DNA from: Smithella sp.
GTDB lineage: Bacteria > Desulfobacterota > Syntrophia > Syntrophales > Smithellaceae
DNA: 64,000 nucleotides
Direction: 5' to 3'
Assembly: GCA_049523355.1 (NCBI GenBank)
Contig: JBEKMY010000009.1
Span: 3,539 to 67,538, forward strand
A program made the position numbers and the translations under genes. How positions within the stretch are numbered: the first letter of the stretch is position 1; every line of letters begins with the position of its first letter. Under the pieces are notes generated by a model. It was given only the letters and a program-made list of their open reading frames with translations, searched no databases and was not told where the DNA came from. This document shows positions 1 to 64,000 of this stretch, one piece after another.

Positions 1-1
1 G

Positions 2-397
2 GCGACAGACGGAGATTATATCTCTTTGCAGATTTATTTAAGTACGTCTCAGGAAATTGACGCAGCCGTAAAACATTTGCGTGAAGTAATTCGCCAAAAG
101 CATAACCTGCCTGTGACGGTTGGCTATGGCCCGCGCTACCTGCATTCCACCGGCCAACTGCATAAGGGCGATTCCGGAAACGGTTTATTTATTCAATTCA
201 CACAGGACGACTCTGAGGATGTTGATATTCCCGATGATATCGGCAAGGAAGAGTCTTCTCTTACTTTCGGCGCACTCAAAGCCGCGCAGGCGAAGGGAGA
301 CTGGCAGGCGCTGATAGATAAAGGGCGCAGAATTATCCGTTTTCACTTTCAAGAAAATCCCGCCGCCGGGTTAAAAACTCTCGCCAAACTTCTTTAG
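2..397 (+). CDS. glucose-6-phosphate isomerase-type protein, C-terminal part (5' end outside window)
   Basis: Frame is open from the window edge (ATDGDYISLQIY...). Motif VGYGPRYLHSTGQLHKG resembles the C-terminal region of bacterial PGI / transaldolase-PGI enzymes. Confidence 0.5.
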   Translation, partial: ATDGDYISLQIYLSTSQEIDAAVKHLREVIRQKHNLPVTVGYGPRYLHSTGQLHKGDSGNGLFIQFTQDDSEDVDIPDDIGKEESSLTFGALKAAQAKGDWQALIDKGRRIIRFHFQENPAAGLKTLAKLL

Positions 398-445
398 CTT
401 TTCATTTTATACCAATTCTAAAGATTCGCATTCAAAATATTTATT

Positions 446-1120
446 TTATTCACTTTCCGTATTCTTCTTGATGAATGGTTTGATAATTTCAAAGAGAATT
501 ACGGTAATAAGTGTAATCAAAAGCAGAATCAGCAATGTAGTGATGAATTCTTTGTGTACCAGAAACATAATGATAAATATCTCCAGCATCAAGACCGCCG
601 TTTCGATAACCTTTTGACGTATTACTGTATCAATGAGAAATGAAAATATAATCACTTCAACCCAGCCTTCTACAATTATGCCGGAAATTATTTTTCCATC
701 CAGGAGTCCTGCAGGCAAAAATAAAATCATTAATTGAGCAAACCCAAAGGTGAAGAGTGATTCAGGAATATACGAAATGTTCACCGCCAGAAATGCCGGC
801 AGTCTGTTTCTGAGCAAGCCGCAGATAAAACCTGTCATGGCTTTGCCGAAGATTATCGCCAGACCGAAAAACGGTCCGTAAATTCCAAATACGGCGTAGT
901 GTATATAAGGATATATGGAACCGACGGCTCCTGCAATCATGCCGTAAAAAGGTCCAAAGGCTATAGCGGCAATAAAAGTGGCCAGGTGCGAGAAATCAAA
1001 AGATATCTGCGGGTGCATCGGAGTCAGGAGACTGGATAAAAAAGACAGCAGATTACCCAGCACACCCACGGCTATGGCAGCCAGCATTTTTTTCGTCTTG
1101 TCGCCTGGATTGAAAGTCAT
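446..1120 (-). CDS. multi-pass membrane protein of unknown function (possibly ECF-type substrate-capture component)
   Basis: 224-aa ORF, hydrophobic throughout with about 6 predicted helices. No recognisable catalytic motif. Confidence 0.4.
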   Translation of the reverse strand: MTFNPGDKTKKMLAAIAVGVLGNLLSFLSSLLTPMHPQISFDFSHLATFIAAIAFGPFYGMIAGAVGSIYPYIHYAVFGIYGPFFGLAIIFGKAMTGFICGLLRNRLPAFLAVNISYIPESLFTFGFAQLMILFLPAGLLDGKIISGIIVEGWVEVIIFSFLIDTVIRQKVIETAVLMLEIFIIMFLVHKEFITTLLILLLITLITVILFEIIKPFIKKNTESE

Positions 1121-1155
1121 GCAGCATCCTTTGTGAATCCTGTATTGACGTCAAC

Positions 1156-1728
1156 TTAACTAATTACCCTGAGAATTTGCGGATCATGCCGCTGGGGAGC
1201 CGCGGGAATTTCTTTCGGATAGCCGATAATAACAGGCGCGACGATCTGGCAGCCATCGGGGATTCCCAACAGGGCTTTTGTCTTGGGATCACGGATATAT
1301 GAACCCAATGCGATCCAGCAAGTTCCTAATCCCCTCGATGCCGCTGAAAACATGATGTAACTTACGGCCAGCGCGCAATCCAATTCCAGAGAATCAACCG
1401 CGGTAGAACCGATTACATAAATCAAACCGGGCGCGTTGTAAAACACATTAAAGTTTTTGTTTTTGAGCATATCGACATATCCGGGATTAAGTGCCGTTTT
1501 ATTTTTGGCAAAATCATCAAGAAGATTTTCTTTGCTTTCATCGGAGAGCGCTTTAATGGTATTTTTACAATTAACGATAGAAAACCGACAAGGTTGACCG
1601 TTGCTGGCTGAAGGCGCCAGACAAGATTCCTTGAGTATTTCTTTTATTATATCGAGTGGAACTTCTTTTTCCTGAAAATCACGGATTGCTCTTCTGTTTT
1701 TTAATAACTCTGCAAATGTCATCATCAT
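1156..1728 (-). CDS. nitroreductase family protein
   Basis: RRAIRDF...LAPSASNGQPCRF motif is typical of the FMN nitroreductase fold. Start moved to ATG 1728, 7 nt after a GGAGG. Confidence 0.8.
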   Translation of the reverse strand: MMMTFAELLKNRRAIRDFQEKEVPLDIIKEILKESCLAPSASNGQPCRFSIVNCKNTIKALSDESKENLLDDFAKNKTALNPGYVDMLKNKNFNVFYNAPGLIYVIGSTAVDSLELDCALAVSYIMFSAASRGLGTCWIALGSYIRDPKTKALLGIPDGCQIVAPVIIGYPKEIPAAPQRHDPQILRVIS

Positions 1729-1780
1729 AACGGTTCCTCCTTTTATTAATGATTTCATCTTGTAGATTATCTATCACTTA

Positions 1781-2410
1781 TCAGGGCAAAAAAACAGAGA
1801 TAATAGCTAAAATACCACGTTGAAACAAATCTATCACCGGATTAAGAAAACCTAAATACAACAACCCGATAACAATAAAAAATCCAAAAGGTTCAATTTG
1901 ATCAAGAACTTTTCTTATTGATTCCGGCGCGAAACCCATGAGAATTTTGGAACCATCAAGCGGAGGAATAGGAATTAAATTAAATGCGGCCAATATAATG
2001 TTAATCCGGGCCAGCAGAAAAAGAACTTGTTCAAGCATCCCTGAATGTTCAAGAGAAATCAGCCGTAATAATAATAGAGCGGTAAAAGCGCAAATAATAT
2101 TCGCTGTAATACCTGCTGCTGAAACGAGAATAAGCGCTTTGCGTCTTTTATCGCCGGGGATATTCCCCAGATTTATGGGAACAGGTTTTGCCCAGCCAAA
2201 ACCGATAATCAAAAGCATCAATGTCCCAATAACATCTAAATGTTTTATCGGATTGAGCGTCAATCGTCCCAGCCTTTGAGCTGTGGGATCCCCCATTTTA
2301 AAGGCAACCCAGCCGTGAGCTAATTCATGAAAGATGACTGAATATAACAGCAACACCGACAAAATTACAAAAGCCAGTGGATCTTTAATTAATAAATTTA
2401 TAAGTCCCAT
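1781..2410 (-). CDS. site-2 protease family (peptidase M50) membrane metalloprotease
   Basis: HELAHG (HExxH) in the first TM region, later LIPIPPLDGS motif, multi-TM. Confidence 0.8.
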   Translation of the reverse strand: MGLINLLIKDPLAFVILSVLLLYSVIFHELAHGWVAFKMGDPTAQRLGRLTLNPIKHLDVIGTLMLLIIGFGWAKPVPINLGNIPGDKRRKALILVSAAGITANIICAFTALLLLRLISLEHSGMLEQVLFLLARINIILAAFNLIPIPPLDGSKILMGFAPESIRKVLDQIEPFGFFIVIGLLYLGFLNPVIDLFQRGILAIISVFLP

Positions 2411-2703
2411 CGTAAAATCCTTTAAGTCAACTGAATATCACTAATATTTATCCATCATTTTCTTCTGTCTGCTTCTTACAGGATGTCCTGCTGTTGTCTT
2501 ACCTCTGTTCGTTTTACTTTCATCCGGATTTTCCGGCGTGACAGAAATTTTCTTGGGATTCTACTTCGCTTACAAGAAGCCCTTTATTCTGCCTCAGATT
2601 TTCTTCACACACCTATGCATTGGGTTTTTCCGTCAACAAAGATAGAGTTCTAACCTAAAACGCATTCCATTCATGAGAGCGCATAAAAAATATCATTACA
2701 TTG

Positions 2704-2738
2704 CAGAAAGTTTTCACCAACGTGGTGAAAACTTTCTG
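2704..2738 (-). terminator. perfect 16-bp stem / 3-nt loop hairpin downstream of the ABM gene
   Basis: cagaaagttttcacca-acg-tggtgaaaactttctg, 20 nt after the stop at 2758. The T-run on the minus strand is displaced by about 12 nt, so this is not a canonical intrinsic terminator. Confidence 0.45.
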
Positions 2739-2757
2739 TAGAATCCCAACAACATTA

Positions 2758-3042
2758 TCAGATAATCTCGTAACAGGTTTTGATATCCATGCCCGGCTCC
2801 AGCAGGGGTAAAAGACTTTCAATATTTTTCATCAAATTGGCGGAATGCAGTTTCAGGGCATCCTTATCGCTGTATTTCTCATAAAAAATAATTGTACTTT
2901 CATCGCCGCGGACAGTGTGTGGTATATACTCTATACATCCAGGCTCGCTGGCTTTAATTTTTGGAACGATCTCTTTGAGCGCGTTGATAGCGTCTTGTGT
3001 TTTTCCTTCTTTAATTTTTAAAGTCGCAATTAGTGTAATCAT
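2758..3042 (-). CDS. antibiotic-biosynthesis-monooxygenase (ABM/YgiN-like) domain protein
   Basis: About 94 aa with the pattern ...KEGK...F..A......SE.GC..Y......D......F.E.Y.D..A...H. Start ATG 3042 is preceded by AAGGAGG. Confidence 0.7.
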   Translation of the reverse strand: MITLIATLKIKEGKTQDAINALKEIVPKIKASEPGCIEYIPHTVRGDESTIIFYEKYSDKDALKLHSANLMKNIESLLPLLEPGMDIKTCYEII

Positions 3043-3294
3043 TATCTTGCCTCCTTTTGATTGAGAACTTCTTTTCTCAAGGAGGGAGTATATGAACAAG
3101 GCTCCTGTGTGTCAAAGGAATATTTATTTAAATACAGGTCGCAAAATATGCGGTACTCTGCGTGTGATCATGGAAAGCATGTATCTGTATCGGATTAAGA
3201 TTAAAAAAATATAAAAAAGAGGTCTATATTTTTCTTTGAAATATGGTAAACTTTTTAACAATAAGAAGGAAACAATTATATGTAGGGATATATT

Positions 3295-3630
3295 ATGATC
3301 GGCTACATGAAGAAGCATGAAAATTACGTAAAAGAGATGCTTGAACAAAAACTAAACGAAGAAGAATTAAGAAAGCTGCTGGCATATCACGATAAACAGA
3401 TTCTATGGATGCAACACGAAAGACTGGCGCATCTTATAGTTATGCTCTTTGTTTGTTTCTTTATGCTGCTTATTCTCGGCTTTACTGTTATACGGACATC
3501 CATGCCGTCTATTATTCTTTCCGTGATTTTCCTGATTTTATCGGTTGCTTACATTCTCCATTATTACCGTCTCGAAAACGGCGTACAAAAATGGTATTTG
3601 ATTTCAAATCAAATCAAGAAACAGCTTTAA
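3295..3630 (+). CDS. hypothetical small membrane protein
   Basis: 111-aa ORF with a charged N-terminus and two hydrophobic helices. No recognisable family. Confidence 0.4.
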   Translation: MIGYMKKHENYVKEMLEQKLNEEELRKLLAYHDKQILWMQHERLAHLIVMLFVCFFMLLILGFTVIRTSMPSIILSVIFLILSVAYILHYYRLENGVQKWYLISNQIKKQL

Positions 3631-3773
3631 TTACAATACTTGGCACAAAAGACGGTTATTAACCCACCCGCACGGGATTTTTTCTTGCCCCGCAGATATC
3701 ATTTCTAACAGTGAGCGTTGTTTTGTTGCTGCTATCGCAATACAGGAATTTGCTTTAATATGAGCATGAAATT

Positions 3774-3799
3774 ATTTCCCTGTTAATTAACAGGGAAAT
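3774..3799. terminator. perfect 26-bp palindrome between convergent genes (bidirectional terminator candidate)
   Basis: atttccctgttaa|ttaacagggaaat followed by a T-rich tract (aatttttatgtttatttttt). Confidence 0.5.
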
Positions 3800-3810
3800 A
3801 ATTTTTATGT

Positions 3811-4800
3811 TTATTTTTTAAATATATCCGTCACGCGTTCAATATCCGATCCGGCTTCCTTTACTATCCTTTCAATAAGATCTTTACACGTGGGAATATC
3901 CTTTACAAACCCGACTGATTGCCCCATCATCATGGGAGCGTTATCAACATTGCCGAATTCCCACGCTTCTTTTACTCTCTGTCCGGATATCAGCGGAATT
4001 AGTTGTTCCAAGCCCCCGCCTTTTGCCTCCACGGACAAAACTTCTTCAACAATCTTATTTTTTATCGCCCTGCCCTGCAAACCGATGGATTTACAGATAA
4101 GAGTTGTCTCATATTCCTGTCGCCGGATAAGTTCCTGTTTAATGTTATCGTGAACCTCACACTCTTGTGTAGCGACAAAACGGGTCGCCATCATAACTCC
4201 CTCGGCACCCAGAGCAAGCGCCGCCGCAAATGTACGGCCGTTGGAAACACCGCCAACAGTCACTACCGGAATCTTCACTGATTCCACAATTCGCGGAGTG
4301 AGCACCATTGTGGTTACATCATCATTAAGCGGATGACCGCCCTCTTCTATACCCGCGGCATAAATGCCGTCATAACCGGACTTCTCGGCATGCACGGCAT
4401 GACGCACCGATCCTACCTTGTGAAATAGTTTAACTCCCGCCTTCTTTAGAATATCTATGTATTCTTTTCCCACCGCCTTGTCCAGCGGCGTGCCGGATAT
4501 CTCCAGACCTGCAACCTTTTCCTCAGCGCAAACACGCAGGAACATTTTATGATGCTCGGCTGTAATATGCACTGACGGCAGAATAGTCACATTCACCATA
4601 AAGGGTTTATCGGTCAGTTTTCTTGTCAGCTCAATGGCCTCACGGAATTCTTCCTCTGTGGAATAATTTCCTGCGGTCAGGTTTCCCATACCGCCGGCGT
4701 TAGAGATAGCGGCGCAAAGCTTTGGCTTGCAAAGCCACATCATCGCGCCGCATATAATGGGATATTTTATTCCGAACATTTCTGTAATAGCTGTTTTCAT
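3811..4800 (-). CDS. nitronate monooxygenase / FabK-like FMN oxidoreductase (NMO family)
   Basis: N-terminus FGIKYPIICGAMMW...ISNAGGMG and overall TIM-barrel NMO pattern. Confidence 0.8.
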   Translation of the reverse strand: MKTAITEMFGIKYPIICGAMMWLCKPKLCAAISNAGGMGNLTAGNYSTEEEFREAIELTRKLTDKPFMVNVTILPSVHITAEHHKMFLRVCAEEKVAGLEISGTPLDKAVGKEYIDILKKAGVKLFHKVGSVRHAVHAEKSGYDGIYAAGIEEGGHPLNDDVTTMVLTPRIVESVKIPVVTVGGVSNGRTFAAALALGAEGVMMATRFVATQECEVHDNIKQELIRRQEYETTLICKSIGLQGRAIKNKIVEEVLSVEAKGGGLEQLIPLISGQRVKEAWEFGNVDNAPMMMGQSVGFVKDIPTCKDLIERIVKEAGSDIERVTDIFKK

Positions 4801-4853
4801 TTTTCTTTCACCTATATAATTTATTTTGTAATTATTGAATTTCGCAACACTAT

Positions 4854-5579
4854 TTAATCAGAGATTAACAGAGAATCAATTTTGGCTGACGACGGCATAT
4901 AGTCCGAATCCAGTACTTTAATAATGTCACTATGCAGCCTCTTTTTTAATTCACTGAAAATTCCCCGCTTCTTCTGGAAAGTTTTGGCAAAGGTTATAGC
5001 CGAGGCCATAAGATCTTCCTGATTGGTACAAGCTTTCACGATAATGTTATGTTTTTCCAGCTCAGGCGCGGTATAACGATTTCCGGAAAACTGCATCTGT
5101 GTGAATATGTGCAATGGAATTGCTTTCTTGACAAAAGCGTTCATGCCCCACCTGAAAGGAATGCCTATATTGACTTCTGGAAAGCAGAAGAAACCTTTGT
5201 CCGAGCGCATGAATCGAAAATCGCAGGCGCAGGATAATATCGAACCATTGCCGAAAGCATGGCCGTTGATCGCCGCAATGACCGGCACCGGATAAAGAAG
5301 TAGTTTTTTAAACACAATATCCATTTCGTTGATGAAATCAGTGACCGGCTGGTGATCATTTTTCTGCATCTGTCCCGTAATCCATACAACGTCTATGCCC
5401 TGAGAAAAATTCTTCTCGTCATTGGAAGTAATAATCAGGGACGATATTGATTTATCGGCAATTATTTCATCGAGCATGGCGTTTAAAGTTTTGGCAAAAA
5501 TAAGGTTTTGCCTGTTTTCACCATTGGTCATGGTAATAATCGCTACGTTTTCATCTTTGACCCAATTCATGATAGACAT
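4854..5579 (-). CDS. enoyl-CoA hydratase/isomerase (crotonase) family protein
   Basis: Crotonase pattern (...FSQGIDV..., AAINGHAFGNG..L..ACDFR). The start at MSIMNW (5579) is chosen over the ORF-track start and is tentative. Confidence 0.7.
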   Translation of the reverse strand: MSIMNWVKDENVAIITMTNGENRQNLIFAKTLNAMLDEIIADKSISSLIITSNDEKNFSQGIDVVWITGQMQKNDHQPVTDFINEMDIVFKKLLLYPVPVIAAINGHAFGNGSILSCACDFRFMRSDKGFFCFPEVNIGIPFRWGMNAFVKKAIPLHIFTQMQFSGNRYTAPELEKHNIIVKACTNQEDLMASAITFAKTFQKKRGIFSELKKRLHSDIIKVLDSDYMPSSAKIDSLLISD

Positions 5580-5894
5580 ATTCTTTATTTCCTTTCCCTT
5601 TTTCAAAATATATTTTACGGCCAGAAAGGCCACAATATCCAACGATTTCAAATATATGACAGCTATTTTCAACTATTGAAAAAGTTCAAATAAGTTGGTG
5701 GAGTATAAGAAGTCCCATCTTGTATGTCAAGAATATAATAATCGTCCGGCCTTGATATTTACTTAACAAAGTATTAGTTTACATACAATGACTCTCTGCA
5801 AAGAGTTAACTTGTAATTAATTATAATACAAAATTTAAACTCTCCAATATGATGGAAGATTCAAACAAGTTAAAGATTGAAGGAGGTATAAAAA

Positions 5895-7346
5895 ATGGCG
5901 TTAAAAACGGCCCAACAATATGAGGAAAGCCTGCGTAAAATGAATTTAAAAGTTTATTTACTGGGTGAATTGGTGAAAAATCCGGTAGATAATCCGATAA
6001 TCAGACCATCCATGAATTCCGTAAAAATGACATACTCGTTAGCTCAAGATCCCCAATATGAAGATCTAATGACTGCAAAATCCCATCTGACGGGAGAAAA
6101 GATAAACCGTTTCTGTCATTTGCATCAAAGTACTGAAGACCTGATAAAGAAAGTCAAAATGCAGCGCTTGCTGGGACAAAAAACCGGTGCCTGTTTTCAA
6201 AGATGCGTCGGAATGGATGCCATAAATGCCGTAGACAGCGTAACTTTTGAGATGGATAAAAAACTTGGCACTAAATATCATGAACGGTTCGTCAAGTTTC
6301 TTAAAATGATCCAGAAAGAAGATCTTGTTGTTGACGGCGCTATGACCGATCCCAAAGGCGATCGAGGACTTTCTCCCGGTAAGCAGGAAGATCCGGACCT
6401 CTATACGCATGTTGTGGAAAAAAGAAAAGACGGCATTATCGTGCGCGGCGCCAAAGCGCATCAGACAGGCGCAATCAATTCGCACTGGATTTTAGTCATG
6501 CCGACAATTGCAATGTCCAAAGAAGACGCCGATTACGCGGTTTCTTTTGTCGCGCCTGCCGACGCGGAGGGTATTTCCTATATCTACGGTAGACAATCCT
6601 GCGACACGCGGAAACTGGAAGGCTGTGAAATAGATGTCGGCAACAGACAGTTCGGCGGCCATGAGGCATTGATGGTTTTTGACAATTTATTCGTTCCCTG
6701 GGAAAATGTGTTTATGTGCGGGGAATACGAATTCAGCGGAGCTCTGGTAGAACGTTTTGCCGGTTATCACCGTCAGAGTTATGGCGGCTGCAAAGTCGGC
6801 GTCGGCGACGTGCTTATCGGCGCGGCGGCTCTGGCCGCTGATTACAACGGCGCATCCAAAGCTTCCCACATAAAAGACAAACTGATTGAAATGATACATC
6901 TCAATGAAACGCTTTTCTCCTGCGGAATCGCCTGTTCGGCGCAGGGACATAAAACAGATTCCGGCACTTACCTGATTGATTTACTGCTGGCCAACGTCTG
7001 CAAGCAAAATGTTACAAGATTTCCTTATGAGATCGCCAGGCTGGCGGAAGATATTGCCGGAGGAGCAATGGTTACCATGGCCTCGGAAAAGGATTTGCGT
7101 CATCCGGAAATCGGCAAATTAGTCGAAAAATATTTTAAGGGAATTGCTTCGGTACCCACGGAGAACCGCTGCCGCATTTTAAGGTTGGTGGAAAATATTA
7201 CTCTGGGCACGGCAGCTGTCGGTTATCGCACGGAATCCATGCATGGCGCAGGTTCTCCGCAGGCTCAGCGAATTATGATTTCCCGTCAGGGGAATCTGGA
7301 ACAGAAGAAGAAACTGGCTAAAGAAATCGCCGGAATTAAAGATTAG
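5895..7346 (+). CDS. abfD: 4-hydroxybutyryl-CoA dehydratase / vinylacetyl-CoA isomerase (AbfD-type, HpaB superfamily)
   Basis: 483 aa. By my count Cys100, Cys104 (CFQRC), His292 and Cys299 (YHRQSYGGC) fall at or within 1 residue of the [4Fe-4S] ligands Cys99/Cys103/His292/Cys299 of the Clostridium aminobutyricum enzyme. Confidence 0.75.
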   Translation: MALKTAQQYEESLRKMNLKVYLLGELVKNPVDNPIIRPSMNSVKMTYSLAQDPQYEDLMTAKSHLTGEKINRFCHLHQSTEDLIKKVKMQRLLGQKTGACFQRCVGMDAINAVDSVTFEMDKKLGTKYHERFVKFLKMIQKEDLVVDGAMTDPKGDRGLSPGKQEDPDLYTHVVEKRKDGIIVRGAKAHQTGAINSHWILVMPTIAMSKEDADYAVSFVAPADAEGISYIYGRQSCDTRKLEGCEIDVGNRQFGGHEALMVFDNLFVPWENVFMCGEYEFSGALVERFAGYHRQSYGGCKVGVGDVLIGAAALAADYNGASKASHIKDKLIEMIHLNETLFSCGIACSAQGHKTDSGTYLIDLLLANVCKQNVTRFPYEIARLAEDIAGGAMVTMASEKDLRHPEIGKLVEKYFKGIASVPTENRCRILRLVENITLGTAAVGYRTESMHGAGSPQAQRIMISRQGNLEQKKKLAKEIAGIKD

Positions 7347-7397
7347 TTTTGTTAAAAACTATAAGGTCGACGCGGTGTATTATTTAATTATACCCAT

Positions 7398-7490
7398 TTG
7401 CAGTCAGAAGTATACCGCGGCGGCAAGAAGGAGGCTCCGGAGGCGTATTGATAATACGTCGAGGAAGCCGGCGACGCAGCCAACAAAGAC
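7398..7490 (+). repeat. MITE-like intergenic repeat, copy A
   Basis: Shares ...gaggcgta...gtcgaggaagccggcgac..gccaacaaag with the reverse complement of copies at 20603 and 22549, and the gaggcgta core with copies at 45872 and 58467. Confidence 0.6.
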
Positions 7491-7584
7491 AGACGATTGA
7501 CCGGAAGCGCATCCCGCAGGGGAGCGCATAATAAATCAAAAATAGACCTTACCGGTAATTACCGTCTGCAAGGTGGTAACTTAC

Positions 7585-7884
7585 ATGCAAATTGGTATCT
7601 GTGTAAAATATTGCGGCGGCTGTAATCCAATTATTGACAGAGCAAAACTGGTTCAGGAAATCAAAAAATTACTTTCACCAGAATTCATTCTGTCAGATGG
7701 CCAAACGCAAGAACAACGGGATATCGGCATTCTTGTTTGCGGCTGCCTGACGGCCTGTGCGGATAAACCGGCTTTGAAGAATTCCGCCGTCAAATGGATT
7801 TTAGTTGCCGGTCATTCCGTTGACCATAATAATGTTCCGGAAAAAGAATTGGCTAATATTGTCTTAGTCAAACTCAGGCAATAA
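7585..7884 (+). CDS. small Cys-rich protein (CGGC motif), function unknown
   Basis: MQIGICVKYCGGCNP...LVCGCLTACADKP. ATG 7585 is preceded by AAGGTGG. Confidence 0.5.
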   Translation: MQIGICVKYCGGCNPIIDRAKLVQEIKKLLSPEFILSDGQTQEQRDIGILVCGCLTACADKPALKNSAVKWILVAGHSVDHNNVPEKELANIVLVKLRQ

Positions 7885-8042
7885 ATCTCTCCATTGTAAA
7901 ATTTTCTTCCTGCGCAACCGGTTGGCACCATATGTTGCGCTGGAGTTTTGTCACTTTTTTATTATTTACGATTGATGCGAGCGTACTCGATGGATATAAT
8001 GTTTTGTTTTATTCAGAAAGAAGTGCTTGTTGAGTTTACCGG

Positions 8043-10385
8043 CTATTTTTGTTTACTTTTCATCTTATCGAGTCTTGACTGCGCCTCCTCGTGCCCTTGC
8101 GCAGCTGCCTCACTATACCAAACCTCTGCCGAAGAAGAATCCCGTTTAACGCCTCTACCCTCTTCTAATATTAAACCAATATTGAACTGTGCATCTGCAA
8201 TCCCTTTCTCAGCAGCTTTTAAAAACCACCTTGCAGCTTCGGCATAGTCCTGTAATCCTTGACTAAACATCAGTCCCAGATGATATTGGGCTTCAGCATG
8301 ACCCTGTTCACCGGCCTTGAAATACCATTTGGTTGCCGCAGCATTGTCTTGCTCAACGCCTGTACCTTCTTCATATGCCAAACCCAAATAAAACTGTGCG
8401 GATGCGATTCCCTGTTCAGCAGCCTTGCGACACCATTTGATGGTCTCTGCGTTGGTCTGCAAAACACCGGCGCCAGTTTCGTACATTGTGTTTAGATTAT
8501 TCCTGGCATCTGCATCACCCTGCGCGGCGGCCTTGAGATACCATTTAATTGCCGCAGCATTACTTTGCCCAACCAGCATTGCTCTGCCCATCGTGTCCTT
8601 ACCCCTTTGATACATCATACCCAACTTATTCTGGGCAGCAGCAATTCCTTTCCCGGCAGCTTTGATAATAGTCTCTGCATCTTCTTCCTCAACATCTTTA
8701 TCTTTTTCTGATACCAAACTGGTACCGGGCTGTTCATCTGCAATCCTCTGTTCCTCAACTTCGCCGGCAGCCTCTGCTTTGTCCTGCTCAACATCTTTTC
8801 TTTCATCTAATACCAAATCAGCACCGTGCTGCTTATCTGTAATCTCCTGTTCTTCAACCTTGCTGGTGGTCTCTACATTCTCTTGCGGTATATTTTTGCT
8901 TTCATCTAATGCCAAATCAACATGAAACTGTTCATCCGCATCCTCTTGTTCTGCAACCTCGCTGATATCCTCTGCCTTGTCTTGCTCAACATCTTTTCTT
9001 TGATCTAATGCCAAATCAACATGGAGCTGTTCATCCGCATCCTCTTGTTCTGTAACCTCGCTGACAGCCTCTGCCTTGCCTTGTGCAACATCCTTTCTTT
9101 CATCTGATACCAAACCAGCATCGTGCTGCTTATCTGCATCCTCTTGTTCTATAACCTCGCTGACATCTTCTGCCTTGTCTTGCTCAACATCTTTTTTGCC
9201 TTCTTCTGAATCGTTAATGATAGCCCCTGTTTTATTTAAAGGAATATCATACATCAAACTCAAATTGAACTTGGCTTCATCATGACCCTGTTCAGCAGCC
9301 TTGACATACCATTTTACAGCCTCAGCCTGATACATCATGCCAAGACTATTCTGGGCATCAGCATGGCCCTGCCCGGCAGCCTTGAGATACCAATTCATGG
9401 CTTGGGCATCGTCTTGCGGTACACCTTCACCATCCTGGTACATCTTACCCAGGTTATTCTGGGCATCAGCATCACCTTCTTCGGCAGCTTTGAGATACCA
9501 TTTTATGGCTTCAGTTCTGTCTTGCGGAACGCCTTTACCATGCTGGTACATCATACCCAAGTTATTCCGGGCAGCAGCATTGCCTTGTGCAGCAGCTTTG
9601 AGATACCATATCATGGCTTCAGCATAGTTCTGCTCAACGCCTTTACCATGCTGGTACATCATACCCAGGTTATTCTGGGCATCAGCATGATCCTGCCCGG
9701 CAGCCTTAAGATACCATTTTATGGCTTGGGCTTTGTCTTGCACAACACCTTTACCATTCTGGCACATCATCCCCAGTTCATTCTGGGCATCAGCATGACC
9801 CTGTTCGGCAGCCTTAAGATACCATTTTGCGGCTTCAGCATCGTTTTGCACCACGCCTTTACCCTGCTGGTACATCATACCCAGTTTATTCTGAGCATCA
9901 ACATGACCCTGCCCGGCAGCCTGGAGATACCACTTTATGGCTTCAGCATCGTTTTGCAGAACGCCTTTACCATACTGATACATCATGCCAAGTTCATTCT
10001 GGGCATCAGCATGACCCTGCCCGGCAGCCTGGAGATACCATTTTGCAGCCTCGACATCGTTTTGAGGAACACCAATACCTTGCTGGTACATCACTCCCAG
10101 TTCATTCTGGGCATCCTCATGACCCTGCCCGGCAGCCTGAAGATACCATTTTACGGCTTCGGCATCATCTTGAGGAACGCCCTTACCATGCTGGTACATC
10201 ATGCCCAGGTTATGCTGGGCATCAGCATGACCCTGCCCGGCAGCCTTGAGATACCATTTTATGGCCTCAGCATCATCTTGAGGAACACCTTTACCCTGCT
10301 GGTACATCATGCCAAGCAGGTTTTGAGCAGAAGCATCACTTGCATCTGCCAACTTCCTGTATAGTTTATCTTCTTTTTTACTCAT
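8043..10385 (-). CDS. Sel1-repeat (SLR/TPR-like) protein with central acidic repeat linker
   Basis: About 10 N-terminal and about 5 C-terminal 36-aa units of the type AEAxKWYxKAAxQGHAxAQxxLGxMYxxGxGVxQD. The centre has five 33-aa acidic repeats. No signal peptide is evident. Confidence 0.85.
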   Translation of the reverse strand: MSKKEDKLYRKLADASDASAQNLLGMMYQQGKGVPQDDAEAIKWYLKAAGQGHADAQHNLGMMYQHGKGVPQDDAEAVKWYLQAAGQGHEDAQNELGVMYQQGIGVPQNDVEAAKWYLQAAGQGHADAQNELGMMYQYGKGVLQNDAEAIKWYLQAAGQGHVDAQNKLGMMYQQGKGVVQNDAEAAKWYLKAAEQGHADAQNELGMMCQNGKGVVQDKAQAIKWYLKAAGQDHADAQNNLGMMYQHGKGVEQNYAEAMIWYLKAAAQGNAAARNNLGMMYQHGKGVPQDRTEAIKWYLKAAEEGDADAQNNLGKMYQDGEGVPQDDAQAMNWYLKAAGQGHADAQNSLGMMYQAEAVKWYVKAAEQGHDEAKFNLSLMYDIPLNKTGAIINDSEEGKKDVEQDKAEDVSEVIEQEDADKQHDAGLVSDERKDVAQGKAEAVSEVTEQEDADEQLHVDLALDQRKDVEQDKAEDISEVAEQEDADEQFHVDLALDESKNIPQENVETTSKVEEQEITDKQHGADLVLDERKDVEQDKAEAAGEVEEQRIADEQPGTSLVSEKDKDVEEEDAETIIKAAGKGIAAAQNKLGMMYQRGKDTMGRAMLVGQSNAAAIKWYLKAAAQGDADARNNLNTMYETGAGVLQTNAETIKWCRKAAEQGIASAQFYLGLAYEEGTGVEQDNAAATKWYFKAGEQGHAEAQYHLGLMFSQGLQDYAEAARWFLKAAEKGIADAQFNIGLILEEGRGVKRDSSSAEVWYSEAAAQGHEEAQSRLDKMKSKQK
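8700..9194 (-). repeat. tandem 99-bp coding repeats (acidic 33-aa units)
   Basis: KDVEQDKAEDVSEVIEQEDADKQHDAGLVSDER-type unit repeated 5 times. Coordinates are approximate. Confidence 0.7.
9282..10334 (-). repeat. tandem 108-bp coding repeats (Sel1 units)
   Basis: Near-identical 36-aa units in series. One unit (..LGMMYQ|AEAVKWY..) lacks 9 aa. Confidence 0.8.
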
Positions 10386-10827
10386 ATTAAATCACACGCT
10401 TATCCCGCTTATAACACTTAGTCTATTTGCTGATGACGAAGTGAAGAAGATTTGTTGAATGCCTAACTTAAATTTTATTAGTTTGCATAACGTATATAAT
10501 CTATTTCATAAAACGTCATATGGCAAGTCCAATTTTATCTATTATTCCCAATTGCAATGTTAAAAATTCAGAGGATTTAATTATATTGACTGCTTTGTAA
10601 AACAGAAAAATGCTGATTTATTATAGGAGGAATTTATTAAATAAATCAATGGCATAAACCTCAACTCAAACATTAGAAAGCAACAAGCTTCTCTCTTGAA
10701 ATTATCCCTCTCTTTTTGATCTAATATGGCTTTAGTCTTGTAATTATTTAATACTCTTCGGTATTATTACGATTGCTACCATTTTTATCAACTAGTTATA
10801 CTTTGACGTACTTCAAATTTAATTTTT

Positions 10828-10850
10828 ATTTCATAGTATGACTATGAAAT
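10828..10850. promoter_or_regulatory. perfect 10-3-10 palindrome, candidate TetR operator
   Basis: atttcatagt-atg-actatgaaat. Its 13-bp core agtatgactatga recurs at 10866-10878, overlapping the promoter. Confidence 0.55.
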
Positions 10851-10860
10851 AAAATAATAC

Positions 10861-10889
10861 TTGACAGTATGACTATGATGATGTATGTT
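10861..10889 (+). promoter_or_regulatory. sigma70-like promoter of the tetR-abfD2 operon
   Basis: TTGACA (10861-10866), 17-nt spacer, TATGTT (10884-10889). Confidence 0.5.
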
Positions 10890-10910
10890 AAATCATCATC
10901 AACGGAGGAT

Positions 10911-11627
10911 ATGATGATGACGGATAAGAGTCGCCCTAAAACAAGAAAAGACCGTATTATGGATGCTGCTTTACGCATCTTTGCCGAAAAGGGCTTCCAG
11001 AACGCGACGATTACCGAAATCAGTAAAGCAGCCGGGGTTTCAGAAGCCACAATATACGAATATTTCGGCACAAAAGAAGACCTTCTCTTCGCCATTCCCG
11101 AAAAAGTGTCTAATGAAACCTTTGAAGAATCATCAAAAGTCATACCCTATATCAAAGGAGTGGAAGGAAAAATCAGAGCTATTCTGCTTTTCTATGTCCA
11201 GCTTTACCAATCCAATCCCAACTACTCAGCACTGGTTCTTCTGCAATTAATGTCCAATAAGAGATTTCGCCATACACCCGCACATGCTGCTATACGGCGG
11301 TCATCTCATAATTTTTTGGATTGCATCAAGGAGGGAATAGCCAACGGAACTTTCAAAAAGGATTCTAATCCTTATTTGATTCGCTCCATGTTCATGGGTA
11401 CTGTCGAGCACTTATTCATTCATTGGCATATGAAGGGAATGCCTAAACGAAAGCCAAGCATCGCGGATATGCTCGATCCTTTAATCGAAATTGTTTTTGA
11501 CGGCATCCGCGCAAGGAAAGAAGAATCAGGCCCGACGCTGTACCTGAAATTGGAAGACGCCGGCGTTTTGGAGAAAATTTTAAAGAAAAAAGATGGAGGA
11601 ACATCCTCAAAAGATAAAACCAAATAA
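10911..11627 (+). CDS. TetR/AcrR family transcriptional regulator
   Basis: HTH region RIMDAALRIFAEKGFQNATITEISKAAGVSEATIYEYF. The start is taken at the ATG cluster 10911-10917 after GGAGG (10904-10908). Confidence 0.85.
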   Translation: MMMTDKSRPKTRKDRIMDAALRIFAEKGFQNATITEISKAAGVSEATIYEYFGTKEDLLFAIPEKVSNETFEESSKVIPYIKGVEGKIRAILLFYVQLYQSNPNYSALVLLQLMSNKRFRHTPAHAAIRRSSHNFLDCIKEGIANGTFKKDSNPYLIRSMFMGTVEHLFIHWHMKGMPKRKPSIADMLDPLIEIVFDGIRARKEESGPTLYLKLEDAGVLEKILKKKDGGTSSKDKTK

Positions 11628-11655
11628 CCAAAAACTTTTTAAAAGGGGTATTAAA

Positions 11656-13158
11656 ATGAGAACAAAACAAGATTTTATAAACGCCCTGTCGAAAATGAAA
11701 CGCAACATCTATTTTGATGGCAATCTGATCGATCGGACGGACGAACTGCAAAGCGACTGCATCAATGTTATGGGAACGACGTACGATGAAGCGGCCAAAC
11801 CCGAAAATGAACGTCTGATGACTGCCACATCTCACCTCACCGGAGAGAAGATTAACCGTTTTACCCATATTCACCAGAGCAAGGAAGACCTGCACTGTAA
11901 GCAGGATATGACGCGTATGCTGTGCCAGAAAGTCGGTGGCTGTATCCAGCGATGCATGGGCATAGATGCCACAAACGCCATTTACAATGTCTCGTATGAA
12001 GCGGATAAAGTAAAAAAGGGCGAGACCAATTATCACGAAAACTTCAAGAAATGGCTGACCCGTTTCCAGAAGGAAGACATGATCGCCGCATCCGCTCAGA
12101 CGGACACCAAGGGCGACAGAATGCTGCGCCCTGCCGAGCAGCCCAATCCCGGTTCTTATGTGTATATCAAGGAGAGAACCAAGGACGGCATCATTGTGGA
12201 AGGCTGCAAGGTGCACATTTCCGAAGCGTCCGTATCTGATGAAATCCTTGTTATACCTACCCGCGCGCTCAGGCCCGAAGACAAAGACTACGCCGTGGCT
12301 TTTGCCGTTCCCGGAGACTGCGATGGAATGAAACAAGTTGTAACCATTCATAACTACCGTCAACGCGATCATTATAAACGCGGTTTTACCCCGGGACTTA
12401 CCGACTCATATCTGATTTTTGAAAACTGTTTCGTGCCGTGGGAGAGAGTGTTTTTAGCAGGCGAACATATGCACGGCGGCATATTAGCCCTGCTGTTTGC
12501 CTTGTTCCATCGCCATTCATACTCCGGCTGCAAACCGGCTATCGGCGATATTCTGCTGGGGAAAGCAGCACTGGCAGCCGAATGCAACAACGTACATAAA
12601 GAATCACACGTCCGCGAGAAACTGGCTGAGATCATCATGACCACTGAGCTGGGTTATGCCGCGGGCTATACGGCATCCGATCTGGCCAAACCGGAAGTTT
12701 ATATTCCGGGTATGGGTTTTGTTCCTTTTGGTCCCGGTTCCTATATTCCCCATTCGATATACTGTAATGTCGGCCGGTGTCTCTCCGGCGAGGCGGTCTA
12801 TCGCGAAGCAGAAATTCTTTGTGATATCTCCGGCGGTGTTGCGGCTACATTCCCGCATGAAAAAGATTTTGCAAATCCGTCAACAGGTGAAGCGCTTTTG
12901 AAATACACCAAACGCAATCCGAAGATATCGGCAGAGGATCAGGCACAGTTCTGGCGATACATCGGCGACGAGATGTGTTCATCGACTGGCGGTATTTACA
13001 ATATAGGCAATTACCACGGCGGCGGATCGCCTATCATGGAGCAAATCGCCATCACGACTCAGTACGACATCGAGTCCCGTAAAAAGGTGGTGAAATATAT
13101 TGCCGGCATGAGCGGCGGTGACCGTGAAGCGCTGGCGCCCAAGACAGTGAAAAAGTAA
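11656..13158 (+). CDS. AbfD-type 4-hydroxybutyryl-CoA dehydratase paralog (HpaB superfamily)
   Basis: Homologous along its length to 5895-7346. Retains CIQRC and HRHSYSGC ligand motifs. Start ATG 11656 (MRTKQDF) avoids overlap with tetR. Confidence 0.7.
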   Translation: MRTKQDFINALSKMKRNIYFDGNLIDRTDELQSDCINVMGTTYDEAAKPENERLMTATSHLTGEKINRFTHIHQSKEDLHCKQDMTRMLCQKVGGCIQRCMGIDATNAIYNVSYEADKVKKGETNYHENFKKWLTRFQKEDMIAASAQTDTKGDRMLRPAEQPNPGSYVYIKERTKDGIIVEGCKVHISEASVSDEILVIPTRALRPEDKDYAVAFAVPGDCDGMKQVVTIHNYRQRDHYKRGFTPGLTDSYLIFENCFVPWERVFLAGEHMHGGILALLFALFHRHSYSGCKPAIGDILLGKAALAAECNNVHKESHVREKLAEIIMTTELGYAAGYTASDLAKPEVYIPGMGFVPFGPGSYIPHSIYCNVGRCLSGEAVYREAEILCDISGGVAATFPHEKDFANPSTGEALLKYTKRNPKISAEDQAQFWRYIGDEMCSSTGGIYNIGNYHGGGSPIMEQIAITTQYDIESRKKVVKYIAGMSGGDREALAPKTVKK

Positions 13159-13283
13159 TTTCCCCATGCATCGGGTGTCTGCAGGTAAAACTGCTGACAT
13201 CCGATGTCAACTTTTCAAAAAAAAGTTGCAAATTTCCACCAAATCATTTTTACCTAATATAGAAAACTCAAAGGAGAATTACT

Positions 13284-14084
13284 ATGTTTGATATATCCCG
13301 ATTTTCATTAAAAGGAAAAGTGGCAATCATTACCGGCGGCGGCCGCGGCATCGGCCAAGCCATAGCATTTGCTTTTGCAAAAGCCGGAGCCAAGGTTGTC
13401 GTTACCAGCCGCAAGGCGCAGGACCTGGAAGCGACGGCAAACGAAATTAAAGCCTTCGGCGGTGAAGCTTTTCCGCTTCCGGCTCATTTGGGCAAAACGG
13501 AAGAAATTAAAAAAATGATCGATGCCGTAGTGGCAAAATACGGACGGATTGATATTCTGGTCAACAACGCCGGCGCAAGTCCCGCCATGGGTTCGGTCCT
13601 TGAATGTGACGACCGCCTCTGGGATAAACTAATGGATATAAATCTGAAAGGTGCTTACTTCGTCAGTCAGGCCGCAGCCAATATTATGGTCAAGCAGGGC
13701 GGGGGCAAAATCATCAATATCGCTTCCGTGGACGGGTACAATCCCGAACCGGGTTTAAGCATCTATTCTATTTCCAAAGCCGGCATGAGAATGCTGACAA
13801 AAGCCTTTGCCAGTGAACTTCTCCGTTTTAACATTCAGGTAAACACAATCGCTCCGGGACCGGTTAACACCAAGATGATGAATTCTCACTGGGGACACTT
13901 GCCGCCCGAAGAAGCTCAAAAAGTAAAAGAAATGGTAGAAAAAGCTTTGCCCTCCGGTCGAATAGGCAATCCCGATGAAATATGCGGCGCCGCGCTCTAT
14001 CTGGCATCGGATGCCGCAAGCTATACCACGGGAGCGGAAATTTTGATCGACGGCGGCTTGCTGCTGGGCAATCATCTTTCCTGA
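13284..14084 (+). CDS. short-chain dehydrogenase/reductase (SDR) family oxidoreductase
   Basis: TGGGRGIG cofactor motif, NNAG, YSISKAG catalytic motif. Confidence 0.85.
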   Translation: MFDISRFSLKGKVAIITGGGRGIGQAIAFAFAKAGAKVVVTSRKAQDLEATANEIKAFGGEAFPLPAHLGKTEEIKKMIDAVVAKYGRIDILVNNAGASPAMGSVLECDDRLWDKLMDINLKGAYFVSQAAANIMVKQGGGKIINIASVDGYNPEPGLSIYSISKAGMRMLTKAFASELLRFNIQVNTIAPGPVNTKMMNSHWGHLPPEEAQKVKEMVEKALPSGRIGNPDEICGAALYLASDAASYTTGAEILIDGGLLLGNHLS

Positions 14085-14112
14085 TTATACCAATCCTGAA
14101 GGAAGAATTAAT

Positions 14113-14652
14113 ATGATCAGTCGTGACAACACTGTTTTAGTTGCAATTGATATTCAGGGCAATCTTGCCCAGGCTATGTTTGACAAGGAAAATCTTTTCT
14201 CCAATACTGTAAAATTGATTAAAGGATTTAAAGTCTTGAGCCTGCCGATTATTGTCACCGAACAAATCCCGCAAAAACTTGGACCAACGTCACCGCAGAT
14301 AGCCGCGGAACTTGAGGGCATTAAACCGATAGCAAAGGAATCTTTCAGTTGTTGGGAAGACGAGCATTTCCATAGGCAGTTGAAAGCGTTAAGCCGCCGG
14401 CATGTAGTCCTCCTGGGGATCGAAACCCATGTTTGCGTTTATCAGACCGCTCTGGATCTAATCTCCAATGGTTATGATGTTCATCTGGCTGCCGACGCCG
14501 TTTCATCGCGCACACCGGAAAACCGCCGGATCGGAATTAACGCAATGAAAAGCGCGGGCGCAAAAATCACCTCCACGGAAATGGTTTTATTTGAACTACT
14601 GCGAACCGCCGCAGACCCGAAAGCAAAAGAACTTTTTAAAATTATAAAATAA
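14113..14652 (+). CDS. isochorismatase-family cysteine hydrolase
   Basis: VLVAIDIQ... and LLGIETHVCVYQTALDL pattern. Confidence 0.75.
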   Translation: MISRDNTVLVAIDIQGNLAQAMFDKENLFSNTVKLIKGFKVLSLPIIVTEQIPQKLGPTSPQIAAELEGIKPIAKESFSCWEDEHFHRQLKALSRRHVVLLGIETHVCVYQTALDLISNGYDVHLAADAVSSRTPENRRIGINAMKSAGAKITSTEMVLFELLRTAADPKAKELFKIIK

Positions 14653-14683
14653 ACCAATTTTTAATTTCTAATCAGAACCGGAT

Positions 14684-14908
14684 TTAACTTTGTGCGGTTC
14701 TTCCTATGAGAATATCAATCACGCATTGGTTGGTTGCCTTCAATAAGTCAAAGGAATAGTTGCGATTACTGATGATGCAACCCGCCAGAGGCGGCTCAAA
14801 TTCGATCATCATATGTCACGACATGGTCGTGATATTTGGATAACCATGTCGTGCAGTCGCGACCATGACAACCGGCCCCGGTTCAAAAAGACTATAAACC
14901 TTGGACAA
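14684..14908 (-). pseudogene. flavin reductase-like domain gene remnant (in-frame TGA, truncated)
   Basis: Minus-strand translation is LSKVYSLFEPGPVVMVATARHGYPNITTMS*HMMIEFEPPLAGCIISNRNYSFDLLKATNQCVIDI.... TGA (14816-14818) replaces the expected conserved Trp. Similarity ends after about 70 aa, whereas the family is about 160-200 aa. Confidence 0.55.
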
Positions 14909-15142
14909 TTGATTTATGATGTTAATTAACCTGATTTACATGCAATCATGCCCAAATCCCTTGAAAGCTTTTTACAAATAGAAACTTGAATCTAAAAAAA
15001 ACTCTGGAAGAGTTGAAATAATAAAAACATAAACGTTACGGTTTGTAAATATTCCTTGGAAACGAATTGTCAAACAGCTCGATTTTAGATATATAAGTGC
15101 AAGTTTATGAGTTTTGATTAAAGTGGAATTTGAGGGGGAGCA

Positions 15143-16681
15143 ATGAACGCTGAAAATGCTGTCAATCAACACAGGTTCTGGGGGGAGACAACCGCTTTTC
15201 TTGCTCTTTTTTTCGATAATGTGGGAGTGCTGATATTTTTCAGCGCGATCCTCGTCTTCACTTTCAACTATCCGGCGGAAATTATCCTAACGCGCATGAT
15301 TCCGGGCACGGCCGTCGGAATTTGTGCGGGCGATCTTGTCTATACGTGGCTTGCCATCCGTTTAAGACGAAAAACCGGACGCACCGATGTCACGGCGATG
15401 CCACTGGGTATAGATACGCCTTCAACCATCGGCATTGCCTACGCTGTCATGGGCCCCGCTTATATTGCCACTCGTGACGCTCAACTCACATGGCACATCG
15501 GCATGGCCACTCTCTTTATGATCGGCGCCGTTAAGATATTCACATCATTTTTCGGCGGATGGGTTCAGCGCATCATTCCCACCGCGGGACTGCTGGGACC
15601 ACTAGCGGGAATCGGGCTTCTGCTGCTGGGATTTCTGCCGATGATCGAAATATTCAACGAGGCTGTCGTCGGCATGGTCGCCTTGGGGCTGATATTCACG
15701 ACGCTCATGACCAAATTGCATCTTCCGGGCCGCCTGCCCGGTGTTCTCGCCGCAGTTATTCTGGGCACCGGTATTCATTTTGCTCTGGGCTATGGCGGAT
15801 ACCTGCCTGAGTTTAACGCGCCGATTTTGCAGATGAATTTTTCTTTACCCGTTTTTTCAATGGATTTTCTTAAAACACTGCCGAAGAGCATTCAGTATCT
15901 GCCCATCGCCATACCTTTCGGTATTTTGACAATTATCGGCGGCATCAATAATACGGAGAGCGCCCGCCTGGCAGGCGACAATTACCGCACAAGGGATATC
16001 CTGCTTACGGAGGCATTCACATCGCTGATCGCGGCTTTCTTCGGCGGAGTTGCGCAAACTACGCCATATATAGGCCATCCGGCATACAAAAAAATGGGAG
16101 CGACCTGGTGGTACACTTTGCTTACAGGACTGCTCATCGGTGTATGCTCCGTCGTCGGACTGCTTTCACTTTTTATCAGTCTTATCCCGCGGGCGGTCAT
16201 CGCGCCGATTTTCATCTTCATCGGTTTTGAAATCATCCGTCAGGCATTCAATGATTCGCCGCCCGCTCATTCCCCGGCAGTAAGTTTAAGCTTTCTGCCT
16301 GTTGTCGCCTCTCTCATGCTTATCATTCTGGGTCAATTCATGGGTGCGCTGAATGCTACACCGGATAAGCTGCCTGTGCGTCTGCAAATTATGCATCAAA
16401 CACTGACGATGCTCAGTAACGGCTTTATTCTTACGGGACTTCTGTGGGGAAGTATGCTGGCATATCTCATCGACAACAAGGCGCGGATGGCGGCCTTATA
16501 CTGTGCCGTATGCGCCGTATTGACATTGTTTGGCATTATTCATTCAGTGATGCCCAGTGGTGAACTTTACCTGCCCTGGCGCGTCACAACAACGCATGCC
16601 CATTACATGCTCGCGGCTGCCTATCTTGCGCTATCGGGCATACTGCTTTTACTTAGAGGGAAGACAGATACAGTATATTGA
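15143..16681 (+). CDS. polytopic permease (possibly NCS2/AzgA-like nucleobase-type transporter)
   Basis: 512 aa with 12 or more hydrophobic segments. Family assignment is from overall resemblance only. Confidence 0.45.
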   Translation: MNAENAVNQHRFWGETTAFLALFFDNVGVLIFFSAILVFTFNYPAEIILTRMIPGTAVGICAGDLVYTWLAIRLRRKTGRTDVTAMPLGIDTPSTIGIAYAVMGPAYIATRDAQLTWHIGMATLFMIGAVKIFTSFFGGWVQRIIPTAGLLGPLAGIGLLLLGFLPMIEIFNEAVVGMVALGLIFTTLMTKLHLPGRLPGVLAAVILGTGIHFALGYGGYLPEFNAPILQMNFSLPVFSMDFLKTLPKSIQYLPIAIPFGILTIIGGINNTESARLAGDNYRTRDILLTEAFTSLIAAFFGGVAQTTPYIGHPAYKKMGATWWYTLLTGLLIGVCSVVGLLSLFISLIPRAVIAPIFIFIGFEIIRQAFNDSPPAHSPAVSLSFLPVVASLMLIILGQFMGALNATPDKLPVRLQIMHQTLTMLSNGFILTGLLWGSMLAYLIDNKARMAALYCAVCAVLTLFGIIHSVMPSGELYLPWRVTTTHAHYMLAAAYLALSGILLLLRGKTDTVY

Positions 16682-16762
16682 TAATTGCATTTTCTTCTCG
16701 ATTATTAAATAAAAAACTCCCCGATATTTAAACAATCTATCGGGGAGTTTTTTCTAAACTTT

Positions 16763-18397
16763 TTATTTTTTCATGAATGATCCGAAGAAGGCGCTGGTTA
16801 CTTTAATGAGACCGGCAAGGCGTTCCCCTAATCCTTTGCCGTTGAAAGCGTCTATAAGGCCTTTCATGCCTTCATACTGAATCTTTTCAAATGGATGCCA
16901 CCAGAAGTTTCTGCGAACTAAAGGCATCGTGCTCATTATGTCGTCCACTATAACCTGAGGTTGTGTCATTTCGGCAAATCCGATATCTCCGTGCGTCCTG
17001 CCGATACCACTCTCTTTGAAGCCGCCCCAGGGCGTTTCGGCAAGACCATGCGTCATTAAATGATCGTTGATGCTAATTGCGCCGGCCATAATCCTGCGGC
17101 CGATCCGTCTCGCTTTTCCCCTGTCTTTTGACCAGACTGAACCGGTCAGACCAAGATTGGAATCGTTAGCTAATGCTATAGCCTCATCAATTGTTTCAAA
17201 AGGCATTACTCCGACAATCGGTCCGAATGTTTCATCTTTCATTGTCAGCATGGTATGATTCACATCGGTCAGCACCATGCAGGGCATAAAATTCCCTTTA
17301 CTGTTTCCCGGAACTTTGGATTGCGCGAAGATTTTCGCGCCTTTCGCCAGAGCATCGTCAATATGCTCCTGAACGGTCTTCATTTGTTTTCTGGTAGTCA
17401 TGGCGCCGATGTCCGTCGTCGGGCATTTTCCTTCTCCAACACGCAGTCCTTCGACTCTTTCCTTTAATATCGCCAAGAATTCACGGTAGATTTTTTTATC
17501 CACATATATTCTCTCAACACCACCGCATGACTGGCCTGCGTTCTGCATGCCTGCCCAAACAGCTCCGCATGCGGCCCGATACAGATCCGCATCATCGCAA
17601 ACGATCATCGCGTCATTGCCGCCCAGTTCCAGAACAACCGGAATCAACTTCTCTGACGCTTTTTTCATTAGATATTTTCCCACGGGAACAGAACCTGTAA
17701 AAAACAGCTTATCAACGCCGGCATCTATAAACGCGTCTCCCGCCTTGCTTCCGGGTATATTAATATAAGTGAAAACATTTTCGGGAAGACCTGCGTATTC
17801 AATGCACTCTTTGAGTACATGACCGACTACCTGCGTTTCCGAGGCTGTCTTCAAAATAATTGCGTTTCCTGCCAGCAATCCCATGACCACTTCGGAAAAG
17901 GGAATTGCGAAAGGATAGTTCCATGGAGAAATAATACCCACTACACCAAAGGGCGTCCGGGCAATGCTGCTGCGCTTGTTCATCAGCATAATGTTGCCTG
18001 CTTTTATTTTTCTGTCTGCCAAAAACCTCGCGGCATTTTTACAGTAATATGCTGTTGCCAGCGCCGCAGGAGCCACTTCCGCTACCATTGCGTCGCAAGG
18101 CGTCTTCCCATTATCCTGCGAAATTATCTCTGTTATTTTTGCCGAATTTTTCTGAATGTATTCGGCAAATTTCATTACATATCGGATTTTGTTTTTGAGA
18201 GGCAGCGCCTGCCAGGCGGGCTGAATGCGCCGGGCATTTTTTACCGCAGTTATTACATCTTCTACCGTATTTATCGGATATTTGGCAATCACTTCGCCCG
18301 TCGCTGGATTGGTACAGACTGTCATCTCTTTTCCTGAAACAGGAATTTCTCTGACGACTTCTGAGTTTTTTTCAACGCCTGAAGTTTGTAAATTCAT
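16763..18397 (-). CDS. aldehyde dehydrogenase family protein with C-terminal extension
   Basis: ALDH motifs (FTGS, ELGGND, catalytic Cys region GQSCGG, PFGG-like EAPWGGFKESG). Start ATG 18397 follows GAGGAGG. Confidence 0.85.
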   Translation of the reverse strand: MNLQTSGVEKNSEVVREIPVSGKEMTVCTNPATGEVIAKYPINTVEDVITAVKNARRIQPAWQALPLKNKIRYVMKFAEYIQKNSAKITEIISQDNGKTPCDAMVAEVAPAALATAYYCKNAARFLADRKIKAGNIMLMNKRSSIARTPFGVVGIISPWNYPFAIPFSEVVMGLLAGNAIILKTASETQVVGHVLKECIEYAGLPENVFTYINIPGSKAGDAFIDAGVDKLFFTGSVPVGKYLMKKASEKLIPVVLELGGNDAMIVCDDADLYRAACGAVWAGMQNAGQSCGGVERIYVDKKIYREFLAILKERVEGLRVGEGKCPTTDIGAMTTRKQMKTVQEHIDDALAKGAKIFAQSKVPGNSKGNFMPCMVLTDVNHTMLTMKDETFGPIVGVMPFETIDEAIALANDSNLGLTGSVWSKDRGKARRIGRRIMAGAISINDHLMTHGLAETPWGGFKESGIGRTHGDIGFAEMTQPQVIVDDIMSTMPLVRRNFWWHPFEKIQYEGMKGLIDAFNGKGLGERLAGLIKVTSAFFGSFMKK

Positions 18398-18512
18398 AAT
18401 ACCTCCTCTCTGGATATTGATGTTATTTTGTAAGATAATTTCTTTTAGTATCAGGGACAAGATCGGATTTCTAAATTTGGAAAACAGTTTAATGAATTAT
18501 GTGCATGGTCTT

Positions 18513-18552
18513 TATTAATACTTCTTCCACTATATTAATACTTCTTCCACTA
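18513..18552. repeat. exact tandem 20-bp direct repeat upstream of the ALDH gene
   Basis: tattaatacttcttccacta occurs twice back to back, about 115-155 nt upstream of the ALDH start. Confidence 0.8.
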
Positions 18553-19029
18553 TTTTTATTGTTTGGGTGTGGTCTTAAAGCAGTTTCTTTTTCGTTTTGG
18601 AAAATATATCATTTAACAGTAGAACATATGTTGTAAATAGCATTTATGATAAATGATATAATATAATACGGGTTAATACAGCAACACTAGTTGTGCTGTC
18701 AATAAAAAATCATATTTTAAAAAGTGGTGTAAATTTAATAAGATTTAACGGTTCATCATATTAATTTTCGGAATGTCACTTGAAGAAGAAACTGGTCGAA
18801 ACCGGCGTCAAGAAAAAATCCCTGCACCTCACATCGGAGGCAAGGGCAATCATTGAAAGATTTGGAAAACTTGAAAAAAACGTGAAAAATGTTTTACATA
18901 AGGCTGACAAGGACTTTAAAAATTTGTTTTAAATGGCGGAAAGTAAATCCAAATTACAATAATCACAACTTTGAAGAAATATTCCCGTGCATTTTAATAA
19001 TGCGTAAAAAGTCTTTTTAAAAGAACAAA

Positions 19030-19671
19030 TTATTCCTTTAAACCCTTTATAATAACATCCAAACTATTTTGAACTGTGGAATGGATTCTTTCCATACGCT
19101 TTATCGGATTGCCCGTAAAAAGATAAAGCGAAATAACGCCGTTTAACATACCCCAAATTGCATTTTGTATCTGTCGGATGTTTTTTATGGGAAAAAATTC
19201 ACCGGAATCTATACCCTTCTGGATAATTTCAGAAATAGGCTTAATATTTTCATTTGTTGATCTAATCAGTTCATTACTTTGCTTATCCGTTAGATGCATC
19301 TGGCCTGTTTGCATCATGAAAGTCATAAGTATTCTAAAAAGTTCCTTATCATTTAGAAAATAATCAACATAAATCCGGGAGAATTCCTGCAAAAGTTGCG
19401 AAGCCGAAGCTTCTATGGATGAGAAATTTCTTATTCTTTCATTAAGCGCGATATTATCGGCAATTAAGATTTGAGTATATATCTCTTCTTTACTGTCAAA
19501 ACAAAGGTAAATTGATCCTTTGCTAACTTCAGATTTGGCAGCAATACTATCAACGGTTACAGCCTTGAATCCCCGATCCAAGAAAAGTCTCCGCGCTGCT
19601 TTCAAAATTGTATTTCTTCGACTTTCTTTTCCTTTTTCTTTCTTTTTTCTTCTTTTTTCTTCCACGCTCAA
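19030..19671 (-). CDS. TetR/AcrR family transcriptional regulator
   Basis: ILKAARRLFLDRGFKAVTVDSIAAKSEVSKGSIYLCF helix-turn-helix region. Confidence 0.85.
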   Translation of the reverse strand: MSVEEKRRKKKEKGKESRRNTILKAARRLFLDRGFKAVTVDSIAAKSEVSKGSIYLCFDSKEEIYTQILIADNIALNERIRNFSSIEASASQLLQEFSRIYVDYFLNDKELFRILMTFMMQTGQMHLTDKQSNELIRSTNENIKPISEIIQKGIDSGEFFPIKNIRQIQNAIWGMLNGVISLYLFTGNPIKRMERIHSTVQNSLDVIIKGLKE

Positions 19672-19851
19672 TTTAGTCGCCTTTATTCAACATGATATTG
19701 ATTCCTGATACAGACCGTTAAAAATTTTTCAGGAAGTTATTATTTTACCCATATTTACTTATTGTAAATGCATAAATTAATATCCGTATTGTGTCAAGAA
19801 AAAATCAGACCTTACAATAATATTTAATCTTCAATTATTTTTCTTACTTAA

Positions 19852-19965
19852 TTGAAGCTCTCCGCGGCAAGCCGCGGAGAATCTCCGATTCTTAAAGTAA
19901 ATTATAATTCTATATTCGCTCGCTTACCCCGCAGCAAACTACGGAGAGTGCGCTCGCTACCGAAT
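19852..19965. repeat. GC-rich hairpin-containing intergenic element
   Basis: ctccgcgg-caag-ccgcggag perfect hairpin plus the related ccccgcagcaaactacggagag. It is a GC-rich island in an AT-rich spacer. Confidence 0.4.
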
Positions 19966-20187
19966 TCAATTTTTTCCGGATCTTTGATAAGCATTTTCAA
20001 AAGCGGACGCTGGCAGACGCTGATTGACATTACATACATCAATGTATAAGAATAGTGATCTCGATAAACAAGTTGAAATTCATCTTGACTTTATTTTACC
20101 TTGCGTCTAAGTTTAAACACTTTCATAATTGTGATTTGCGAAAGGAAAAGTTGAATTTAGACATTTTGAAGTACAAAGTTAATCCGT

Positions 20188-20272
20188 TATATTCTTTAAA
20201 GTTTAGTGGATTTTCAATCCTGTAAAGATAAATCTAATATTCTTTAAAGTATTTCAGATTTTCAAATCCTGT
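20188..20272 (+). repeat. duplicated ~36-nt module in the csp 5' leader
   Basis: atattctttaaagtttagtggattttcaatcctgt (20188-20223) versus atattctttaaagtatttcagattttcaaatcctgt (20236-20272). Confidence 0.7.
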
Positions 20273-20322
20273 CATGGTGTTAATTCGACTTGGAAAAATC
20301 TATTAAAGGAGTTTGAGCAACT

Positions 20323-20523
20323 ATGCCGGAAGGGAAAGTAAAATGGTTCAACGCAAGCAAGGGATTTGGTTTTATCGAAAATGATGAGGGTGGAGATGTC
20401 TTCGTTCATTTCAGCGCCATTCAATCAGAAGGTTTTAAATCACTGACTGAGGGGCAACGTGTATCTTTCGATATACAGAAGGGCAAAAAAGGCCTGGAAG
20501 CGGAAAACGTAAAACCGCAATAA
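20323..20523 (+). CDS. cold-shock protein (CspA family)
   Basis: [15 protein letters not shown] (RNP1) and DVFVHFSAI (RNP2) motifs, 66 aa. Confidence 0.95.
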
Positions 20524-20533
20524 GCATACAGCA

Positions 20534-20571
20534 AAAAACACTCCCGAATATTTATAACGGGAGTGTTTTTA
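20534..20571 (+). terminator. rho-independent terminator of csp
   Basis: acactcccg-N11-cgggagtgt followed by TTTTT. Confidence 0.8.
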
Positions 20572-20602
20572 TATTTATACCACTTCTAGATAAAAGCGCT
20601 AT

Positions 20603-20670
20603 CTTTGTTGGTGTCGTTGTCGGCTTCCTCAACTGCTATGCGCCTTGTTGTCTACATCCATCAAACTCGA
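20603..20670 (-). repeat. MITE-like intergenic repeat, copy B
   Basis: ctttgttggtgtcgttgtcggcttcctcaac...gcgccttg..., matching copy C and the reverse complement of copy A. Confidence 0.6.
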
Positions 20671-20848
20671 ATTTCCGATTACTCTCAGGCTAAATAAATT
20701 TAATGGGGAAAAGCTTCAAAGCAAATCCAAAATTGCTTATATTTTTTTCTTTAATATATCTTGACAAAATCAAAAGATTTGAGTTAGTGCCTTTTAGTTT
20801 CAATCGTGGTTATTCTTAATTATTCCTAATAATACGGGAGGGTTAATT

Positions 20849-22531
20849 GTGTATTTCTCGAAGGAAACGCAAGAAACGTCTTTGAAACTCAGCCGGAAAT
20901 GGGAAGATAAAGTTCAAAAGTCGTTAAAAAATAATCCGGATCAAAAAGAACGCTTCTCCAGCGTATCGGATATGGAAATCAAAAGACTCTATACTCCGGA
21001 AGATATTAAAGATATTAATTACTCTGAAGCCATCAGCGTTCCCGGTGAATTCCCTTATTTGCGCGGCAATCAAGTCACCGGTTATCGGGGGCGTTATTGG
21101 ACGTTCCGTATGTTTTCCGGTATGGGCAGTGCGCAAGACACCAATAAGCGCTGGAAAATGCTCCTGCGCGAAGGTCAAACCGGACTTAGCACCGCTTTTG
21201 ATTTTCCGACTCTCATGGGATACGACAGCGACTCGCCCAAAGCCCTAGGCGAAGTTGGCAAATGCGGTGTTGCCATAGACACTCTGGAAGATTTCATGAC
21301 TCTTATGGAGGACATTCCTCTTGATGAAGTTACCACCTCCATGACTATCAACCCTCCGGCAACAGTTTTATTTGCTATGTATTGCGCGGCAGCGGATATT
21401 AAAGGCGTGCCTCTAACCAAAATAGGCGGCACTATTCAAAATGATATGCTCAAGGAATTCATCGCGCAAAAAACTTTCATGTGCCCGCCTGAACCTTCCG
21501 TAAAGCTAATCAGTGATACCGTCGAATTCGGCACAAAGTTTGTTCCGAACTGGAATACGATCAGCATTAGCGGTTATCATATTCGTGAAGCAGGTTCCAC
21601 AGCCGTTCAGGAGCTGGCTTTTACAATCCGCGACGGCATCGAATATGTGGAAGACGTAATTCGCCGCAAAAAAATGAACGTTGATGATTTTGCTCCCAGG
21701 CTGTCTTTCTTCTTCAATTCGCACATTGATTTTTTCGAGGAAATCTGCAAAATGCGGGCCGCGCGCCGCCTATGGGCAAAAATCATGCGCGATCGTTTTC
21801 ATGCTAAAGATCCGCGTTCCATGTGGTTGCGCTTTCACACGCAAACAGCGGGATGTTCGCTGGCAGCTCAACAACCTTATAACAACGTTATCCGCACAAC
21901 AGTAGAAGCCTTGGCCGCTGTCCTGGGCGGCACTCAATCTCTGCACACCAACTCGCTGGATGAAGTGTTTTGTCTGCCTTCCGAACATGCTGCGGAAATT
22001 GCCCTGCGCACACAGCAGATTCTGGCAGAAGAAACCGGAGTGGCCAACACAATCGATCCTTTGGCGGGCTCTTACTTTATTGAAACCATAACGAATCAAA
22101 TAGAAGAGGGCGCATGGGATTACATCCGTAAAATTGATGATATGGGTGGAATGATTGCCGCCATAGAAAAAGGTTTTCCGCAAATGGAAATTGCCGAATC
22201 AGCATATAAATTTCAGAAACAGCTGGAAAGAGGCGAAAAAATCATGGTGGGAATGAACAAATATGTAAGCAACAATGAATACTCCATCCCGCTTTTGGAA
22301 ATCGAAGAAAGAATCAGCGAGGAACAGATAAAAAGGCTCAATGATGTACGCCGTAAACGCAACAATAACGCTGTCAAAAAGTCTCTCGACCATATAAAAA
22401 ATTCCTGCAAAAAAGGGGAAAACGTAATGCCGCATTGTATTGAGGCGGTAAAAGCTTTGGCAACTTTACAGGAAATATGCGATATCTACCGTGAAGTTTA
22501 CGGGGAGTATAGAGACCCGGGATTGTATTAA
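20849..22531 (+). CDS. B12-dependent acyl-CoA mutase, large (substrate-binding) subunit, ICM-like
   Basis: Motifs LRG..VTGYRGR.WT, GLSTAFDFPTLMGYDSD and GTIQNDMLKEFIAQK. GTG start after GGGAGGG. Confidence 0.85.
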   Translation: MYFSKETQETSLKLSRKWEDKVQKSLKNNPDQKERFSSVSDMEIKRLYTPEDIKDINYSEAISVPGEFPYLRGNQVTGYRGRYWTFRMFSGMGSAQDTNKRWKMLLREGQTGLSTAFDFPTLMGYDSDSPKALGEVGKCGVAIDTLEDFMTLMEDIPLDEVTTSMTINPPATVLFAMYCAAADIKGVPLTKIGGTIQNDMLKEFIAQKTFMCPPEPSVKLISDTVEFGTKFVPNWNTISISGYHIREAGSTAVQELAFTIRDGIEYVEDVIRRKKMNVDDFAPRLSFFFNSHIDFFEEICKMRAARRLWAKIMRDRFHAKDPRSMWLRFHTQTAGCSLAAQQPYNNVIRTTVEALAAVLGGTQSLHTNSLDEVFCLPSEHAAEIALRTQQILAEETGVANTIDPLAGSYFIETITNQIEEGAWDYIRKIDDMGGMIAAIEKGFPQMEIAESAYKFQKQLERGEKIMVGMNKYVSNNEYSIPLLEIEERISEEQIKRLNDVRRKRNNNAVKKSLDHIKNSCKKGENVMPHCIEAVKALATLQEICDIYREVYGEYRDPGLY

Positions 22532-22548
22532 CAACTTTCTTTGGCTAA

Positions 22549-22636
22549 CTTTGTTGGCAGTGTCGTCGGCTTTCTAAACTCATTAGTAATGCGCATGCCG
22601 AGCATCATCCTTGCCGCCCAGTTATCTTTTGAAAGC
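22549..22636 (-). repeat. MITE-like intergenic repeat, copy C (inside the mutase operon)
   Basis: ctttgttggcagtgtcgtcggctttctaaac...ccttgccgccc.... It fills most of the 149-bp gap between the mutase subunit genes. Confidence 0.6.
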
Positions 22637-22680
22637 AAGCGGGTATAAATAATTTTATCATAGTATTTCAGGAGATAGAT

Positions 22681-23082
22681 ATGCAGGAAAGAAAAATTCG
22701 CGTGATGGTTGCCAAACCGGGGCTTGATGGCCACGATCGCGGCGCCCGTATTCTCGCGCGTTGTTTCCGTGATGCCGGATTTGAAGTTGTTTACACGGGC
22801 TGTCATCAAACACCTGAACAAATTGTGTCGGCCGCTATTCAGGAAGATGTTGATGTGGTAGGTTTGAGCTGTCTTTCCGGTGCTCACCGCATACTTTTCC
22901 CGCGTGTCGTTGAACTTTTGCGCGAAAAAGACGCTTCCGATATCACTGTCATCGGCGGCGGTATTATTCCCGAACAGGATTTACCTGTACTTTACAATGC
23001 CGGCATCAAAGCGATTTTCACTCCCGGCGCCTCGCTTGATTCCATTGTGGAATGGATTAAAACAAATATAAAACCGCAATAG
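22681..23082 (+). CDS. acyl-CoA mutase small subunit (cobalamin-binding domain)
   Basis: DGHDRGA (DxHxxG) base-off/His-on B12 motif, 133 aa. Confidence 0.9.
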
Positions 23083-23101
23083 ACGTCCTTTGTAAACAAT
23101 T

Positions 23102-24076
23102 ATGGATTCAATAATAAAAAAAATCTGCGACGGCAATGTACGCTCGGCCTCCCGCCTCATCAGAGATATAGAAGACAAGCTTCCAAGCGCTAAAGCAAAA
23201 ATAAAAAAACTTTACGCCCATACCGGCAAATCCTTCATTATCGGAATAACCGGAGCGCCCGGCGCGGGCAAGAGCACTTTAACGGATGCTTTAATCACCG
23301 AATTGCGCAAACAACATAAGACCATCGGCGTATTGGCAGTTGATCCAACCAGTCCTTTTACCGGAGGAGCGATTCTGGGAGATAGAATCCGCATGCAGCG
23401 TCATGCTGAAGATTCCGGAGTTTTTATCCGGTCGCTGGCCACCCGCGGTGCGCTAGGAGGTCTTTCCGGGGCTGCGGGCAATGCCATTCACATCATGGAA
23501 GCGATGGGCAAAGATATTATTATTGTGGAAACCGTAGGCATCGGCCAGCAGGAAATCGATATTGTTAATCACGCGCACAGCGTTGTGGTTGTTCTTGTTC
23601 CCGGCATGGGCGATGAAATTCAAACGATGAAGGCCGGATTAATGGAAATAGCCGATGTCTTTGTCGTCAATAAAGCTAATCGAACCGGCGCTAAACAATT
23701 ACAAATGGAATTAGCTTCAATGCTTAATTTATCGCCTAAAACCGCTGACGGATGGAAACCACCAATAGTGATGATTGGAGATGCCTTTGATCCAACTGCA
23801 TTTGCCGAAGATACCGCCCAGCTGGCAAAAAAAATAGGGGCGCATCATATTTATCTGCAACAAAGCGGAAAATTTAACGAAAGAATGCACAGAAAAGCAA
23901 TGGCGGAAATTAAAGACGCACTGAGTTCATGTCTTCTGGAACCGGTTTTGCATTCTGTAATTAAAAGCGGTGAATTGGAGAAATATTCCGAAGATATAAA
24001 AAACAGAAAAGCTGATCCCTATTCCGTGGCGGAAGAAATCACTGATAAGTTTTTTCAAAAGCGGAGTAAAGCATGA
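23102..24076 (+). CDS. meaB: mutase-associated G3E GTPase MeaB/ArgK
   Basis: P-loop GITGAPGAGKST. Family pattern AVDPTSPFTGGAILGDRIRM, VETVGIGQ. Confidence 0.9.
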   Translation: MDSIIKKICDGNVRSASRLIRDIEDKLPSAKAKIKKLYAHTGKSFIIGITGAPGAGKSTLTDALITELRKQHKTIGVLAVDPTSPFTGGAILGDRIRMQRHAEDSGVFIRSLATRGALGGLSGAAGNAIHIMEAMGKDIIIVETVGIGQQEIDIVNHAHSVVVVLVPGMGDEIQTMKAGLMEIADVFVVNKANRTGAKQLQMELASMLNLSPKTADGWKPPIVMIGDAFDPTAFAEDTAQLAKKIGAHHIYLQQSGKFNERMHRKAMAEIKDALSSCLLEPVLHSVIKSGELEKYSEDIKNRKADPYSVAEEITDKFFQKRSKA

Positions 24077-24687
24077 AAGCTGTAAAAAGTAAAAAACGAG
24101 ATGTCTCTAAAGTTATCAAAAAGAAATCTTTGTCCGCAAAAATAACTAAAAAACCTGTCGTCACAAAGGACAGAGGATTGGTTATGGTTATCACAGGCAA
24201 CGGCAAAGGAAAAACAACCGCCGCATTCGGTCAGGCACTGCGAGCCATCGGACAAAATTACAATGTTTTCGTCCTGCAATTTATGAAAGGAAGAAAATAT
24301 GGTGAATTCATTGCCGCAGAAAAATATCTTCCCCGTTTAACCATACGCATGTCCGGTCTGGACAGCTTTGTCATGCGAGATAATCCGGCGGCAGTTGATA
24401 TTGAATTGGCGAAAAAAGGATTGGACACTGCCAGAAAGGCAATCATGAGCGGCAAATATGATATGGTTATTCTTGACGAAATCAATGTTGCTTTGGATTT
24501 TAAACTTATCACTTTAAAGGAAGTGATCGACTTGATTAAAAATAAACCGCCAGCAGTTAACCTGATTTTAACCGGCCGCTATGCGCCGGAAGGCATTATT
24601 AAACTCGCCGACACCGTAAGCGATGTCAAAGAAATAAAACATCATTATGCCGCCGGGATCAAAGACCGCGCTGGAATAGAATATTAA
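24073..24687 (+). CDS. cob(I)yrinic acid a,c-diamide / corrinoid adenosyltransferase (CobO/BtuR type) with basic N-terminal extension
   Basis: GNGKGKTTAAFG P-loop and DEINVAL motif. ATGA overlap with the meaB stop. Confidence 0.85.
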   Translation: MKAVKSKKRDVSKVIKKKSLSAKITKKPVVTKDRGLVMVITGNGKGKTTAAFGQALRAIGQNYNVFVLQFMKGRKYGEFIAAEKYLPRLTIRMSGLDSFVMRDNPAAVDIELAKKGLDTARKAIMSGKYDMVILDEINVALDFKLITLKEVIDLIKNKPPAVNLILTGRYAPEGIIKLADTVSDVKEIKHHYAAGIKDRAGIEY

Positions 24688-24790
24688 TTCCCAATTTTCC
24701 ATTAAAAAGCTGTTGTTTTGGACTGGTTTTTTAACTGATTAGAGTATATAAAAATGTTGATTTCTCGATTGCAAAAGGAGATTTTGAAAA

Positions 24791-25249
24791 ATGTATGAAA
24801 TGGTACCCGTAGAAAAATTAAAAACAATGATTGGTCAGGATAACGGCGTAAGCGATTGGGTTCTCATTGATCAGGAAAGGGTCAACCGGTTTGCCGATGC
24901 CACTGATGACCATCAGTGGATTCATGTGGACGTCGAACGGGCTAAAAATGGTCCTTTCGGCGGCACTATAGCGCACGGATTCTTAACGCTATCCATGACT
25001 TCCTTTTTCGGCAGTTCGGGGAAATATCTGCCGGAAGGAATGAAGATGGTTATAAACTACGGCTTGAACAAGGTGCGTTTCATCGCTCCTGTTCGCGTAG
25101 GGTCGAAAATACGCTCCAAAATGGTTATTTCCGGCGTTGAGGAAAAAGAACCAGGACGAATTCTTATGACAACCACTCATACAATTGAAATTGAAGGGCA
25201 GGATAAACCGGCGTGCATTGCTGAGGGATTGGCAATGTTCATGGTCTGA
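24791..25249 (+). CDS. MaoC-like (R)-specific enoyl-CoA hydratase (hot-dog fold)
   Basis: FADATDDHQWIHVD..A....FGGTIAHG motif. Confidence 0.8.
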   Translation: MYEMVPVEKLKTMIGQDNGVSDWVLIDQERVNRFADATDDHQWIHVDVERAKNGPFGGTIAHGFLTLSMTSFFGSSGKYLPEGMKMVINYGLNKVRFIAPVRVGSKIRSKMVISGVEEKEPGRILMTTTHTIEIEGQDKPACIAEGLAMFMV

Positions 25250-25301
25250 TATCAAGTCATCTGAAAATTACTATCTTGTAGATGGTAATTACCGGCAAGA
25301 T

Positions 25302-25345
25302 AAAAAAACCTCCGTTCCCTTTTCTTTAGGAAACGGAGGTTTAAA
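25302..25345. terminator. bidirectional terminator between convergent genes
   Basis: aacctccgtt-N15-aacggaggtt, flanked by an A-run on the left and T/A on the right. Confidence 0.7.
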
Positions 25346-25368
25346 TTAATTAAACCAACTTGATGTAT

Positions 25369-26136
25369 TTATTCGCCCTTGAAATTCGGTTCGCGTTTCT
25401 CAAAGAAAGCTGTCATCCCTTCTACGGCGTCTTTACTGATTTTTAGTTTTTCAATCCACTTCTTGTCGGATTCAAGACCTGCATCCAATCCCTTTTCTAA
25501 ACCAATAGCCATTCCCTGAAGCACCGCGCTCACAGCGAGAGGAGGTCTCTTTGAAATAGCAATCGCGTAATCTATAGCTTCTTTAATTAAATCGGCGGCC
25601 GGGCAAACCTTATCCACGAGGCCAAGAGCCAGCGCGTCGGCTCCGTTGACTTTTTTGCTGAAAAAAATAAAATCCAAAGCTTTAGATTTACCGATTATTT
25701 TCGGCATTCTCTGTACGCCGCCCCAACCGGGGATAATGCCAAGATTAAGTTCCGGACATCCGATCTGGGCTTTAGGATTGTCAGTCATGTAACGAAAATG
25801 GCAGGCCATTGCCAGTTCACATCCGCCGCCAAGGGCGTGTCCGTTTATAGCCGCGATGAAAGGTTTGGTAGAGCGTTCAATTCTGTTATAAACGTCGTTG
25901 CCGTTGGGTCCTTTGTCAATATTTTCGATGTCTGAAACATCCATGCCCGCGCAAAAAGCCTTTTCTCCGGAACCGGTAATAATGACAACTCTGGTATCCT
26001 TACTTTTCTCTATCTCAGTTACAAGTTGATCCAACTCTTCGCGTATGCCAATATTTACAGAATTCATTGGCGGACGATTCAGTGTCACTGTAGTTACGAA
26101 ATCCTTCGTTGAAACGGTGATATTATTATAAGCCAT
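25369..26136 (-). CDS. enoyl-CoA hydratase (crotonase)
   Basis: FCAGMDV, AAINGHALGGGCELAMACHFR and the downstream PE.. Glu pattern. Confidence 0.85.
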   Translation of the reverse strand: MAYNNITVSTKDFVTTVTLNRPPMNSVNIGIREELDQLVTEIEKSKDTRVVIITGSGEKAFCAGMDVSDIENIDKGPNGNDVYNRIERSTKPFIAAINGHALGGGCELAMACHFRYMTDNPKAQIGCPELNLGIIPGWGGVQRMPKIIGKSKALDFIFFSKKVNGADALALGLVDKVCPAADLIKEAIDYAIAISKRPPLAVSAVLQGMAIGLEKGLDAGLESDKKWIEKLKISKDAVEGMTAFFEKREPNFKGE

Positions 26137-26398
26137 ATTTATCCTCCTGATTTTTTTTAGATAATGATCATAAAATCATTTTTTTTATTATTTAACAAAA
26201 ATATGAAACCTGTCAAGCACAATCACGGATATTAACCGCTGAAGATAAATAAAAAAAAAGAACAAATCATTTGCCTGCTTAGATTATCGGATGATATATT
26301 CCTGATAAAATTAGAGATTAATCATAAAACATTGACATGTATTTTTGATTATACGATTTTAATTATTCGTCGCTTATCAAAGGAGTAAAACAGGCTAA

Positions 26399-27823
26399 AT
26401 GAAACAAAGTATTTACGTTTTGTATACAGTACTGTTTTTAGCGCTCATTGTGCCTTCTACATGCCGGGCTGCAGATAATTCAATGAATCTGGGTTCACTA
26501 CTGCCAATTTGGTCTATTCTTCCATTTGCCGGCATTTTGCTCTCTATAGCGTTGATTCCCCTATTTGCACCCCATTTTTGGGGTCATCATTTCAAGAAAA
26601 TTTTGGTATTTTGGGCTTTGGTTTTTGCCGTACCGTTTTTGTTTTTTTTCCGGGAAGTTGCCGTTCATGAAATAGTACATACTATAATCATAGATTACAT
26701 TCCCTTTATATTACTGCTTTGGGCGCTATTTACAGTTTCCGGAGGCATTTATATCAAAGGAACTTTTAAAGGATCGCCTGCCATCAATACTGTTATTCTG
26801 CTTACAGGAACCGTTCTGGCGTCCATTATCGGAACGACCGGCGCTTCTATGCTCTTAATCCGCCCGATATTGCGTTCCAACGCTTGGCGCATGCATAAAG
26901 TCCATACCATTGTCTTCTTTATTTTTCTGGTCAGCAACATCGGCGGCGCGCTCACGCCGCTGGGCGATCCGCCGCTGTTTCTGGGCTTTTTGCATGGCGT
27001 CCCTTTTTTCTGGACTATGCATATTTTGCCGGAAATGCTGTTTGCCAGCGTTTTGCTGCTGGCGATCTATTTTATTCTGGATTCCTATTATTTCAAAAAA
27101 GAAAACAAAACTGCCCAGACGGATGCTGAGTTTGAACCTTTAGGAATTGAAGGATCTTATAATTTTATTTTTCTGTCTGGCATTATTACCGCGGTATTAT
27201 TCAGCGGAATCATTAAATTGGGAGAGATTAATATTTTCGGCATTTATCAAACAATAGAGAACATCATTAAAGACTTCATCTTGATACTGATGGGCATATT
27301 ATCTCTTACTTTAACGCGGAAGGAGGTGCGCAGAAGCAACGATTTCAGTTGGGCGCCTATTCAGGAAGTGGCTTATCTTTTTGCCGGGATCTTTATTACA
27401 ATTATTCCGGCTCTGGCAATTCTGAAAGCAGGCGAGCATGGCGCGCTGGTATGGTTGATTAAATCAGTGAATACACCCGCTCATTATTTCTGGGTATCAG
27501 GTTCATTATCAAGCTTTCTGGATAATGCCCCAGCTTATTTGACTTTTTTCAATAGCATGCTGGGGAAATTCTATCCCGGAATGCCTGAGTCGCAGGCAGT
27601 AGCCCTTCTAATTGAAGAAAAGATTCCCTATCTGGCTGCTATATCGGCAGGGTCAGTATTTATGGGAGCCAATAGTTATATCGGTAATGCACCGAATTTC
27701 ATGATCAAATCTATAGCCGAAGAAGCCGGCGTTAAGATGCCCGGTTTCTTCGGATTCATATTTAAATATTCCATCCCCTTTTTAGTTGTTTTATTCATTA
27801 TAATTACTTTTATATTTTATTAG
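26399..27823 (+). CDS. ArsB/NhaD-superfamily ion transporter (annotated-type: sodium:proton antiporter)
   Basis: 474 aa, polytopic. The N-terminal LPIWSILPFAGILLSIALIPLFAPHFW pattern is typical of this family. Confidence 0.6.
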   Translation: MKQSIYVLYTVLFLALIVPSTCRAADNSMNLGSLLPIWSILPFAGILLSIALIPLFAPHFWGHHFKKILVFWALVFAVPFLFFFREVAVHEIVHTIIIDYIPFILLLWALFTVSGGIYIKGTFKGSPAINTVILLTGTVLASIIGTTGASMLLIRPILRSNAWRMHKVHTIVFFIFLVSNIGGALTPLGDPPLFLGFLHGVPFFWTMHILPEMLFASVLLLAIYFILDSYYFKKENKTAQTDAEFEPLGIEGSYNFIFLSGIITAVLFSGIIKLGEINIFGIYQTIENIIKDFILILMGILSLTLTRKEVRRSNDFSWAPIQEVAYLFAGIFITIIPALAILKAGEHGALVWLIKSVNTPAHYFWVSGSLSSFLDNAPAYLTFFNSMLGKFYPGMPESQAVALLIEEKIPYLAAISAGSVFMGANSYIGNAPNFMIKSIAEEAGVKMPGFFGFIFKYSIPFLVVLFIIITFIFY

Positions 27824-27984
27824 ATTAATATTCTTAATAATAATAAATGCTTACATAAAAAAAATCCCTTGAAGATACCCGGTAAAGCAGATATATGTTT
27901 CTTAGTTTGACCCTAATAAAAATTAGATTCTTCGTTATCATTCAGGATAATAAATCAATCTATAATTGATATGAGGAGTAAAAA

Positions 27985-28836
27985 ATGGTCGCAACACTGC
28001 GCAAGTCTCTAAAAACAATAGAGGATTACAAGGCAGCTAATCCTTATTATACCGAGCTTTTAGATATAATGGCAGACATATTGATTTTGCGGGAAGAATA
28101 CCACATCAACATGAAAGATGGAATCTTTCATGTTGACGAAAACTTAATCACACAAAAAATGGAAGGGGGACTTCCTTTAATTGATTTTGCGGGAAAGAAA
28201 TATGATTTAACGCGTCCCAAAGAATATTTTAATTCTCTAATTTCCATTGCTGAAAGAAGGATGCCCGAAGTGGCGCAAAATATCATTGATATAATTAAAA
28301 GTCCTCAATTTGATTGGGAAAAAATTATTCGTGCTTCTTTTGACCATAAGATTGAAGTAACTGATGCTCAAGGATTGTCGGCAGGTCATGAAGCTGAAGA
28401 AAATATTGACCTGATTGATCTTTTTACTGAAGAAAGCTTAAGGCCGGAGCTGGAAAGTGTTGCCCAAAAATACGGGGAAATAGTAGAGAAATCGGGGTGG
28501 TCGGAAGGATATTGCCCCATTTGCGGCAAAGAACCGAAGATTGGCGAAATCAGGAATGAGGAAGAAGGGAAACGATATCTTTTTTGTCATCAGTGCGGTT
28601 TTAAATGGTATTTTCACCGGATCAAATGTCCATTCTGTGGAAATGAGGAACAGCATTCCCTGGCTTATTTTGAAGTGGAAGGTGAGGAACGTTATCGGGT
28701 AGATGTCTGTAATAAATGCCGGCGCTACATCAAAACTGTTGAATTGCCAAAATCAAGTGAAGAACCAAATCTCGACGTTGAAGATATTGCAACTTTGCAC
28801 CTGGATATGATTGCTTGCGATGAAGGATATAACTAG
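27985..28836 (+). CDS. fdhE: formate dehydrogenase accessory protein FdhE
   Basis: Four CxxC pairs (CPICG, CHQCG, CPFCG, CNKCRRYIK) at FdhE spacing. Confidence 0.8.
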   Translation: MVATLRKSLKTIEDYKAANPYYTELLDIMADILILREEYHINMKDGIFHVDENLITQKMEGGLPLIDFAGKKYDLTRPKEYFNSLISIAERRMPEVAQNIIDIIKSPQFDWEKIIRASFDHKIEVTDAQGLSAGHEAEENIDLIDLFTEESLRPELESVAQKYGEIVEKSGWSEGYCPICGKEPKIGEIRNEEEGKRYLFCHQCGFKWYFHRIKCPFCGNEEQHSLAYFEVEGEERYRVDVCNKCRRYIKTVELPKSSEEPNLDVEDIATLHLDMIACDEGYN

Positions 28837-28872
28837 GATTTTACACACATTGTCCTTTTAATTATATTTAGT

Positions 28873-28917
28873 AAAACCCGTCGCCCTTGCTTTGCAAGTG
28901 AGGCGGGTTTTATTTTA
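28873..28917 (+). terminator. candidate intrinsic terminator after fdhE
   Basis: aaacccg...cgggttt stem with inner ttgc/gcaa pairing, followed by tatttta. Confidence 0.5.
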
Positions 28918-29107
28918 AACGGTTGTTATGAAACCTTTGGCCGTCTTGCCTTGACATTCTGTTTTTGGGAAATCTTAATATCCAAAACGCCTTTTTAAAA
29001 AGCCCGCATCCGCCTTGCCTGATTTTATTTTCGCTTTCAAAGGAATTACCCTGTCGAAGAAATCAAATATCTATTTAATAAAGATAAGAAAATTCGTCTT
29101 TACGCCC

Positions 29108-29136
29108 TTGACAGAAGATGTACCCGTAAATATATT
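29108..29136 (+). promoter_or_regulatory. consensus-like sigma70 promoter upstream of the SIS-grpE-dnaK genes
   Basis: TTGACA (29108-29113), 17 nt, TATATT (29131-29136), about 50 nt before the ATG at 29186. Confidence 0.55.
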
Positions 29137-29185
29137 AATTCCGCTTCGCCCGATATAATTTAAAAAGGACTCCGGGAAGATAAGT

Positions 29186-29770
29186 ATGGAAGATCACATA
29201 ATAAAAACATTTAAGGAAAGCAGCCGCGTAAAAGATGCATTTGTTAATGAAAATCTGACTAAGCTGGTCAATGTTATTGAGGCACTGACAGCCGCCCTTA
29301 AAGTGGGCAATAAGATTTTGCTTTTTGGCAATGGCGGTTCGGCTGCTGATGCGCAACATATTGCCGCGGAATTTGTCAACCGTTTTGTAATAGAACGGCC
29401 ACCACTACCGGCCATAGCATTAACTACCGATACTTCCATTATTACGAGTATTGGTAATGACTATGATTTTTCTGAAATATTCAGCAAGCAAATAAGAGCT
29501 ATAGGTCAGCCCGGAGATATTGCCTGGGGCATCAGCACTAGCGGCAATTCCGTCAATGTTTTGAAAGGTCTGGAAATGGCCAAAAAGATGGGACTGGTAA
29601 CCGTTGCCTTTACCGGTAAGGATGGAGGAGATATTGCAAAAATTGTTGATTTTTCTATTCATGTATCTTCCTCCAGCACGGCGCGTATTCAAGAAACGCA
29701 TATAACAGCGGGTCATGCTATTTGTGAATTAGTGGATATAAAATTATTCCAAAAACCTGATTTAAAATAA
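29186..29770 (+). CDS. gmhA: SIS-domain protein: phosphoheptose isomerase GmhA / DiaA-like
   Basis: GNGGSAADAQH, ISTSGNS motifs, 194 aa. Confidence 0.7.
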   Translation: MEDHIIKTFKESSRVKDAFVNENLTKLVNVIEALTAALKVGNKILLFGNGGSAADAQHIAAEFVNRFVIERPPLPAIALTTDTSIITSIGNDYDFSEIFSKQIRAIGQPGDIAWGISTSGNSVNVLKGLEMAKKMGLVTVAFTGKDGGDIAKIVDFSIHVSSSSTARIQETHITAGHAICELVDIKLFQKPDLK

Positions 29771-29794
29771 CAATAACTTTTTTCAGAGGTCGTA

Positions 29795-30391
29795 GTGAAA
29801 ATAAAAAAAGAACATCCTGATAAACATGATCAATCCGGAGAAAAACAGACCGAAAAAATCATCGCGGAAGACCATAGTCAGGAAAATGAGGATTTAAAGA
29901 AAAAGTTGGAAGAAAAGGAAAAAGAAGCTGCGGAAAATTACGATAAGTATTTGCGTGCTGTTGCCGAACTGGATAATTACAGAAAGAGGGCTGCCAGAGA
30001 AAAAACCGATATAATCAAGTATGGCAAGGAAGATATCATCAAAGATATTCTGCCTTTTATGGACAGTTTGGACAGAGCCCTCAAGCACGATACCGGTGAT
30101 ATTCAGGCATTTAAAGACGGCATCACCCTGATTCAGGAACAGCTTTTGTGTTGTTTGAAAAAACACGGCGTGGAAATGATTAACGCGGCTGGCTCAACTT
30201 TTGATCCGAATTTCCATGAAGCGTTAATGCAGATGGAAAGCGACCAGCATGAAGACAACAAAGTCATCAGCGAAATGGAAAAAGGCTATTTGCTAAACGG
30301 CCGGCTTTTAAGGCCATCGAGAGTCTGTGTATGTAAGAAGACAAATAAAGAAAATGACGTATTTGAAAATATCGAGGATATAGGAGAATAA
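29795..30391 (+). CDS. grpE: nucleotide exchange factor GrpE
   Basis: AELDNYRKR and the C-terminal [14 protein letters not shown] pattern. GTG start. Confidence 0.9.
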
Positions 30392-30402
30392 GGAGGAAAG
30401 AT

Positions 30403-32328
30403 ATGGGAAAAATTATTGGAATTGATTTAGGAACGACAAATTCGTGCGTAGCCATAATGGAAGGCGGAGATCCCGTTGTTATCGCCAATCAGGAAGGAAA
30501 CCGTACCACGCCATCAATTGTCGCCATTGCGGAGAACGGTGAGCGCCTTGTAGGTCAGGTTGCCAAAAGACAGGCGATTACCAATTCGGAAAATACTGTT
30601 TACGCCGTTAAAAGATTGATCGGCAGAAAATACAGTTCCAAGGAAATTCAGTACGACGTGAAGATAACCGCCTACAAGATTACTGAAGCATCCAATGGCG
30701 ATGCCCAGGTAACCGTTCGGGGGAAAAATTATTCTCCCGCTGAAATATCGGCTATGATTCTGACAAAAATGAAACAAACTGCCGAAGATTATCTGGGAGA
30801 AAAAGTGACGGACGCCGTCATTACCGTACCGGCCTATTTTAACGATTCACAGCGACAGGCGACCAAAGATGCCGGCAAGATTTCCGGTCTGAATGTTTTG
30901 CGTATTATAAATGAACCTACCGCAGCCGCTCTGGCTTACGGTCTTGACAAGAAGAAAGATGAAAAAATTGCCGTCTTTGACCTGGGCGGCGGAACTTTTG
31001 ATATTTCGATCCTGGAGCTGGGAGATGGCGTATTTGAAGTCAAATCCACCAATGGCGATACCCATCTGGGCGGGGAGGATTTCGATCAGCGCGTCATGGA
31101 TTATCTGGTTGCCGAATTCAAAAAAGATCAGGGCATAGACCTGCGCAGCGACAAGATGGCACTGCAACGATTGAAAGAAGCGGCGGAAAAAGCGAAAATG
31201 GAGCTCTCGACAACAATGGAAACAGATATCAATCTGCCTTTCGTTACCGCTGATGCCTCCGGCCCCAAGCATATGAACATCAAGCTGACACGTGCCAAAC
31301 TGGAATCTCTCGTTGAAGAGCTAATCAATAAAGTGGTCGGCCCGTGTCAGACAGCAATTAAAGATGCCAATTTATCAACGAAGGATATTGACGAAGTCAT
31401 TCTGGTTGGCGGTATGACGAGAATGCCGCGAGTGCAGCAAAAAGTGAAGGAAATTTTTGGCAGAGAACCGCACAAGGGCGTGAATCCGGACGAAGTAGTT
31501 GCAGTAGGCGCGGCTATTCAGGGCGGCGTTCTGGCGGGTGAGGTCAAAGATGTTCTGCTTCTGGATGTTACGCCTCTGTCTCTGGGTATTGAAACTTTGG
31601 GCGGCGTGATGACAAGGCTTATCGAAAAAAACACTACTATTCCCTGCAAGAAAAGCCAGATTTTCTCGACGGCGGCCGATAATCAGCCGGCGGTGAGCAT
31701 CCACGTTCTGCAGGGTGAACGTCAGATGGCACCTGATAACAGAACGCTGGGTCGTTTTGAACTGGTGGGCATTCCGCCCGCTCCGCGAGGCGTGCCACAG
31801 ATCGAAGTTTCTTTTGATATTGACGCCAACGGCATCGTGCACGTCAACGCCAAAGACCTGGGTACCGGTAAAGAACAAAGCATCAAAATTACCGCCTCCA
31901 GCGGCCTGTCTGAAGCGGAAATTGAAAAACTTGTCCGTGACGCGGAAGCGCACGCTGAAGAAGACAAGCGTCGCAAGGAACTCATCGAAACCAGAAATCA
32001 GGCCGATTCTCTGGTATATTCCGTTGAAAAGAATGTCAGGGAATTCGGCGACAAGGTAGATGCAGCTGAGAAAACAAAAATTGAAGAAGCAATAGCTAAA
32101 GCGAAAAAGGCTCTTGAAGGTGACGATATTGATGCCATCAAAAAGGCTCAGGATGATCTTATGAATGTTTCACATAAGCTGGCAGAAGCCATGTACGCCA
32201 AAACAGCAGGCAGTCAAGGCGGACCGGGGGCGGATGCCGGAGCGCAACAACAGGCAGGCAATCAACAACAGGCATCAGGCAAAAAAAATGACGATGTGGT
32301 TGATGCCGACTTTGAAGATGTAAAATAA
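30403..32328 (+). CDS. dnaK: molecular chaperone DnaK (Hsp70)
   Basis: [29 protein letters not shown] signatures. 641 aa. Confidence 0.98.
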
Positions 32329-32352
32329 TATAAGTAAAAGGATTGTTGTCAG

Positions 32353-32388
32353 TGCCCGGAATGGCGAAAGCTATTCCGGGCATTTTTA
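32353..32388 (+). terminator. rho-independent terminator of dnaK
   Basis: tgcccggaat-N10-attccgggca followed by TTTTT. The T-tract is the transposon target site. Confidence 0.85.
32381..32388. repeat. target-site duplication, left copy (CATTTTTA)
   Basis: Identical 8-mer at 35764-35771, immediately outside the two inverted repeats. Confidence 0.85.
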
Positions 32389-32412
32389 GGCAATTGTATA
32401 GTTCACAAACCC
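32389..32412 (+). repeat. left terminal inverted repeat (IRL)
   Basis: ggcaattgtatagttcacaaaccc versus the reverse complement of 35740-35763, ggcaattatatacttgacaaaccc. Confidence 0.85.
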
Positions 32413-32546
32413 AACTATTTATTGGAGGTAATAAAACTAGATGTATAAACACACTCGAAATTGCCCGATTTGTGGGTCACCGATTTATGAGACACAAATT
32501 TGGTCTGGCAAATGCGCACCAACTCCATATTACACTTGTTCATGTA

Positions 32547-33191
32547 TTACGTTTGTATATCCATATCAGCAGAGCGAGTATAGGCTTGAGCTGGTTGTAA
32601 TGTTATACCAAAAGGTGGCATCCCATGCGGTAGATGAGGCATTATTTCACCAATTACCGACAAGTCAGCATCAATTGGAAATAGAGCAGATTTGATTTCA
32701 TGAACAAGACCATAATCTTTGGCGTCGGTTGGATTGAGAGTAATACGATTGTTCATATCGTCTTCAAGTTTATGTAGAGGTTTACCAGTTGTATCGGAAA
32801 TGATTCGCGCAATGTTCGTTTGGTCAATTTTAACAGACCTTAAGTGTTCCTCAAGTTGCTTTTCATCGAATGAAGCACTTCCATTAAAATTAAAACGAAC
32901 GCCATGAATCAGGAAGCGTGCATGAGGAACAGAGCAACGATGTTTGCCTGCACAGAAAAGGATAACACCGATGGAATCAACGCTACCAAAGTTATAGGTA
33001 TCGACTTCAATGGGTGCCCCTTTGAGAAAATTGTAAATAGAGATACCATGAAAAACAGAGCCACCCGGAGACGACAACATGAGATGAATCTTCTCGCACT
33101 TTGCAGCAATCTTCTGATCGATTATTTTGAAAAGTTGATCAGCTGTCTGTGGTACAACGGAAGCCATTAAACGGATGTATGCTTCTTTCAT
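32547..33191 (-). CDS. ClpP-fold (peptidase S14-like) serine protease homolog, transposon cargo
   Basis: IHLMLSSPGG (cf. InSPGG), Ser in GSVDSIG, His in FLIHGV, Asp in EDDMNNRITL..DAKDYGLVHEI. AAGGAG lies 7 nt before the ATG. The last ~48 aa extend beyond the fold and overlap a plus-strand ORF. Confidence 0.7.
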   Translation of the reverse strand: MKEAYIRLMASVVPQTADQLFKIIDQKIAAKCEKIHLMLSSPGGSVFHGISIYNFLKGAPIEVDTYNFGSVDSIGVILFCAGKHRCSVPHARFLIHGVRFNFNGSASFDEKQLEEHLRSVKIDQTNIARIISDTTGKPLHKLEDDMNNRITLNPTDAKDYGLVHEIKSALFPIDADLSVIGEIMPHLPHGMPPFGITLQPAQAYTRSADMDIQT

Positions 33192-33220
33192 TGTGATGTC
33201 TCCTTTTGGGGAAGAAAAAT

Positions 33221-33367
33221 ATTATTTTATCATTTTATTTTTTTTATTTTCAATTGGCGGTACAGATAAAATCTTTTTCATTATAGAATCAAAATCATCC
33301 GCTGAGATTTTTTTTACATCCTCTTTTTCAATAACTGTTTTTTTTGTTCTACCCTTTTTATTTTCAT
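33221..33367 (-). CDS. 48-aa lysine-rich peptide, translationally coupled to the PIN gene (not in ORF track)
   Basis: MKIKRVEQKKTVIEKEDVKKISADDFDSIMKKILSVPPIENKKNKMIK. Its ATG overlaps the PIN stop as ATGA (33364-33367). Confidence 0.45.
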
Positions 33368-33873
33368 AACGCATTAGATTGCTCCGAATCAAACAAAGGC
33401 CCTATGGGTATTGACGGTAAACATATTTTAAGCTTCTGTCCATCCTTTCGTTCTACTTTTTTATCTAAAGAGATTAAGTGATCTGTATCGAATGTGTGAA
33501 GCTCATCAACATTATAAATTGCAGCAGTGGCAAGATGAATTGCATCTTGTGGAACCTTAAGACCGTCTAATCTCCGAAGAAGCCTTCTAGCGTAAGTCCC
33601 TATTTCTCTAGTAACTTGAACTAATATCACAAACGGTTGACCCAAAAAATCTTCAAATATTTTATCTTTTTCTTCTGGAAGTTGTTTTGCCGCATTCTCA
33701 CACCGCAATTTAAACACTTCTGCCAATGTAAAAGTTGAGGTTAGAATTTCAACTTCTTTATTCTGAGCCAACTCAAAAAAATAGCGCAATGGTTTTAGCC
33801 TATCTTCGTTTTCTTCATTAATCAATTCTATCCAATTACATGAATCCCAATATACTCTTTTTATTTTAGTCAA
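33364..33873 (-). CDS. PIN-domain nuclease (VapC-like), transposon cargo
   Basis: Acidic residues in the expected order (YWDSC, TLAEV, QDAIHLATA, HTFDTD). The preferred TTG start at 33873 overlaps the upstream stop by 8 nt. The alternative ATG at 33948 would overlap by 83 nt. Confidence 0.7.
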   Translation of the reverse strand: MTKIKRVYWDSCNWIELINEENEDRLKPLRYFFELAQNKEVEILTSTFTLAEVFKLRCENAAKQLPEEKDKIFEDFLGQPFVILVQVTREIGTYARRLLRRLDGLKVPQDAIHLATAAIYNVDELHTFDTDHLISLDKKVERKDGQKLKICLPSIPIGPLFDSEQSNAL

Positions 33874-34720
33874 GATTGCCCTCACGAAGTTTTTTGAGAT
33901 ATTCAGAAGGACTAATGCCTTGGGTAAAACCACTATCACGAATTGCATCTATAGAAACATCTCTGGACACAATATGCTCTATTTGAGCATCAATAATTCT
34001 ACTAATTTTACCGGTTTTTTCATAAGAAACCATTCCACTAACAATTACCCTTATGTGTTCCCAAACATCGTTGAGGTGCATAGATTCAGATACGTTATTT
34101 CTAATTTCTTCTGGAACTCGACACCATATCTCATCTTGAGTTAACCTATCACGGATACGAAGCGCAGGATGATCATAATCCGAGCCAGCAGCAACTAAGT
34201 ATCCATCAATAGAGCCAAGTTCTTTATGGGATAAATCTTCCGAAAAAAGACGAGCTGGCTGTTTATGTATTTCGCTCATTGCAGAATCAGCTATTTGAGG
34301 AGTAATCTCAATGGGAACCGAGTCTATTTCAGTGTCCAAGATAATACGTGTTTTGCCGATTCCATTATTACTTCTTTTAAGAATTCTCTCGATAATTTTA
34401 CTGGCATGAGCAGAAGTCCATTCGTCAGGAGTGATACCTTTTAATATGGACTTAGTACCATATCTTAGTTTTTCTTTTTGTTTTTTAGCAAGCTCGTCAA
34501 TGTTTACGCTAGAATCAAAGCTAAAAGCTTCAGCGGTCACTGTAAAAGGACTTTTCATACTGACCGAAACAAGTTTCCAAATGATGTTTTGCGAATCTTG
34601 TTTCTCATCTATCGAGACGAGTTGAAAGTAATCTAGAACTTGCTCCATAGCATCCTGAAGAGTTAAAAAGTCAGGATGAGATTCTGGAGGTTCAATGACT
34701 ATCTGTATTTTTTCGGCCAT
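33866..34720 (-). CDS. 284-aa protein of unknown family, first cargo gene after the transposase
   Basis: Long ORF co-oriented with and 50 nt downstream of the transposase. No motif I can assign. C-terminal tail SPSEYLKKLREGNLD immediately precedes the PIN gene. Confidence 0.6.
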   Translation of the reverse strand: MAEKIQIVIEPPESHPDFLTLQDAMEQVLDYFQLVSIDEKQDSQNIIWKLVSVSMKSPFTVTAEAFSFDSSVNIDELAKKQKEKLRYGTKSILKGITPDEWTSAHASKIIERILKRSNNGIGKTRIILDTEIDSVPIEITPQIADSAMSEIHKQPARLFSEDLSHKELGSIDGYLVAAGSDYDHPALRIRDRLTQDEIWCRVPEEIRNNVSESMHLNDVWEHIRVIVSGMVSYEKTGKISRIIDAQIEHIVSRDVSIDAIRDSGFTQGISPSEYLKKLREGNLD

Positions 34721-34770
34721 GGTAATTTTCTGCGCCAGTACAAAAGCGCCTCCTTTTTTATGTTGCTTGT

Positions 34771-35700
34771 TTATTCCATTGATGAGTCCCGATATATAAG
34801 TCTTTTCCCTTCAATGCCACGAAGAGCCAATATACTTCGTTCATCGTCATCAATTTTTCTTTCGTTATATCTGAAATTAAACTCGGATAAATATCTGTGA
34901 AGATGTTGTTCGCCGACATGATGATATACTCCAGTAATGCCGCGTTTCAAAATACTGAAATAATTTTCAACCGTGTTTGTGTGGACATCGTTTCTGACGT
35001 ATTCACCTTTACCATGATTCACGACAGAGTGAAAGAAATTTTTATTTAATCCATTGTAAGACTTAAAATCATCTGTCATTATTTTAGCGGATTTCTTAAC
35101 ATTTTCACGAATTATATTTTTAAGATTTACGCCTGTAACTCTTTGAACCGGCATCGACTTTACGTTTCCGTCTCTTTCAACTAAAGCGAATACTGGAATC
35201 TTGCCAACACCCCCACGCCCAGCGCGTAATTTCTTATTGTTGTGTTTATTTTTTTCTTTTCCGCCAATGTAAGTTTCGTCAACCTCAACTATACCGCCCA
35301 ATTTTCCTTTTTTATCGTCCAGAGCGTAACGGATACGATGATTCATAAACCAAGCTGTTTTATAGGTAACTTTCAGCATTCTATGAAGCTGATGAGAACT
35401 CATTCCCTTTTTGGAAGAACAAATCAGGAAGGTGGCAAGAAGCCATTTATTGAGCGGAACATGACTATCTGCAAAAACTGTCCCGACTGTTACAGAAAAT
35501 TGTTTCCGGCAACTCTTACACTTCCACACACCCTCACGTACAGGCTTTTTGGAATCTTCCTTGCCTTGTATTGGATAGTGCTTTTCAGTACTGCCACAAT
35601 GAGGGCAAACCGCGCCATTAGGCCATCTTACACTTTCTAAGTATTGTCTGGCTTTATTTTTATCTGTGAAGTATGGTGTATCAAATCCTATGTTTTCCAT
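34771..35700 (-). CDS. IS1595-family transposase (N-terminal zinc ribbon + ISXO2-like DDE domain)
   Basis: CPHCGS...CKSCRKQFSVTVGTVF, VEVDETYIGG, IMTDDFKSY, HTNTVENYFSILKR motifs. 309 aa with no frameshifts. Confidence 0.85.
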   Translation of the reverse strand: MENIGFDTPYFTDKNKARQYLESVRWPNGAVCPHCGSTEKHYPIQGKEDSKKPVREGVWKCKSCRKQFSVTVGTVFADSHVPLNKWLLATFLICSSKKGMSSHQLHRMLKVTYKTAWFMNHRIRYALDDKKGKLGGIVEVDETYIGGKEKNKHNNKKLRAGRGGVGKIPVFALVERDGNVKSMPVQRVTGVNLKNIIRENVKKSAKIMTDDFKSYNGLNKNFFHSVVNHGKGEYVRNDVHTNTVENYFSILKRGITGVYHHVGEQHLHRYLSEFNFRYNERKIDDDERSILALRGIEGKRLIYRDSSME

Positions 35701-35721
35701 AATGTTCCTCCATTTGATTTT

Positions 35722-35750
35722 AATATAACAACTTCAAATGGGTTTGTCAA
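35722..35750 (-). promoter_or_regulatory. inward-facing sigma70-like promoter partly inside IRR
   Basis: On the minus strand: TTGACA (35750-35745), 17 nt, TATATT (35727-35722), then GGAGG 7 nt before the transposase ATG. Confidence 0.6.
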
Positions 35751-35763
35751 GTATATAATTGCC
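35740..35763 (-). repeat. right terminal inverted repeat (IRR)
   Basis: See IRL. 21/24 match. Confidence 0.85.
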
Positions 35764-35771
35764 CATTTTTA
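35764..35771. repeat. target-site duplication, right copy (CATTTTTA)
   Basis: Identical to 32381-32388. Confidence 0.85.
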
Positions 35772-35897
35772 TATAGACCGACGCTGAAAAATATTATAAA
35801 ATAATCAATATAATTAAAAACTAAAGGCAACAAATCAGATAAACTAAAATATTCAAAACGTAAAAACTTCAGGAAGAAAAAGTATTAAGGAGGCGAA

Positions 35898-37178
35898 ATG
35901 AATTTTTATAAAATTTTGGACAAAATATTCATTTTGGTATTGATCATTTTCATCATCTGCTGTTCAAAAATGGCTGTCGCTGATGAAAAGCCCATCCCCG
36001 TTTCACCTGTGGAAATAAAATCATTACCGGCAGCACAGCCGGAAACCGGACCTCCGACAATTATGACGCCGTCAAATAAGCCCAACCGCAATGCGATAGG
36101 ATGCGTGCTGCCCTTATCCGGACAATATGCCGCCTGGGGACATAAAGCATCGGATGCGATTCTGTTGTCGGCAAAAATATTTAACAGGGAAAATAAAACT
36201 TCATTGGAAGTTATTGTAGAAGATTCCGGCGGGTTGCCGGAGAAAACAAAAGCGGCCATAGCACATTTGGCCAATGATAAAAATGTTATGGCAATTATCG
36301 CCGTTACTGAAACGGCAGAAGCTGCTGAGGCAGCCCGCGAAGCCCAGAATTGGAAAGTGCCTCTAATTTTAATAACGTCCAAAGAGGGAGTTACATCTGC
36401 AGGCGAATATGTCTTCCAACATTTCCTGATACCCACACAGCAAATCAGGGCTTTAGTACATTACACCTTTGATGATTTGAATTGCGCGATATTTTCGATT
36501 TTGTATCCGCAGGATAATTATGGAGAGGAAATGGTGAAAATTTTCAGCAGGGAAGTAATAAACATAGGCGGTAAAGTGGAAAAAGCTATTCCCTATAGCA
36601 GAGAGCAAACAGATTTCGCTGACGAAATAAGCAAACTAACCGGCCGTGTTGTCAGATCTTCATCAAAAACCAAGGCTGATAAAAATGATGATCAAGGACC
36701 GGCATCTGTTGACTTTGAAGCTTTGTTTATTCCTGATTCATATTTGCGGGTAAAAATGATTACTTCGCAACTTAATTTCTATGATGTGAAGGGTTTTCAA
36801 CTTTTAGGCACAAGTTTATGGCACTCGCCGGAGTTGCTGAAGAATGGCGCTGAATATCTGGAGGATGCTGTTTTTACGGACAGTTTTTTTGTAAATGGTT
36901 TCTATCCGGAAACGATCAACTTTGTTGACACTTATTACGCAGCATACAGCCGGGAACCGGAAAACATTGAAGCGCTTTCTTTTGATACAGCCGGAATAAT
37001 TTTTAGTATACTGGAAAACAAAAATGTTAAAACAAGGCAGGATCTTGTCGCAGGTTTAATAAAAATGGAAAATTACAATGGCGCGACCGGTAATATATAT
37101 TTTGATTCAAACAGGGTTGCTCAAAAGACTGCTTTTATATTGAAAGTTAAAGATAAAAAGCTTGAACAGGTACGATGA
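35898..37178 (+). CDS. periplasmic-binding-protein type I lipoprotein (LivK/ABC substrate-binding or LpoA-like)
   Basis: Signal peptide with lipobox-like IICC, then a PBP1 pattern (GCVLPLSGQYAAWG...). Confidence 0.6.
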   Translation: MNFYKILDKIFILVLIIFIICCSKMAVADEKPIPVSPVEIKSLPAAQPETGPPTIMTPSNKPNRNAIGCVLPLSGQYAAWGHKASDAILLSAKIFNRENKTSLEVIVEDSGGLPEKTKAAIAHLANDKNVMAIIAVTETAEAAEAAREAQNWKVPLILITSKEGVTSAGEYVFQHFLIPTQQIRALVHYTFDDLNCAIFSILYPQDNYGEEMVKIFSREVINIGGKVEKAIPYSREQTDFADEISKLTGRVVRSSSKTKADKNDDQGPASVDFEALFIPDSYLRVKMITSQLNFYDVKGFQLLGTSLWHSPELLKNGAEYLEDAVFTDSFFVNGFYPETINFVDTYYAAYSREPENIEALSFDTAGIIFSILENKNVKTRQDLVAGLIKMENYNGATGNIYFDSNRVAQKTAFILKVKDKKLEQVR

Positions 37179-37273
37179 TGTTGATAAATTACCTGCTGCT
37201 GCTTTTTTTCTTTTTGATAAATAATATCTGATTGCTTATTAAACAATATTTAAATTAGAGGATGGAAAATTTA

Positions 37274-38041
37274 ATGCGTTTTCTATTGACCAACGATGAC
37301 GGAATTTATGCCAAAGGATTAGGCGCTCTCTATAAAGAACTTTCCAGGGAAGCTGATTGCCTGATTGTTGCGCCGGAAATTGAACAAAGCGCTGTGGGAC
37401 ATGCGATCACAATTTCTCGTCCCCTGATGGTGCGTCGCGCCACTAAGAATTCGAACTTTTTAGGATATGCCGTTTTAGGCACACCTGCGGACTGCGTAAA
37501 AATAGGAATCACCGAATTATCGGATAAGACGGTGGATCTGGTTGTCTCGGGAATCAACAGGGGAGGCAATGCCGGTATCAATGTTCTTTATTCGGGAACA
37601 GTATCTGCCGCGACAGAAGGAGCAATTCTGGGCGTCCCGTCAATGGCCATTTCTCTTGACACTCATCAAGAAGCTGATTTTACCTATGCTGCCAAATTCG
37701 CCCGCAAAATGACCCGGTTAATTTTACGCAATTCGAAACAACTCAAAGGAAGCGCAATTAATGTCAATATTCCCTGTATTCCTTGTGAAAAAATCAAAGG
37801 CGTTGTTGTTGTAAGGCAAGCCAAAAGCAACATTGTCGAAACTTTCGAGAAGCGCGTGGATCCAAGAGAAAATATTTATTACTGGTTTGCCGGTGAAGCT
37901 CAATGCGCTTGCGAGCAGAAAGATACTGACGTCGGCGCTCTGGCGGCGGGCTTTATCACAATCACACCAATTCAATATGATATGACCAGATACGATTTAC
38001 TCGATACCCTTAAGGATGTTGTGAAATCAGATAAATTTTAA
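37274..38041 (+). CDS. surE: 5'/3'-nucleotidase SurE
   Basis: MRFLLTNDDGI...GINRGGN...YSGTVSAA signatures. Confidence 0.9.
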   Translation: MRFLLTNDDGIYAKGLGALYKELSREADCLIVAPEIEQSAVGHAITISRPLMVRRATKNSNFLGYAVLGTPADCVKIGITELSDKTVDLVVSGINRGGNAGINVLYSGTVSAATEGAILGVPSMAISLDTHQEADFTYAAKFARKMTRLILRNSKQLKGSAINVNIPCIPCEKIKGVVVVRQAKSNIVETFEKRVDPRENIYYWFAGEAQCACEQKDTDVGALAAGFITITPIQYDMTRYDLLDTLKDVVKSDKF

Positions 38042-38352
38042 TCATGTGGATAATTCAACCGGATAACGGGTAAAAATCATCAATAGTCATACAAAAAAAT
38101 GTTCAGAAATGTACCTGTCCTTATTGGGCACCAGCGACCCGAGGATTAGTTAAATCCTGCCTTGTTATATAAACATCCCGGACTATTTGCCGGGCTATAC
38201 CTTTCTCTGTATTTAAGTAAAGGGAGCGCGATATGGCTATCAGTGTTTTTGCGAGATAAAACGGGCTTCATCTTTGCAAGTGGAACCATAAGATGATTGA
38301 ATTACCCGTTCAGGTTTTAAAAAGCGTTATGCTATACCGGCAGATAAGTTGC

Positions 38353-39204
38353 TTAACGGGTAAGCAGGACTGGAATCGGGCTTTTGCGAATAACATGTGA
38401 GGTTGTGCTGCCCAGGAATAATTCACGCAGACGGTTGTGGCCATAGGCTCCCATAACCATTAATTCCACAGCACCTTCCTGGATGAACTTTATGATTTCA
38501 TCCTGTTCTTTGCCGGACATGATAATTACTTCACAATCAGCTATTGGTGCTTCCGGGGTGTTTTCATTCATCTCTTCTACCTGCGTGGATAAAGTATCAG
38601 CCTTTTTCGCATCTGATGTAATGATGAGAACTGTCAACGGCCAAGAGGTTTGTTTCGATAATTTTAAAGAAAGCTTAAAAGCTTCTAACGCGGAATCGCT
38701 GCCGTCGTAAGCAATCCCCATGCTTTCTATTTCCAGAAAATTCTCTGGAGTGATCAGCACCGGTTTGCCCGAATAACGTACAACAGCTTCGGCAACCAAA
38801 CCAAGAAGCCCACTTTCCTTCAAGTGAAAGTGTTCTCCTTTTTTCGACATCAGAATTAAATCAGCGTCTTGAGCTTTTTCGACTATTTTTGAACTGATTC
38901 TACCGATTGTCTTTTTTACTTCGGCCTGTATACCATATTTCTGGCAACGTTCTCGAAATGCTTTTAAGATAGAATCCGCCTTTTCATTAAGAGATTTTTC
39001 GATGGCATCAAAGAAACCCTCGTAAGGCGGCATTCCGACTGAACCGGAAATATCAGTAAGCATGGGCCCCTGAATCAAATTCACATCAATAACGTAAAGG
39101 CCTGTTAAGGCAGCGGAAAGTTTTCTGGCGATATAAATTCCATATTCCAATGCCGTAAGGCTATTGTCGGAACCATCAGTAGGAATGAGAATTTTTTTTA
39201 TCAT
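38353..39204 (-). CDS. tandem-domain universal stress protein (UspA family)
   Basis: Two USP domains, each ending in a G..G...LGS.T..V.....PVL-type motif. Confidence 0.85.
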   Translation of the reverse strand: MIKKILIPTDGSDNSLTALEYGIYIARKLSAALTGLYVIDVNLIQGPMLTDISGSVGMPPYEGFFDAIEKSLNEKADSILKAFRERCQKYGIQAEVKKTIGRISSKIVEKAQDADLILMSKKGEHFHLKESGLLGLVAEAVVRYSGKPVLITPENFLEIESMGIAYDGSDSALEAFKLSLKLSKQTSWPLTVLIITSDAKKADTLSTQVEEMNENTPEAPIADCEVIIMSGKEQDEIIKFIQEGAVELMVMGAYGHNRLRELFLGSTTSHVIRKSPIPVLLTR

Positions 39205-39234
39205 GATGACTCTTCCGTAAAATCAAAGACGTGA

Positions 39235-39906
39235 TCACTTTTGCTTTTTATCGAAGTGTTTTAAATCCTGGAGCAAATCAGCCACATCTTTTTCTTCCCA
39301 AACATCCGAAACGCCATTATCTTCACTGTCCGCGTTCTGCGGATTGGAGCTATCTTCATTAAAAACAAGGAATTTCCCCACAAAATTTCCATTTTTATAG
39401 GTAGCCTTTTCTTTTATCTTTCCGCTTTTGTAATACGCAAAATATTCGCCTTCTCTTTTGTCGTTTTTGAAATATCCTTTTTCTTTAATTTGGCCTGTTT
39501 TATAGTAACAAATATACTCGCCATCAAACTTGCCGTTTTTGAAATTTTCCTGTTGTTTTAATTGCCCGGTCTTATAATAAATTTGATATTTGCCGTCGAG
39601 CTTGCCATTTTTATAATTTTCCTGCTCTCTGATATGACCATTTTCATAATAAGAAATATATTCACCTTCCATCCGGCCATTAATAAAAGTCGCCTTTTCT
39701 CTAATATGTCCGTCATGGTAATAAACTACCGCCGAACCATTTTTTTTGCCGCGGACAAAATTAATGTGCGCCAGTATCTGACCGCTATGGTAGTAAGAAA
39801 AATATTCGCCTTCTGTTTTGCCTTCCAGAACATATTTTTTTTCTTTTACAGTTCCATCGGAGAAAAGCATTTTTTTTTCAACGGGAATCGAATTTATTGC
39901 GGCCAT
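39235..39906 (-). CDS. MORN-repeat variant protein (YwqK-like)
   Basis: About 7 repeats of Y(Y/F)..G.(I/L)...(E/A).(F/Y).NGK..GEY. Confidence 0.8.
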   Translation of the reverse strand: MAAINSIPVEKKMLFSDGTVKEKKYVLEGKTEGEYFSYYHSGQILAHINFVRGKKNGSAVVYYHDGHIREKATFINGRMEGEYISYYENGHIREQENYKNGKLDGKYQIYYKTGQLKQQENFKNGKFDGEYICYYKTGQIKEKGYFKNDKREGEYFAYYKSGKIKEKATYKNGNFVGKFLVFNEDSSNPQNADSEDNGVSDVWEEKDVADLLQDLKHFDKKQK

Positions 39907-40190
39907 AAAAATAAAATCCCTTTTAAAGTTCTAATTTTATTAAAATAATTTAAAGTTTGAAGACGATCTTATAACTACTTTGTTTCGGAGACACCCTATA
40001 AAAAGGCCTGTTATTTTCAGGTTATCAAGTCATTGCTTTTTTTAAACAATCGTTTATGATAATGCAACTAAAAAGAATTTATTTATTAATAAATTTAGTT
40101 TAATTTTTTTCCGAATAAAGTTATTAGAGCCCAATTATTGGATATATTGCTTTCTAAAAAGCTTGCGGATTATGGTAAAGATTACAAATC

Positions 40191-41384
40191 ATGATAACTC
40201 CTAATTTAGATACAACGAGAATAGCCATTATTGGTCCTGGCCGGTTAGGCACGTCTTTTGCGTATAAATTTGGCCGTGACAACAAACGAGTTGCTATTTA
40301 CTACCATGATTCGGAAGTTTGTAAAGCGATAAATAGAGATCACTTAAATCCTCTACACTTAACCGAAGATTTATCTAAGCGTTTGGGTGGAATGCAAAAC
40401 GTTCCCCGTTTGTCGTCCAACGTACAAGCTACAAACGACCTGGAACATATCGTCGAAAATAACGATTTTATTGTTCTGGCCATAACAATGAACCGCCTGC
40501 CGGAATTTCTCAATTATCTCAAACCAATGATTGATAAAAAGGCAGGAGATACCTGCCTTATTTCTCCGATAAAAGGCTTGATTTCCGATGAAATTTCTAA
40601 AGAATTGATAACACCTTCGCAACTCATCAACAATAATTTATACAATTTAAAGCACAAGTATCAGCTTGGATGCATAGGCGGACCGTTTTTTGATATGGAT
40701 ATTGCGCTGGGCAATCCTGTTTGTCTGACAGTGGCCGGTAAAAAACGCGTTGCCAATATTATCAGGGAAGATTTACTTAAATTTAACCGCAAGGAAATGA
40801 ATTCATATTATAATTTTGACGTTGTCGGAGTGGAAGCTTGCGGCGCTTTAAAAAATATTGTGGCGAATATCAAGGGCATGGCAGATTCTCTGCAACTGGG
40901 CGACTCAATCCCCGGCACCATATTCGCCCGTTCCGGCGTGGAAATTCGGTCGTTGTCCCGTCTTTTGGGAGGAAGTTTTCAGGCTTTTCACAGTCAGGCA
41001 GGCGTGGGCGATATGTATGTAACTGTTTCATCGCTGGCCAGCAAAAATTATCGTTATGGAAAATATTTTTATGAACTATATACCGGTAATCCCATCGAAA
41101 CCAACTTGCGCGTTCTGGAAAAGATTGATGGAACTCCCGAAGGTCCCAACACGGTCAGAAACGTTCATAAATATCTGGAAAAGAAAAATATGTACAGCCC
41201 GCTATTTTCCTGCGCATATAGGATATTTAATGAAGCGGGCGAGAAAAACGCCATAAAAGATATGATAATTCACGCCTGTCAATATGATAAGAGAAATAAA
41301 GAATATATAGACCCTCTGTCCAGATTCATGTACCGCATTCTGCCTGATTACTGGTATCGTCGCGATAAAAGTATCTTCGACTAA
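40191..41384 (+). CDS. NAD(P)H-dependent glycerol-3-phosphate dehydrogenase-like protein (GpsA family, extended)
   Basis: IAIIGPGRLG Rossmann motif, GALKNIVA motif. It appears longer than I recall typical GpsA being. Confidence 0.65.
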   Translation: MITPNLDTTRIAIIGPGRLGTSFAYKFGRDNKRVAIYYHDSEVCKAINRDHLNPLHLTEDLSKRLGGMQNVPRLSSNVQATNDLEHIVENNDFIVLAITMNRLPEFLNYLKPMIDKKAGDTCLISPIKGLISDEISKELITPSQLINNNLYNLKHKYQLGCIGGPFFDMDIALGNPVCLTVAGKKRVANIIREDLLKFNRKEMNSYYNFDVVGVEACGALKNIVANIKGMADSLQLGDSIPGTIFARSGVEIRSLSRLLGGSFQAFHSQAGVGDMYVTVSSLASKNYRYGKYFYELYTGNPIETNLRVLEKIDGTPEGPNTVRNVHKYLEKKNMYSPLFSCAYRIFNEAGEKNAIKDMIIHACQYDKRNKEYIDPLSRFMYRILPDYWYRRDKSIFD

Positions 41385-41391
41385 AATATAA

Positions 41392-43563
41392 TTAAAGCTT
41401 CTTTAAAAACGTCAATACCATAGCGTTTACCTCATCCGCTTCCTTCCCCCGCAATATACCGTGGTGATTGGCATAAACTCGTATAAGCTGCTTTTCCTTT
41501 GTGCCGAGTTTTTTAAATATTTCCTCTCCGCTCACTGGATCCACTACAGGGTCGCCTGAAGCATGTATGATAAGTGTCGGATCCGTCACTTTTCCCAGAC
41601 GATTTTCAACAAACCTCATCAGCTTATCCAGTTCATAGCCGCCGCTCACGGGATTTCGGAGATAGTTTATCTGCGGATATTCCGGATCATTTTCGACGAA
41701 TTCCATTTTCCATTTATCTATTTTGATTTTCGTGAGTAATTTATTCCACGCGACAATAACAGGCGCAAACCTGGAAGCAACGCTCATTAGTTTGAAAGGA
41801 GCGTTGATTGAAATAACTCCGGTAAACCTGCCGGGTTTGTTGGCAGCTTGTAACAGGGCAATTCCGCCGCCCATGGAAAAGCCGACAATGGAAAATGTTT
41901 TAACACTGTTTTTCATGATAATATAAGCCCTGCTTGCAGAATCGTACCATTTTCCCCAATTTTGGATTGCAAGATCCTCAGGAGCTGTGCCATGCCCCTG
42001 CAACCGGACGCCGTAAACATTATAACCATTCTTATATAGGTAATCCGCCAGCGGTCTCATCTCTTCCGGCGCCGCCATATATCCGTGAACAAGAATAATT
42101 CCCTTTCTGCTGAAAAAATGCTTCAAAAAGAAAGGTTCCCCGATATTTTTAGGTTTGCTCTCGTTTTCTATGTAATACTGCTTATAATCCTTATCGAAAA
42201 GCATCTTATCCAACTTGACAAAGAGATTTCTTATCTTCCATCTGATAACAAATCCCGGAAGGAACATCAGCCAATCCACTGTATTGGTGAGACCCCGGAG
42301 AGGCTCTATTTCGTTTTTGAGAACTTCAATGATATTATCTCTCCTGATAGTATGAAAATCGAACTTCCTGCTGAATCGTACTCTATTTTTAGTGATTATA
42401 CCGTCCTTCAGGGTAATGAGGTTGCCGGATACGGCTTCCTTTATAAAATTTTCGTATTTTTCATGATAATCATCAGTAAGAAGATAAAACTGTTTTTTGT
42501 AAAGGGATGTGTGGCAGTTGGACATGCCGATTCCACGCAAATATTCAATGGCAAGAAAAACGCGGTTTTTGAAATTGCCTTCACTGATACAGTTCTTCCA
42601 GTATTTCGTCAGAATATAAGAAAACAAATGGTCATGATTAACAGTCGTCATGCCGTATATGGCATTCATATAATCAGCCATCATGTTGACGCATATTTTT
42701 CTGAAAGGAATGAATTTTTTAAAATTATCGCTATCCAAATAAGGATGATCATCAGCCAGCATCTTGTTTAGCGCTTTGTTGGGAGTGATATAATTTTTTA
42801 CCGGTATTGGCTTACCGAAGTTAATATCAATATCCACCTTGCCCAATATCATGTTACCCTCAACTTCTAACTCCTCCTGAAAACGCGGTGAAATATTATT
42901 GATTAATCTGGCGGCAAGTTTGCTGAGTTCGTTCTCCCGCGCGCGGACAGGATAATAGGTGATATTTACCGGAATAATATAAGTTTCCTTATTTATAATA
43001 TTTTCTACATCCGTAAGATCAAAACCGAAATGCGCCGCCATCCGGGCAGTGGATGAATTATCGCCCCGCAAGTGGAATGTTCTCAATTTTGTACGTATGA
43101 ACTGGGTCAGCAAAGCGATCTGCGCCGCCCCCGAATGAGGGGGCCTTCGGATACCTGAATTATAAACAATATACTTGCCTTTCTCGATAATCTTTTTATC
43201 CTTTATTATCTGGCCTTCCGGAAAAATAATAACAGGATGACTGTCTGTAAGAAGCGCGTTGATAAAGATTTTGTCTCTGTTCGGATCGGCGGTGGAAATA
43301 GCGCCCACATTATCCATGAATTCTCCCATTCTGCCGCTGAAAAAAGATTTATCTGCCAGAGAAACGGGATATTTTTTTATGCTCTTTTTGATGATATACG
43401 GCATTAAAATTGTTTCTATGCGCGTAAAGTGATTAATGACATACAAAACAGGATGATCAGGCACATTTTCAAGCCCATGCAGACGTAAGTCCATTCCCGA
43501 CGCCTTAATTAAGGTATCAAGCGCTGCTTCAATAATATTAATCAAATCGTTTGATATCTTCAT
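41392..43563 (-). CDS. fusion protein: PlsC-type acyltransferase (N) + alpha/beta hydrolase/lysophospholipase-like (C)
   Basis: N-terminal NHFTRIET (Hx4[D/E]) and FPEGQ acyltransferase motifs. C-terminal HGYMAAPEEM...GFSMGG nucleophile elbow. Confidence 0.7.
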   Translation of the reverse strand: MKISNDLINIIEAALDTLIKASGMDLRLHGLENVPDHPVLYVINHFTRIETILMPYIIKKSIKKYPVSLADKSFFSGRMGEFMDNVGAISTADPNRDKIFINALLTDSHPVIIFPEGQIIKDKKIIEKGKYIVYNSGIRRPPHSGAAQIALLTQFIRTKLRTFHLRGDNSSTARMAAHFGFDLTDVENIINKETYIIPVNITYYPVRARENELSKLAARLINNISPRFQEELEVEGNMILGKVDIDINFGKPIPVKNYITPNKALNKMLADDHPYLDSDNFKKFIPFRKICVNMMADYMNAIYGMTTVNHDHLFSYILTKYWKNCISEGNFKNRVFLAIEYLRGIGMSNCHTSLYKKQFYLLTDDYHEKYENFIKEAVSGNLITLKDGIITKNRVRFSRKFDFHTIRRDNIIEVLKNEIEPLRGLTNTVDWLMFLPGFVIRWKIRNLFVKLDKMLFDKDYKQYYIENESKPKNIGEPFFLKHFFSRKGIILVHGYMAAPEEMRPLADYLYKNGYNVYGVRLQGHGTAPEDLAIQNWGKWYDSASRAYIIMKNSVKTFSIVGFSMGGGIALLQAANKPGRFTGVISINAPFKLMSVASRFAPVIVAWNKLLTKIKIDKWKMEFVENDPEYPQINYLRNPVSGGYELDKLMRFVENRLGKVTDPTLIIHASGDPVVDPVSGEEIFKKLGTKEKQLIRVYANHHGILRGKEADEVNAMVLTFLKKL

Positions 43564-44381
43564 TGTATTCCGTCTTCTTTTTTTATTCTTAGTTTTACAT
43601 TAGCCGCCACTCTTTTTAATATGTCCGGATTATTGGTAAAAATCCCGCTGACTCCCATTTTTAAAAATCGCTTCATATTTCTTGCGTCATTGACAGTGTA
43701 AATATTTACGGGAATATTATTTAATTTAATATTTGCAAGCCACTTTTTGTTAAAATCCTTGCTGGAACAGTTAAAGGCGTCAGCTCCCGCTAACTCCATT
43801 ATATCCGAAGGCAATTTAGAATCATAAATTTTTAGTTCAAACAACACGGCGACAGTCACGGTATTGTCTATCTGCTTTAGATGCATAAGGGCGCGCGGGT
43901 CAAAACTGGAAAACACGACATGTTCCCGCATGCCGCTTTGTTCGACAATCTTCAAACATTTTTCTTCAATGCCTCCGAAAAACATTTTACTAACCGCTTC
44001 CGTTTTGATTTCAATATTCACCGCAATTTTATTTTTGCAGATGCTCAAAACTTCAGCCAGAGTTGGTATTCTTGTGTTTGTAAAATTCTTATTAAACCAG
44101 CTTCCGGCATCCATTTTTTTTAATGAAGCAAGAGTATGATCGGCAATTCTTCCACGGCTGTCAGTGCAGCGTGAAATTTTTTCGTCATGAAAGACAACAA
44201 CTTCTTTATCCGAGGTAAGTTGCACGTCAAGCTCGATCATATCTGCGCCCATGGCAATAGCCCCCTCAAACGAAGGAAGAGTGTTTTCGGGATAATAGGC
44301 CGATGCTCCGCGATGAGCGATGATTGTAAAATCATCGCCTACGCCGGGGTTATACTTGAATAAATGATATGGCTTGCCCAT
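43560..44381 (-). CDS. glycerophosphodiester phosphodiesterase (GDPD)
   Basis: IIAHRGASAYYPENT...ELDVQLTSD...FHD motifs. Its start overlaps the upstream... its stop region overlaps the downstream gene start as ATGA. Confidence 0.85.
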   Translation of the reverse strand: MGKPYHLFKYNPGVGDDFTIIAHRGASAYYPENTLPSFEGAIAMGADMIELDVQLTSDKEVVVFHDEKISRCTDSRGRIADHTLASLKKMDAGSWFNKNFTNTRIPTLAEVLSICKNKIAVNIEIKTEAVSKMFFGGIEEKCLKIVEQSGMREHVVFSSFDPRALMHLKQIDNTVTVAVLFELKIYDSKLPSDIMELAGADAFNCSSKDFNKKWLANIKLNNIPVNIYTVNDARNMKRFLKMGVSGIFTNNPDILKRVAANVKLRIKKEDGIQ

Positions 44382-44544
44382 ATTTCTGTCATTACCTTAT
44401 TGTTAATATTTTTATATTTTTAACACATTTAATTTTATAGTTCTTCAATTATTTTATTATTTACAAATTTGACCGAAAGAGTTAATAATTTTATAAATAT
44501 AAACCTATGTCTTTTTATATAATACGGATTGGTCAGGGGGTAAC

Positions 44545-45114
44545 ATGAAAATATTAGGCATTATGGGAAGTCCACGGATTGGCGGCAACAGCGATATTCT
44601 CCTTGACGATGCTCTTGCCGGCGCCGAAAAAACGGGCGCGAAAGTGGAAAAAATTATCCTGAACAAGATGAAAATATTCGATTGCCAAGATTGCAGGAAA
44701 TGCAACGAAACCGGTCTTTGCGTCATTAAAGACGACATGCCTGAAATCCTCAAAAAGATACTGGATGCGGACGCTATAATCCACAGCGTGCCGGTTTACT
44801 TCTGGTCTATGACCGCGCAAATGAAAGCTTACCTGGACCGGTGGTGCGCTCTGTTTGACGCCAACTGGAATTGGCAGAAAGCTTACTATCCAAATATGAA
44901 AGGCAAACGCATCGGTCTCATCACTGTTTGCGGAGATCCGAATGTACACACGGCTGACCCTATTGTGCACAGCTTTAAATTAACAGTGGAAATGACAAAA
45001 ATGCACTGGCTTGGAGCCGTAATGGCATCCGCGGGTGACAAAGGAGACATCATCAAAGACGAAAAAGCCAGAAAACAGGCCTCTGAACTGGGAAGGAAAG
45101 CAGCAACACCCTGA
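44545..45114 (+). CDS. iron-sulfur flavoprotein (Isf) / NADPH-dependent FMN reductase family
   Basis: GSPRIGGNS flavodoxin-like start plus the compact CQDCRKCNETGLC (CX2CX2CX5C) cluster motif. Confidence 0.7.
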   Translation: MKILGIMGSPRIGGNSDILLDDALAGAEKTGAKVEKIILNKMKIFDCQDCRKCNETGLCVIKDDMPEILKKILDADAIIHSVPVYFWSMTAQMKAYLDRWCALFDANWNWQKAYYPNMKGKRIGLITVCGDPNVHTADPIVHSFKLTVEMTKMHWLGAVMASAGDKGDIIKDEKARKQASELGRKAATP

Positions 45115-45216
45115 TTCTTCCTCTCAAGCATCAAATCAAGTCTCTTCTTAATTATTGCCTGCATCCATTACTATTGGATCGTTAGCAATTATTAGAAGTG
45201 CGTCTTAACATTTTAC

Positions 45217-45768
45217 TTAACGCTTTCGTTTCTGCATATAGGAGCAATAGAAACAGCCCTGCCCATTATTTCTGCTTGAGATAGCAGCCTTCCATTCGTG
45301 ACCTTTCGAACATAGCCACCATACTTGATTGTGAGAATTTGCTGTTATATCTCTCGGTGTCAGGCTTCCATTCTTTGAGGGATGCCATTGCTTTGCCAGC
45401 GTGGGATTCACTGTTTGCAGACTGTCTTCATCTTTAACTTTTTTGTCAGGTTTTGCGGGTACTTGCGGTGTCGGGCTTTCAAACTGCTCAGGAAGCGATT
45501 CTGTTGCCCCTGTTGGAATTTCTGTTTGCTGGCTATTTTCATCTTTGACTTTTTTGTCAGAACAATAGGGACAACCACTCCCCTGGTTTCTTTCACTAAC
45601 TGTCGCCGGCCATGCATGACCCTTTGAGCACAGCCACCATACTTTTCTATTGGAGCCTACTGATACATCACCTGGAGTCAGGCTCCCGTTTTTTGTAGGA
45701 TGCCATTCCCTTGCTAAGACGGGATTGCAAAACAAAAGACTATATTTTGTGGTGGGTCTGCCTGGCAT
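45217..45768 (-). CDS. tandem treble-clef zinc-ribbon protein (DUF4379-like)
   Basis: Two copies of (E/Q)WHP(T/S)KNGSLTP.D......VWWLCSKGH.W......R..G.GC.YCS, joined by a linker with repeated DKKVKDE. Confidence 0.65.
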   Translation of the reverse strand: MPGRPTTKYSLLFCNPVLAREWHPTKNGSLTPGDVSVGSNRKVWWLCSKGHAWPATVSERNQGSGCPYCSDKKVKDENSQQTEIPTGATESLPEQFESPTPQVPAKPDKKVKDEDSLQTVNPTLAKQWHPSKNGSLTPRDITANSHNQVWWLCSKGHEWKAAISSRNNGQGCFYCSYMQKRKR

Positions 45769-45871
45769 AATAGCACTCTAATTTTCAAGATTCCTTTCAT
45801 ATTCAGAGTATCACGATTTACATTTGCAATCTACTGAAACAATGGAATCATTCAGTTCAACACTTTTCTTC

Positions 45872-45992
45872 AGGGCTGTTCAAAAATGCTCAGATGCAAG
45901 GCCCCCGAGGCACACAGGAGTGAGGCGTATTTTACATGCGCCGTAGCGACGAATAACGTGGGAAACGCCGCAGATGGGCGTTTTGTAAAGCC
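45872..45992 (+). repeat. MITE-like intergenic repeat, copy D
   Basis: agggctgttcaaaaatgctcagatgcaaggc...gaggcgta...cagatgggcgttttgtaaagcc, collinear with copy E. Confidence 0.65.
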
Positions 45993-46076
45993 TTCGGCTT
46001 TTTCCGGCAAGGAATGTATCCAATCATAATTGCGCCTCCCTGCGGCAATGCGCCCCCCGGTCAACAACCCTGCCTA

Positions 46077-48734
46077 TCAATGGGCTTCGTCCCAATTCTT
46101 CCCTGCCGCAATCTCCACTTTCAACGGCACTTTGAGTTTTATGACCTCTTCCATTTCCTTTTTGACAAGTTGCTTGACTGCTTCTTTTTCTTTTGCAGGC
46201 GCTTCGACGACCAGTTCATCATGCACCTGCATGATCAGCCTAGCGGAAAGATTCTTTTTCTTAAGCAGGTGATCTATGTTTACCATCGCCACTTTAATCA
46301 AATCGGCGGCAGTGCCCTGAATAGGAGTATTGATCGCCATGCGTTCGGCGAACTGACGCACGGAAGGAATTTTGCTTTTCAATTCCGGCAGATAGCGCCG
46401 GCGATTTAGCAGTGTGCAGACAAAACCATCGCGGTGCGCAGCTTCAAGGATTCCATCAAGATAAATGCGCACTTTTTTATAGCGCTTAAAATATCCATCA
46501 ATGTATTCCTGTGCCATTTTCATGGAAACGCCAAGTTCCTTTGCCAGACCGAAAGCGCTCATTCCATAGAGAATACCGAAGTTGATGACTTTGGCCTGAC
46601 GTCGCATATCGGAATTAACCATCTGGGGAAAAACTCCGAAAACATCCGATGCCGTGCGGCTGTGAATATCTTCATTGGAGGAAAAAGCCTCAAGCAGCGT
46701 TTCATCTCCCGAAAGATGCGCCAGCACCCGAAGCTCTATTTGCGAATAGTCCGCGGAGATCAAAAGCCAGTCCGGGGCGGCTATAAAGGCCTGACGGATT
46801 CTTTTGCCTTCCAATGTACGAATTGGAATATTCTGTAAATTGGGGTTACTACTGGACAGCCGACCTGTAGCTGTTACTGTCTGGTTATAAGATGTGTGAA
46901 TCCTACCGGTTCGTGGATTAATCAATGCAGGCAGCGCGTCCACATAAGTTGACTTGAGTTTGGACAAAGAGCGGTAAGCCAGAATCTCAGCGGGTAATTC
47001 ATGGCTGCGGGCAAGTTCAGTTAAAACATCGACATCGGTTGAATATCCCTCTTTTGTTTTCTTTCCGGCAGGCAGTTTGAGTTTTTCAAAAAGTATCGTC
47101 TGCAATTGCTTGGGCGAATTGATATTAAATTTTTCACCGGCCAGACGAAATATTTTTCCTTCCGAGAGAGACAGCAATTGTCCCAATTCCGTTGACATAT
47201 GCTTTAAAAGTGAAGTGTCCACCCGTACGCCTTTCTTTTCCATATCGGCAAGAACATACAAAAGCGGCATCTCCACCTTACGGTAAAGATCAATGGCATC
47301 TATTTTCGTTAACTGCTCTTCAATAACCGGAGCAAGAGCAAATATCGCGTCGGCGCGCTGTCCCTCGCAGCCAGCCATCTTATCAACCGGCACTAAAGCC
47401 ATTGGATAAGTCTTGCCTTTTCCGCCCGCCACATCGTTTAGCGTAGGAAGCTGCTGGTGTAAATATTCCCAGGATAATTCGGCAAGTTCATAAGAATTTT
47501 TGGCAGGATTGAGCAAATAGGCTGCTAACTGCAAATCTTCGCCGGACTGCACTTCAAGGTTCTCCATATGAACAAGCGCTGTTTTCAGATCATAAACATA
47601 TTTTCTTATTTCGGCATTTTTCAAAACAGGGGCAAGTGCGGCAAGTGCTTCTTTCACCGGTAACTGCTCTTGAGCGTTTGTATGTCCCAGCGGCAGATAA
47701 AACAAGTCGTCGTCAGCGCTCAAAGCCATCCCGATTAATTCCTGCGGGGGATTTTTCTCCCAGACAATTTCACAGGCAATCTTCGCACTGCCATGCAGCT
47801 TTGCGGCTAGTCCGGACAGGGCGGCGCTGTCTGCGACAACTTTACAGTCTTTAACAGGCCTGAGGGTGTCTGTCTTAATCTGCTGCAGGAGCGAAGAAAA
47901 TTCAAATTCACTAAAAAGCCCGGCAAGGGATTCCTTATCCGGCTCTTTACGCGCGGCGTCCTGTAGATTAAAATCAATTTCAATATCTTTACGAATCAGC
48001 GCCAGTTGGCGGCTGAGCCTGGCCTGCTCAGCATACTGCCGAAAACTTTCTCGCAACTTCACATTACGCAGATTCGCCGCGTTTTCAATTACCGCTTCCA
48101 CAGTGCCATATTCTTCGATGAGTCTCTGCGCCGTTTTCGGGCCGATGCCCGGCACTCCCGGAATGTTATCGGAGGTATCACCCATCAGTCCCAGAATTTC
48201 CACAACCTTGTCCGGCCCCACTCCGAATTTTTCTTTCACGGCCGCCGCGTCATAGGTCTTATCTTTCATCGTATCGACCATCGTGACCTGCTCATCAATC
48301 ATCTGCATTAAATCCTTATCGCCGGAAATAATAGCGGTGCGCAATCCTTTTTTACTCGCTTGAATAGCGAGCGTCCCGATCAGATCATCTGCTTCAATAC
48401 CCTGTTTTTCCAGAATGCAAATGGAAAATCCGCGGACAACGTCTTTAATAAACGGAATCTGCGGGATCAGGTCATTGGGCATTGGTTTTCGTGTCGCTTT
48501 ATAATCTTCAAATTCTCCATGGCGCGTTGTCGGCCCCCTGAGATCAAAAGTCACCACAATATAGTCCGGTTCCAGATCACGCAGTAACTTCATGAGCATG
48601 TTCGTAAAGCCGTAAATGGCGTTGGTGGGAAAACCTTTGGAGTTGGTTAAAAGAGGTATCGCGTAGAAGGCGCGATAAATATAATTACTGCCGTCAACAA
48701 TAGCTAACAGTGGTGTTTTGTTTTTTTCTGTCAT
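46077..48734 (-). CDS. polA: DNA polymerase I
   Basis: 5'-nuclease N-terminus, then polymerase motifs (DYSQIELR, RRQAKVINFGILYGMS, QVHDEL). 885 aa. Confidence 0.97.
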   Translation of the reverse strand: MTEKNKTPLLAIVDGSNYIYRAFYAIPLLTNSKGFPTNAIYGFTNMLMKLLRDLEPDYIVVTFDLRGPTTRHGEFEDYKATRKPMPNDLIPQIPFIKDVVRGFSICILEKQGIEADDLIGTLAIQASKKGLRTAIISGDKDLMQMIDEQVTMVDTMKDKTYDAAAVKEKFGVGPDKVVEILGLMGDTSDNIPGVPGIGPKTAQRLIEEYGTVEAVIENAANLRNVKLRESFRQYAEQARLSRQLALIRKDIEIDFNLQDAARKEPDKESLAGLFSEFEFSSLLQQIKTDTLRPVKDCKVVADSAALSGLAAKLHGSAKIACEIVWEKNPPQELIGMALSADDDLFYLPLGHTNAQEQLPVKEALAALAPVLKNAEIRKYVYDLKTALVHMENLEVQSGEDLQLAAYLLNPAKNSYELAELSWEYLHQQLPTLNDVAGGKGKTYPMALVPVDKMAGCEGQRADAIFALAPVIEEQLTKIDAIDLYRKVEMPLLYVLADMEKKGVRVDTSLLKHMSTELGQLLSLSEGKIFRLAGEKFNINSPKQLQTILFEKLKLPAGKKTKEGYSTDVDVLTELARSHELPAEILAYRSLSKLKSTYVDALPALINPRTGRIHTSYNQTVTATGRLSSSNPNLQNIPIRTLEGKRIRQAFIAAPDWLLISADYSQIELRVLAHLSGDETLLEAFSSNEDIHSRTASDVFGVFPQMVNSDMRRQAKVINFGILYGMSAFGLAKELGVSMKMAQEYIDGYFKRYKKVRIYLDGILEAAHRDGFVCTLLNRRRYLPELKSKIPSVRQFAERMAINTPIQGTAADLIKVAMVNIDHLLKKKNLSARLIMQVHDELVVEAPAKEKEAVKQLVKKEMEEVIKLKVPLKVEIAAGKNWDEAH

Positions 48735-48764
48735 GAGTCATCACTTTTATGAGATTTGCAAATT

Positions 48765-49211
48765 TTATACGTCAAAAGAAGCGTTTATTTTAAAAGTGTT
48801 CATCGCTCTCATATCCAGGATATCCATCACGCCGGTTTTTTCTTTCAATTCTTTAAGAAATGCTTTCAGCTCTTTGGTTGACGCGGCGCTAACGGTAAAC
48901 CAGATGTTGTATTCATTATCGCGCCGGTAATTATGCGTGACATTTTTATTGGCATTCACGATTGCAACGAAGCCATCTATTTTTTCTTCCGGCACGCGCA
49001 CGGCGCAGAGAGTGCTGACACGGCCAAGCTTCGCGCCATCAAATACGGCACCGATACGGCGGATGATTCCTTCTTCTTTCATCTTCCTGATACGGCTGAT
49101 CGTCTCATCCTCACTGATGCCGCAACGATTGCCGGCAATTAAAAACGGCTGCTCCTCCAGCGGGAATTCTCTTTGCAGAATATTTAATATTTTTTTATCA
49201 ACATCATCCAT
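48765..49211 (-). CDS. siroheme decarboxylase subunit (AhbA/AhbB; Lrp/AsnC-like NirD/G/H/L family)
   Basis: LD..D..IL..LQ.EFPL...PF pattern, 148 aa, located in the ahb/hem cluster. Confidence 0.7.
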   Translation of the reverse strand: MDDVDKKILNILQREFPLEEQPFLIAGNRCGISEDETISRIRKMKEEGIIRRIGAVFDGAKLGRVSTLCAVRVPEEKIDGFVAIVNANKNVTHNYRRDNEYNIWFTVSAASTKELKAFLKELKEKTGVMDILDMRAMNTFKINASFDV

Positions 49212-49227
49212 AAAAATATCCTACTTC

Positions 49228-49609
49228 GTCATACCGGCGCAGGCCGGTATCCAGTTATATGATAGTATTATATAAATCATTCCAATCGGGATTATTTTCT
49301 TCAAGTAACCTGATCTTCCAAGCTCTTTTCCATTCTTTCACATTCTTTTCCCGTTCAATAGCCGAATTCATATTGTTATGCAATTCATACCAGACAAGAT
49401 TATGAACACCATATCGTTTCGTAAAACCTTTCACTAAATTATTCTTATGTTCCCATATTCTTTTGACCAGATCTGATGTAACACCTATGTAAAGAGTTCC
49501 GTTCCTCTCACTTGCCAGAATATATACAGCCGTTTGTTTTATCATTTGTGTCTCTGGTTCTCATCTTCCGCCGGAGATGTTTCTGGATACCGGCCTCCGC
49601 AGGTATGAC
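49228..49609 (-). mobile_element. GIY-YIG mini-element: nuclease ORF bracketed by 27-bp inverted hairpin repeats
   Basis: gtcataccggcgcaggccggtatccag (49228-49254) matches the reverse complement of 49583-49609 at 25/27. Each copy is itself a hairpin. Confidence 0.55.
49255..49545 (-). CDS. GIY-YIG nuclease family protein (UPF0213/COG2827-like)
   Basis: VYILASERNGTLYIGVTSDLVKRIWEHK...EREKNVKEWKR pattern. 96 aa. Confidence 0.85.
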   Translation of the reverse strand: MIKQTAVYILASERNGTLYIGVTSDLVKRIWEHKNNLVKGFTKRYGVHNLVWYELHNNMNSAIEREKNVKEWKRAWKIRLLEENNPDWNDLYNTII

Positions 49610-49621
49610 TAAATAAATGAA

Positions 49622-50689
49622 CTATTTATCACTAACGCTTTTAGGCTGATAAAGACATAGTGGCTCTTCAGCGAGATAATCTCCTGTCGCTTCATACGCG
49701 CGTGCCCGGCAACCTCCGCAAACCTTGATAAACTCGCAGCGTCCGCATTTGCCGCCGTACTTGCCGTAATTGCGCAAATTGCGAAACACTTTCGAATTTT
49801 CCCATATGTCTGCAAAAGTTTGTTTCTTCACATTGCCGCAATTCAGTTCCAGATAACCGCAGGGCTGCACTTGGCCGACATGGGAAATAAAACAAAATGT
49901 TATGCCGCCCAGACATCCTCTTGTCGATTCGTGGAAGTGACCTTGCACTTTTTTCTTCTGCTCCTCTGACTTGTCCCTATTCTGATGCATGATGCGGAAG
50001 TAATGAGGTGCGCAAGTGGCCTTGAGTTGAATTTCACAACTTAAGCTCTCCCGATGAAACCACATCAGAGTCTCTTCATAATCAGCTGCTGTTATTGCCT
50101 GACCGGCAAGCTCCTTTCCTCGGCCAGTAGGAACGAGCAGAAAGATGTGATGCGCCGCAGCCCCTATTTTTTCAGCTAATTCCAGAATATCTTTAATCTG
50201 TTTGAGGTTCACTGAGGTGATTGTAGTATTGATTTGAAATTCCATCCCTGCATCTTTGAGCGCTGCAATTCCAGCCATCGCTCCGGCAAACGCGCCTTTC
50301 TCCTGACGAAAAGCATCATGGCTTTGCGCATCCTTGCCGTCAATACTGATACTGACTCTTTTAATACCGCTTCGAATCATTTTCTTCACAACAGCAGGAG
50401 TAACTAAAGTGCCATTTGTCGCCATGACCATGCGCAAACCCTTGTTTGTCCCGTAGGCGGCAATTTCAAAAATATCCGGCCGCAAAAGCGGCTCGCCGCC
50501 TGTAAGAATAATCACCGGCGAGGATACGGCGGCAATGTCATCAATAAGGTCAAAGCATTTTTTTGTGGAAAATTCTCCCGCATAAGGTCCACCATTGGCC
50601 GCTGCCCTGCAATGAGCGCAGTTTAGATTGCAGCTGCGCGTCACTTCCCACGCAATCATGCGGACTTTATTATCAGGATCAATCATCAT
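49622..50689 (-). CDS. ahbD: radical SAM/SPASM enzyme of the alternative haem pathway (AhbD-like haem synthase; C versus D assignment tentative)
   Basis: CNLNCAHC radical-SAM motif, C-terminal Cys-rich SPASM region, cluster context. Confidence 0.65.
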   Translation of the reverse strand: MMIDPDNKVRMIAWEVTRSCNLNCAHCRAAANGGPYAGEFSTKKCFDLIDDIAAVSSPVIILTGGEPLLRPDIFEIAAYGTNKGLRMVMATNGTLVTPAVVKKMIRSGIKRVSISIDGKDAQSHDAFRQEKGAFAGAMAGIAALKDAGMEFQINTTITSVNLKQIKDILELAEKIGAAAHHIFLLVPTGRGKELAGQAITAADYEETLMWFHRESLSCEIQLKATCAPHYFRIMHQNRDKSEEQKKKVQGHFHESTRGCLGGITFCFISHVGQVQPCGYLELNCGNVKKQTFADIWENSKVFRNLRNYGKYGGKCGRCEFIKVCGGCRARAYEATGDYLAEEPLCLYQPKSVSDK

Positions 50690-50701
50690 AATTGTTATAA
50701 T

Positions 50702-51676
50702 TTATTTGTTCAGCAGTTTTGCGACTTGCGGTGCGAAATAGGTAATAATGATATCCGCACCGGCGCGTTTGATTGCCGTCAGCGATTCCAGCATGGCTTT
50801 TTCTTCATCAAGCCAGCCAAGTTGCGCGGCGGCTTTTATCATCGAATATTCGCCGCTGACATTATACGCCGCCACAGGCAAATCAAATTCCTGTTTGGCG
50901 CGGCAGATAATATCCAGATAAGCCAGCGCCGGTTTCACCATGATGATATCCGCGCCTTCACCGACATCCAGCGACATTTCCCTTATTGCTTCGTCGGCAT
51001 TAGCCGGATCCATCTGATAAGCTTTTCTGTCGCCAAACTGCGGCACGCTCTGAGCGGCTTCACGGAAAGGCCCGTAAAAAGACGAGGCGTATTTTGCCGC
51101 ATAAGCCATGACGGGTATATCCTCAAACGCGTTTTCGTCAAGCGCCTCGCGGATTGCCGCTATCTGCCCGTCCATCATTGCCGACGGCGCCACCATATCG
51201 GCTCCGGCGCGCGCCTGTGATAAGGCCGTTTCTGCCAGAACCTCCAGCGTTTCGTCGTTTAGCACTGTGTCTTTTTCCAGCATGCCGCAGTGGCCATGGC
51301 TGGTATATTCACACAGACAGACATCCGTAATCACAAGGATATCCGGCACTTCATTTTTAATTCGCTTTATAGCCTGCTGGATTACGCCGTCTTTGGCAAA
51401 CGCTCCCGTAGCCATCGCATCTTTTTTTGCAGGAATGCCGAAAAGCAGGACAGCGGGTATTCCCAGGTCACGTGCTTTTTGCGCTTCTTTGGCAATATTA
51501 TCAACGGACAACTGGAACTGGCCGGGCATGGATAAAATCGGTTTTTTAAAATTCTTGCCCGGCACCGCGAAAAGCGGATAAACCAGATCGTCAACACTTA
51601 ATTTTGTCTCGCGTATCAAACGCCGGAAGTTTTCATTTTTTCTCAACCTGCGGGCACGATATTCCGGAAATTGCAT
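50702..51676 (-). CDS. hemB: porphobilinogen synthase (delta-aminolevulinate dehydratase)
   Basis: RRLR..E..R.L..E, Zn-site [12 protein letters not shown], and the active-site MVKPAL motif. Confidence 0.95.
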
Positions 51677-51679
51677 TTT

Positions 51680-52867
51680 TCAATCCTCCCTATTACTTAT
51701 TTCTTCGTCCGTCAGATAACAGGCGGGATCAGGCCCCCAAAGCTCGCCTTCCGATTCCGCCCGGGCGCGGAAATTGCCGCCGCAGACATTAAGCCACACA
51801 CATCCCGCGCAACGGCCATGAACGTGTTTCTTTTTATCTTTCAATTGCATCAATAATTCGTTTTTTTCATCCGTCCAGATTTCACCGAAAGTCCTCCGGC
51901 GGACATTGCCCAGCGACTGATTGCGCCAGAATTGATCGGGATAAACTTCACCATCCCAACTTACGCATCCAATGCCGAGGCCGGATGAATTACCCTCGTT
52001 CATCTCTAATAGTTCCAGAATTTCTTTGGCGCGCTGGGGATTTTCTTTTTTCATTTTCAGATACAGATACGGACCGTCGGCATGATTGTCCACCGTGAGA
52101 ATTTCCGGAGACAATCCATCGTCAAACATCTTTTTAGTTTGAGCGGCTATCAAATCGATCAATTTGCGTGTTTCTATATGGGTTAAATCCTCTTCACGTA
52201 GTTTGGAGCCGCGTCCGGTGTAAACAAGATGATAGAAACACATTCTTTCAATATTTTCTTTTCTGAGCAATTCAAACATATCCGGCACATCGATGAGATT
52301 ATGCTTATTAACCGTAAAACGGATGCCGACTTTTATCCCCGCGTCACGGCAGTTACGAATTCCCTCAATGGCCGCGGCGAACGCGCCCTTTTTGCCACGG
52401 AAACGGTCATGTGTCTTTTCGAGGCCGTCGAGACTTACGCCTACATAGGAAAGACCGATCTTTTGGAGTTTCGTCGCGATCTCTTTGGTGATGAGAGTGC
52501 CGTTGGTGGAAATAACCGCCCGCATTCCTTTATCTGTAGCGTATTGCGCCAGTTCCAGCAAATCTTTACGAATTAAAGGTTCGCCGCCGGAAAAGAGAAT
52601 CACCGGCGAACCGAACGCCGCCAGATCATCAATGAGCTTCTTGCCTTCCTCCGTGGTCAGTTCGTCCGGATATTCGATGTCGGCGGAATTGGAATAGCAG
52701 TGAATGCATTTTAAATTACAACGGCGCGTCATGTTCCAGACAACCACCGGTTTTTTGTCCGCTGAGAATTGCAGGAGATGCGAAGGCAAATCCCCCGATT
52801 TCCTGTTATAGCGCAGGACATCGGACGGTTCCACTGCTCCGCAATATAATTTGGAAATTCCTATCAT
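51680..52867 (-). CDS. ahbC: radical SAM/SPASM enzyme of the alternative haem pathway (AhbC-like Fe-coproporphyrin III synthase; assignment tentative)
   Basis: CNLKCIHC motif, SPASM-type C-terminus, paralogous to 49622-50689. Confidence 0.65.
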   Translation of the reverse strand: MIGISKLYCGAVEPSDVLRYNRKSGDLPSHLLQFSADKKPVVVWNMTRRCNLKCIHCYSNSADIEYPDELTTEEGKKLIDDLAAFGSPVILFSGGEPLIRKDLLELAQYATDKGMRAVISTNGTLITKEIATKLQKIGLSYVGVSLDGLEKTHDRFRGKKGAFAAAIEGIRNCRDAGIKVGIRFTVNKHNLIDVPDMFELLRKENIERMCFYHLVYTGRGSKLREEDLTHIETRKLIDLIAAQTKKMFDDGLSPEILTVDNHADGPYLYLKMKKENPQRAKEILELLEMNEGNSSGLGIGCVSWDGEVYPDQFWRNQSLGNVRRRTFGEIWTDEKNELLMQLKDKKKHVHGRCAGCVWLNVCGGNFRARAESEGELWGPDPACYLTDEEISNRED

Positions 52868-54423
52868 TTCCTTCTACCTCTTTTCTTATCCGCCGGTCTC
52901 TTCGAAAAGTAATCGATTAATGCCCCAACCAGCCCCTCCATTGTATACTCTTCCTGATGAATATCAACGGATAATCCGGCCTTTTTCGCGGCTGCAGCGG
53001 TAACCGGACCGATGCAGGCAATCCTGACTCCTTCGGGCAAGAGAAATTTCCGCCCTGCAATTTTTACAAAATTATCCACAGTGGAGGAACTGGTAAAAGT
53101 AAGCACATCCACATGGTTTTCTTTAAACAATGTCTTCAAATCGCTTTTCTTTTTCTCTGAAGCAACGGTAACGTAGGCAGTGACAACACCGACGTCGGCG
53201 CCGAGTTTTTTCAAACCATCGGGAAGAACATCGCGGGCTTTGGAGGCTCTGGCAAGGAGTATCTTCTTTCCTTTTATATTTTTACCGGAGAACGATTTTA
53301 GAATTCCTTCCGAAATAAATTTCGCAGGCACCAGATCAACCCTGATTCCTCTGTTTAGTACCTGCTGTGCCGTTGCCGGACCTATACAACATATTTTTAC
53401 GCCCTTCAGATCGCGGACATCCCTGCCTTTCGCCAAAAGCCTCTCAAAAAAGAACGAAACTCCGTTGGCGCTGGTGAATATCAGCCAATCGTAATCTTCC
53501 AGGTTTTTTATCGCGGCATCAAGTTCGCTCCAGTCCGGCGGAGGTACAATTTTAATCGTGGGGAAACCAATGGGATTGGCGCCTTCTTTAATCAGCAGTT
53601 CCGCCAGATCGTCGGCCTGCCTCTCCGGACGCGTTATTACCACTCCTTTGCCGAAAAGAGGTTTTGAATCAAACCAGTTAAGTGTATCGCGCAACTCAAC
53701 TACCTTGCCAACAACGAGAATTGCCGGTGGTGCAAACTTTAACTCTTTTGCAAGCATGGAAATATTGGCCAGAGTACTTGTGAGGATTTGCTGACGCGGC
53801 GTCGTGCCCCAACGAATCAGAGCGGCAGGCGTTTCCGCGGACATGCCGTTGTCCTGCAATTCGTTGGCAATTTTTTCGATGTTCTTCACGCCCATGAGAA
53901 AAACAAGCGTTCCGATGCGGGACAAAGCCTGCCAGTCAATATCACTTTTTCCCTTGGCCGGATCCTCATGGCCGGTGACAAACGCTACTGTGGAAGTCAA
54001 ACCCCGATGAGTGAGCGGAATACCGGCATAAGCGGGAACGGCAATCGCGGACGTTACACCGGGAACAACTTCGAAGGGTATACCGCTTGCTGCAAGTTTT
54101 TCCGCCTCTTCCCCTCCGCGGCCAAAAATAAAAGGATCGCCACCTTTCAGACGCGCGACGATATTACCGGCCTTTGCTTCTTTCACCAGAAGGTCGTTAA
54201 TTTGCCACTGTGACAGGGTATGAGCGCCGCCCTGTTTCCCGGCGTAAATAAAGCGTACGTCATCCCGTGCATATTTTAATAAATCCCTGCTAACCAGATA
54301 ATCGTAAATGACGACATCCGCCTTGCACAAACAATCAATGCCCTTGAGCGTAATCAGCCCTGCATCACCGGGGCCCGCTCCAATGACATAAACTTTCCCT
54401 TTTTTATTTTTTCTCATAAACAA
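52864..54423 (-). CDS. uroporphyrinogen-III C-methyltransferase / uroporphyrinogen-III synthase fusion (CobA-HemD)
   Basis: N-terminal VYVIGAGPGD...GGDPFIFGRGGEE SUMT motifs, C-terminal HemD-like half. ATGA overlap with ahbC. Confidence 0.9.
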   Translation of the reverse strand: MFMRKNKKGKVYVIGAGPGDAGLITLKGIDCLCKADVVIYDYLVSRDLLKYARDDVRFIYAGKQGGAHTLSQWQINDLLVKEAKAGNIVARLKGGDPFIFGRGGEEAEKLAASGIPFEVVPGVTSAIAVPAYAGIPLTHRGLTSTVAFVTGHEDPAKGKSDIDWQALSRIGTLVFLMGVKNIEKIANELQDNGMSAETPAALIRWGTTPRQQILTSTLANISMLAKELKFAPPAILVVGKVVELRDTLNWFDSKPLFGKGVVITRPERQADDLAELLIKEGANPIGFPTIKIVPPPDWSELDAAIKNLEDYDWLIFTSANGVSFFFERLLAKGRDVRDLKGVKICCIGPATAQQVLNRGIRVDLVPAKFISEGILKSFSGKNIKGKKILLARASKARDVLPDGLKKLGADVGVVTAYVTVASEKKKSDLKTLFKENHVDVLTFTSSSTVDNFVKIAGRKFLLPEGVRIACIGPVTAAAAKKAGLSVDIHQEEYTMEGLVGALIDYFSKRPADKKRGRRK

Positions 54424-54467
54424 GCCACCGTTCTCCCGCCCGTTTTGAAATCAATCGGTATAGCACT

Positions 54468-54493
54468 GTCATTCCCGCTTGCGCGGGAATGAC
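54468..54493. repeat. solo hairpin repeat of the GIY-YIG-associated family
   Basis: gtcattcccgc-ttgc-gcgggaatgac, a perfect 11-bp stem, in the hemC/cobA-hemD spacer. Same GTCATxCC...GGxAT architecture as 49228 and 49583. Confidence 0.6.
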
Positions 54494-54515
54494 ACGGGAG
54501 CATGTTTTTTAAGCA

Positions 54516-55427
54516 TTACATAAGATCGAGAAGCTTCTTGCCGCCTTTTTCCAGAACGATGTTTGCCAGTTTCTCTCCCAATTCTTCAGCATCTTCCCTG
54601 GAGCCGCTTATTTTTTCACGAATCATTGTAGAACCGTCCGGCGCGGTAATCATGCCTTCCAGTGAAAGTCTCTGACCTTCGAGTTTGCCAAGCGCCGCAA
54701 TAGGCAGACGGCATCCTCCTCCCAACGTCCTCAAAAAAGAACGCTCGGCGGTAACTTCCGCGGCGGTTGTCACATCATTCAATGCGGCACAGGCTTTTGC
54801 CAGTTCAACATCGGTCTTACGAATCTGCAAGCCCAGCGCGCCCTGACCGACTGCCGGAAGCATCATTTCCACCGGCAGAAATTGCGTAATTTTTTCGGCC
54901 AATCCCATCCTTTTCATGCCTGCTGCGGCAAGTATTACACCCGTGAGGTTTTCCGTTTCTATCTTTTTTAACCGTGTTTCAATGTTGCCGCGCAGCGGCA
55001 CAATATTAACATCGGGCAGTATCGCTTTAATTTGCGCGCCGCGCCTCTGAGAGCCTGTGCCGATTTTCGCCCCTTTGGGCATAGATTCCATTTTGATGTT
55101 GTCGCGCGACACCAGAACATCGCGCATGTCTTCGCGCGGCAGAATCGCCGCGAACATCAGTTCATCGAGCGTTTCCCCCGGAACATCCTTCATGCTGTGC
55201 ACCGCCAGATCAATCTTTTTAGAGAGCAGGGCATCTTCAAGCTCCTTGACGAAAACACCCTGACCGCCGATTGTAAGCAAAGATACATCCTGCATAATAT
55301 CGCCGCTGGTTTTAATTACACAAATCTCGATATTTGTTTCCGGCATTATTCTTCTTAATTTATCAGCGACATAATTTGTCTGGGTCAATGCCAGCTTGCT
55401 GCCGCGTGTCCCTATTTTAAAATTCAT
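54516..55427 (-). CDS. hemC: hydroxymethylbilane synthase (porphobilinogen deaminase)
   Basis: IGTRGS.LAL.Q, HS.KD.P, RGN..TRL signatures. Confidence 0.95.
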   Translation of the reverse strand: MNFKIGTRGSKLALTQTNYVADKLRRIMPETNIEICVIKTSGDIMQDVSLLTIGGQGVFVKELEDALLSKKIDLAVHSMKDVPGETLDELMFAAILPREDMRDVLVSRDNIKMESMPKGAKIGTGSQRRGAQIKAILPDVNIVPLRGNIETRLKKIETENLTGVILAAAGMKRMGLAEKITQFLPVEMMLPAVGQGALGLQIRKTDVELAKACAALNDVTTAAEVTAERSFLRTLGGGCRLPIAALGKLEGQRLSLEGMITAPDGSTMIREKISGSREDAEELGEKLANIVLEKGGKKLLDLM

Positions 55428-55448
55428 AAAATCGCACCAATTATACTA

Positions 55449-56711
55449 CTATCCATCCAAACGAAAAAGCCGCCGCACCACCGCAACAATATCGCGGGAG
55501 TTGAATTCAGAGCTTTCTTCTTTTAAAACCGCCACTGGAGAATGCAATACCTTGTTTACGATAGAGTTAACCAGATTATCTATTCTTTCCTGATCTTCCT
55601 TATTAAAATTTTGCATCCAGCCCGCAGCCTTCTCCATCTCCGCCTTGATAATTTCTTCGGTCTTGCTGCGTAGTGATATGATTGTCGGCACGGATTCCAG
55701 TTCTTTCTGCCAGTTGATATATCTTGTTACTTCCTCTTCCACAATCATTTCGGCCTTAACAGCTTCTTTCCTGCGAACATTGATGTTTTCATCCACTATG
55801 CCCTGAAGGTCATCAATATTGTACAGATAAACATTCTCCAGCGAACTTGCCGCCGGTTCGATATCGCGGGGCATGGCGATATCAATCAAAAATAACAGGC
55901 GGTTTTTTCGCCGATGATGAATTCTTTTGAGTATATCGGCGGTAACAATGAAGTCGGGAGCACCGGTTGAGCTGATGACAATATCCGCCTCAATCAGTTT
56001 TGCATCCAATGATTCGAGCGATACCGCTTCTCCGTGGAATTTTTCCGCCAGAAGTCCGGCCTGCGCAAGCGTTCTGTTGGCAATTATTATTGACTCCGCT
56101 CCGTTGCTGATTAGATGCATCCCTGTCAATTCGGCCATTTCCCCGGCTCCGATCAACAGGATTCTCTTGCCGTCAAGCGAGCCGAATATTTTTTTGGCCA
56201 GTTCCACCGCGGCATAACTGACAGAGACAGGGTTGACCGCAATAGCCGTTTCCGTACGGACACGTTTGGCCGCGCGAAAAGAACAATGCATCAAACGATT
56301 CAAAACTACACCGGTTGCATACTTCGCCAGTGCCTGACGATAGGCATCTTTGACCTGTCCGAGAATCTGAGTCTCGCCCATTACCATTGAATCAAGGCTT
56401 GATGCCACGCGAAAAATATGGCGCACCGCTTCCTCATTGCGGTATTCGTAAAAACAATTTGCCGCTTCGTCTGGGGTCAAACCGCCGCTAGCAGCCACAA
56501 AATCACGGAGGTCTTTTACTTCTTTTCCATGTTCCTCAACACTGGCAATAATTTCAATACGGTTACAGGTGGAAAGATACAGAACTTCCCCCACGCCGTT
56601 TAATGACTTAAGGCGGGCAAGTATGTCTTTTTCCTCCTGACAACCGGCAAATATCTTTTCCCGGACAGCAATTGAAGCTGTTTTATGATTCAAGCCTATT
56701 AATACAATCAT
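55449..56711 (-). CDS. hemA: glutamyl-tRNA reductase
   Basis: LSTCNRIE catalytic Cys motif, GAGEMAEL NADPH site. Confidence 0.95.
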   Translation of the reverse strand: MIVLIGLNHKTASIAVREKIFAGCQEEKDILARLKSLNGVGEVLYLSTCNRIEIIASVEEHGKEVKDLRDFVAASGGLTPDEAANCFYEYRNEEAVRHIFRVASSLDSMVMGETQILGQVKDAYRQALAKYATGVVLNRLMHCSFRAAKRVRTETAIAVNPVSVSYAAVELAKKIFGSLDGKRILLIGAGEMAELTGMHLISNGAESIIIANRTLAQAGLLAEKFHGEAVSLESLDAKLIEADIVISSTGAPDFIVTADILKRIHHRRKNRLLFLIDIAMPRDIEPAASSLENVYLYNIDDLQGIVDENINVRRKEAVKAEMIVEEEVTRYINWQKELESVPTIISLRSKTEEIIKAEMEKAAGWMQNFNKEDQERIDNLVNSIVNKVLHSPVAVLKEESSEFNSRDIVAVVRRLFRLDG

Positions 56712-56714
56712 ATT

Positions 56715-57545
56715 TTAAATAAAGTTATGCAAAGTTGAAAAACAAAATCTCACGCTTCCATAGGATAACAAAAGAAGAATAAATGCTGCGCAGGAAACCA
56801 AAGCCATCCGATAGCCTCTCCAGCCAATGGCAAGGCGCTGATGCAAAAGAGAACCATAGATAATCCAGCCGGCAAAAGTCCAGATAATTTTGGGATCAGT
56901 AAGCCATCCTGCCTGCCAGCTGAATTCCGCAAATACCATCCCTGCCAAAACCCCAACTGATAAAACCGGGAACCCCCATAGAAGACAAATATAATTAATC
57001 CTGTCCAGGTCATTGAGTGACGGCAACAGCCTGCTCATCTTGCTTAATTTCCTATTTTTCAGCAGGCCGTTTTGAATTATGAACATGGCTCCAGCACACG
57101 ATGCAAGTATAAATAAAGATTCCCCTGTAATTGTTAAGAACACATGCGCCGCAGTCAGCCAGCTTTGTAAATTTGCAGGCAGCAGGATTTTACCGACCTG
57201 CTGCCCGGCGGCGGCAATCATGAACAAAAATATGAAAGGAGAAATGAAAGCTCCAAGCGATCTTGTTTTGGTTTTGAATTGCAGGGCAAGATAAACTCCG
57301 CTTACCGACCAGGCGCAAAGGGAAAGAAAATCACGCGAACCGAGATTAAACATCCCGGAGGAATTTATGACCGAGAACAATAAATTAATTGTTAAAAAAC
57401 AGAATGCGGCGGACAAAATCCAGGTGGACATTTTTGCCAGTTTTATTTTTTTTATCAGGAGTGAAAGCAAATAACCTGCTGTGCTTACGGCGCAGAGGAC
57501 AAACGCAATTTTAAATAAAATCATTTCCAGATCAATTAAAGTCAA
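56715..57545 (-). CDS. CcsA/HemX-like cytochrome c assembly family membrane protein
   Basis: 8-TM protein with the Trp-rich segment WGFPVLSVGVLAGMVFAEFSW..GW..DPK, adjacent to hemA. Confidence 0.7.
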   Translation of the reverse strand: MTLIDLEMILFKIAFVLCAVSTAGYLLSLLIKKIKLAKMSTWILSAAFCFLTINLLFSVINSSGMFNLGSRDFLSLCAWSVSGVYLALQFKTKTRSLGAFISPFIFLFMIAAAGQQVGKILLPANLQSWLTAAHVFLTITGESLFILASCAGAMFIIQNGLLKNRKLSKMSRLLPSLNDLDRINYICLLWGFPVLSVGVLAGMVFAEFSWQAGWLTDPKIIWTFAGWIIYGSLLHQRLAIGWRGYRMALVSCAAFILLLLSYGSVRFCFSTLHNFI

Positions 57546-58173
57546 TTTCTATTTCCTCTCCCGTAATTTTCTGCACTATCTCTTTCACTTTATTTACATC
57601 CTTCGCCTTAATAAAATCCAGCAGGCCCGCCGACAATAAAGACCCAAACCAATCTTTGCCAACACCGGCATTTTTTGCCATTTTGACGCGCAGGCCGCCT
57701 AAAATGTTCAAAAGCACTTCATATTCTTTTCCATATTCGGATTCCAGTTCTTCTCTTAGATGGCGGGCAAGAGCGGGACTTTTGCCGCCGGTGCCTACCG
57801 CTATTGCCAGATCACCCCTCTGCACAAGCGAAGGCAGAATAAAATCGCATTTTTGAGGATCATCAACAATATTTACCGGTATTCCTTTGCCTCGGGCATC
57901 AAGGGATATCATCGCATTGGTTTTTTCATCATCAGTCGCCCCGATAATCAAAGCGGCGCCGTCTATCAAATCGCCCGAGTATTGGGCGGCAATGTGAGAA
58001 ATCACCTTTTTTTCTTTCAGCCCGGCAAGTTCCGGGGTGAGCAGAGGGCTGATTATGAAAACTTTAGCGCCGCAATCAAGTAGCCTTTCGGCCTTTCTTG
58101 CGGCAACTTCGCCACCGCCGACAATGACGCATTTTTTGTCTTTAATGTCCAGAAAAATCGGGTAATATTTCAA
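57532..58173 (-). CDS. precorrin-2 dehydrogenase / sirohydrochlorin ferrochelatase (SirC/CysG N-domain type)
   Basis: YPIFLD...VVGGGEVAARK Rossmann start typical of siroheme synthase N-terminal domains. Confidence 0.85.
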   Translation of the reverse strand: MKYYPIFLDIKDKKCVIVGGGEVAARKAERLLDCGAKVFIISPLLTPELAGLKEKKVISHIAAQYSGDLIDGAALIIGATDDEKTNAMISLDARGKGIPVNIVDDPQKCDFILPSLVQRGDLAIAVGTGGKSPALARHLREELESEYGKEYEVLLNILGGLRVKMAKNAGVGKDWFGSLLSAGLLDFIKAKDVNKVKEIVQKITGEEIEIDFN

Positions 58174-58466
58174 GGGCTTACTTCCTGTAATTCTATAATA
58201 GTCATGCCTTAGACCTAATTCATGACATTGCTAAATCAAAGATGATATCAAAACGGCTTAGGAAGAGACAACAAGGCATATTATACAAACGTTTCCGAAG
58301 CCGTAAGCGACGCCATCAAAGACAGCGCTTTGATTTAGAAATGGCATTGGAAAGCTATCACGAAGGCGGGTAATTTTCAAGAAAGGTTATTGCCGTCAAT
58401 AATTATTGAAATAATTAATTTAAAGGAGAAAAAAGCGCTTTAATGTCCTTGAGAAAACCATGTTTG

Positions 58467-58590
58467 GGGACTGTTCAAAAAGGTTCAGATGCAAGGCGCG
58501 CAAGAAATTGCACCGCGAGGCGTATAAGAAATACATTGAGCGGTGCGGTTTTGCCGCGCAACACAGCAGATGACCTTTTTTAACAGTCCC
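58467..58590 (+). repeat. MITE-like intergenic repeat, copy E (with 17-bp terminal inverted repeats)
   Basis: gggactgttcaaaaagg...ccttttttaacagtccc (16/17 complementary). The interior matches copy D (tcagatgcaaggc, gaggcgta). Confidence 0.7.
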
Positions 58591-58594
58591 ACTT

Positions 58595-59704
58595 TTACTC
58601 GGAGAATTCTACCCTATTGCGTCCGCTTTTTTTGGCTTTATACATGGCGCTATCCGCACGTGAGATAGTTTTATCAATATCTTCATTCGTTTTATGCTGG
58701 GACAGACCGATGGAAACCGTAACCCTGGAATCAGAACCTAATTCAGGGAAAAAGCTATCTTCAACGCAAACACGGATACGTTCCGCAAACACTTTCGCAT
58801 CCTGAAGATCCGTTTCGGCAAGCACAATCAGAAATTCCTCGCCTCCATAACGTCCGCAAAAATCAGTTTTACGCAAAACGCTGCGAATAATGGCAGAAAA
58901 GGTCATCAATACATTATCTCCGGCCTGATGCCCGTATGTGTCGTTGATATTTTTAAATTTATCAACATCCATCATAACAAGAGAAAAAACAGACCCCGTT
59001 CTCACACAACGATTGTTTTCGGTTTCAATGAGTTCCATCAGATGACGGCGATTATAAAATCCAGTCAGATCATCGTGAATCGCCATTTCCCGGATCATTA
59101 TCAAGGATGATTGAAGCTGTTTCCGGCTGCCGCTTAAATCCCGGCGGAGAGAACTGATATTGCCCCCAATAAAAGAAACGGAAATAAGGACAATAGCCAA
59201 CCCGATCCATTGGAAAACTTCAATCTTAAAATTAATATCCTGCGGACGAAAAATTTGCAGCAAAAAGATATCAATTCCATAAGTCAAAAGGATAAAAGCG
59301 CTCGCATACAAAAACTGCCTGGTATCCAGGCGGAAAATGCCAAACAAGAGTATCAGTATGTATATTGAAAAAATGATGCCTCTGGCTTCATATACAAAAA
59401 ATATTGTATACATTACAACAAGACTGGCTACGCAAATCTGGAGAAAAGTCAAACTGGGATCTTTCATCCTCTGGTTCAAACCAGTACGAAAGATAATATA
59501 CAAAACAATATTGATAGCCAGAATGATAATCCAGTTCCAGTAAAAAACCTTCAACGACATAATGCCTGCCTGATAGGCTAAATAAGTGAGAGAAAGATTT
59601 AAGATATAAATACTCAAGGATATAAAAAAGCGGCGCATGCGAAGAGCCTGCCTGGGGTCATCCTTGGGGATGATGGAAAAATTGAAGGTCATTAAAGATA
59701 CCAA
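58595..59704 (-). CDS. membrane-anchored diguanylate cyclase (GGDEF)
   Basis: Six hydrophobic segments, then a GGDEF domain with RYGGEEF and an RxxD-like site. Confidence 0.85.
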   Translation of the reverse strand: MVSLMTFNFSIIPKDDPRQALRMRRFFISLSIYILNLSLTYLAYQAGIMSLKVFYWNWIIILAINIVLYIIFRTGLNQRMKDPSLTFLQICVASLVVMYTIFFVYEARGIIFSIYILILLFGIFRLDTRQFLYASAFILLTYGIDIFLLQIFRPQDINFKIEVFQWIGLAIVLISVSFIGGNISSLRRDLSGSRKQLQSSLIMIREMAIHDDLTGFYNRRHLMELIETENNRCVRTGSVFSLVMMDVDKFKNINDTYGHQAGDNVLMTFSAIIRSVLRKTDFCGRYGGEEFLIVLAETDLQDAKVFAERIRVCVEDSFFPELGSDSRVTVSIGLSQHKTNEDIDKTISRADSAMYKAKKSGRNRVEFSE

Positions 59705-59896
59705 AAAAAGTTTCGTTGACTTTCAAAGATAAGCGTTTGGAAACTTTAAATTTATTTAATGGAAATTCATTCTAACGTTTTGTAATATAAAAACTATTAT
59801 GTGTCAATGTGATCATCAGGCTTGAATTTGACTTGGAATAAGAACTTCACCCTTTATTGTAAACAGATAATTAAATGATCCTTCTATTACTATTTT

Positions 59897-61000
59897 TCAA
59901 AATATGGTTCTTCTGCCGTTATATCTTCCGGTATCGTAATATTTTTCTACGTCAACCAGTTTTAATTTATTGATAATCCCCGCAAGCGGAGCAGTGGTGA
60001 TTTCTCCATGCTCCAAACTTACCATGCTTCCGAAATTACCTTTGGCAATCATATCAACCGCTGCAATGCCAAACCATCTGGCCATCAGGCGGTCATGAGC
60101 AGAAGGTGTTCCGCCACGCTGAAGATGACTCAAGATAATATGACGCGATTCCAAACCGGTTTTCTTTTCAATCTCGCTGGCAACATAATTGGCGATCCCA
60201 CCTACAGAAACATGTCCGAAATCATCAACATAACTGTCTTTAAGAAATTCCTGCCGTCCTAGAAGCTTGGCCCCTTCCGCAACCACGATAATGGAATAAT
60301 TTATTTCTCTGCCCTTTCTTTCACGCAGAAGTTCACAGACTTTCTCCATATCAAAAGGATATTCAGGTATCAGAACGATATAAGCTCCGCTGCATTCGCC
60401 GCCATGCAGAGCAAGCCAGCCGGCATGACGCCCCATAGTTTCCACAACAAAAATGCGGCTGTGGGAACCGGCAGTCGTTCTCAAGCGGTCAATTTCTTCT
60501 GTAATAATATTAACCGCCGTGTCAAAACCGAGCGAATAATCTGTTCCGGCGAGATCATTGTCTATTGTTTTGGGGATGCCTACCGTTTTAATGCCCAGTT
60601 TGTGTAGTTTATAAGCGACACCCAGAGTATCTTCTCCGCCGATAGCAACAATAACATCAATACCAAGTTTTTTGATATTATCAATCAACCGCTCCGAACG
60701 ATCATTTTTCGGATTAAAGGGATTTGTCCGCGATGTTCCCAGATTTGTGCCGCCATAACGATCCCATGCCCGAACGATTTCTTCATCTAAAGGCTTTAAA
60801 TGCCGGGCGCAACTCTTCTGATCCCCGGGATCAACATCCACAATGCCCCTCCAGCCTTCAACAATACCCATGACTTCAAAAGATATCGAACGGTTCGCTG
60901 CTATTTTGGAATCAAGAGCGCTTTTTGTAACCCATTTAATCGCTCCGTTCAAACCGGGGCAATCTCCACCACCCGTTAGTATTGCTATTTTCATTTTCAT
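59897..61000 (-). CDS. pfp: 6-phosphofructokinase, pyrophosphate-dependent-type signature
   Basis: GGGDCPGLN, GGED (Asp at the E. coli Gly104 position) and PKTIDND (Lys at the Gly124 position). Confidence 0.75.
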   Translation of the reverse strand: MKMKIAILTGGGDCPGLNGAIKWVTKSALDSKIAANRSISFEVMGIVEGWRGIVDVDPGDQKSCARHLKPLDEEIVRAWDRYGGTNLGTSRTNPFNPKNDRSERLIDNIKKLGIDVIVAIGGEDTLGVAYKLHKLGIKTVGIPKTIDNDLAGTDYSLGFDTAVNIITEEIDRLRTTAGSHSRIFVVETMGRHAGWLALHGGECSGAYIVLIPEYPFDMEKVCELLRERKGREINYSIIVVAEGAKLLGRQEFLKDSYVDDFGHVSVGGIANYVASEIEKKTGLESRHIILSHLQRGGTPSAHDRLMARWFGIAAVDMIAKGNFGSMVSLEHGEITTAPLAGIINKLKLVDVEKYYDTGRYNGRRTIF

Positions 61001-61221
61001 ATTTTTTCACTCTCCAGAACATTGAAAGTTTAAAATATATTATCACGGTTTTCGCAATATTATAGATGTATCAAAACGGTTTTTTGTCAGGGAAACTCCT
61101 CTTTGTATCAACTGTATACTACCGCAAAACCGGCCAAGATTCTATTTTAATTTTGTTTAGAATACTTGAAATATTACATAAAAGAATATATATCTATATA
61201 AAATACAGAGCAGGATTATTC

Positions 61222-62166
61222 ATGGTAGAAAAAGAAACCGGAAAATGGCTTAAAATTGAAATATCTGCTCCCCCGGAGCTTATGGACGCACTGGGAAATT
61301 TTCTTACCGAAACCGGAGCACAGGGCGTATTTCAAGAATCGCTGGCGCCTCAGAACACTGCTGCGGACTTTCCTGAACCGTCAATCGAAGGAACACTCAA
61401 AGTTTATTTCCCACAGGATAACCGCAGCGAAAAACGAATAATTACCTTACAAAAATATATAAACAGTCTTGATGAAATATTTCCTGATTTTGAAAAACCA
61501 TCGTTTACAACCGAAATCATATGCGATCCCGACTGGGGAGAACAGTGGAAAAAATATTTTATGCCCATAAGGGTAAGCAACAATATCATCGTCAAACCGA
61601 CATGGGAAAGATATACGCCTTCCAGCCGCGATATTGTAATTGAAATTGACCCGGGAATGGCCTTTGGCACCGGTCAGCACGCGTCCACAAGAATGTGCAT
61701 CGAAGCGATTGAAGACATCATCATGAACGACCGCTCCATCAAGGAATGGAAGGTCATGGATGTCGGTTGCGGTACCGGTATACTCGGCATCACCGCCGCC
61801 AAGATGGGTGCTCAGGATGTCATCTGCGTAGATACTGATAAAAAGGCTGTAGAAATTGCCGGTGAAAATGCGGCCATTAATAATGTAAAAACATCCATGC
61901 GCATTTTAAATAAAAATGTCGCTTCCATCGACAAACAGCGCAATTTGATCATCGCCAATCTTACTTCCAATTTACTTTTAACTCTCCGCCCGCACCTGGT
62001 TCAATTGCTTTTGCCGGAAGGATATATGATTATTTCGGGCATCATTGAACAAGACGCCAAAAATGTCGGGGAACAATTTTCCGCCGATCCCATGACACTC
62101 CATAAAATGATAACGGAAAAAGAATGGGTCTGTTACGTGCTCAGGAAAAAATCAATATGTGCATAG
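61222..62166 (+). CDS. prmA: ribosomal protein L11 methyltransferase
   Basis: IDPGMAFGTGQHASTRMC, DVGCGTGILG SAM motif. Start at MVEKETGKW (61222), not the ORF-track 61066. Confidence 0.85.
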   Translation: MVEKETGKWLKIEISAPPELMDALGNFLTETGAQGVFQESLAPQNTAADFPEPSIEGTLKVYFPQDNRSEKRIITLQKYINSLDEIFPDFEKPSFTTEIICDPDWGEQWKKYFMPIRVSNNIIVKPTWERYTPSSRDIVIEIDPGMAFGTGQHASTRMCIEAIEDIIMNDRSIKEWKVMDVGCGTGILGITAAKMGAQDVICVDTDKKAVEIAGENAAINNVKTSMRILNKNVASIDKQRNLIIANLTSNLLLTLRPHLVQLLLPEGYMIISGIIEQDAKNVGEQFSADPMTLHKMITEKEWVCYVLRKKSICA

Positions 62167-62220
62167 CTTAAGCTGGCTATCTTATAAGTCTGAAATAACA
62201 TTTTTCAAGGAAAATGAATC

Positions 62221-63003
62221 TTGACCATTCCCCGAATATACAGCCCAAATTCTCTGGAAAATAAAACAATTTGCGAACTCGGACAGGACAATTTAAAATA
62301 TTTAAAACAGGTAATGCGTCTGAAACAGGGTGAAAGGATTCACGTTTTTGACGGTTTTGGCAGGGAGTTTGAAGCCATCATTAAAAGTTATTCCACAAAA
62401 ACTGTTTTGATAGAGTTGGGAAAAATAATCCCGGCGGCAAACAAGAAAATCCGAATCACACTAGCTCAGGCCATACCCAAAGCAAAAAAAATGGATACAA
62501 TTGTAAAAAGCGCCTCTGAACTGGGAGCGGATGTAATTATTCCTTTTGATGCCGCGCGGTCAGTCAGTCATATTGCCGATGAAAAGGGTTCTTTAAAAAT
62601 CGCTCGCTGGCAAAAAATAGCCGGAGAAGCGGCGCGCTGTTGCCACAGCAATCATGTAGCAAAAGTATCAAGAATTTTATCTTTTGCTGACATGCTCACT
62701 GCGGCTTCAGATGATGCCCTTCGATTGATTTTCTGGGAGGAAGAATCTCAGAAAACCATTAAAGATATATTGACGGATCAAGCCTTTGCTGCCAAAAAGG
62801 ATTTTTTTATTGCCGTCGGGCCTGAAGGCGGTTTTTCCAAAGACGAAGTTATGATGACAAAAGAAGCTGGATTTCTTTCGGTAACTTTAGGCAGGCAAAT
62901 TCTAAAAGTTGAAACGGCGGCGGTGGCAATAATATCTATAATCCAATACGAAAAAGGTATCTTTGGCAATAGATCGCAGGAGGTAAAAAATGACTACTTA
63001 TAA
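62221..63003 (+). CDS. rsmE: 16S rRNA (uracil1498-N3)-methyltransferase RsmE
   Basis: H..KVMRLK.G-like N-terminus, IGPEGGFS and LG.RILK(R)VETA C-terminal motifs. TTG start. Confidence 0.85.
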   Translation: MTIPRIYSPNSLENKTICELGQDNLKYLKQVMRLKQGERIHVFDGFGREFEAIIKSYSTKTVLIELGKIIPAANKKIRITLAQAIPKAKKMDTIVKSASELGADVIIPFDAARSVSHIADEKGSLKIARWQKIAGEAARCCHSNHVAKVSRILSFADMLTAASDDALRLIFWEEESQKTIKDILTDQAFAAKKDFFIAVGPEGGFSKDEVMMTKEAGFLSVTLGRQILKVETAAVAIISIIQYEKGIFGNRSQEVKNDYL

Positions 63004-63589
63004 ATATGCAGGTTTTTGGCGGCGCCTGGTAGCTTTCAGTATTGACAGCACAATCGCCTTCTTTATTTTTATTATTCTCTTTACGATCGCGTCACTGGCA
63101 TTTTTTTCAGGAGCCATTTCAGGAAACAGTCAGGTCTTTTTTGCCGATTTAACCGATCCTGCAGGTTTTTCTCCAGTTATGATATTTTCATGTATTTTTT
63201 TTATTTTCGTTAACCTTGCTTATTTTACATATTTTCACGGTGCGACAGGCCGGACACCGGGGAAAATGCTTTTAGGCTTGCAGGTAGTTTCTGACGATGG
63301 TGCGAGTATTTCCTTTGGAATCGCTTTTTTGAGGGCAGTGGGTTATTTTGTTTCTAATATATTTTATCTTGGTTTTATCTGGGTCGCCTTTGACAAAAAA
63401 AAACAGGGATGGCACGACAAAATAGCAGGTACTGTTGTTATCATTAGGGAAAGAGAAAATAATACCGCAGGGATATCCATTCCTGATAGTCCAACGGTTT
63501 TGCCCGAAACGCAACAGCAGATGCAGCAACATGAGGAAATTAAAGAGCAAAATAATCAGGCGGACAGAATACCGGAAAGCAGAGATTAA
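62990..63589 (+). CDS. RDD-family membrane protein
   Basis: YAGFWRRL.AF.ID...GKM..GL.VV...G....W...GWHDK.AGT.V pattern. Confidence 0.8.
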   Translation: MTTYKYAGFWRRLVAFSIDSTIAFFIFIILFTIASLAFFSGAISGNSQVFFADLTDPAGFSPVMIFSCIFFIFVNLAYFTYFHGATGRTPGKMLLGLQVVSDDGASISFGIAFLRAVGYFVSNIFYLGFIWVAFDKKKQGWHDKIAGTVVIIRERENNTAGISIPDSPTVLPETQQQMQQHEEIKEQNNQADRIPESRD

Positions 63590-63689
63590 CAGGAAATAAG
63601 AAGTGAATGTGGTGGGAAAAAACACCTTGACAAAAGAAATCTAATTCTATAGACGGTGACATTGTTTTACAGGATTAAATTAATCCGGT

Positions 63690-63765
63690 GGGCCGGTAGC
63701 TCAGTCGGTAGAGCATCGGACTGAAAATCCGAGTGTCGACAGTTCAATTCTGTCCTGGCCCACCA
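63690..63765 (+). tRNA. tRNA-Phe (GAA), CCA encoded
   Basis: Folded by hand: 7-bp acceptor stem (one G-U), D arm gctc/gagc, anticodon loop cuGAAaa, 5-nt variable loop, T arm gacag-ttcaatt-ctgtc, discriminator A, CCA. Confidence 0.95.
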
Positions 63766-63770
63766 TAAAA

Positions 63771-64000
63771 TCAAGAGGTTACGAGTCGTAAAAACGGTTT
63801 GTGACCTCTCTTTTTTTGGTCGTGTGCTAAATTTGTGCTAATTTGTTTCTCGACCTTATCCATGACCTCTATACTGGATCGCAGACTGTCCGTGTCATAG
63901 TGTCCGTACCTTGTTACCATGGACAATGTTTTCCACCTTCCCAATTTCTGAACTGCGTAAATATCCACTCCACTCCTGACAAGTCTTGTGGCAAAAGTAT
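63771..64000 (-). CDS. tyrosine recombinase/integrase, C-terminal part (5' end outside window)
   Basis: ...FATRLVRSGVDIYAVQKLGRWKTLSMVTRYGHY contains the conserved C-terminal HxxR...Y region. The stop lies 6 nt from the tRNA-Phe 3' end. Confidence 0.8.
   Translation of the reverse strand, partial: TFATRLVRSGVDIYAVQKLGRWKTLSMVTRYGHYDTDSLRSSIEVMDKVEKQISTNLAHDQKKRGHKPFLRLVTS

Follow-up and report, generated by a model that had tools for sequence, protein, structure and literature searches.

The dnaK locus and the ends of the element

The window, i.e. the whole stretch of 64,000 nucleotides of Smithella sp. that was analysed, carries a unit of 3375 bp (32389-35763, measured between direct repeats) that separates dnaK from a gene for a 426-aa periplasmic-binding-protein-like protein. 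The dnaK gene (30403..32328, plus strand; 641 aa) was identified from the ORF list and gene calls and by its match to PF00012 (HSP70), and the right flanking gene (35898..37178, plus strand) from the ORF list and from contigs with an empty site. The unit begins 52 bp downstream of the dnaK stop codon. The 426-aa gene lies 126 bp past the end of the element and, in empty alleles, 186 bp from dnaK. RNA folding placed an intrinsic terminator of dnaK at 32351..32388 (plus strand), whose hairpin, with a stem of 15 bp that includes a G+C-rich core of 12 bp, is followed by AUUUUUA.

Directly outside both ends of the unit stands the identical 8-mer CATTTTTA (32381..32388 and 35764..35771, no strand assigned), seen in the sequence itself and in the 8-bp overlap of the flank alignments in empty contigs. 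The duplicated target consists of the final stem base of the dnaK terminator plus its U-tract. An inverted-repeat scan and a degenerate pattern search placed the terminal inverted repeats (no strand assigned) at 32389..32413 (IRR, far from the transposase gene) and 35739..35763 (IRL, adjoining it). Positions 32389-32412 (GGCAATTGTATAGTTCACAAACCC) are identical to the reverse complement of 35740-35763 (GGCAATTATATACTTGACAAACCC) at 21 of 24 positions, as a preliminary description of this DNA had noted, and the match lengthens to 22/25 over 32389-32413 / 35739-35763, the longest inverted repeat within the 4.2-kb region. With up to 3 mismatches allowed, the degenerate pattern was found at both element ends and at no other site in the 64 kb, and none of 100 shuffled sequences gave any match. 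The length of 3375 bp and the target site duplication (TSD) given earlier were likewise upheld.

Between the transposase gene and IRR lie four passenger ORFs, and no IR-like site was found inside the element, even allowing up to 8 mismatches; the earlier placing of the cargo within the inverted repeats therefore stands. The GC content of the element is 37.1% vs 43.0% in the flanks (3 kb on each side), a modest difference. The extra DNA is thus more AT-rich than its surroundings, as had been proposed; transposase part and cargo are equally AT-rich.

Empty sites and timing of the insertion

Removal of the element and one repeat copy had been predicted to restore an empty site. This site (177 nt, exact) was present in at least 12 independently assembled peat metagenome contigs, the contigs counted being those that encode an identical DnaK and/or an identical downstream 426-aa protein. 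BLAST alignment of ends and flanks put the breakpoints in the empty contigs exactly at 32388|35764 with an overlap of 8 bp, and the empty site lacks exactly the IR-to-IR sequence plus one TSD copy. The precise insertion in the tail of the dnaK terminator, at first deduced by removing the element on paper, is now documented by actual contigs.

Flanks of filled and empty alleles were 99.99-100% identical (0-1 mismatch in 5-14 kb). One empty contig (L007) had 1 mismatch in 13.9 kb, and two others (L015, L025) were 100% identical. The site was likewise empty in L009 (99.5-99.85% identity) and in strains at 98-99% identity (L011, L012). Both alleles were recovered from one sample (ERZ27249788; L002 filled, L024 empty), and samples with empty alleles outnumbered samples with filled ones. 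Because contigs of the same population carry the predicted empty site and both alleles occur in one sample, the insertion is real and recent, and it is still polymorphic in the natural peat Smithella population. The near-identical flanks, the two alleles in ERZ27249788 and a sister element with two identical copies (below) also bear out the earlier wording "recent, possibly still active", and from them we infer that the element is probably still active today.

A second copy of the exact element was not found, every contig with an identical transposase mapping to the dnaK locus, and searches of the plasmid collection and of other species-representative genomes gave no match to the exact combination of element and cargo. 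Nor was there any relative carrying the cargo beside dnaK without inverted repeats, an arrangement that the preliminary description had named as evidence against transposition.

In the proposed mechanism, the transposase would recognise the two ~25-bp terminal inverted repeats, and the whole 3375-bp unit would be inserted through an 8-bp staggered cut at an A/T-rich target in the dnaK terminator; CATTTTTA would have been duplicated when the staggered ends were repaired. Because of this duplication, the left TSD copy still provides dnaK with its hairpin and AUUUUUA, and the downstream 426-aa gene retains its 126-bp upstream region. RNA folding gave -33.9 kcal/mol (z -7.6) with the element in place and -30.2 kcal/mol (z -5.6) for the empty allele L007, with the same hairpin and U5 in both. 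The insertion should be nearly neutral.

The transposase and related elements

The transposase gene (34771..35700, minus strand) encodes an unbroken protein of 309 aa whose N-terminal part carries a zinc ribbon. Its assignment to the IS1595 family, made earlier by eye, was verified using Pfam and NCBIfam: the protein matched PF12762 (DDE_Tnp_IS1595) over the full length of the model (1-153/153; 3.6e-43) and PF12760 (Zn_ribbon_IS1595) at residues 15-67 (2.3e-16). It also scored 223 bits with the NCBIfam model NF033547 (IS1595 family transposase), for which the cut-off is 75. A putative promoter, TTGACA-17-TATATT (11/12, with TG), was located by consensus scan at 35722..35750 (minus strand), upstream of the transposase gene and with its -35 hexamer inside IRL. 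The element thus combines the features of the family, i.e. a DDE transposase, an N-terminal zinc ribbon, short inverted repeats and an 8-bp TSD. An ISNwi1-type subgroup of the IS1595 family has passenger genes and ends like GGnnATTAT; the termini GGCAATTATATAC presumably fit this type, which we take as a lead only.

Ten related elements of 2047-3683 bp with the same type of inverted repeat were found in other genomes. Their AT-rich TSDs are perfect, mutually different and 8 bp long, and such duplications were seen in 11/11 related elements examined, in keeping with the duplication size given earlier for the family; with proper IR pairs and TSDs these copies give no reason to place the ends elsewhere. 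All ten carry cargo, because they are 2.0-3.7 kb long, and a bare ~1-kb IS of this clade was not found among them. Two copies (L026, L030) are identical over 2712 bp and occupy two sites on one 2-Mb contig. The transposase is 91% and 85% identical to those of L026/L030 and L027, respectively. The TSD lies within a hairpin-proximal U-tract in the dnaK-adjacent element and in L031, L032 and L052, and the use of A/T-rich 8-mer targets, frequently terminator U-tracts (raw count 4-5/11 sites), looks like a trait of the lineage and not like chance.

The gene order of the lineage runs from the transposase to a pair (either X+PIN or a Panacea antitoxin plus partner), then to a small protein, then to a variable distal slot that holds HicAB, MTase-Mrr, a ClpP-like protein or others. 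The Panacea-antitoxin pair fills the transposase-adjacent slot in L031 and L036, and an unrelated 243-aa+PIN-like pair fills it in L026 and L027; L040 (2047 bp) lacks X+PIN, yet its TSD is perfect. The DNA conserved with L026 is a mosaic of three segments only (IRL with the transposase gene, the small gene, and IRR). The IRR is 93-94% identical to those of the sister elements L027 and L058, whose distal cargo differs.

Cargo-bearing derivatives are known as transporter IS (tIS), a class set up on the IS1595 family, with examples from it, in 2009 (Siguier, Gagnevin & Chandler 2009, according to the passages that cite it in PMC7986276 and PMC11891212). The present element resembles these in its single zinc-ribbon/DDE IS1595-type transposase, its short terminal inverted repeats and 8-bp duplication, and its passenger genes inside the repeats with a total length within the 2-5-kb range. 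The tIS trait of cargo moving as one unit is seen in the empty site, which lacks the whole unit, and in L026/L030, which moved intact. Because cargo-bearing IS1595 elements are an established class, the element is of an already known kind and less surprising than first thought. The analysis established its boundaries, duplication, empty site, polymorphism and family membership together with the lineage-wide architecture, and 32389-35763 is very probably one transposable unit, a tIS of the IS1595 family with modular payload, inserted recently. To our knowledge, based on a limited literature search, a slot-like payload of toxin-antitoxin (TA) type across a lineage has not been described for the IS1595 family.

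The passenger genes

The first passenger gene, X (33866..34720, minus strand; 284 aa), belongs to no curated family and was studied using an HMM, AF2 and Foldseek. It had no match in Pfam, NCBIfam, PADLOC or PHROGs, and no RHH, AbrB, HTH or Phd domain was recognised by Pfam or NCBIfam; the HMM gathered a family of 593 cluster representatives. In the predicted model (AF2 pLDDT 81), an alpha/beta part at the N-terminus is followed by an OB-like beta-barrel at the C-terminus, with weak OB-fold Foldseek matches in the PDB (E about 2e-3) and matches to uncharacterised phage proteins (E 2e-10). The second gene (33364..33873, minus strand) has a TTG start, overlaps the X stop by 8 nt and encodes a PIN-domain protein of 169 aa (PF01850, 2.1e-8), a putative RNase toxin, whose acidic residues D10, E52, D110 and D129 are invariant in 13 homologues. 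PIN stands directly 3' of X in 9/9 metagenomic loci, an IS1595 transposase often preceding X; such a transposase is directly upstream of X+PIN in 6 metagenomic loci, in this element and in L058, and the linkage persists where X is only 31-43% identical. X+PIN also occurs without an adjoining transposase (L061-L067, L082-L085).

The third gene (33222..33374, minus strand; gene calls) has an 11-nt overlap with the PIN stop and encodes a lysine-rich protein of 50 aa characterised by F(D/E)xxx(K/R)KIL(S/A)xP(P/K) as its motif. Alignment showed a counterpart at the same position in 9/9 distinct related elements; five are recognisably similar and three G+C-rich ones loosely so, and the L026 counterpart was matched by BLASTP at 3e-11. 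The small basic protein is probably a regulator or a backbone component.

X, PIN and/or the small protein might instead be transposition accessory factors of this IS1595 lineage, and not cargo. Possible tasks would be second-strand cleavage or the processing of an intermediate for PIN, binding of single-stranded DNA ends for the OB-like X, and an architectural or regulatory function for the small basic protein. Such roles would fit the close and deep linkage of X+PIN to the transposase, the OB-like barrel in the X model and the presence of the small gene, with its 9/9 counterparts, among the three segments conserved despite different cargo. However, the Panacea-antitoxin or 243-aa+PIN-like pairs fill the same slot, and the transposases of L026 and L027 are 85-91% identical to the present one despite the unrelated pair; L040 made a perfect TSD without X+PIN, X+PIN is also found apart from the transposase, and in plain IS1595-family elements the transposase alone suffices for transposition. 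An accessory role is accordingly unlikely, and the payload is probably outside transposition chemistry. Because these other pairs replace X+PIN, the transposase-adjacent slot is interchangeable among TA-like modules.

Two further alternatives concern the unit as a whole. A plain ~1-kb IS could have mobilised adjacent DNA once via a surrogate distal end (one-ended or ISEcp1-like capture, or a composite), in which case the cargo would be accidental and the unit not reproducibly mobile. Contig L004 (35766..34696) does break ~75 bp past the transposase stop and L006 starts at 34897, inside the transposase gene; these breaks could stem from a transposase segment shared among different neighbours in the same community. 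Yet a search allowing 8 mismatches gave no IR-like sequence past the transposase gene, the distal IR agrees well with its partner (21/24) and closely matches those of L027 and L058, the ten relatives all have proper IR pairs and TSDs with no bare IS among them, and L026/L030 represent a whole cargo-bearing unit that moved intact, all of which makes a single capture extremely improbable. The element could also be ancestral beside dnaK, the empty contigs reflecting precise excision and the polymorphism loss rather than gain. The coexistence of both alleles with near-identical flanks does not by itself give the direction, but the more divergent strains of the same species-level group (L011, L012 and L009) are all empty, empty alleles occur in more samples than filled ones, DDE insertion sequences rarely excise so precisely that exactly one copy of the TSD is left, and the GC content of the element (37%) is below that of the flanks (43%). 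Loss by excision is very unlikely, and recent insertion of a cargo-bearing unit is the reading retained here.

We read X+PIN, a translationally coupled pair, as a TA-like or abortive-infection-like module. As in type II TA systems of the VapBC (PIN) type, the two genes make up an operon in which the putative antitoxin comes first and stop and start codons overlap, and the PIN protein has the complete D-E-D-D acidic set; X differs from VapB in being three to four times larger and in having a predicted OB-like barrel instead of a recognised DNA-binding antitoxin fold. PIN would be the RNase toxin, and X, as a putative antitoxin or sensor and an unusually large, possibly OB-fold partner, may neutralise or regulate it. 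Lima-Mendez et al. 2020 (PMC7157771) describe TA pairs that are integral to the transposition module in Tn3-family transposons. There, as here, a TA-like pair, PIN toxins included, adjoins the transposition genes apart from ordinary cargo, and the evidence points to different TA types having been acquired and exchanged repeatedly within one transposon lineage. Tn3 elements differ in their ~1000-aa TnpA, replicative transposition and resolvase, whereas this element has a ~310-aa IS1595 transposase and no resolvase, and its PIN partner is a 284-aa unannotated protein and not an RHH, AbrB or Phd antitoxin.

Most likely the payload stabilises the element or pays its way, through addiction and/or phage defence. 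Tentatively, as something possible rather than probable, X, PIN and the small protein may form a new unannotated TA/abortive-infection family (~600 clusters at 50% identity) with a large OB-fold antitoxin or sensor, which evolved together with a single IS1595 lineage and serves it as a built-in selfish stabiliser comparable to the TA modules of Tn3 elements, the lineage being a shuttle for TA/defence cassettes that homes to terminator U-tracts. If so, such homing would let the lineage spread without breaking genes. PADLOC v2 models gave no significant match to X, PIN, the small protein or the ClpP-like protein.

The fourth passenger gene (32547..33191, minus strand), the occupant of the variable distal slot, encodes an orphan ClpP-fold peptidase of 214 aa (PF00574, 1.2e-27). 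Upstream of it, a consensus scan found a putative promoter-like site, TTGAAA-18-TAAAAT with TG (33224..33253, minus strand). The protein falls below all NCBIfam ClpP cut-offs (best 63-77 bits vs 228-361). It appears to be N-terminally truncated, model position 15 of the Pfam match corresponding to residue 2, at the end where canonical ClpP has the axial loop or helix for docking ClpX/ClpA, and has a C-terminal extension of ~45 aa. The triad positions are Ser73-His96-Arg149; Arg149 is aligned to the catalytic Asp of ClpP, and the protein has no Ser-His-Asp triad. Among homologues, S and H are invariant (120/120) and R is found in 118/120. The gene is isolated and horizontally mobile, with 65-86% identity across bacteria and a Methanoregula. 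The closest solved structure is PpClpP1 of Pseudomonas plecoglossicida (PDB 9UXT; PMC12900304; E 2e-20), with which the passenger is collinear from residue 15 and shares the apparent N-terminal truncation, the Ser73/His96 numbering and a third triad position that is not Asp. This position is Pro in PpClpP1 and Arg in the passenger, which adds the conserved C-terminal tail.

Insertion at the dnaK locus and its empty allele

The terminal inverted repeats of the element (32389-35763) were read from the sequence as IRR, on the distal side (32389-32412, GGCAATTGTATAGTTCACAAACCC), and IRL, on the transposase side (35740-35763, reverse complement GGCAATTATATACTTGACAAACCC). They matched at 21 of 24 positions, or 22 of 25 when extended by one base, and formed the longest inverted repeat of the 4.2-kb region searched. 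A degenerate pattern of the repeat, with up to 3 mismatches allowed, was found at just these two sites in the 64-kb window and in 0 of 100 shuffles. The 8-bp direct repeat CATTTTTA abutted both inverted repeats on their outer side (32381-32388 and 35764-35771). The element measured 3375 bp, with a GC content of 37.1% against 43.0% in the flanks. The preliminary description had reported these repeats, the flanking 8-mer, the size and the higher AT content; its observations were confirmed, and its interpretation as an intact, cargo-bearing IS1595 transposon was supported.

The empty site was sought with exact-sequence look-ups of DnaK (30403-32328, + strand) and of the downstream 426-aa protein (35898-37178, + strand) in independently assembled peat-metagenome contigs (JGI, ENA, Logan). 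In at least 12 contigs the 426-aa gene followed dnaK after 186 bp, i.e. the site was empty, and the 177 nt expected on removal of the element and one repeat copy were matched exactly. On BLAST of these contigs the flanks joined at 32388|35764 with an 8-bp overlap, as expected from the precise insertion that had been proposed. The empty contigs included L007, with 1 difference from the window in 13.9 kb, and L015 and L025, both 100% identical to it; filled contigs (L001/L005/L019, L002, L003, L006 and L022) were 99.96–100% identical. Both alleles were present in sample ERZ27249788 (L002 filled, L024 empty), and several contigs terminated precisely where the element begins or ends (L014 at 32388, L023 at 35764), which is expected if the assembly graph contains both alleles.

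Because filled and empty alleles are near-identical and share a sample, the insertion is real, recent and polymorphic in a natural Smithella population, and the earlier suggestion of recent transposition holds. Were the element instead ancestral beside dnaK, the empty contigs would be products of precise excision; this is unlikely, since the more divergent strains L011 and L012 (98–99% identity) are empty too. The origin of the cargo was also considered. A plain IS that had accidentally captured DNA, by one-ended or composite capture, was rejected, since no bare IS of about 1 kb was found among the clade members examined and no internal IR-like sequence was found in the window element, including after the transposase gene, at up to 8 mismatches. 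Transposition of a cargo-bearing unit is directly evidenced by two related elements, L026 and L030, at two sites within one deltaproteobacterial MAG: they were identical across 2712 bp and their flanks differed, so a unit of this type transposes intact.

With filled and empty alleles in otherwise identical DNA of one wild population, the limits of the element, its duplication and its target can be read with no experiment, and the locus is an unusually clear natural record of a cargo-bearing IS on the move. Such direct population-level evidence of very recent insertion is new as far as our limited search shows. Additional copies of exactly this element, whose presence had been raised as a check, were sought by exact-protein look-ups, and every match was the dnaK locus. 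The whole element had no megablast match among PLSDB plasmids, where tblastn with the transposase gave only relatives of less than 50% identity.

Some further variation was seen in these contigs. Three broke within or just past the transposase gene and not at the element ends (L004, 35766..34696; L006, from 34897; L003, to 34166); the breaks at 34696, 34897 and 34166 may stem from low coverage, or from the presence in the community of related elements that share the transposase segment and differ in cargo. A second polymorphic insertion in the same Smithella population, of about 1.22 kb, was present in L008 (3210-4429) and L020 (1098-2317), and the window was empty at about 28832-28836. It lay between fdhE-like and SIS-domain genes, upstream of grpE-dnaK, had the ends TACCATGTAAC...GTTACACGGTA, and coded for a 168-aa HTH and a 206-aa DDE_3 protein (IS630-like, the transposase apparently in two frames). 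Gene calls for the surE-like gene downstream (37262-38041; L007:9489-10256) varied between contigs, at 259 or 255 aa, and right after this gene L011 and L012 had a replaced or diverged segment of about 170 bp (about 38056-38223).

Family, class and target site

The five genes of the element were all on the minus strand. The transposase (34771-35700, 309 aa) gave full-length DDE_Tnp_IS1595 (3.6e-43) and Zn_ribbon_IS1595 (2.3e-16) matches and scored 223 bits against the NCBIfam IS1595-family transposase model (cut-off 75), so that the unbroken IS1595-type transposase described earlier was borne out. It was followed by the gene of X, a 284-aa protein (33866-34720); a PIN-domain protein (33364-33873, 169 aa) with a TTG start and an 8-nt overlap with the X stop; a small lysine-rich protein (33222-33374, 50 aa) overlapping the PIN stop by 11 nt; and, after a 30-nt gap, a ClpP-like protein (32547-33191, 214 aa). 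By consensus match alone, a near-consensus promoter-like site (TTGACA-17-TATATT) was located with its -35 hexamer within IRL, and a second promoter-like site upstream of the ClpP-like gene. An 84-aa ORF on the plus strand just inside IRR (32441-32695) had a CxxC-rich N-terminus (MYKHTRNCPICGSPIY...) and, 11 nt upstream, GGAGG. No family hits were obtained for this ORF, which ran antisense to the part of the ClpP-like gene that encodes the conserved C-terminal tail and is probably spurious.

Transposase domains, inverted repeats and the 8-bp duplication place the element in the IS1595 family, as had been proposed. Its ends appear to resemble ISNwi1-type ends. Transporter IS (tIS), IS-like elements with passenger genes, were established as a class from the IS1595 family (Siguier et al. 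2009, cited in PMC7986276 and PMC11891212). With its passengers inside the inverted repeats, the element belongs by its structure to this established class, of which it is a good, experimentally tractable example.

In the dnaK terminator, AUUUUUA came after a 15-bp stem whose 12-bp core was G+C, and the duplicated 8-mer corresponded to the final stem base plus the U-tract. Hairpin and U5 were unaltered in the filled allele (-33.9 vs -30.2 kcal/mol in the empty allele), and the 126 bp upstream of the downstream gene were intact. Among the related elements, reconstructed empty sites placed the duplication in a U-tract immediately downstream of a strong hairpin for L031, L032 and L052, and perhaps for L033; the sites of the others were A/T-rich DNA of other kinds. 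From this small sample, taken without a background model, we infer that the clade prefers A/T-rich 8-mers as targets. In G+C-rich genomes such 8-mers would be concentrated at terminators, which would explain the 'precise' position and make insertions nearly neutral. Apparent landing in the U-tract, with regeneration by duplication, would likewise explain low-cost insertion beside essential genes such as dnaK.

Related elements and their slot-like payload

Species-representative genomes were scanned with the transposase, which yielded 32 loci, and the inverted-repeat motif was then searched with up to 5 substitutions in all loci gathered by that time. One locus, L058 from a related Smithella MAG, had entered through the exact-protein look-up of an X homologue and not through the transposase scan. 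Inverted-repeat pairs were found in ten elements (L026, L030, L027, L031, L032, L033, L036, L040, L052 and L058), each with a perfect 8-bp direct repeat, all of these different and A/T-rich. The elements were 2047–3683 bp long and lower in GC than their own flanks. In a DNA comparison with L026, similarity of the window element was confined to three segments: IRL together with the transposase gene (88.8%), the small gene (73%) and IRR. With L058 the window element had everything in common except the distal slot. This mosaic pattern indicates modular exchange on a conserved backbone.

Past the transposase gene the clade was organised in slots: a two-gene pair, a small protein and a variable distal slot. 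The pair consisted of an unannotated 243–309-aa protein plus PIN in the window element, L026/L030, L027, L033, L052 and L058, and of a SocA/Panacea antitoxin-domain protein plus a 100–120-aa partner in L031 and L036. A small basic protein of 50–70 aa came next in nearly all elements. Six of them, counting the window's, had the motif F(D/E)xxx(K/R)KIL(S/A)xP(P/K) in it, and three G+C-rich elements a looser version (AFExKLRKIA). The distal slot held the ClpP-like protein in the window element, HicB-like plus HicA in L027, a 495-aa N6/N4 DNA methylase-Mrr-type restriction-endonuclease fusion in L036 (Pyrinomonadaceae MAG, 2350-3837), two unknown proteins in L058, a 62-aa membrane peptide in L026, and a Panacea pair in L068 and a decayed copy, L061-L067. 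L036 is thereby a minimal IS carrying a single-polypeptide R-M-like gene.

This slot-like TA-type and defence-type payload is, within our limited search, new. The clade combines IS1595-type elements with TA-like or defence-like payloads (X-PIN, Panacea pairs, HicAB, the methylase-Mrr fusion, the odd ClpP), so even minimal transposons can spread such modules between distant phyla.

The apparent decayed copy (e.g. L061:6001-8511) comprised X (283 aa), PIN, a Panacea antitoxin and a 149-aa protein, with no transposase, and an IRR-like relic (CGTGATTATATACTTTAGAAACCC, reverse complement) lay after the 149-aa gene at 8488-8511. It adjoined a cNMP-binding/CAP12-PCTIR TIR protein, and PLD-domain ORFs were called in 3 of the 7 contigs; the surroundings look like a defence island.

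Passenger proteins

X had no hits in Pfam, NCBIfam, PADLOC or PHROGs and was found in no viral contig scanned; the PIN and small proteins had none in PHROGs, and the PADLOC scan of all passengers of the element gave none. A word-indexed search for the X family returned only 16 clusters, whose alignment then seeded a full HMM search. The latter gave 593 representatives (50% identity) at E ≤ 1e-3 and 199 at E ≤ 1e-30, nearly all of about 280 aa. Among twelve metagenomic loci, PIN lay directly downstream of X in 9 of the 9 with sequence available, and an IS1595-type transposase, whole or fragment, directly upstream in six. As far as the limited search goes, the X family, unannotated and linked both to PIN and to this lineage of transposases, is new.

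The X family alignment was compared by hhalign with the corresponding proteins of other elements, with support for the 251-aa protein of L052 (93.7%, E 2e-7), an equivocal result for the 309-aa protein of L033 (21%) and a negative one for the 243-aa protein of L026 (1.2%). Nor did BLASTP show any similarity of X or PIN to the L026 pair, a 243-aa and a PIN-like protein, and homology with that pair is therefore not claimed; its 243-aa protein is a member of phrog_19868, of unknown function. An AlphaFold2 model of X from a 15-sequence alignment had a mean pLDDT of 81 and a pTM of 0.51. With Foldseek it matched only OB folds in the PDB (E about 2e-3; LysRS N-domain, SSB, Teb1), and uncharacterised phage proteins in BFVD (E 2e-10).

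Across the PIN proteins D10, E52, D110 and D129 were invariant. We read X plus PIN as toxin-antitoxin-like, the partner of PIN being atypically large. PIN agrees with a VapBC toxin but X does not agree with a VapBC antitoxin, and the pair was for that reason not filed as VapBC. The best analogy is with Tn3-family transposons, which have TA pairs embedded in their transposition modules (PMC7157771).

The ClpP-like passenger matched Pfam CLP_protease (1.2e-27), scored far under every NCBIfam ClpP cut-off, and in PHROGs matched head-maturation-protease families with generic ClpP-fold similarity only. Its closest solved relative was 9UXT, PpClpP1 (E 2e-20), a ClpP of low activity whose N-terminus is truncated and whose triad is Ser-His-Pro; on its own it cannot bind ClpX, but it forms mixed rings with canonical ClpP (PMC12900304). 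The passenger has Ser73 and His96, and its residue at the position of the triad Asp or Pro is Arg149. Ser and His were invariant in 120 of 120 homologues and Arg was found in 118. The family comprised more than 2000 clusters at E ≤ 1e-10 and was strikingly conserved (65–86% identity) across bacteria and a Methanoregula; a Ser-His-Arg ClpP-like family is again new to the extent of our limited search. Both it and X are flagged as unannotated families worth study. None of the close homologues checked (66–80% identity) was in a tIS. Their surroundings were of mobile or defence type (an adjacent type I R-M system, an integrase island, or small genes arrayed as in a phage), and we therefore regard the ClpP-like gene as independently mobile cargo. 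The metagenomic locus L077 (2906-5824) had a truncated IS1595 transposase, X, PIN, the small protein and another ClpP-like gene (182 aa), followed by IRR. This second, independent ClpP-fold gene occupied the same slot at only 30% identity to the window's, a hint that ClpP-like peptidases and the X-PIN module may be functionally linked.

Follow-up and report, generated by a model that had tools for sequence, protein, structure and literature searches.

An IS1595-family transposon carrying a probable VapC-like addiction module and, in a variable slot, a ClpP paralogue

Four closely packed genes in a 64,000-nucleotide stretch of a Smithella-like genome (the window) raise the question of whether a PIN-domain nuclease is hard-wired there to its own ClpP-like protease. 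The initial annotation, made from the sequence alone, had proposed such a unit, comprising a 284-aa protein, a PIN toxin, a Lys-rich peptide and a ClpP-fold protease tightly packed and co-directional downstream of a transposase. The packing and shared direction are confirmed, with five ORFs following one another on the minus strand:

34771-35700, minus strand: IS1595-family DDE transposase of 309 aa; zinc ribbon at the N terminus (PF12762, E = 3.6e-43; PF12760, E = 2.3e-16)
33866-34720, minus strand: acidic protein of 284 aa, pI 5.1, from an unannotated family, occupying the antitoxin position
33364-33873, minus strand: VapC-like PIN-domain nuclease, 169 aa from a TTG start (PF01850, E = 1.4e-8, above gathering)
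33222-33374, minus strand: small protein of 50 aa, basic (pI 9.9), in which a Lys-rich tail comes after the motif DDFDSIMKKILSVPP; the third conserved core gene
32547-33191, minus strand: ClpP-like protein of 214 aa, a ClpP paralogue truncated at its N terminus (PF00574, E = 1.2e-27)

All of these genes lie inside a complete IS1595-family transposon of 3,375 bp (window positions 32389-35763), whose ends are as follows:

32381-32388, no strand: left copy of the target-site duplication, CATTTTTA, read directly, with the identical 8-mer at 35764-35771
35764-35771, no strand: right copy of the target-site duplication, CATTTTTA, read directly
32389-32413, no strand: terminal inverted repeat at the transposase-distal end, GGCAATTGTATAGTTCACAAACCCA, 25 nt, 88% complementary
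35739-35763, no strand: terminal inverted repeat at the transposase end, 25 nt, GGCAATTATATACTTGACAAACCCA on the minus strand

The 25-nt inverted repeat has two matches in the window, with none expected by chance, and the terminal repeats are flanked by the 8-bp duplication, as is typical of the IS1595 family. The element resembles that family in its zinc-ribbon DDE_Tnp_IS1595 transposase, terminal inverted repeats of about 25 nt and 8-bp target duplication, and the transposase, of the ISXO2/IS1595 DDE type with an N-terminal zinc ribbon, scores 223 bits against NCBIfam NF033547 (E = 3.6e-66; cut-off 75). That the genes are transposon cargo, as had been suspected, is borne out by the inverted repeats and duplication that enclose the set. 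Neither of these features had appeared in the initial annotation.

The same terminal repeat, GGCAATTGTATAGTTCACAAACCCA, also bounds two sister elements, and the 8-bp duplications differ between copies. In L001, whose transposase is 92% identical, the repeats are the same and the duplication is TAATTTAT; L078 has 33-nt repeats with the same core sequence and the duplication AAAACTTT. In a further sister element, L026, 22-nt repeats enclose just the transposase and the three core genes. Reading into the transposase and cargo genes of the window's own copy is a site that matches the promoter consensus at 11 of 12 positions (a consensus match only):

35722-35750, minus strand: strong promoter-like site, partly within the transposase-side inverted repeat (TTGACA, 17-nt spacer, TATATT with TG)

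The nuclease scores 35.8 bits against PF01850 (cut-off 23.6). Its acidic residues had been noted to fall in the order of an active site, and alignment of 12 diverse homologues bears this out, with D10, E52, D110 and D129 all invariant; a PIN domain with conserved acidic active-site residues is what a VapBC toxin would have. The proposed TTG start at 33873 is likewise confirmed: it overlaps the end of the 284-aa gene by 8 nt, and both start and overlap are kept in the six homologues checked. We found 249 homologues of the PIN protein, one of them named a VapC-family toxin by NCBI, and no match at E ≤ 1 in a PDB sequence search.

The partner gene lies directly upstream of the PIN gene, co-oriented and overlapping, as in VapBC pairs. 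Its product had been described as belonging to no recognizable family, and we found no match for it in Pfam, NCBIfam, PADLOC or PHROGs, nor in a PDB profile search; the protein and 46 relatives have no Pfam family apart from a marginal match of one relative to DUF6488 (E = 0.0045). There are 16 close homologues, and the family comprises 594 representatives at 50% identity. The AlphaFold2 model (pLDDT 81, then 90.8) has an N-terminal α/β domain (residues 1 to about 160), an OB fold (about 165-250) and a C-terminal helix, conserved as FTxGxSxxEYLxKLREG, whose packing is predicted with lower confidence than the domains. Against the PDB, the model matched solely OB folds, from domains of the LysRS/AspRS type, and did so weakly (E of about 4e-4, TM of about 0.23 over the whole query). 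No AbrB, RHH, HTH or Phd DNA-binding domain of the small VapB-type antitoxins was found in the protein, which is indeed, as had been pointed out, three to four times the size of the VapB antitoxins known.

A small Lys-rich ORF after the PIN gene had been described as a 48-aa frame starting at an ATGA at 33364-33367. The ORF exists and overlaps the PIN gene, but it encodes 50 aa from an ATG at 33374, with an 11-nt overlap and a stop at 33222, and reading from the ATG within the ATGA (33367) gives a frame of just 17 codons. A related motif, F-x-x-h-h-K-K/R-h-h-x-x-P-P with a basic tail, follows the PIN gene in L001, L004, L023 and L078, and is less clear in L010, L026 and L028. This recurrence holds for AT-rich and GC-rich genomes alike.

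In about 17 distinct related loci, spread over several phyla and including every locus with downstream sequence, we found the PIN gene after the 284-aa gene. These loci come from Smithella, Syntrophaceae, Methylobacterium, Ramlibacter, Hyphomicrobiales, Betaproteobacteria, Bradyrhizobium and cyanobacterial metagenome-assembled genomes (MAGs), and the two genes overlap by 4, 8 or 17 nt in 15 loci other than the one in the window. Searching from the PIN homologues instead returned the same upstream partner. The antitoxin-like placement assigned earlier to the 284-aa gene is supported, and the gene is always paired with this PIN clade. The core of 284-aa protein, PIN nuclease and small peptide looks like a widespread, undescribed module of the toxin–antitoxin type.

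In about half of these loci the core is immediately preceded by an IS1595 transposase gene or what is left of one, and this includes distant clades such as Methylobacterium (38% identity) and L078. Because about half of the loci have no transposase, the linkage is frequent and not obligatory. This distribution bears on the reading of the 284-aa and PIN proteins as accessory transposition factors of the IS1595 lineage, acting in end processing or target choice, which could draw on the recurrent upstream transposase, on the nuclease fold of the PIN protein and on the tendency of OB folds to bind nucleic acids. We consider it very unlikely, because the pair is intact, with invariant catalytic residues, in many transposase-free loci and persists beside decayed transposase remnants. 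IS1595-family elements, moreover, normally need the transposase alone.

The fourth gene behaves differently from the core. Comparison with the sister elements delimits a region, bordered by the small gene and the transposase-distal inverted repeat, whose contents are exchanged among copies:

32424-33254, minus strand: variable cargo slot; its DNA has no match in sister element L001, and different genes lie here in other sisters

DNA homology to L001 ends at about 33255 and resumes at 32423, breaking exactly around the ClpP cassette. In place of that cassette L001 has ORFs of 148 and 110 aa, L004 and L022 have SocA_Panacea with an ORF of about 140 aa, and L078 has a methylase–Mrr fusion. Directly upstream of the ClpP-like gene, a second promoter-like site with 10 of 12 matches and an upstream TG (weak evidence, being a consensus match only) falls at the slot junction:

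33224-33253, minus strand: promoter-like site (TTGAAA, 18-nt spacer, TAAAAT)

The proposal that all four genes form one addiction or abortive-infection system, in which the ClpP-fold protease would degrade the 284-aa antitoxin or sensor and so free the PIN nuclease, draws on several features of the window. The genes share one direction and stand close together, the core is separated from the ATG of the ClpP-like gene by a spacer of just 30 nt (29 nt had been given) with a ribosome-binding site, everything lies within one transposon and possibly under one promoter, and the protease has kept its Ser and His. Against this, the ClpP-like gene accompanies the 284-aa/PIN pair in this window alone, being absent from all of the other 16 or so distinct loci, unrelated genes fill the same slot of sister elements, and in none of about 30 loci that contain close ClpP-like relatives is a 284-aa gene, PIN gene, small ORF or transposase a neighbour. 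The four families co-occur nowhere else, an outcome that the initial annotation had itself named as counting against its proposal. Clustering the flanking ORFs of those roughly 30 loci gave no recurring neighbour for the ClpP-like family; many of the metagenomic contigs are short (1-3 kb), which limits the view of the flanks. Across the approximately 17 core and 30 ClpP-like loci, then, we found no evidence of a dedicated functional link between the ClpP-like gene and the PIN module, and the hard-wired four-gene unit appears highly improbable. In this particular element the ClpP-like gene may still be co-expressed with the core and have some functional interplay with it. A ClpP match near the pair in L029, considered as a second co-occurrence, proved to belong to a housekeeping tig–clpP operon (PF00574, E = 1e-86).

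The properties of the ClpP-like protein also speak against a dedicated protease. Its fold is as had been assigned, with 97.5 bits against PF00574 (cut-off 20.2) and matches to 106 PDB ClpP chains at E ≤ 1e-3, although at 28-30% identity it is distant from canonical ClpPs and reaches 63-77 bits with NCBIfam ClpP models that have cut-offs of 228-359. The catalytic triad put forward for it stands in part. Ser73 (in VDSIG) and His96 (in LIHG) align with the ClpP catalytic Ser and His and are invariant, but the Asp of EDDMNN is not the third member: D145, itself invariant, lies four residues upstream of the canonical position, which is Asp172 in Staphylococcus aureus ClpP and Arg149 here. Relative to S. 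aureus ClpP the protein starts at about residue 25, so that it lacks the N-terminal axial-loop region for ClpX/ClpA docking, and it ends in a conserved C-terminal extension of about 45 aa. Its closest solved relative is PpClpP1 of Pseudomonas plecoglossicida (9UXT, E = 2e-20), which has the same N-terminal truncation, the same Ser73 and His96 positions and a non-Asp third residue; it differs in having Pro rather than Arg149 at that third position, in lacking the C-terminal extension and in not being transposon-carried. The N-terminal region is needed to dock ClpX, and PpClpP1, which is without it, does not bind ClpX, has weak peptidase activity and depends on a canonical ClpP as its partner (PMC12900304). 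Because the ClpP-like protein lacks this docking region, it is unlikely to be a self-sufficient, substrate-specific protease; by analogy with PpClpP1, it most likely forms an open-pored tetradecamer of low activity or mixes with host ClpP.

A phage origin can also be considered for this gene and the 284-aa gene. The ClpP-like protein matches PHROG head-maturation-protease families (phrog_94, E = 1e-22) and the NCBIfam model Clp_rel_HeadMat (E = 8e-14, below its cut-off), as it might if it and the 284-aa protein were remnants of head morphogenesis, a prohead protease and a scaffold. Cellular ClpP models outscore the head-maturation models, however, and among solved structures a cellular ClpP paralogue matches best; portal, capsid and terminase genes are all missing from the vicinity of the ClpP-like gene, the 284-aa protein has no PHROG match, and 50,697 phage records contain no close ClpP-like relative, all matches being below 60% identity and those listed at about 27-33%. 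The neighbourhood and the element boundaries effectively refute this reading. A plasmid collection likewise held no close relative, with every match below 60% identity. The family, with more than 2,000 homologues, occurs as a solitary gene across bacterial and archaeal metagenomes, and we found no paper tying ClpP-like proteins to anti-phage defence. It is best regarded as an N-truncated ClpP paralogue that has spread horizontally and is still poorly understood, and it merits study apart from the PIN module.

Taken with the core loci, these results are probably best explained by a VapC-like three-gene addiction module that rides, together with an accessory cargo gene, on a complete IS1595-family element. 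In this explanation the three translationally coupled genes would act as a VapBC-like module: the PIN protein would be an RNase toxin, the 284-aa protein would neutralize it, probably through the conserved C-terminal helix, and the basic peptide would serve as an accessory or regulatory third component. Carried on a transposon, the module would penalize loss of the element or of its carrier replicon. The ClpP paralogue would be an accessory gene in the slot, from a family that moves independently through many unrelated contexts. The earlier suggestion of a transposon-stabilizing module is reasonable for the 284-aa/PIN part.

The core resembles VapBC in its PIN protein with four invariant acidic residues, in the partner gene directly upstream, coupled by a 4-17-nt overlap, and in the acidity and conserved C-terminal helix of that partner. 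It departs from VapBC in the size of the partner (284 aa compared with about 70-100 aa), in its predicted α/β domain and OB fold in place of an AbrB, RHH, HTH or Phd domain, and in the third, small basic gene after the toxin position. A small third gene directly after the toxin gene also occurs in three-component toxin–antitoxin systems of the PasABC type, a likeness only. Our literature search returned no paper linking OB-fold antitoxins to PIN proteins, and the 284-aa protein could be a sensor or substrate adaptor rather than an antitoxin.

A sensor role is central to another account, which we think unlikely, though less so than the alternatives above: the trio would act mainly in anti-phage abortive infection, the OB-fold protein sensing a phage nucleic acid or protein and freeing the PIN nuclease, with the transposon as vehicle. 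Consistent with this idea, the trio in L004-L009 lies beside a gene for a cNMP-binding TIR protein (CAP12-type), PLD genes and a Panacea toxin–antitoxin pair, and the slot collects defence-type genes such as the methylase–Mrr fusion and Panacea pairs. The partner is also unusually large, its OB fold resembles phage SSB and LEF-3 proteins, and its model has whole-length matches to three uncharacterized phage proteins. However, no 284-aa, PIN, small or ClpP-like protein matched PADLOC-DB v2 at E ≤ 1, the acidity of the OB region (pI 5.1) is unusual among proteins that bind nucleic acids, and many loci lie outside recognizable defence islands. This account overlaps with the addiction-module reading and does not exclude it.

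The addiction-module reading has a precedent in Tn3-family transposons, of which toxin–antitoxin pairs, PIN toxins included, are integral cargo with a proposed role in stabilizing the transposon (Lima-Mendez et al. 2020, PMC7157771). As in that cargo, the putative pair described here adjoins the transposition gene between the transposon ends and is found again in related elements (PMC7157771). IS1595 differs from Tn3 in being a small DDE insertion sequence that has no resolvase; here the module is co-directional with the transposase and downstream of it, the antitoxin-position protein comes from a new family, and an exchangeable cargo slot adjoins. In the literature we found no description of a conserved three-gene cargo or a variable distal slot in IS1595 elements. 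Some subgroups of the family reportedly have passenger genes.

If correct, the preferred reading would add to VapC-like toxins a new partner family, with an architecture unlike all known VapB antitoxins and a conserved third peptide, and would extend the idea of transposon-integral toxin–antitoxin cargo from Tn3 to small IS1595-type elements. A variable slot holding conflict-type genes would be a simple route for spreading them. A bolder version, in which a widespread IS1595 lineage has an obligate, undescribed three-gene stabilizing module and a slot that shuffles conflict-related genes, with the 284-aa family as a new class of large antitoxin or sensor for VapC-like toxins, is a tentative possibility; the element would then be a miniature vehicle that shuttles genes for defence and addiction. 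The locus also cautions against reading a functional unit into close packing within a mobile element.

The genes around the ClpP-like gene are those for the transposase, the PIN nuclease, DnaK and a putative solute-binding protein. The insertion point is just 3′ of the dnaK terminator, a hairpin at 32353-32382, and the left copy of the duplication overlaps the T-tract of that hairpin.

Downstream of dnaK, five co-directional ORFs (transposase, 284-aa, PIN, small and ClpP-fold) are enclosed by inverted repeats. Features of the region are as follows.

30403-32328, plus strand: dnaK, followed downstream by the five minus-strand ORFs
32381-32388 and 35764-35771: 8-mer CATTTTTA, a target-site duplication directly outside both repeats
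32389-32413 and 35739-35763: 25-nt inverted repeat pair, 88% complementary, enclosing all five genes
32547-33191, minus strand: ClpP-fold ORF, 214 aa (Pfam Clp_protease PF00574, E 1.2e-27)
33222-33374, minus strand: small Lys-rich ORF, 50 aa, starting at ATG 33374 and overlapping PIN by 11 nt
33364-33873, minus strand: PIN ORF, 169 aa from TTG (Pfam PF01850, E 1.4e-8)
33866-34720, minus strand: unannotated 284-aa ORF
34771-35700, minus strand: IS1595-type transposase, 309 aa (Pfam DDE_Tnp_IS1595 and zinc ribbon, with NCBIfam in agreement)

A scan of the 64-kb window finds exactly two matches to the inverted-repeat pattern, where zero are expected; 8 bp is the usual length of the target-site duplication of IS1595-family elements. 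Because all five genes lie inside the inverted repeats and the 8-bp duplication, they are cargo of one transposon. The element inserted at the T-tract of the hairpin (32353-32382) that terminates dnaK, and its somewhat lower GC content (0.33-0.39 over 32800-35400, versus 0.43-0.52 in the flanking dnaK region) fits a foreign origin. With 11/12 matches, the strongest promoter-like site here falls partly inside the repeat on the transposase side and is oriented into the operon. The tight gene packing described in the initial annotation is mostly right, apart from the start of the small ORF, as the frame opened by the ATG of 'ATGA' at 33367 is only 17 codons long. None of the four cargo proteins matched a PADLOC model. 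A Cys-rich 84-aa ORF on the plus strand (32441-32695, beginning MYKHTRNCPICGSP), which overlaps the 3' end of the ClpP-like gene in antisense, is unsupported by homologues and probably spurious.

A 284-family gene followed by a PIN homologue recurs in about 17 distinct contexts, wherever downstream sequence exists, in Smithella, Syntrophaceae, Methylobacterium, Ramlibacter, Hyphomicrobiales, Betaproteobacteria and Bradyrhizobium, and also in a 9.4-Mb genome and in cyanobacterial and Nanopelagicales metagenome-assembled genomes (MAGs). Searching from the PIN side returned 249 proteins, and three further long contigs each carried the same upstream partner. The partner gene and PIN are translationally coupled, overlapping by 4, 8 or 17 nt across loci, with the embedded TTG start of PIN present in 6/6 homologues checked. 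About half of the pair contexts have an IS1595 transposase or its remnant directly upstream. Near-identical pair loci (L033-L038) come from MAGs assigned to Cyanobium or Synechococcaceae and to Nanopelagicales (Actinobacteria), reflecting either very recent transfer or binning cross-contamination. In Methylobacterium sp. W2, a second, distant PIN-like match (L028, 6998-7396; 28% identity to the window PIN) lies around 600 nt downstream of the first PIN gene.

The ClpP-like gene does not travel with this pair. We had initially annotated a four-gene module in which the PIN toxin was hard-wired to its own ClpP protease, a claim that the comparisons do not support; a ClpP-like gene stands beside the pair only in this window, and the four-gene combination was absent elsewhere across about 17 pair contexts and about 30 ClpP-like loci. 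A second apparent co-occurrence, in L029, was rejected as a housekeeping tig-clpP operon. At E <= 1e-10 the ClpP-like family counts over 2,000 relatives, many of them 65-86% identical, from Spirochaetota, Methanoregula and others. None of the approximately 30 loci examined had a 284-aa, PIN, small-ORF or transposase neighbour, and clustering of their flanking ORFs found no recurring neighbour of any kind. In one ClpP-like context (L016, 3618-3989; L017, 897-1268), the product of the gene just upstream, absent at the other ClpP-like loci, is 123 aa long and faintly matches Zn-metalloprotease families (M48, SprT-like; E around 0.06-0.09). The 284-aa/PIN pair is thus a real, widespread unit, with the ClpP-like gene outside it.

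Residues D10, E52, D110 and D129 of PIN are invariant in 12 homologues (39-68% identity), one relative being named a VapC-family toxin by NCBI, and the active site is intact. Its 284-aa partner has no sequence-family match, and a profile search returned 594 representatives at E <= 1e-3, nearly all of about 280 aa. Built with 47 sequences, the AlphaFold2 model (pLDDT 90.8) comprises an alpha/beta domain (residues ~1-160), a barrel of five strands into which a helix is inserted (~165-250) and, at lower confidence, a terminal helix (271-280). The only PDB structures that Foldseek matched were OB folds (LysRS/AspRS anticodon-binding type, Teb1 and OBodies; best E 4e-4); among viral models, three uncharacterised phage proteins gave full-length matches (E 8e-10 to 2e-8), and the OB folds of SSB and LEF-3 also matched. 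As both the protein (pI 5.1) and its OB part are acidic, a protein-binding or mimic role fits at least as well as nucleic-acid binding. The most conserved linear motif is C-terminal, FTxG-x-S-x-x-EYL-x-KLREG. The small ORF encodes a basic product (pI about 10) with the motif F-(D/E)-x-h-h-K-(K/R)-h-h-x-x-P-P and then a Lys/Pro-rich tail; recurrence of this motif in AT-rich and GC-rich genomes (the window, L001, L004, L023 and L078, less clearly L010, L026 and L028) argues for a real protein.

Comparison with sister elements separated a constant part (transposase, 284-aa, PIN and small genes) from a position, bounded by the small gene and the far repeat, whose content is exchangeable. In L001, from another Smithella MAG, the transposase is 92% identical, the same repeats stand at 1172-1196 and 4619-4643, and the 8-bp duplication (TAATTTAT) differs from that of the window. 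Homology to the window at the DNA level begins with the repeat on the transposase side, spans the 284-aa gene, PIN and most of the small ORF, ends at window position ~33255 and restarts at 32423, just within the far repeat; the place of the ClpP-like gene is taken by two unrelated ORFs (148 and 110 aa). In L078, from a GC-rich genome, the repeats are 33 nt long and share the core sequence (GGCAATGTTATACTTGACGTACCC); the duplication is AAAACTTT, and the element contains a transposase with 48% identity, a 284-family gene, PIN and a 54-aa basic ORF. Its slot (4741-6309) holds a 522-aa N6_N4 DNA methylase fused to Mrr_cat/NA-iREase1 nuclease domains, which would be a single-polypeptide restriction-modification-like gene on an insertion sequence. 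The 22-nt repeats of L026 (Methylobacterium) surround only a transposase, a 288-aa gene, PIN and a 75-aa ORF. In L004-L009, L025 and L022, decayed transposase remnants precede the pair, the small ORF, a SocA_Panacea antitoxin gene and a ~140-aa gene, with a degenerate far repeat past the last two in L004. These comparisons show a transposon in which a three-gene core is conserved and a slot varies. Upstream of the decayed element in L004-L009 (~280-5400), a gene of 937 aa lacking annotation, one for a cNMP-binding plus CAP12/PCTIR TIR protein, another of 231 aa and fragments with PLD domains form what looks like a defence island.

VapBC-like toxin-antitoxin systems and toxin-antitoxin-bearing transposons are the already-known kinds behind core and element. 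We infer that the core is a VapBC-like addiction module, in which the acidic 284-aa protein would serve as antitoxin to the PIN RNase, probably acting through its C-terminal helix, and the basic peptide would be a third, accessory or regulatory component. From inside the transposon ends, such a module would make the element, or its replicon, more stable. Tn3-family transposons likewise carry toxin-antitoxin pairs inside their ends, and a stabilising role has been proposed for these (PMC7157771). Because the neighbours and slot contents of the core are often conflict genes, a role in defence or abortive infection is a live alternative to addiction. With the four-gene proposal set aside, there remain a widespread protein family, without annotation and unusually built, that partners VapC-like toxins; a third, conserved peptide in the core; and the systematic link of the core to an IS1595 lineage whose distal slot swaps conflict-type genes.

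The sister element in L001 adjoins a trigger-factor gene (region 1-1196 of L001), and an unlinked 284-aa/PIN pair in L029 (2987-5218) lies directly upstream of tig-clpP. With the window, this makes three insertions beside chaperone/protease housekeeping operons, which may be chance or a preference for AT-rich terminators of highly expressed genes.

The ClpP-like protein scores far under every ClpP equivalog cut-off in NCBIfam. Its invariant Ser73 and His96 align with S98 and H123 of Staphylococcus aureus ClpP, the catalytic Asp172 of which aligns with a nearly invariant Arg149; D145 is invariant, and the protein starts ~25 residues later than S. aureus ClpP. The alignment shows a protease paralogue with Ser and His, without the canonical Asp or docking region. 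Its best solved relative is PpClpP1 (9UXT, E 2e-20), a paralogue with a truncated N terminus, a triad of Ser73-His96-Pro, a widened pore and weak peptidase activity; PpClpP1 does not bind ClpX and is activated in mixed tetradecamers with canonical ClpP (PMC12900304). The window paralogue would be an independent cargo gene that may modulate host Clp proteolysis and would affect the PIN module only incidentally, if at all. It also carries a conserved C-terminal extension of ~45 aa that is not in canonical ClpP (residues ~168-214; window 32547-32690), in which LFPxDADLSVIGE is followed by a variable stretch and then (Y/F)TRSxDLDxxT.

Follow-up and report, generated by a model that had tools for sequence, protein, structure and literature searches.

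The window, the 64,000-nucleotide stretch of Smithella sp. DNA analysed here, carries inside its haem operon what is very probably an Ssn nuclease gene with its cognate SRM/NTS hairpins, arranged in the canonical order SRM–ssn–inverted SRM and forming an old, insertion-sequence-like selfish or domesticated cassette. Judged by its sequence, this cassette is no undescribed element: it belongs to the published Ssn/SRM system and adds a new host lineage to it. In Neisseria, Chenal et al. (2025, Nat Commun 16:2388, PMC11893778) defined the NTS hairpin, CGTCATTCCCGCGMAVGCGGGAATCYRG, together with a looser SRM pattern, and found such hairpins flanking homologues of ssnA, a 94-aa GIY-YIG gene, in many phyla. 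For SsnA to bind, the hairpin must be in single-stranded DNA (ssDNA) and in one orientation; the cut then falls a few nucleotides upstream, and mutation of Y6, Y17 and E64 abolishes cutting by the meningococcal enzyme (PMC11893778). The SRM–ssn–SRM layout was published in the same work, whose authors suggest that NTS–ssnA–NTS looks like an insertion sequence (PMC11893778).

The Smithella cassette shares with this system a single-domain GIY-YIG protein of ~95 aa, the same catalytic residues, the SRM–gene–inverted-SRM order and the hairpin design, in which a C/T-GTCAT tag leads into an 8-bp stem that begins with AT and closes on a 4-nt loop, with CCAG as the tail. It differs from the published cases in its host, a syntrophic deltaproteobacterium, in its stem (ATACCGGC and not ATTCCCGC), in the modest number of ~22 hairpins per genome, in its place inside a biosynthetic operon and in the degeneracy of its upstream hairpin. 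It is known here from sequence alone, which supports the assignments to a protein family and a repeat family, the geometry, the series of presence and absence, the unit boundaries and the purifying selection described below; any part that Ssn plays in moving its own cassette would be hypothetical.

The ssn gene in the haem operon

The spacer between ahbD and ahbA (49212–49621, 410 bp) is taken up by a 96-aa GIY-YIG ORF, just as the first-pass annotation of this DNA had described it. The cassette proper is a unit of 382 bp (Table 1). Its gene has the same orientation as the operon, which continues with HemB and AhbC, these genes too lying on the minus strand. The stop codon of ahbD is 12 nt away from the cassette, and the AGGA ribosome-binding site of ahbA is preserved between the downstream hairpin and the ATG.

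Table 1. Coordinates of the cassette, its neighbouring genes and a solo palindrome in the same operon
Feature	Position	Strand	Remarks
ahbA (sirohaem decarboxylase subunit)	48765–49211	−	Downstream operon gene; NF040708, 157.7 bits (cut-off 140)
Downstream SRM/NTS-like hairpin, GTCATACCGGCGCAGGCCGGTATCCAG	49228–49254	+	Inverted relative to ssn; abuts the stop codon; intact
ssn, Ssn-family GIY-YIG nuclease gene (96 aa, one domain)	49255–49545	−	ATG start; PF01541 E 1.3e-16
37-nt leader from the upstream hairpin to the ssn start codon	49546–49582	−	Part of the conserved cassette
Upstream SRM/NTS-like hairpin, GTCATACCTGCGGAGGCCGGTATCCAG on the ssn sense strand	49583–49609	−	One stem mismatch
ahbD (haem b synthase, radical SAM)	49622–50689	−	Upstream operon gene; TIGR04545, 573 bits
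Solo perfect palindrome, GTCATTCCCGC-nnnn-GCGGGAATGAC	54468–54493	.	Spacer between hemC and cobA-hemD; DNA fold −14.9 kcal/mol

The PF01541 match spans residues 6–78, and Pfam finds no second domain. For comparison we used a 94-aa SsnA homologue of Neisseria gonorrhoeae, recovered from a reference-genome scan as an ORF amid NTS copies (L132), which stands in for meningococcal SsnA. Over 93 aa the two proteins are 66% identical (E 9e-46, where Chenal et al. took E < 1e-10 as homology to Neisseria SsnA). The size and domain content of the Smithella protein likewise fall within the Ssn range of ~90–100 aa with a single domain and no extra DNA-binding domain. Residues Y8, Y19 and E66 are invariant in an alignment of 10 sequences and match Y6, Y17 and E64 of the gonococcal and meningococcal proteins. 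By homology the 96-aa protein belongs to the Ssn family of ssDNA nucleases, and relatives at 66% identity lead us to expect that it would cleave ssDNA. As a member it would be expected to fall in the CDD subfamily cd10448 (GIY-YIG_unchar_3).

NCBIfam holds no model specific to the product, a PHROGs search gave no match and PADLOC returned marginal matches only (E ≥ 3e-4); given the last two results, this is not a catalogued defence or phage family. A single-sequence search of the PDB yielded only a spurious WD40 match, and a profile search gave weak matches to UPF0213 proteins (E 5e-5 and 9e-3). Members of this UPF0213 or YhbQ type (PDB 1zg2, 1ywl) are also small single-domain GIY-YIG proteins and provide the nearest solved structures, but the similarity is weak, the subfamily is a different one and no hairpin repeats have been reported for it.

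GIY-YIG homing endonucleases of the I-TevI or Seg type join the nuclease domain through a linker to a C-terminal DNA-binding domain, cut double-stranded DNA and usually reside in introns or phages. The protein in the window ends at residue 96 and has no DNA-binding domain. With the intron-endonuclease model TIGR01453 it reaches 24.4 bits, below the cut-off of 56, over the catalytic domain only, and it has no PHROG match. Since Ssn enzymes, moreover, cut ssDNA only, the first-pass description of the unit as homing-type finds no support.

Among subgroup-A ssn copies (defined below), dN/dS against congeners is 0.06–0.17, and values near 0.1 indicate purifying selection and a maintained Ssn protein. 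In the sister genome G020 (L034/L006) codon 72 of ssn has changed from TGG to the stop codon TGA while the upstream hairpin is intact; in the window the damage is the reverse, with an intact gene and a damaged upstream hairpin. A second ssn gene of the genome under study, on contig C114, is 79% identical to the window copy and has a hairpin 4 nt past its stop codon. The genome also has a third small GIY-YIG ORF (G000:C10:41299–41511; PF01541 E 2.8e-17), which is 32% identical to ssn.

A promoter scan of the cassette found no promoter-like site, and the leader is without a sigma-70-like promoter; the cassette is most likely co-transcribed with the operon. In a terminator scan of the cassette, neither hairpin was followed by a T-run, the nearest U-run lying 14 nt past the downstream stem. 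As the hairpins are not terminator-like, read-through transcription would need no special mechanism, and the question raised earlier, how the operon is transcribed through them, calls for no special explanation.

The hairpins might instead work at the RNA level in the manner of intra-operon REPs, stabilising or partitioning the ahbD and ahbA messages, with the GIY-YIG gene as a passenger. The downstream hairpin is indeed stable as RNA (−13 kcal/mol) and sits between two cistrons, and REPs are thought to stabilise mRNA according to a passage in PMC3733652. However, the upstream hairpin is mutated and weak, most congeners have no SRM in this spacer of the same operon, the characterised Ssn enzyme does not bind RNA (PMC11893778), and hairpin and nuclease are linked across phyla whatever the neighbouring genes. 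We consider an RNA-level function improbable, and the best reading is that the Ssn cassette has no role in haem synthesis.

The hairpin repeats and their link to the nuclease

The two 27-mers at the ends of the unit are inverted and 25/27 identical, differing by two mismatches, and 100 shuffles of the window produced 0 matches to the inverted copy of the 27-mer. The first-pass annotation had reported this identity correctly, along with the shadow ORF containing VIPAQAGIQ, which is present. Its further statement that both repeats are stem-loops holds for the downstream copy, which folds as DNA at −8.4 to −8.6 kcal/mol with a z-score of about −4 (−4.2), and fails for the upstream copy, in which a G-to-T change in the stem leaves a fold of −3.6 kcal/mol (z −0.8), no better than shuffled sequence. 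Of the two copies, the downstream one is an exact match to the published SRM pattern and the upstream one fails at the mutated stem base only. The mutated hairpin may no longer be bound by Ssn. In G020 the intact form of the upstream hairpin is GTCATACCGGCGGAGGCCGGTATCC. We scored the window cassette as carrying SRMs on both sides in inverted orientation; in G020, G048 and G016 the orthologous cassettes retain two intact hairpins and a leader of similar sequence and spacing (~38 nt).

The repeat is laid out as cGTC-ATACCGGC-GCAG-GCCGGTAT-CCAg and fits the NTS consensus given above. Its layout also agrees with the definition of CGTC-1 REPs, a class that includes dRS3 of Neisseria and RPE-6 of Rickettsia and for which no dedicated enzyme was found (Di Nocera et al. 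2013, BMC Genomics 14:522, PMC3733652): the tag is CGTC or TGTC, the stem has 8 bp with A-T in its first two positions, the loop has 4 nt and the tail is CCA, and the copies are many, intergenic and often arranged as head-to-head dimers. Unlike the CGTC-1 REPs of that study, the Smithella repeats bracket a nuclease gene, as those of Chenal et al. do.

Three exact copies of the 27-mer occur in the genome, and an identical 28-mer lies beside ssn homologues in other phyla (for example at L096). The SRM pattern matched 27 times genome-wide, compared with 7.2 ± 2.5 matches in 20 dinucleotide-preserving shuffles, and a tighter structural search left ~22 true hairpins in the 3.8 Mb genome. Their stems vary by compensatory changes (ATACCGGC, ATTCCCGC, ATGCCGAC, ATTCCGGT); none lies within a long open frame, and many are found among other small repeats. 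On contigs C10, C25, C34, C141 and C199 of this genome (G000) SRM hairpins take part in BIME-like mosaics, their partners being TAGTCCGGGTCTTCAGACCCG hairpins and longer GTCATTGCG...GGCAATC hairpins.

To what extent hairpin and nuclease belong together can be read from 80 loci with ssn homologues drawn from many phyla. An SRM lies within 150 nt of the gene in 62 of them (78%) and on both sides in 38, and 29 of the 80 have the upstream-direct, downstream-inverted geometry. The published figures for SRMs beside ssn homologues, 71% and 42% (PMC11893778), are close, and the published association is thereby reproduced; the link between this hairpin and small GIY-YIG genes that the first-pass annotation pointed out is a specific one. 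A generic REP that happens to neighbour an unrelated small nuclease gene could account for the ~20 other places in the genome where the hairpin stands without such a gene. It would leave unexplained the proximity and shared inverted geometry just given, the way nuclease subgroups follow stem variants, and the published statistics and biochemistry (PMC11893778), and we regard chance association as extremely improbable.

An ssn homologue is present in 24 of 36 genomes of the genus, and none was found at E ≤ 1e-10 in the other 12. The nucleases fall into subgroups by their identity to the window protein: subgroup A (77–100%) goes with ATACCGGC-like stems, subgroup B (61–68%) with ATTCCCGC, subgroup C (57–62%) with ATTGCCCGG and a 5-nt loop, and subgroup D (43–48%) with no hairpin detectable by the pattern used. 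This pairing is an illustration and not a statistic, as the relatives are non-independent and subgroup B represents essentially one orthologous site.

Boundaries, age and decay of the cassette in the genus

We compared the ahbD region of 24 genomes of the genus, this one included, and of outgroups. The ahbD–ahbA spacer contains an ssn cassette in five of the 24 (this genome, G020, G016, G015 and G014). Two others (G003 and G013) have a gene-less hairpin doublet that retains the final few bases of the ORF, and two have half-hairpin remnants. A different MITE of ~130 nt, whole or partial, occupies the spacer in 11 genomes and another type of repeat in two, while G011 and G009 have short, empty spacers of 21–32 nt. 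SRMs were absent from the ahbD–ahbA spacer of genomes from other families. Genomes with the cassette appear in at least three separate places in a tree built from the flanking genes, with this genome and G020 nested among MITE-bearing relatives.

Cassettes of the same subgroup are also found elsewhere: the sister genomes G008 and G018 have one in the hemB–ahbD spacer, and others lie at unrelated loci in G048, in G006 and on contig C114 of this genome. When cassettes from three different sites were aligned, similarity began at GTCAT and ended at ATGAC, which delimits precisely the 382-bp unit of the first-pass annotation. The C114 and G006 cassettes are 89% identical and have unrelated flanks. 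Together with the shared boundaries, this indicates that the unit moved as a block at some time. Filled and short spacers at one junction, and the same type of cassette elsewhere between unrelated flanks, agree with the discrete insert proposed at the outset. Comparison of the junction among relatives argues against an ancestral fixture of the operon: distant relatives do not all carry the gene here. Nor is the 27-mer a generic REP without enrichment next to GIY-YIG genes.

The suggestion that the unit had landed in the operon stands as regards movement as a block; the divergence of the gene speaks against a recent arrival. Between this genome and G015, G016 and G014, dS of ssn is 0.68–0.94, about that of ahbD and ahbA (0.62–1.37), and a synonymous divergence similar to that of the flanks points to long residence rather than recent landing. 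Vertical descent with repeated loss and repeated insertion would account for this agreement equally well. We found no near-identical cassette copies within this genome, its two paralogues being those that are 79% identical; no target-site duplication at the cassette sites; and no target motif there beyond Y-C before GTCAT. There is no sign of recent cassette movement.

We also looked for a recombination tract from which the gain might be dated. The genomes G000, G017 and G020 show patchy, mosaic identity all around the locus (window 48765–50689 against L005 and L006): against G017, dS is 0.033 for ahbA and 0.152 for ahbD, and against G020 it is 0.036 for ssn and 0.15 for the flanks. This mosaic suggests recombination breakpoints near the spacer and fits either a gain in G000 and G020 or a replacement in G017.

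Other small elements share these spacers. The palindromic ~130-nt MITE (L005, L007, L008, L012, L013, L018, L022, L025 and L026), with ends ...CTGTTGAAAAG... and ...CTTTTGAACAG..., provides the last codons and the stop of ahbD, so that the C-terminus of AhbD varies with the element present. The hemB–ahbD spacer of several congeners contains a mini-cassette with a DUF559 ORF of ~115 aa (PF04480, E 4e-44; L009, L012, L008, L014 and L024, in G016, G021, G007, G004 and G003), bracketed by inverted G/C-rich repeats that translate as ...PSPSPQGRGE... and ...GEGxGVRV.... Its layout parallels SRM–ssn–SRM with a different nuclease fold, and its repeats, gene-less, occupy the ahbD–ahbA spacer in G022 and G024. 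Hairpin loops themselves serve as insertion targets. In two genomes an element of ~46 nt with AACCTGAAGGTCAC lies inside an SRM loop, and in a third genome the loop that holds it belongs to an unrelated MITE (L016, L021 and L012; spacers of G013, G010 and G021), and in G008 (L015) the loop of the upstream SRM is split by an insert of ~170 nt with inverted ends of its own.

The solo palindrome further along the same operon, in full GTCATTCCCGCgcaaGCGGGAATGAC and flanked by hemC and the cobA-hemD fusion, marks a second cassette site. Exactly in this spacer at least nine congeners have a subgroup-B SRM–ssn–SRM cassette, with two more in which one flank was seen. These cassettes read GTCATTCCCGC...GGGAATCCAG – ssn – CTGGATTCCCGC...GGGAATGAC, and the right junction ATGACagtgct is common to the palindrome and the G007/L044 cassette. 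In two congeners the spacer measures 9 nt and in two its content is unrelated. Because a hairpin core reads the same as its reverse complement, a cassette's two cores form direct as well as inverted repeats; recombination or slippage between them would delete ssn and leave exactly GTCAT-core-ATGAC. The palindrome at this site is probably the collapsed remnant of a second, subgroup-B cassette. At the places orthologous to the two other perfect GTCAT...ATGAC palindromes of the genome (C11:56592 and C53:14255) congeners have no ssn, and the collapse reading thus concerns this single site. The best reading has two routes of decay, internal deletion giving a gene-less doublet and core recombination giving one perfect palindrome.

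The same spacer of G020 and G004 (L146, L147) has, instead of cassette or palindrome, an insert of 386 nt that contains a different hairpin repeat and a short ORF encoding a hydrophobic peptide (MGMFKKEAIIMLLAFIALIFLGW...); L045, L049 and L059 have similar sequence beside the cassette.

Cleavage, mobility and function

From the behaviour of the Neisseria and Wolbachia enzymes, the Smithella Ssn would be expected to bind its hairpin only as ssDNA and in one orientation, with the GTCAT flank and the C that follows the stem as the predicted critical bases, and to nick a few nucleotides 5′ of GTCAT. Given the inverted hairpins, the predicted cuts, one per strand, lie immediately beyond the two ends of the 382-bp unit. 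Within the genus the whole unit would have shifted from one intergenic spacer to another, with selection keeping its function.

The cassette might be an autonomous transposon, with Ssn as its transposase and as the missing enzyme of the CGTC REPs, nicking ssDNA outside each inverted hairpin at the replication fork and so excising and reinserting both the unit and the doublets. The inverted-terminal-repeat geometry and the cuts predicted at the outer boundaries accord with this, as do the occurrence of one type of cassette at no fewer than four different sites in the genus, the end of similarity exactly at GTCAT and ATGAC, and the gene-less doublets that share the ahbD–ahbA site in G003 and G013. 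No dedicated transposase of CGTC REPs was found by Di Nocera et al. 2013 (PMC3733652), and the resemblance to insertion sequences has been raised by Chenal et al. (PMC11893778). Against an autonomous transposon stand the lack of a target-site duplication and target motif, the lack of recent copies in this genome, a divergence of ssn that matches its flanks, and the limiting of transformation in Neisseria as the sole role demonstrated in vivo (PMC11893778). The two predicted cuts, furthermore, fall on opposite strands, whereas IS200/IS605 transposases cut one strand twice. We know of no strand-transfer chemistry for GIY-YIG enzymes. On balance, autonomous transposition is a tentative proposal.

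The IS200/IS605 comparison extends further. TnpA of these elements acts on subterminal hairpins in ssDNA; hairpin recognition in ssDNA, cleavage beside the hairpin and the lack of a target-site duplication resemble what is described here. In IS200/IS605, however, the hairpins and both cuts lie on one strand, unlike the inverted hairpins of the cassette, and the enzyme fold differs.

REPtrons, in which a RAYT (TnpA-REP) gene is accompanied by inverted GTAG REPs and REPIN doublets, similarly have a nuclease gene bracketed by scattered inverted hairpins, and gene-less doublets. The resemblance is one of architecture only: their enzyme is an HUH/Y1 tyrosine transposase and their tag GTAG, and the GIY-YIG gene and CGTC tag of the present cassette rule out that identity.

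The cassette could also represent a domesticated host function as in Neisseria: Ssn would cut incoming or exposed ssDNA at SRMs and so shape recombination around the genes beside the hairpins, its position in the operon being incidental. The experiments in Neisseria (PMC11893778), the purifying selection on ssn and the mosaic identity among G000, G017 and G020 around the locus are compatible with such a role. The absence of ssn from 12 of 36 congeners would be odd for a useful function, and the G020 copy has a nonsense codon. With only ~22 hairpins in 3.8 Mb and two ssn genes, compared with hundreds of hairpins in Neisseria, a genome-wide role like the ssDNA restriction demonstrated there is doubtful here. 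Smithella is not known to be naturally competent. We think a host function of the Neisseria kind unlikely.

The value of an Ssn/SRM cassette in Smithella lies in the comparative series that it opens: three spacers of one operon, and other loci besides, either have the cassette or lack it, and one genus also displays base-sharp boundaries, two routes of decay and nuclease subgroups paired with different stems. These natural enzyme–hairpin pairs (ATACCGGC, ATTCCCGC and ATTGCCCGG) may furnish ssDNA-cutting tools of differing specificity. Where Chenal et al. could only suggest a likeness to insertion sequences, the series offers a concrete and testable picture of a life cycle. SRM–ssn–SRM units may conceivably be genuine mobile elements bounded by GTCAT...ATGAC, with Ssn as the enzyme that spreads CGTC-tagged REPs, although we hold this view only provisionally. 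If it is right, the genus Smithella would constitute a natural series in which sites are filled, empty, occupied by a gene-less doublet or reduced to a solo palindrome, and core recombination would explain the origin of perfect-palindrome, dRS3-like repeats that have no NTS flank.
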